Shown in pieces: positions 1 to 10,175 of a stretch of DNA of 10,175 bases. Positions within the stretch are counted from its first letter, which is position 1; every line of letters begins with the position of its first letter. The position numbers and the translations under genes were made by a program. Origin of the DNA: Deltaproteobacteria bacterium TL4. GTDB taxonomy: Bacteria > SAR324 > NAC60-12. The notes below the pieces were generated by a model, which was given only the letters and a program-made list of their open reading frames with translations, was not told the origin of the DNA and made no database searches. The DNA lies in contig JBBCAX010000353.1 in the NCBI GenBank assembly GCA_051382335.1, positions 1 to 10,175 on the forward strand. The letters run 5' to 3'.

Positions 1-25
1 GAGGGGTGTTTTTATACAAAATTCC

Positions 26-53
26 CGATCCCCCCCCGCGGGGGGGGGCCGCC
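26..53 (-). repeat. Degraded CRISPR repeat copy (degenerate terminal repeat or low-quality sequence)
   Basis: CGATCCCCCCCCGCGGGGGGGGGCCGCC starts exactly one 61-bp period before the repeat at 87 and aligns to the consensus with one deletion. The mismatches mostly convert interrupting bases into C or G runs. Confidence 0.75.
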
Positions 54-86
54 TGTTTTTTTTTGAAGGCTTGTAACCGCCAATAG

Positions 87-786
87 CGATTCATCCCCGC
101 AGGTGCGGGGCAGCCGCTTCCCCGACGCTTAGGCCGGGGAACAGTTTAGATTCATCCCCGCAGGTGCGGGGCAGCCGGACGCGCATTTTCCATGAGGCAG
201 GCTCTAAGCGATTCATCCCCGCAGGTGCGGGGCAGCCTTTTTTGCCGGTTAAGGTACCGGCAAACCTTGCGATTCATCCCCGCAGGTGCGGGGCAGCCGC
301 TGGGATAGCTCCCATCTCCTCTAGGAGAGTCGATTCATCCCCGCAGGTGCGGGGCAGCCGTGTAAAATGTAAAATAATTCATCAATAAAATCGATTCATC
401 CCCGCAGGTGCGGGGCAGCCTTCCTGTGAAAGAGGAGGTACATAAACCTCCTCGATTCATCCCCGCAGGTGCGGGGCAGCCTGGGCTAATTAAAGGACCG
501 TACAGGCAAGTCGCGATTCATCCCCGCAGGTGCGGGGCAGCCTGACAGTGAATGGCCTTACGGTTTGCCGGTACCGATTCATCCCCGCAGGTGCGGGGCA
601 GCCATGGGTTAATCAAAGCTCTTACAGGCAAGTCGCGATTCATCCCCGCAGGTGCGGGGCAGCCTAACCCATGTTATCTAACACGGTTACTGAGGTCGAT
701 TCATCCCCGCAGGTGCGGGGCAGCCTTTCACAGAAAGAAGAGGAACATACACCTCCTCGATTCATCCCCGCAGGTGCGGGGCAGCC
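87..786 (-). CRISPR. Type I-E CRISPR array, 12 repeats of 29 bp and 11 spacers of 32 bp
   Basis: Plus-strand repeat CGATTCATCCCCGCAGGTGCGGGGCAGCC starts at 87, 148 (first base A), 209, 270, 331, 392, 453, 514, 575, 636, 697 and 758, a strict 61-bp period. The minus-strand reading GGCTGCCCCGCACCTGCGGGGATGAATCG has the I-E architecture: CCCCGC/GCGGGG stem, 4-nt loop, and an 8-nt handle ATGAATCG (E. coli ATAAACCG). This fixes the orientation, in agreement with the leader and cas genes. Confidence 0.99.
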
Positions 787-806
787 CCTTCCAAAAATTA
801 CTGAAA

Positions 807-819
807 AATCAGCAGCTTG
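807..819 (+). promoter_or_regulatory. Putative IHF-binding site for leader-side spacer integration
   Basis: AATCAG-CAGC-TTG matches WATCAR-N4-TTR and lies 20 bp from the leader-repeat junction. IHF is known to direct leader-proximal integration in type I-E systems. Confidence 0.65.
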
Positions 820-833
820 AAAGAAGTCAAAAA

Positions 834-862
834 ATCATAACGCCGAATCGAGTTCATGGCTA
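834..862 (-). promoter_or_regulatory. Putative sigma70-type promoter for the array
   Basis: Minus strand TAGCCA (862-857, 4/6 to TTGACA), 17-nt spacer, TATGAT (839-834, 5/6 to TATAAT), pointing into the array. Motif match only. Confidence 0.45.
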
Positions 863-884
863 TACGTTTTAAGGTGGGAAATTG

Positions 885-938
885 GGAGGAAACATCATGT
901 TTTATCCTCCTGAAACAGCAGCAGGAAGAAACATGATG
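885..938. repeat. Palindrome with an alternative pairing arm, downstream of cas2
   Basis: GGAGGAAACAT-C-ATGTTTTATCCTCC (885-910) is an imperfect palindrome. CATCATGTTT (893-902) is the exact reverse complement of AAACATGATG (929-938). 885-899 and 924-938 are 13/15 direct repeats. Confidence 0.6.
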
Positions 939-968
939 AAAGGTTTAAACCATAGATTGAAGCACTTT

Positions 969-1289
969 TCAAGTTGAATTTTGAGATTCCTGTTCCTCTG
1001 CTTTTTCAAAATGGGGCATGTACTCAATCAGTTCCAAACCTTCCATCAGGACGACCGTTCTGCGATTTTTCCCAAAGGTTCTCATGGAAAATCCCTGTTC
1101 ATTATGAGCGTCAAAGACCATCACCGCAGAAAATTCCGCATTACGGACTCCGGTAATCATAGCCCAAATCTCATCACGTAAACGTGCTGACATTTTACCT
1201 ACATACATTCCAGCCCGTACCTGCAAACACCAGGCGGTAAGGGTTCCTCTCAATTTGTCAGGAGCGTTTTCCACATGAATCACAACCAT
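969..1289 (-). CDS. cas2: Type I-E CRISPR-associated endoribonuclease Cas2
   Basis: 106 aa. MVVIHVENAPDKLRGTLTAWCLQVRAGMYVG and NEQGF match the I-E Cas2 pattern. GGAG lies 6 nt upstream of the ATG, and the gene follows cas1. Confidence 0.96.
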   Translation of the reverse strand: MVVIHVENAPDKLRGTLTAWCLQVRAGMYVGKMSARLRDEIWAMITGVRNAEFSAVMVFDAHNEQGFSMRTFGKNRRTVVLMEGLELIEYMPHFEKAEEQESQNST

Positions 1290-1392
1290 ATAGTTCTCCA
1301 GAAAAGTTTTTTCTTGTTATTTTTCCCCTCACCCCAACCCTCTCCCACAAGGGGTGAGGGAGTTTTGGAAGAAACTTATCTGGACATCTATA
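1289..1392. repeat. Long imperfect inverted repeat spanning the cas1-cas2 intergenic region
   Basis: 1289-1313 TATAGTTCTCCAGAAAAGTTTTTTC versus the reverse complement of 1368-1392, TATAGATGTCCAGATAAGTTTCTTC: 21/25 identical. Confidence 0.8.
1325..1362. repeat. boxC-like / REP-like palindromic element
   Basis: CCCCTCACCCCAACCCTCTCCCACAAGGGGTGAGGGAG has perfect 10-bp arms at 1326-1335 and 1351-1360. It resembles, from memory, the CCCTCACCC-AACCCTCTCCC...GGGAGAGGG intergenic repeat family (E. coli boxC type). Confidence 0.65.
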
Positions 1393-2349
1393 TTAATCAA
1401 AATCCAGAAGAGGTGGAGACGGTTTATCAGAGGTTGATGCTGTGATGGAGGGAGAACTGGATTCAGAAAGAGTGCTGCCAGAAATGTCCGTATGCTGTTC
1501 TTGCGAAACTTCAGGAGCCAAAATCGCTTCAATATCCGGAATGATGGTTGCCAAAAAATGATTGACCCGAAATCGGTTACGTAACTCATGCCGGATCAGG
1601 GTTTCAGCTTGGGCTGCATGCGCTTTCACGAGTTCAAAAGCCAGAAGTAACACCTGTGAATCTTTATACAGATCTCCGATGTCATACACAAAGGACAAGG
1701 GGCTTCCTGAATGCAGAAACCCCACAGCCGGACTGTATCCTGCTGTTAAAATGGCAGCTTCCACAATTCCATACATGCAGGAGGTTCCCACCGAAATGGT
1801 TTTATTGATAGGATTCGCCTTATCCCAGTTGTCAGGATCATAAAAACGTCCATTCCAGGGAACATCGTACTTTTCTGCCAATTCCTGATAGCGTTTTTTA
1901 ACTCTCTGTCCTTCCATTCCCCTCAATTGGTCAATGCTCTTGTTGACAGGGCAAGGCGCCTGAAAGCGTTGTTCAAACATACGACGAACTACAATCAGGC
2001 GTTGCTTGGGATCATGATACATCCAGGTTTGATGCAGGATTTTTTCACTGTTGGAAAAATCCGTATAGCCTGCGGAATAGGTTCGGACACCTCCTTCGCC
2101 CACCCAAATAAGCAGACATTTATGCTGGGAACACAGTTTCACCGCTTCATGAGTAATCACCGAACCGGGTTCGAGCAAGATCAGGCTGAGGGAAGCAACA
2201 GGAATTTGCCGAAAAGGACTTCCATCTGTCTGAGTCATCACCAGCCCGGAGTCATCCACATCCAGCCTTGCATGACCCACATGCAGATAGGATAAACGGT
2301 CTTTCAGGGGATTGGCGCGTACTTCCGCTTTCAAATCCTGGTAGTCCAT
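1393..2349 (-). CDS. cas1: Type I-E CRISPR-associated integrase Cas1
   Basis: 318 aa. Motifs LKDRLSYL, IPVASL..LLEPGS.ITHEAV, WVGEGGVR.Y. Catalytic-type residues are present in LRGMEG, GFLHSG and FVYDIGD. Confidence 0.98.
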   Translation of the reverse strand: MDYQDLKAEVRANPLKDRLSYLHVGHARLDVDDSGLVMTQTDGSPFRQIPVASLSLILLEPGSVITHEAVKLCSQHKCLLIWVGEGGVRTYSAGYTDFSNSEKILHQTWMYHDPKQRLIVVRRMFEQRFQAPCPVNKSIDQLRGMEGQRVKKRYQELAEKYDVPWNGRFYDPDNWDKANPINKTISVGTSCMYGIVEAAILTAGYSPAVGFLHSGSPLSFVYDIGDLYKDSQVLLLAFELVKAHAAQAETLIRHELRNRFRVNHFLATIIPDIEAILAPEVSQEQHTDISGSTLSESSSPSITASTSDKPSPPLLDFD

Positions 2350-2350
2350 T

Positions 2351-2977
2351 TTAACTCCGGATCAGGCTGAACATTCCAAACCCAAAGGCTTTGCCACGTC
2401 CCAAGCCATTGACATAAGCCGAAAGGAAGGCTGTAGCATCTGTAATTTCCAGGTGTCCTCGCAGGTTTTGCCCTGTCAGACGAATCAGGGATTCTCCGTG
2501 TTTTTTTCCAAAAGCACGGTGTTCTCCCATTCGGGAGGCAGCCAGCAGTTTAAAGCCTTTTTCAGAAGCCTGCTTTGCCAGCCAACCGGAGTAAAGGAGA
2601 TTGCCAGACTCATCCTGACTGGTTTGGATATACTCTTTGGGACGAATGGGAATTTTGACAGAGCGTTTTGCTCCTTCCCGTTTTTCAGCAACCACCGCAT
2701 TAGCCCGTAAATAAAAGAAAAACTGCTGTCCTTCCCTAAAACAGGGATCGTAGGCTTTGACGGCATATTCGGAGGGAGCCAGCCACGGTTCCCAGTGGGG
2801 TTCCTGACAGGAGTGTACCAACAGAATTTGCTGACGGGGAGCTTGTTCTTCAATGCGGAACAGGAACTCCCGTTGAGCCGAGTCGGTCTGATTTTCAAAG
2901 GCTTTCCATAACTGTTGATGCAACTGGTAAGCGTCCAGAATAGGTGAAGCCAGGGTCAGTTTACTCAGATACAGCAT
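2351..2977 (-). CDS. cas6e: Cas6e (Cse3/CasE) crRNA-processing endoribonuclease
   Basis: 208 aa. YLSKL, Y.LHQ.LW, FLFRIE, F.LRAN and the C-terminal glycine-rich loop GLGRGKAFGFGMFSL. Strong AAGGAGG RBS within the end of cas5. Confidence 0.96.
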   Translation of the reverse strand: MLYLSKLTLASPILDAYQLHQQLWKAFENQTDSAQREFLFRIEEQAPRQQILLVHSCQEPHWEPWLAPSEYAVKAYDPCFREGQQFFFYLRANAVVAEKREGAKRSVKIPIRPKEYIQTSQDESGNLLYSGWLAKQASEKGFKLLAASRMGEHRAFGKKHGESLIRLTGQNLRGHLEITDATAFLSAYVNGLGRGKAFGFGMFSLIRS

Positions 2978-3785
2978 GAACTACCTCCTTCAGTGCAAGG
3001 GGATACACGAGTCTTTCAGCAAACTGTCGAGCGTCCAGCGGACCCGGTAGATAACGGTCCCGGATGCGATAAGGGATGCCTTGTTTCAAGGTTGCCTCGG
3101 TGATGGCGGAATCCCCTTGGAGAATGGTTGCATCACAATAGAAGCGAGTGTCCTCCTCTTTGGAAAAAGGAGGCAGTTTTTGATTCTTGAAGAGTGCTTC
3201 CTGACATTGAAAGTCGGTTTCCAACTGATTTTGAAACGTCTGCTCCAGGTTTCTGAACGTTGCCATTTCTGCCAGGGGATGTTCCCAGGAAAACACAGGG
3301 ACTTGCCCTTGTTGATGATAAACCGGAGGCAACGACCACGGATGTCCACGACGTCCAGCATACAGGGCATATTGCGGATTCAGTAACGCCTTGCCGATTT
3401 CAGGCAGGGAAGGAGCCTTTTGAGAAGGGGTTTCCTGAAAAACGGACACTAAAAAAGCGGTGTCCGCCAGATAGGTTTTACGTCCAATGAGAGTGCGTTC
3501 CGAATCAACCTTGAGTTTATCAGCTACCACGACCCCCTTGACGGAAAAGAAATCTGTCTGCAAAGCCCCTTTGCAGATTTCCAGGACAATGAAGTTGAGG
3601 GACTGATGGAGCGCTTGCAATCGTTCCGCTTCAGAACGCTCCAGTCCCAGCGCCGCCGCAATGAGTCCACATAATCCGGAGTGAGTGGGAAACGAAAGCG
3701 AAGGGCGATCATCCCCTGTCAAAACCATGTCTCCCCAGGATTGCATCGGTGCCCACAAGGGCATCAGGAGATATTCACGGTTCAT
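2961..3785 (-). CDS. cas5: Cas5 (CasD) Cascade subunit
   Basis: 274 aa. L.APMQSWG...RPS..FPT.SGL.GLIAAALG, YLAD..F and L.NP.Y.LYAGRR are Cas5e motifs. ATGA overlap with cas7. Confidence 0.96.
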   Translation of the reverse strand: MNREYLLMPLWAPMQSWGDMVLTGDDRPSLSFPTHSGLCGLIAAALGLERSEAERLQALHQSLNFIVLEICKGALQTDFFSVKGVVVADKLKVDSERTLIGRKTYLADTAFLVSVFQETPSQKAPSLPEIGKALLNPQYALYAGRRGHPWSLPPVYHQQGQVPVFSWEHPLAEMATFRNLEQTFQNQLETDFQCQEALFKNQKLPPFSKEEDTRFYCDATILQGDSAITEATLKQGIPYRIRDRYLPGPLDARQFAERLVYPLALKEVVHAVSE

Positions 3786-4915
3786 GACTGCACTCCTTGC
3801 AGAGCCTGGTTCACTTTGTTCCAGAGTTCGGTCAGATTGGGACAGGTCGTCATGTTGTCCAGGGGGGTATCCTTCAGAAAATCCGCATTTTGACAGGCGA
3901 GAAAAGCCTGAGCGACTTTTTTGAGATCTCCAAAAAACCTCTGTTCATTGATAAATTCAGAAAGCAGCGACTTAGTCGTGATTTTCAGGAGGTTGCCTTT
4001 GGAAGGAATATCCGCAAACGCATTGCTGAGATTGCTGTTGGCACCATTGCCCAGGGTGATCAGGATGCTAAACGGATGCTGATGGGCAGCCATCGAGTTT
4101 TGGCTGCCGGTGGGTAATGCCATCACAAACGATTTCAAAAAGGCGGAAGTCGCCTGTTGAGCCAGCAGGTTGTCCTTGCCTAGATTGTGTGCCAGTAAAT
4201 CAAAATTGACCGTGGCATATTGATAAAAGATGCCGGTGTTGAACTGCTTTTCATCCATGTGTCCGGCTCCCATTTCTTCCTCTCTCAGATCATCCACGGC
4301 TGTAAAAAAGTCATCCTGATTTTTGACAGGATGGGTGGTGATGGCATGAGCCACCTGCACCGCAGCATCACAATCCTCAAAGACTTCGCTGGTGGTCAAC
4401 CGACCAAACATGGCAATGTCCACTCCATCACGGAATTTGCGTTGCTTCTGAAGTTCGTTGATAGCAGAGGCAAAGACTTTTTTAACATCCGCCAGTTTTT
4501 TATCATCGTTTTCCTGACATAGTGTCAATGCCAATTTTTTGATTTCTTCCAGTTCCTGTTGTGTCACAAAAATCAGTTGGGTGAGTTCTTCACCGTCTTT
4601 GGCTTTGTTTTTTTGTCCAAGAGAAGCGACTTCGGTGGTCATCAGTTTGACAAGTTTTTCGGATACCCCATTTTTTTGCAAATGCTCTTTCACCAGAATC
4701 GGCAGTTTGCGGGTGCGGATTCCAAAAGCTCCTTGCATTTCATTATTGGGCAATTCCTTCATGAAACTACGAATAGAACGTTTGAGGCATTGACTGGAAA
4801 TGCGCCCATGCTGCTGTCCGAGGAAGTTCACTGACTTGGGGGAACCCAGGTCATCACGGTTGAGATTATGGGTGGAATGAGACGTCAGGGTGTGGATTTG
4901 AATAAAAGTGGTCAT
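3782..4915 (-). CDS. cas7: Cas7 (Cse4/CasC) Cascade backbone subunit
   Basis: 377 aa. FIQIH.L..NLNRDDLGSPK, RISSQCLKR, DIAMFGR, AAVQVAHAITTH, DFFTAVDD, GAGHM and PTGSQNS.A. Confidence 0.98.
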   Translation of the reverse strand: MTTFIQIHTLTSHSTHNLNRDDLGSPKSVNFLGQQHGRISSQCLKRSIRSFMKELPNNEMQGAFGIRTRKLPILVKEHLQKNGVSEKLVKLMTTEVASLGQKNKAKDGEELTQLIFVTQQELEEIKKLALTLCQENDDKKLADVKKVFASAINELQKQRKFRDGVDIAMFGRLTTSEVFEDCDAAVQVAHAITTHPVKNQDDFFTAVDDLREEEMGAGHMDEKQFNTGIFYQYATVNFDLLAHNLGKDNLLAQQATSAFLKSFVMALPTGSQNSMAAHQHPFSILITLGNGANSNLSNAFADIPSKGNLLKITTKSLLSEFINEQRFFGDLKKVAQAFLACQNADFLKDTPLDNMTTCPNLTELWNKVNQALQGVQS

Positions 4916-4956
4916 GGCATCCTTTGGGTTCAGGGTTAGCAGAAAGAGTTAAAGAT

Positions 4957-5481
4957 TCAGTCTTTAAGGGGATATTTTTCAAAATAGGCTTTTGCCAGTT
5001 TTTGTTTACAACGATTGATCCAGTCCTGTTTTTGGCTATTCAACGCGGAGAGAAATTGGGCGAGTTCCTCCCAGTTCAAATCCTCATGACGCAACATTTT
5101 CAGGGGGGAACGCAGTGCCTCAAACCCTTCCTCCAGCGTTTCAGCCTTCATGATGTGTTTGAAACGGGAGAGTTTGATTTTGGGAGCCTTGGGATCGCCC
5201 ACCAAAGATTCGCCCAAGGCTTTGGGAATGAAACGCAAACTTTCCTCGTTGGCTTTACGATCTCGCCAGAAGAGCAGGAGCGCTGAAAGAACGGGTTCAC
5301 TGAGGTTCCACTGTTCTTGCGAGTTCGTATAATAGAGGCGGGATACTTTGTAAAACACGGGAAGTAACGGAACCTCCCGGTAGTCTTCCAGGCGTCTCAA
5401 TTCGGAGCGGTCACCATTGCTGAGAGACTGATAGGCTTTGATGAGCGAGTTGATGCCTGAGGATGGTTCCTGATGGGTCAT
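4957..5481 (-). CDS. cse2: Cas11 (Cse2/CasB) small subunit
   Basis: 174 aa, helical-looking, with N-terminal LSNGDRSELRR typical of Cse2. Lies between cas8e and cas7 with an ATGA overlap to cas8e. Confidence 0.88.
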   Translation of the reverse strand: MTHQEPSSGINSLIKAYQSLSNGDRSELRRLEDYREVPLLPVFYKVSRLYYTNSQEQWNLSEPVLSALLLFWRDRKANEESLRFIPKALGESLVGDPKAPKIKLSRFKHIMKAETLEEGFEALRSPLKMLRHEDLNWEELAQFLSALNSQKQDWINRCKQKLAKAYFEKYPLKD

Positions 5482-7115
5482 GGGGTTTCTCCTTCAGAGG
5501 GGTGATTATCCAAAAAATTACGATAAATTTTGTTCAACATTTTTTCCAAACCTTGTTTTTGCAGATGAAGTTTTCTTTGGGCTGAAACATCCTCCCAGCC
5601 AAAGCTTTCACACAATTCATGAAATGCTTGAACCAGGCGGGTTTGGCAGGTTTTCAGATAGTCCCGCAAAAGGGTGAAGAGGTGACCTTGCTGTTGTGCC
5701 TGACGAAAGAGGGACACACGGTTCAGGATTTCTTCACCCCAGTGCTGGACTAACTCATCCTGAGTGTCCTGAAGATGAGGGAGTTGTTCCTGACTGCGTT
5801 TTTTATCAGCGCTTCCCATTTTTCGGAAGACGCCAGTCATCTCTGTCATGGCGGAGGTGAGGTCTTCCAACGCCTGATAAAAAGACTGTTGATCCTCCTT
5901 TTGATCTTGGGTGAAAAAGGGGAGTTGAATGACCTGATGATGAAAGCCCAGGAGTTTGGCTTGATCGGCTTCATAAGCCTGGAGTTCCAGTTGATAAAAA
6001 AAATTAGGAGAATCAGCTCGCAGTTCCTCAAACTGCTGAACCAGGGGCGCCATCTGAAAGTGATTTTTATCTCGTTCCAGATCCTTCAGACTCAAACATG
6101 CCAAATTGCGCCAGATATCCGGTTTATAGTTTTGGGGAAGTCTCTGGGCTTTCTCATCCACATACGTTGCCAGAGTTGGATGACCCACAAAACCATCCTT
6201 CACTTTATCCAGACGGTTTCCAAAGCCTCGCCAATAATAGCGTTCAACGAGTTTTTCTGTGGTCATACCACACAAATCACATATTCCCTTTTGGGGCTGT
6301 ATTTCAAAGAACACATGACGGGGCGTGTAAAGCATCGCTCTGAGGAGACCAACATCCTGGGCTAAATCCTGGAATCCCTTGTCCTTAGGCTGTCCTGGAC
6401 GAAGCCACGAAGGCTGATCAATGGCTGATGGTTTAAGCCAGCCCTGGTTTTCGGTGAGGTCAGGATTCAGGCAACCGGAGAGATAAGTATTGAGAATCAT
6501 CCGTTGAAAAGAATCCGGGGCGTGAATCATACACAACCACGCCTGCGGTCCTCGAAAATTGGCGTGTCCTGCCAATCCTGCCGTACAAAAATTATTATGA
6601 TGAAGCAATCCAGTCAGGGCACAGCCAACGCAAATTTTTCTCAGAGTTGCAGGTCGTTTATGATGGCAGGTATTGTTTCCGGAAACCGAGTGCAGGAGCA
6701 ATCCATCCAGTCCTTCTTCCTGTCCTGACACAACTTTACAACCAGAACCTGTCTCGCCTTGGAGAGCCACAGTCTTCACGTCATAATGTTGATAGAATCC
6801 ATTTTTATCCGGGTAGAGGTTAAAGAAATCTTTCTTTTCCTCAAGACGTTGGGAGAGGCGTTCCTTGAAATCTGGATAGTATTTGGAGGCAACTCCCCGT
6901 TTAGTGAGGGAGTTCCATTCTTCCTTAGACAGTTCCACTTGCAGGACTTGCAGGAAAAGGCTGGGAATGTAACGCAGAAACGCTTCCAAAGCCGGGTCAG
7001 GATGCACTGGATCAGCAACTATCTCCCCTAGCAGAATGGAACGGAGGGGGACTTGTCTCAAACGTCCGTCTTTGTCTTTGCAAGGATAAAACGGGTCATG
7101 GAGTGGGTTGTACAT
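5478..7115 (-). CDS. cas8e: Cas8e (Cse1/CasA) large subunit, divergent
   Basis: 545 aa. N-terminal YNPLHDPFYP, FNL..FYQ, two CxxC pairs (CVGCA, CDLCG), FRGP and HP motifs. First gene of the Cascade block. Confidence 0.9.
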   Translation of the reverse strand: MYNPLHDPFYPCKDKDGRLRQVPLRSILLGEIVADPVHPDPALEAFLRYIPSLFLQVLQVELSKEEWNSLTKRGVASKYYPDFKERLSQRLEEKKDFFNLYPDKNGFYQHYDVKTVALQGETGSGCKVVSGQEEGLDGLLLHSVSGNNTCHHKRPATLRKICVGCALTGLLHHNNFCTAGLAGHANFRGPQAWLCMIHAPDSFQRMILNTYLSGCLNPDLTENQGWLKPSAIDQPSWLRPGQPKDKGFQDLAQDVGLLRAMLYTPRHVFFEIQPQKGICDLCGMTTEKLVERYYWRGFGNRLDKVKDGFVGHPTLATYVDEKAQRLPQNYKPDIWRNLACLSLKDLERDKNHFQMAPLVQQFEELRADSPNFFYQLELQAYEADQAKLLGFHHQVIQLPFFTQDQKEDQQSFYQALEDLTSAMTEMTGVFRKMGSADKKRSQEQLPHLQDTQDELVQHWGEEILNRVSLFRQAQQQGHLFTLLRDYLKTCQTRLVQAFHELCESFGWEDVSAQRKLHLQKQGLEKMLNKIYRNFLDNHPSEGETP

Positions 7116-7118
7116 ACT

Positions 7119-7508
7119 TCACTCGATCAAAGATTCTTTTTTAAGATAGGAAGTCAGGGTTTCCACATAGAGAACGGCTCTTTCCAGAAGAAGGTCTGCT
7201 TCCTGTTTAGAAATAATAAAAGTGTATTCATAATCGCCAAGCTGTCTTTTTTCAAAGGCTCGGTTGAGTTCTCTCCCCAGTTCTCTTGGGAAAATATTGG
7301 TGAGAATAAAATGTTCTCCAAATGCCGCAATGACACTTTTATGAGAAGAAAATGTTAAATTTTTACTGAGCAATACCGCTTCAGCCGCATAGAACATGGA
7401 ATAGTAAGCACGAGAAACACAAGATTCGTAATCTTCTTCATCAAGCAAAAGCTGGGCGCTATGGAGGTATTTTTCAGATCGAGCGATCAGGGAGGCGATT
7501 TCATTCAT
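7119..7508 (-). CDS. HEPN domain protein (UPF0332/COG1895-like), putative toxin partner of the MNT
   Basis: 129 aa. A..YL.SA..LL....Y...VSRAYYSMFYAA.A.L, SHKSVI..FG..F and R...DY form the recognisable pattern of this small HEPN family. ATGA overlap with the MNT gene. Confidence 0.88.
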   Translation of the reverse strand: MNEIASLIARSEKYLHSAQLLLDEEDYESCVSRAYYSMFYAAEAVLLSKNLTFSSHKSVIAAFGEHFILTNIFPRELGRELNRAFEKRQLGDYEYTFIISKQEADLLLERAVLYVETLTSYLKKESLIE

Positions 7509-7861
7509 GCAGGAATCCCCTCTTTACGAATATTAAGGAGGAGGGGACTATTGATGGTAAGATAACTGTGTGCAGACACAGGGTAGATGGAAATGAGGGT
7601 ATTGTACTTCAAGTTGAAGTCAGTAATTAAATCAATCATACGATCAATTTCCAAGCCTGCCTGTATTTCATATTTTAAGACAACGGCCAGATCAATATCA
7701 GAAGAATCCGAAGCCTGATGACGCGCCCAAGAGCCATAAAGCACTACCTGTTGCAATTGATCACCATATAGTTGTTGTAATGCCTGTTTTAATTCTTGCA
7801 TCAGAACAGGCAACCACTCTTTAGCATTTGCGACTTTCATTAGTTTAGGAATTAGGGTCAT
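7505..7861 (-). CDS. Minimal nucleotidyltransferase (MNT), putative antitoxin
   Basis: 118 aa. LYGSWARHQASDSSDIDLAVV is an exact GS-X10-DXD motif, and the C-terminus reads NI.KEG. The true start may be a downstream Met (MKVAN... or MQELK...). Confidence 0.92.
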   Translation of the reverse strand: MTLIPKLMKVANAKEWLPVLMQELKQALQQLYGDQLQQVVLYGSWARHQASDSSDIDLAVVLKYEIQAGLEIDRMIDLITDFNLKYNTLISIYPVSAHSYLTINSPLLLNIRKEGIPA

Positions 7862-7923
7862 CTTTCTACTCTCTCAAGAAGGTGTAACAAAAGGGGTTTC
7901 ATGGGCATATTCGCCATTTAAGT

Positions 7924-10175
7924 TCATCTTTTATCAATCTTCAGTCCTTGGGTTTTGGAATAGATTAAAACAAGGTTGTTGCCTTTGAAAGTGTAATCTA
8001 AGTCTTTCCTAACATCTTCAGAAAAAGGAAGCAAGAGCGGTTTTGGTTCATAAGGAAATTCCTGGTCCATTCTCTTGCGGGTAGTGCTCCAGTGCTGACC
8101 TTCCGGGTATTTTAAAAAATCAAAATCATTGGAAGATACCCCTCTGAGCATGGTTTTCAGAACGGTGATGGAATGTTCCTGCAACCGCAGTTTGAATTCC
8201 TGATACCGCTGGTTGTTCTCTTCCCGACCATCCAGCTCATTCAGCCAGCGATAATCCACAAAAATGATTTGACGGGAAGGTGGAGCCAACCGGGTTCCAC
8301 CTTCTTCCAGTTCTTCCCTTTCAGGGGCGTCCCGTTCTTCTTGGGAGAGTCCCTGCTGCCCTAATCGGTGAGAGGGTTCTTCGGGAGAGGGTTGGAGATA
8401 ACCAGCGGCTGTAAGGCTTTGGACATATTCTTCATTGTTCCATTGTTGCCTCGCTTCCAGATAGGCGGGTTGATCCGTTTCAGGAATCGTTAATTTTTCA
8501 TCCCCATAGACTTCCTCAACCAGTCCCCGAATGTCTTGAGGCAATTGGACAGGAAATTTCTGGTTAGATCCCCGTTGTTCAAACAATAAAGCGGTGCGGT
8601 AAAGGATGGAAGCGTCATAGACGGAGCGGGCTTCAGGAGTGTTTTTTCGGTTTTGCAACCATCCTGAAACCGTCGAACAGGGGCTATAGACAAACAGGCA
8701 GGGCTTTTTCCAGGGATGAGCCTGACGAAGAGCGTCATTTTCCTGATGGCGGTGCAGTCGCCCGGCTCGTTGCAGGAGTAAATCAATGGGAGCCAGCTCT
8801 GAAATCATCACATCAAAATCTACATCCAGACTTTGCTCCACGACCTGGGTGGCAATCAGGATGCGTCCTTTCGTTCGTTCGGACTGGCCTGCTTTGCCAA
8901 ACTTCTGGAGAACCTTTTCTTCGAGGTCATTGCGGTCATTCAGGAGAAAACGGCTGTGAAACAACAACAGTTCAATTTGACTGGCTTGAGCAGAGGCTTC
9001 CAATTCCTCAAACCATTCCTGAGCTTTTTTGACAGTATTGAGAATCAGACAGCACTGCGCTCCTTTTTGGGCAAATTCAAGCAGACTCTTTTTGATTTTA
9101 TCAGCATCAGACTCCTCTTTGAAGGTGATTGTTTTTTTCTGAAGTGGATTATGAGCGCAGGGAATAAAGCGAGGTTCTGCTTGTGGCACAATATGGGTGA
9201 TGAGAGGATAGGCAACTGCCTCAGCAGGAGAGGGCTGTGCCAGAGCTTTTGCGCCAAAAGCCTCTGCCAGTTTTTGTTTGGTTTCAGAATGCAGCGTCGC
9301 CGAAAGCAAAATGACATGACTGCCTAACGCTCGGAGCCACTCCAGCAGACGCTTTAAAATCCGTTGCATATAGGCATCATAAGCATGGACTTCATCCACA
9401 ATCACGACCGCATGGGTTAATCCCAGCAATTTGACCCAATGATGACGTCCGCCCAAAACCGCGGATAAGGCTTGGTCAATGGTTCCGACTCCCGCTGTTG
9501 CCAGCAGGCTGCGTTTATGGCTTTGGGCAAAAAAAGCGTTGCAGGTTTTGAGGGCGCTCAGGTTTTCCGCATCGGGCTGAGAGGCTTCATAGCGCTCAGA
9601 GGTATCCGACTGAATACTGTTCAAAAAGGATTTTTGGAATTGGCGTTTCCCATGTGCCAGAACCAGAGACGATTCCTGATCAAAAAAGGGCGTTGCTCCT
9701 TGTAGGATCGTTTGCAGACGCTGGAACATGGCATTGGAGGTAGCCATTGTGGGCAACGCGAAATAGAGTTTATCCACAGCCCCACTTGCCAGAAGGCGGT
9801 CTGCCAGCAGCAAAGCAGCTTCCGTTTTGCCTTCTCCCATCGGCGCTTCCAGAATCAACAATTGGGGTTCCTGAGTCAAAGGAATTTCCAGCACCCGTTC
9901 CTGCAAAGGACGCAGCGTATGGGTTTGCAAAACTCGTTGAATCCGGGTTGATTCCTTTCCACAGTAACGTCCCAACAATCCTCTGGAGTTCAAAACCTCG
10001 TAAGCTTTTTGCTCCAGTTCAGATGTAATGGATGCCGGCTCTGAAACATCGTGAATGGACTTGAGCGCAAAAACACGAGTATCAGAACCCAGCCAGTCCG
10101 CCAGCGTACAGACTCCTGTCAAAAAAGCGACCGGAGCCGCTGTTACTTCAGAAAACAGTTGAGGGTGGGTGGGTA
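7924..10175 (-). CDS. cas3: Cas3 HD nuclease-SF2 helicase, 5'-partial
   Basis: Walker A APMGEGKT, LPTMATSNAM, DEVHAYD, LSAT, HSRF, ATQVVEQSLDVDFD and QRAGRLHRH. LADWLGS is the tail of the HD domain. The frame stays open from 10122 to the window edge (PTHPQLFSEVTAAPVAF), so the real start lies outside the window. Confidence 0.97.
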   Translation of the reverse strand, partial: PTHPQLFSEVTAAPVAFLTGVCTLADWLGSDTRVFALKSIHDVSEPASITSELEQKAYEVLNSRGLLGRYCGKESTRIQRVLQTHTLRPLQERVLEIPLTQEPQLLILEAPMGEGKTEAALLLADRLLASGAVDKLYFALPTMATSNAMFQRLQTILQGATPFFDQESSLVLAHGKRQFQKSFLNSIQSDTSERYEASQPDAENLSALKTCNAFFAQSHKRSLLATAGVGTIDQALSAVLGGRHHWVKLLGLTHAVVIVDEVHAYDAYMQRILKRLLEWLRALGSHVILLSATLHSETKQKLAEAFGAKALAQPSPAEAVAYPLITHIVPQAEPRFIPCAHNPLQKKTITFKEESDADKIKKSLLEFAQKGAQCCLILNTVKKAQEWFEELEASAQASQIELLLFHSRFLLNDRNDLEEKVLQKFGKAGQSERTKGRILIATQVVEQSLDVDFDVMISELAPIDLLLQRAGRLHRHQENDALRQAHPWKKPCLFVYSPCSTVSGWLQNRKNTPEARSVYDASILYRTALLFEQRGSNQKFPVQLPQDIRGLVEEVYGDEKLTIPETDQPAYLEARQQWNNEEYVQSLTAAGYLQPSPEEPSHRLGQQGLSQEERDAPEREELEEGGTRLAPPSRQIIFVDYRWLNELDGREENNQRYQEFKLRLQEHSITVLKTMLRGVSSNDFDFLKYPEGQHWSTTRKRMDQEFPYEPKPLLLPFSEDVRKDLDYTFKGNNLVLIYSKTQGLKIDKR

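Follow-up and report, generated by a model that had tools for sequence, protein, structure and literature searches.

Shared spacers of the type I-E and type III-A CRISPR arrays of Deltaproteobacteria bacterium TL4 point to a family of probably small, hairpin-packed DNA invaders

The type I-E and type III-A CRISPR arrays of Deltaproteobacteria bacterium TL4 (GTDB lineage Bacteria; SAR324; NAC60-12) likely drew spacers from a single family of DNA invaders that are small, vary fast, and carry short hairpins densely packed through their genes. The CRISPR systems themselves are ordinary, and the I-E array is an ordinary immune record; the target is real and unusual, and with the I-E array it can be tested. 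Our best reading, to which we give roughly an even chance, is that the target is a small virus or satellite with a single-stranded-DNA stage.

The DNA studied, referred to as the window, is one whole contig of 10,175 nt (C353; JBBCAX010000353.1 of assembly GCA_051382335.1) from a genome of 6.59 Mb in 445 contigs. A profile search showed that the minus strand carries a complete type I-E cas operon in the order cas3-cse1-cse2-cas7-cas5-cas6-cas1-cas2. All the type I-E signature genes (cse1, cse2, cas7, cas5e, cas6e, cas3, cas1e, and cas2e) were found, cse1 scoring below its cut-off.

787..968, minus strand: putative leader, A+T-rich, between the last repeat and cas2
969..1289, minus strand: cas2 (I-E), TIGR01873 above cut-off
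1393..2349, minus strand: cas1 (I-E), TIGR03638 above cut-off
2351..2977, minus strand: cas6e, TIGR01907 above cut-off
2961..3785, minus strand: cas5e, TIGR01868 above cut-off
3782..4915, minus strand: cas7 (cse4), TIGR01869 above cut-off
4957..5481, minus strand: cse2 (cas11), TIGR02548 above cut-off
5478..7115, minus strand: cse1 (cas8e), divergent; NF007247 at E 4.6e-14, far under cut-off, named also from its operon position
7924..10122, minus strand: helicase part of cas3, TIGR01587 above cut-off; the PRK09694 match begins at model position 220

The N-terminus of Cas3 probably lies off the contig end. The system shares with the Cse-type I-E system of E. coli the full cas order, the 61-nt period, the first-base G, and an AAG-type PAM. 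It differs from that system in two respects: a HEPN/nucleotidyltransferase pair sits between cas3 and cse1, and the spacers, which overlap those of a III-A array, crowd on ~500 nt of a single target family. The inserted pair (7119-7861, minus strand) encodes a HEPN protein and a minimal nucleotidyltransferase, resembling an MNT-HEPN toxin-antitoxin pair.

The host's III-A array has 186 repeats on contig C90, continuing from C45, and 186 spacers (185 on C90 and one on C45). Its locus carries Csm genes, a Cas1 without reverse transcriptase (RT), an AddAB-like pair, and Cas2. Twenty RT matches were found in the host genome, none of them on C45, the III-A cas contig. Overlaps among spacers place 117 of the 185 on C90 in 20 hand-curated tiles, and the other 68 are singletons; these tiles are chimeras of variants, joined in places by overlaps of 9–13 nt. 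In most of them the sense orientation contains an open frame, and to such frames the III-A spacers are antisense. The III-A spacers are co-oriented: their overlaps comprised 93 on the same strand and seven on opposite strands, three of the seven being between two III-A spacers and all three across palindromes. The I-E array and its spacers are laid out as follows, with links to these tiles.

27..54, minus strand: degenerate trailer repeat, strongly palindromic, in register 61 nt before the first repeat
55..87, minus strand: S0, the probable oldest spacer; starts with G; best overlap score 10, within the null range; unlinked
88..786, minus strand: type I-E CRISPR array, 12 identical 28-nt repeats and 11 spacers of 33 nt, period 61 nt
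116..148, minus strand: S1; hairpin; without the first G; borderline link to III-A spacers 7 and 175
177..209, minus strand: S2; in the predicted 61-codon ORF of the main tile; crRNA antisense to the mRNA; AGG upstream in three variants
238..270, minus strand: S3; 9-bp hairpin; tile B (probably non-coding); 28-nt exact match to III-A spacer 19
299..331, minus strand: S4; two 5-bp hairpins; no significant spacer link
360..392, minus strand: S5; A+T-rich, without structure, unlinked
421..453, minus strand: S6; tile C (open frame); AAG upstream; same start site as S11
482..514, minus strand: S7; tile D; same start site as S9
543..575, minus strand: S8; tile B, on the strand opposite to S3; AAG upstream
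604..636, minus strand: S9; variant of the S7 site with a 14-nt exact match and a one-base indel; not significant against III-A directly
665..697, minus strand: S10; tile D, on the strand opposite to S7 and S9
726..758, minus strand: S11, the newest; variant of the S6 site; AAG upstream

Because the leader lies between the array and cas2, crRNAs are predicted to be read from the minus strand. The initial annotation, which counted 11 spacers, missed the probable twelfth at 55-87. The palindrome at 27..54 is followed by a T run on the plus strand and is possibly also a terminator. The first G of I-E spacers derives from the PAM, and in crRNA orientation G is the first base of 10/11 spacers here. 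S1 has no first G and carries a G at its other end, which may reflect a reversed insertion of the kind described in PMC4027179.

The link between the two arrays rests on spacer overlap. Seven of the 11 I-E spacers (S2, S3, S6, S7, S8, S10, and S11) matched III-A spacers with scores of 15–28, where the threshold was at least 15 and the best score of 150 random genome 33-mers against the III-A spacers was 13. S9 joins the III-A set through S7, bringing the linked spacers to 8/11. S1 is borderline (20/28 identical to III-A spacer 175; score 11, null P 0.053), and S4, S5, and S0 were unplaced. Overlap is also seen within the I-E array. The initial annotation had linked seven spacers by homology or overlap, and these links hold: S3/S8, S6/S11, and S7/S9 overlap directly, and S7/S10 are joined via III-A spacer 40. 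Overlapping pairs made up 3/55 here versus 0/2166 in control I-E arrays, and spacer-spacer overlap is a stronger signal than the hairpin count.

The hairpins had led the initial annotation to propose a structured target, and all the inverted repeats it gave are present where it placed them. Its claim of clear inverted repeats in six of 11 spacers stood for half of them against dinucleotide shuffles: S1, S3, and S6 reached p <= 0.05 each, whereas S4, S10, and S11 gave p 0.06–0.44. Perfect stems of at least 5 bp occurred in 5/11 spacers compared with 2.09 expected from shuffles (P = 0.030), and the stem length summed over the array gave P = 0.0007. By itself, the hairpin excess of the I-E array is modest. 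For comparison with other I-E arrays we used a control set of four arrays (118 spacers) from genomes of the same class, three of the four being richer in G+C. Stems of at least 5 bp were found in 5/11 spacers here versus 17/118 in the controls (Fisher p = 0.021), and stems of at least 7 bp in 3/11 versus 2/118 (Fisher p = 0.004). Raw folding energy, part of the comparison suggested at the outset, did not differ from that of the four control arrays (p = 0.21).

It had further been noted that imperfect positions in S1, S6, S10, and S11 become G-U pairs on the minus strand. This was seen for S1, S10, and S11 (1.8–3.3 kcal/mol more stable) and not for S6 (0.1), and it fails as a marker of the target strand, S10 lying on the target strand opposite to S1, S6, and S11. 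Folding showed no strand asymmetry in the 115 newest III-A spacers (52 vs. 59) or in the RNA phage MS2 (43 vs. 49). Since MS2 is equally without asymmetry, the G-U argument has no weight, and strand asymmetry was dropped as a test of RNA versus DNA.

Hairpins are more prominent in the III-A array, where stems of at least 6 bp occur in 0.31 of the 185 spacers (38-mers of MS2, 0.10; phiX174, 0.03; M13, 0.06) and stems of at least 9 bp in 0.08 (0.00, 0.00, and 0.01, respectively). An array of a relative with a similar repeat had hairpins in 3/35 spacers, with no enrichment. The third array of the host, of type III-B on contig C237, is hairpin-enriched (20/45) and has one link to the III-A array (its spacer 22 with C90 spacer 166). 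Because C237 is enriched yet shares almost nothing with the target, part of the III-A hairpin signal may be acquisition bias.

Several further features of these loci were observed. In the C237 array (11600-15230), several purine-rich, low-complexity spacers lie at one end, a group II intron-like RT fragment adjoins the array, and spacer 43 (14880-14915) equals positions 38819-38852 of host contig C77 at 33/34 bases, either a self-target or a resident mobile element. In the III-A locus, cas1 and cas2 are separated by genes for a 921-aa protein with no family matched and a 1054-aa AddA/RecB-like helicase-nuclease (C45, 12780-18723, plus strand); these could be an insertion or could aid in prespacer making. 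Two further proteins encoded in the same locus (4672-10130, plus strand) are a Card1-like CARF nuclease and a fusion of a CARF-like protein with an adenosine deaminase. Three main versions of the III-A repeat (array 1-13700) account for 71, 67, and 44 of the 186 copies, and one leader-near spacer is duplicated five units on. Two other genomes, G069 (in many contigs) and G015, hold dozens of dispersed palindromes like the I-E repeat core, some at 61-nt spacing, which are probably REP-like repeats.

The largest tile comprises a leader, a ribosome-binding site and start codon inside a hairpin, and then a 61-codon ORF. Mismatches among variants at the three codon positions numbered 172/797, 124/801, and 251/783 (0.22, 0.16, and 0.32; the pairs are not independent). 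Because of this ORF and the codon-position pattern, the target is read from its sequence as protein-coding rather than non-coding. The contiguous 261-nt main tile contains ten local hairpins and has a local-fold z of -9.8; 270-nt control windows gave mean z values of -3.6 for MS2 (lowest -7.0), -1.0 for phiX174, and -0.8 for M13. Because this contiguous tile itself folds at such a z, the hairpin packing is a property of the target and not just of the choice of pieces. Among the other tiles, B, C, and F have z values of -4 to -5 and G and H of -2 to -3, and D, E, and J fold no better than shuffles (+1.6, -0.7, and -0.6); D holds three I-E spacers.

Exact reverse-complement loops were present in 3/20 stem contexts with variable loops. 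One of these is in S11, whose 3-nt hairpin loop is exactly inverted relative to III-A spacer 103; the orientation of S11 was set by its 5' half, and its best raw match runs the opposite way. Compensatory pair changes were found in two small alignments, and the S3 hairpin has one such change in III-A spacer 90. In PMC8794818, loop inversion is a footprint ascribed to template switching in DNA replication. The helix mismatch spectrum is the same as that of MS2 (G-T 8 and A-C 6 in both), and because of this equality folding alone leaves RNA possible.

Tile B, which holds S3 and S8, and the leader are strings of hairpins with indels between variants and no long frame, and both are probably non-coding. 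The same leader motif is found ahead of different ORF starts. Around a variable hairpin, the end of tile B mirrors the start of the leader as an inverted copy, and the long hairpin that ends tile B is flanked by A and T runs. This long stem may be a replication origin, and a bidirectional terminator reads equally well; likewise, the shared leader and inverted copies could indicate a common origin of segments or just a bidirectional terminator. For the shared leader, attC sites and sigma-70 or sigma-54 promoters gave no fit when compared by eye with consensus sequences. S1 with III-A spacer 7 was considered as a physical end of the target and dropped, since III-A spacer 175 appears to continue past that point. 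By eye, 15 nt of the main ORF recur in some variants of the variable hairpin at the tile B end (III-A spacers 33, 37, 56, 77, and 88), which suggests a templated insertion. Tile G (III-A spacers 76, 82, 100, and 130) shows a ribosome-binding site and a 13-codon basic ORF, both ends of which are overlapped by neighbouring stop and start codons.

The I-E spacers point to properties of the target on which the III-A record alone is silent: a double-stranded stage, a PAM, and a hint of size. Five of the placed spacers are sense (S3, S6, S7, S9, and S11) and three antisense (S2, S8, and S10). Among placed spacers with a reliably readable PAM, AAG precedes S6, S8, and S11 and AGG precedes S2, in line with the AAG PAMs anticipated for the target. 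I-E spacer uptake next to PAMs requires double-stranded DNA. Because I-E spacers come from both strands beside AAG or AGG PAMs, and because three loop inversions are exact, a double-stranded DNA stage of the target is likely. The AAG motif and the orientation rule for I-E spacers follow PMC4027179.

The eight placed I-E spacers all map to four tiles that add up to ~500 nt and contain 53/185 III-A spacers. S6/S11 and S7/S9 each start at one site in different variants. Under a size model that assumes even use of AAG sites, the probability of two coincident start pairs in 10 draws drops from 0.28 for a 1.3-kb target to 0.026 at 5 kb and 0.0007 at 40 kb, and that of 7/11 I-E/III-A overlaps is no more than 0.09 for 20 kb and 0.002 for 40 kb. 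The model favours a few kb and allows 20 kb (P 0.09). Primed I-E adaptation produces hot spacers and falls off with distance, according to PMC6282206; the shared start sites point to a small target or a tight hotspot, either one.

No match identified the target itself. In the host genome, blastn and tblastn gave no protospacer outside the arrays among the matches listed. Motif scans of IMG/VR contigs returned 0, 0, 0, 0, 1, 6, 29, and 16 hits with unrelated flanks, JGI metagenomes eight hits in tRNA spacers and housekeeping-like genes with no second spacer match, and GTDB contigs one hit with unrelated flanks. The target was not found in 88 genomes of the class (one 2-mismatch hit beyond the own genome), matches in 41 relatives were mostly repeats, and phage (blastn) and plasmid collections gave no match to the spacers. 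These were exact or near-exact DNA searches, which miss distant relatives. The Rfam check proposed in the initial annotation gave no match near the gathering score, with low power on 33–40 nt pieces. In the main texts of the largely open-access literature searched, we found no described element of this kind.

These findings only partly agree with the source first proposed for the spacers, a small, diversified element that folds as a single strand, unlike ordinary phage coding DNA. The target is diversified, forms hairpins in a single strand, and is probably small, but it appears to code for protein (the 61-codon ORF). Of the sources listed there, the single-stranded-DNA or rolling-circle replicon or satellite remains the best candidate. 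The target is known here from spacers; from the features above we infer that it passes through a single-stranded stage in which hairpins are selected, that it is small, and that it is a virus or satellite and not a plasmid. Small ssDNA phages such as the Microviridae phiX174 and the Inoviridae M13 have circular genomes of 4–10 kb, replicate through a dsDNA form, transcribe one strand, and carry small ORFs that overlap. A dsDNA form, one-strand mRNA, and small ORFs would fit the target; however, only 3–6% of their 38-mers have stems of at least 6 bp, against 31% for the target. The two ssDNA phages tested are not hairpin-rich, so this reading needs an unusual one.

For a virus or satellite of this kind, a possible course of events is as follows. 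The element would make mRNA from short ORFs, with the ribosome-binding site and start codon in a hairpin; the layout comes from tiling, and the hairpin is presumed to be regulatory. The RT-less III-A system holds spacers antisense to this mRNA, an orientation that may reflect selection for function. The I-E Cas1-Cas2 takes 33-nt spacers from both strands beside AAG-type PAMs, which would need a double-stranded replicative form. Selection on the single-stranded form would keep the hairpins, while template switching in DNA replication, as discussed in PMC8794818, may perfect stems and invert loops. Repeated infection by variants would then lead to re-sampling of the same sites, as seen for S6/S11 and S7/S9. 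More tentatively, the element could represent a class of bacterial ssDNA viruses or satellites, very small and so far undescribed, in which template switching maintains coding DNA with a higher density of hairpins than in an RNA phage; standard dsDNA metagenomics would miss this class, leaving two CRISPR arrays of the host as its only trace to date. Such elements would possibly be multipartite, because one shared leader precedes different ORFs and one stem-loop is shared.

An alternative with a real but lesser chance is that the spacers sample the early, first-entering region of larger dsDNA phages, where III-A would follow transcription and hairpins and I-E would acquire via free ends or priming. 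In the published work on Streptococcus thermophilus, III-A prefers hairpin-forming DNA (PMC8860593) and early phage genes (PMC13575424), and the array studied here is likewise an RT-less III-A array rich in hairpin-forming, transcribed sequence near gene starts. The single leader motif before different ORF starts, the 68/185 singletons, and the hairpin enrichment of C237 are all consistent with an early region, and the tile B end hairpin with its A and T runs would read as an ordinary bidirectional terminator. The coverage is also hotspot-like, I-E lying on four tiles of ~500 nt and III-A covering several times more. Small ORFs of no assigned function are typical of phage early regions, and those of the tiles fit. 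In contrast, the co-resident DNA-targeting system of S. thermophilus, type II-A, did not share the III-A hotspots in either paper (PMC8860593, PMC13575424), whereas here 7/11 I-E spacers lie on them; in addition, the hairpins here run through the whole ORF. Neither a DNA-targeting array on the same tiles nor an ORF that folds better than MS2 would be expected from the III-A hairpin habit, and acquisition bias leaves the contiguous ORF at z -9.8 unexplained. Even sampling of a 40-kb genome would give the 7/11 overlaps at P <= 0.002, the opposite-strand I-E pairs on two separate tiles suggest no single priming pattern, and the eight motif scans of IMG/VR contigs disclosed no relative.

An RNA replicon (levivirus-like, Obelisk-like, or viroid-like) or a reverse-transcribing element is an improbable target; in that case a host or element RT would supply DNA to both Cas1-Cas2 complexes. 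Hairpins through the coding sequence and start codons hidden in hairpins are traits of RNA phage, as the MS2 control illustrates for the former, and the shared mismatch spectrum and the 20 host RT matches would suit such an element. MS2 nevertheless has fewer and shorter perfect stems than the target: stems of at least 9 bp occur in 8% of the spacers and not in MS2, and the loop inversions fit DNA replication. Leviviricetes have an RNA genome and are not known to have a DNA stage. Because I-E spacers come from both strands with AAG-type PAMs, the target indirectly appears to depart from this trait, and the same observation speaks against an RNA replicon generally, as does, by eye, the absence of a run of GNRA or UNCG tetraloops in the loop list. 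Viroid-like circular RNAs (10.1101/2022.07.19.500677) resemble the target as small structured replicons known partly via spacers; according to that source they bear ribozymes, and the clearest and best-supported cases are at RT-bearing type III loci. The present locus has no RT on the III-A cas contig, no ribozyme match (Rfam, low power), and a PAM-bearing I-E record. The spacers fold on themselves as local hairpins, which a rod-like fold would not be expected to give.

A non-coding structured element (IS200/IS605 ends, omega-RNA, a large ncRNA, REP-like repeats, attC sites, or retron msDNA) is a very unlikely source, although tile B and the leader, probably non-coding hairpin strings, would suit it and S3 and S8 lie in tile B. 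Most tiles are open-framed in the sense direction, and the main tile has codon periodicity. The initial annotation had listed a structured ncRNA locus, IS200/IS605 ends, omega-RNA, and retron msDNA among its candidates, and none of these gained, among the matches listed, a host copy outside the arrays or an Rfam match near the gathering score (low power on 33–40 nt pieces). A non-coding source, which it named as the supporting outcome, is not supported either, the largest tile carrying a ribosome-binding site, the putative 61-codon ORF, and codon-position mismatches.

Chance hairpins in unrelated spacers, or copying of I-E spacers from the host's III-A array, is scarcely credible: only three of 11 spacers are individually significant and folding energy is not below that of control arrays, but the overlaps lie far beyond the null, the I-E spacers bridge different III-A spacers, and they were not copied from the array because they hold no III-A repeat sequence (best match to the III-A repeat 4–6), so that this origin is ruled out for 8/11 I-E spacers and may still hold for S4, S5, and S0.

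Taken together, the DNA-targeting and the RNA-targeting CRISPR systems of one cell recorded the same invader over a long history (117/185 III-A and 8/11 I-E spacers). If the early phage region is the true source, I-E and III-A acquisition converge on one hotspot, unlike in the published comparison of types II and III. If the small hairpin-packed ssDNA replicon is the true one, it represents a kind of bacterial parasite absent from current virus catalogues. The spacers of both arrays are ready probes for pulling the element from its source sample.

Follow-up and report, generated by a model that had tools for sequence, protein, structure and literature searches.

Type I-E CRISPR systems of Escherichia coli have a 29-nt hairpin repeat, 32-nt spacers, and an AAG PAM, and the protospacer supplies the last base of the repeat. 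The window analyzed here (the whole stretch of 10,175 nt, which is contig C353 of genome G000, Deltaproteobacteria bacterium TL4) contains a whole type I-E operon on the minus strand. This operon is like that of Escherichia coli in gene set, repeat, spacer length, AAG PAM, and protospacer-derived last repeat base, differs from it in having a HEPN-nucleotidyltransferase gene pair within the operon, and is otherwise unremarkable. The features of the window are as follows.

7924-10173, minus strand: cas3, cut by the contig end (domain search)
7119-7861, minus strand: HEPN and nucleotidyltransferase gene pair, between cas3 and cas8e (domain search)
2351-7115, minus strand: block of cas8e (5478-7115), cse2 (4957-5481), cas7 (3782-4915), cas5 (2961-3785), and cas6e (2351-2977)
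1393-2349, minus strand: cas1, without an RT domain (domain search)
969-1289, minus strand: cas2 of type I-E (PF09707)
787-968, minus strand: leader, the interval from cas2 to the array (by position)
87-786, minus strand: type I-E CRISPR array, 12 repeats of 29 nt and 11 spacers of 32 nt
25-86, minus strand: degenerate terminal repeat (25-54) and oldest spacer, S0 (55-86)

The type I-E gene set is complete (cas3, cas8e, cse2, cas7, cas5, cas6e, cas1, cas2), and the 29-nt hairpin repeat and 32-nt spacers are those of a type I-E array. One repeat deviates, at its protospacer-derived terminal base (position 148). An Rfam search of the window gave 0 matches.

In Streptococcus thermophilus, type III-A spacers are reported to form hotspots at phages' early genes, whereas spacers of type II are distributed genome-wide (PMC13575424, accessible text). 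The genome analyzed here has a type III-A array that follows a type III-A operon at the end of C45 and continues over C90 (182 spacers read). A third array, of 48 repeats, is on C237 and adjoins a type III-B operon that lacks cas1. The type III-A operon encodes a plain Cas1 (no RT domain) and is flanked by Card1 and a CARF-deaminase, and both Cas10 proteins (III-A and III-B) keep GGDD. Within the III-A array, 120 of 182 spacers overlap another (168 overlaps in the same orientation, 3 in opposite orientation, 13 ambiguous). Nine of the 11 I-E spacers overlap III-A spacers, 6 sense and 3 antisense, and at least one III-B spacer belongs to the same family. The results indicate that all three CRISPR systems have sampled the same invader family. 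No protospacer was found outside CRISPR arrays in the 6.59-Mb genome, and matches in relatives were to repeats alone (40 and 63 genomes). Compared with the accessible descriptions of Streptococcus thermophilus III-A (PMC13575424; PMC8860593), the present case likewise has a plain Cas1, a concentration of spacers in one short transcribed region, a hairpin preference, and one functional orientation. It differs in two respects: the I-E array, which targets DNA, concentrates here on the same few kb (9/11), whereas there type II spacers are spread genome-wide; and the hairpins here are part of coding sequence and contain compensated pairs. On C45, an AddB/AddA-like nuclease-helicase pair (L002:11671-19604; 921 and 1054 aa) lies between the III-A cas1 and two cas2 genes and could supply prespacers.

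The 11 spacers of the I-E array, with what overlapping III-A spacers (T) and profile comparison indicate for each, are as follows.

116-147, minus strand: S1, residues ~57-66 of an AcrIII-1-fold protein, score 36.1 (null maximum 31.4); overlaps III-A spacer T175
177-208, minus strand: S2, antisense to ORF B, the most heavily sampled ORF; neighbors show AGG at the PAM place
238-269, minus strand: S3, with a 9-bp perfect hairpin; 29/31 to III-A spacer T19
299-330, minus strand: S4, probably residues ~44-53 of the AcrIII-1-fold protein, a weaker match (26.9, above the 99th percentile of shuffles and below their maximum)
360-391, minus strand: S5, A+T-rich, with no link to the spacer family
421-452, minus strand: S6, crRNA equal to the coding strand of a small invader ORF; PAM AAG
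482-513, minus strand: S7, with S9 a second variant pair sharing the PAM end
543-574, minus strand: S8, the S3 locus on the opposite strand; PAM AAG
604-635, minus strand: S9, 22/32 to S7
665-696, minus strand: S10, opposite strand, adjoining S7/S9; 29/32 to the III-A array
726-757, minus strand: S11, leader-proximal and newest, a variant of the S6 protospacer with a 3-nt loop inverted

Overlapping neighbors place AAG at the PAM position for S6, S11, and S8, AGG for S2, and, in a variant, CAG for S10, the other 6 of the 11 I-E spacers being without an informative neighbor. The AAG before S6 and S11 and the AAG before S8 are on opposite strands. A search for an RT fused or adjacent to cas1 found none at the cas1 genes of the genome. 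Because sampling is PAM-guided and occurs on both strands, and because neither cas1 has an RT, the target appears to have a DNA form.

S6 and S11, both 32 nt and flanked by 29-nt repeats, are identical at 25 of 32 positions at offset 0 (binomial P = 1.3e-9 for the pair; P = 1.5e-7 over 55 pairs x 2 strands), as expected if, as the preliminary description had it, they are ungapped, same-register homologues. On the crRNA strand, the differences are at positions 8, 14, 19, 26-28 (ACA/TGT), and 30. III-A spacer T10 shows AAG immediately 5' of the S6 and S11 protospacers alike, confirming that real variants were taken at one PAM. The S6 and S11 alleles turn up again separately in III-A spacers T10, T22, and T103. 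We therefore reject origin of S11 as an in-array mutation or chimera: the repeats are invariant and both alleles are found again in the III-A array, which disposes of the assembly artifact that had been raised as a possible objection. Similar pairs occur elsewhere in the I-E array (S7/S9, 22/32; S3/S8, overlapping on opposite strands), and by itself the S6/S11 pair shows nothing beyond the usual resampling of a variable phage. We conclude that S6 and S11 genuinely record two variants of a single stretch of a mobile element, one that is rich in hairpins and codes for protein.

The structure previously drawn for S6 and S11 has 10 of 10 pairs kept, with one G-U in each sequence; random sets of 7 substitutions keep 10 of 10 pairs in 0.97% of 200,000 trials, a figure that applies to a structure picked with both S6 and S11 in view. 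In the isolated spacers, the first hairpin alone forms (pair probabilities 0.4-1.0). The second, of 4 bp, has pair probabilities of 0.02-0.12; III-A spacers T22 and T103 show it to be the truncated tip of a longer stem. Position 19 (C/T) is half of a compensated pair (C-G to T-A) in this longer downstream stem. Of the two hairpins originally proposed, the first thus stands and the second does not form within the spacer; likewise, pairing is preserved by the changes within stems, but the change at position 19 is not simply a wobble exchange. The ACA/TGT loop inversion is seen again, as an exact inversion, in S11/T103. Selection on single-strand structure at the S6/S11 target, as earlier proposed, is plausible: hairpins are kept across the spacer family, with template-switch mutation plus a type III hairpin bias as a competing account.

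In the frame that starts from crRNA base 3, positions 8, 14, and 26 are silent third positions, and the frame runs on through T10, T103, and T22; between T22 and T103, 3 of the 4 changed codons are silent in it. S6 and S11 alone are insufficient as proof of coding, since 17% of random variants yield three silent codons in some open frame. The finding that had been named as fatal to a structural reading, third-position changes in an ORF with loss of pairing, is present in its first half and absent in its second. A non-coding or leader RNA folded so that a Shine-Dalgarno sequence is sequestered, with the start at the loop AUG, would account for the presence of AGGAGG and AUG in S6, S11, and T10 and for the stable first hairpin. 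However, the loop-AUG frame is interrupted by TGA in S11 and makes none of the changes silent in either S6/S11 or T22/T103, and its 3-nt spacing compares with 6-8 nt at the starts in the spacer family that look real. We regard a start at the loop AUG, part of the preliminary description, as unsupported and a leader RNA of this kind as very improbable. The AGGAGG in S6 and S11 is better read as glutamate codons than as a Shine-Dalgarno sequence.

Coding was assessed over the 142 overlapping, non-identical spacer pairs, which are not independent. The synonymous fraction in the best sense frame is 0.435, vs. 0.365 +/- 0.014 for the null (maximum 0.405 of 200; relocated substitutions), and stops number 8 in the best sense frame vs. 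40 on the other strand. We conclude that the target is coding, on one strand. Overlap counts, with uniform sampling assumed, indicate a sampled region of ~3-8 kb; with a simulated target of 12 kb, at least 9 of 11 I-E overlaps are obtained with P = 0.013, and with one of 40 kb in 0 of 300 runs. The same effective size is equally compatible with a small genome. Confinement of the I-E array like that of the III-A array suggests first-injected DNA or priming. Spacer T94 contains the leader that precedes ORF B, followed by the start of the AcrIII-1-fold gene (12/15 bases with T115), and in the corresponding comparison of leader/gene junctions T158 matches T132 at 7/7 bases. The T94 junction therefore ties ORF B and the AcrIII-1-fold gene to one element family. 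The S6/S11 chain is connected to the rest of the target by a short exact T10-T15 match, shared orientation, and array position; the S6/S11 ORF may thus lie in the same module as the ring-nuclease-like gene, to which it is only weakly linked. Beside the recurring leader, spacers at L001:4132-4171 and 5680-5715, taken with those at 3036-3074 and 6712-6752, point to a long palindrome with a loop that flip-flops and with an A/T run that differs by three bases.

Perfect stems of at least 6 bp occur in 45 of 115 recent III-A spacers (11 expected), in 17 of 67 older III-A spacers (4.6 expected), and in 3 of 11 I-E spacers (0.7 expected; p = 0.03). In the comparison sets, the counts are 0 of 35 spacers in the III-A array of a relative (1.5 expected) and 8 of 100 host 38-mers (8.5 expected). 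Compensated base pairs number 14, in 12 of 142 spacer pairs, vs. a null mean of 1.8 and a null maximum of 6; these represent about six loci, the S6/S11 locus among them, and the spacer pairs are not independent. Exact loop inversions number 2 in 194 pairs, one of them S11/T103, vs. 0 in 200 nulls. The results show that the target is structured and coding together. An asymmetry of G-U vs. A-C changes, meant to separate selection on RNA from selection on DNA, was 12 vs. 15; MS2 gives 10 vs. 11, so the measure is uninformative.

The hairpins could be unselected, with template switching perfecting palindromes and flipping loops, and with type III adaptation preferring hairpin DNA, so that the arrays over-report hairpins. 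The two exact loop inversions are as expected on this account, as are the equal folding of both strands (p = 0.9), the 2.4- to 4-fold enrichment that non-family type III spacers show as well (10/45, 7/46, 4/20), the hairpin preference reported for type III-A in the accessible text of PMC8860593, and the fact that in just 2 of 10 homologous AcrIII-1-fold genes are hairpins above synonymous shuffles. However, stems of at least 8 bp are present in 21 of 117 family spacers vs. 4 of 111 other spacers (p = 5e-4; overlaps not independent), the I-E spacers are enriched too, the relative's III-A array has none, and some compensations alter amino acids. We consider absence of selection a serious contender, with a chance somewhat short of even. 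In a complete 65.8-kb virus (L144:8747-9085, and L143), the homologous gene has 48% of its bases in perfect stems, whereas the average over the remainder of the locus is 11%; no synonymous shuffle among 200 attains the value of the gene.

One sampled gene was identified through a spacer-derived motif, the tenth tried, which matched L120; this locus is part of the record of a linear virus that is 20% complete, and the other 8 of 9 loci were chance. The L120 gene has 37 full-length homologues of about 106 residues. Of 239 spacers, 14 score higher against the homologue profile than any of 717 shuffles. These are without exception sense and extend from residue 1 to about 85; 5 of the 14 gave the search motif, and 9 are independent of it. 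The 14 come from all three arrays, including S1 of I-E and U9 of III-B. Eight further spacers, S4 included, match at fitting positions with scores of 25-29, which noise also attains. At L120:2853-3108, the gene lacks the middle, including the histidine, and is shifted in frame vs. the full-length homologues, indicating a pseudogene or assembly error.

The known catalytic residue of AcrIII-1 is H47 of SIRV1 gp29 (10.1101/778746, accessible text). A structure model of the 106-residue protein (pLDDT 80.5) gave, among the Foldseek matches listed, AcrIII-1/Crn2 at all of ranks 1-15 (best E 8e-3), and VIA gave AcrIII-1 structures at Z 7.3-6.6 over 91-98 residues (top: rmsd 3.4, 98 aligned), with the next unrelated fold at 2.1 and all Z < 8. 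A G-H-x-x-T motif aligns on gp29 H47, and spacers T2, T38, and T116 carry the histidine. Of the gp29 cA4 contacts (N8, S11, N13, R66, Q81, R85), an arginine aligns at R85, and N8 and N13 are replaced, in a poor alignment at 16-26% identity. At the sequence level, 0 of 10 family members scanned pass the Pfam PF08960 gathering score. The A1 profile has 121 hits, and in the 40 of these that were scanned it reaches 3 proteins above the PF08960 cut-off. Compared with gp29 alone, the family has an hhalign probability of 1.4%. No match to the 106-aa family came from PDB sequence searches or NCBIfam, and ESM Atlas gave acetate-kinase clusters alone, under 0.9. Relative to AcrIII-1/Crn2 as described (DUF1874, PF08960; SIRV1 gp29, PDB 2x4i, 6scf; 10.1101/778746, accessible text), the family is alike in fold, size, G-H-x-x-T histidine, arginine at the R85 place, and viral small-gene context, and unlike in falling below the Pfam cut-off, in its 16-26% identity to gp29, and in replacement of N8 and N13. 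By modeled fold and catalytic histidine, the 106-residue protein appears to be a sister branch of AcrIII-1, and it is probably a ring nuclease that would act on the cyclic oligoadenylate with which the host's III-A and III-B systems signal. Small genes surround the homologues, which occur in 12 viral loci and in 2 phages of an annotated collection, in records of up to 65.8 kb and 176 kb. None was found in 72,556 plasmid records or in 88 genomes of the host phylum (the latter a search with no positive control). ORF B and the S6/S11 ORF were found in none of the related viruses, the S6/S11 profile having been run on 5 related virus records with no positive control.

The invader itself was not found in pattern scans of viral, metagenome, and genome collections. 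Viral exact-pattern scans gave 0, 3, 0, 0, 0, and 6 loci, all chance matches; metagenome scans gave 0 and 60 loci, none with a credible second match (L039 is GAPDH/PGK); and the genome scan gave 1 locus, by chance. The best E value of blastn on 50,697 phage records was 0.06-2, and PHROGs on 150 of 257 open spacer frames gave 6 matches (E 0.07-0.23), no family twice. A microvirus capsid resemblance was dropped upon finding 7 sense vs. 7 antisense matches. Capsid, Rep, maturation, and RdRp motifs in spacer peptides showed no enrichment or profile match, with profiles of 2-3 sequences applied to pieces of 10-13 residues, a comparison of low power. Elsewhere, L088 (C401:3244-3462) has a weak match to microvirus capsid PF02305 (E 0.0025, below cut-off).

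We favor, at a probability of about 0.6, the reading that S6 and S11 come from a 3-8 kb module of a diversifying invader, probably the early anti-defense region of a dsDNA phage, with an AcrIII-1-fold gene. According to this reading, the type I-E Cas1-Cas2 would have taken S6 and S11 at different times, at the same AAG site, from two gene variants. The sampled module would consist of short co-oriented genes with a recurring leader, would be the region that a dsDNA phage expresses or injects first, and would serve anti-defense, one of its genes giving a divergent AcrIII-1-fold protein, a probable ring nuclease. Its coding sequence would be tiled with short perfect hairpins, in which changed pairs are restored and loops sometimes invert. 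AcrIII-1-type genes are reported to protect only if expressed early, and their native anti-CRISPR role is disputed (10.1101/2023.01.10.523387, accessible text). A further-reaching version holds that the phage shields its earliest anti-CRISPR genes with perfect hairpins against RNA-sensing type III complexes, or that its DNA works single-stranded on entry, with compensation kept even at amino-acid cost, and that the three arrays are a time-ordered record of about 130 samplings, with I-E confined to the same few kb; we regard this version as doubtful.

Three other natures of the target compete with an early dsDNA phage module. The effective size from overlap counts, the single coding strand, and the share of chain bases that lie in perfect stems (30%, as against 7-12% for four ssDNA phages) could be explained if the target were the whole 3-8 kb genome of an ssDNA phage or satellite carrying a ring-nuclease-like gene, but there was no match to a capsid or replication motif, homologues are in records of up to 65.8 kb and 176 kb, and the repeated leader and very small ORFs also argue against it, making such a genome unlikely. 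Entry as ssDNA, hairpin (Frpo-like) promoters, and anti-defense genes would likewise be expected of the leading region of a conjugative or integrative element. Known leading regions hold co-oriented anti-defense genes and ssDNA promoters, a long inverted repeat adjoins the leader here (T56 vs. T41/T91), and a leading region would account for the joint focus of I-E and III-A. The plasmid anti-defense islands described in the accessible text of PMC11541004 are thus like the present target in co-oriented small anti-defense genes and structured regulatory DNA, and unlike it in that homologues here are viral, with none in the plasmid records or, in the search without positive control, the phylum genomes; furthermore, relaxase, SSB, and methylase peptides were not recognized among the spacers, and we hold a leading region to be improbable. 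The hairpin density is closer to that of ssRNA phages (18%) than to that of ssDNA phages, and the genome has 20 RT matches, as might be expected for an RNA virus with spacers acquired via a host reverse transcriptase; against this, an RT is absent at either cas1, sampling is PAM-dependent and on both strands, there is no levivirus profile match, and the identified gene is found in dsDNA viruses, leaving an RNA virus scarcely credible. Three RT genes of the genome are at L101:5945-7189, L102:5989-7512, and L103:4889-5911, two of them with a C-terminal MutS_I domain; we take them to resemble the RTs of diversity-generating retroelements.

If the early-module reading is correct, the invader that dominates the arrays now has a named gene resembling an anti-type III enzyme, such that the host's spacers are aimed at a counter-weapon, and the ordered spacers are a natural variant series of one anti-CRISPR gene and its neighbors. 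It would be surprising for an I-E array to be as confined to an early module as a III-A array, and equally surprising for coding DNA in an early module to be tiled with hairpins. Among the papers listed by full-text searches of openly available literature, none dealt with an AcrIII-1 gene tiled by spacers or with type III escape through early genes that are tiled with hairpins; the connection between III-A tiling and the AcrIII-1 sister branch is a new one here.

The arrays themselves have further features. The III-B array (C237:11599-22960; L099, L100) has repeats with a 3' end in common with the III-A repeat, one 239-nt spacer gap, one partial repeat duplication, and spacers that are mostly A+T-rich and outside the family, and a truncated group II intron RT (RVT_1 and GIIM; L099:10681-11322) lies just past its trailer end. 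The III-A array of a relative (L019:3700-4942) has at its end its leader-proximal part again, inverted, which is probably a fold-back of the assembly. In the III-A array (L001:67-8600), repeat variants of three types (44, 71, and 66 copies) occur in blocks, corresponding to inherited repeat mutations that are useful for dating acquisitions.
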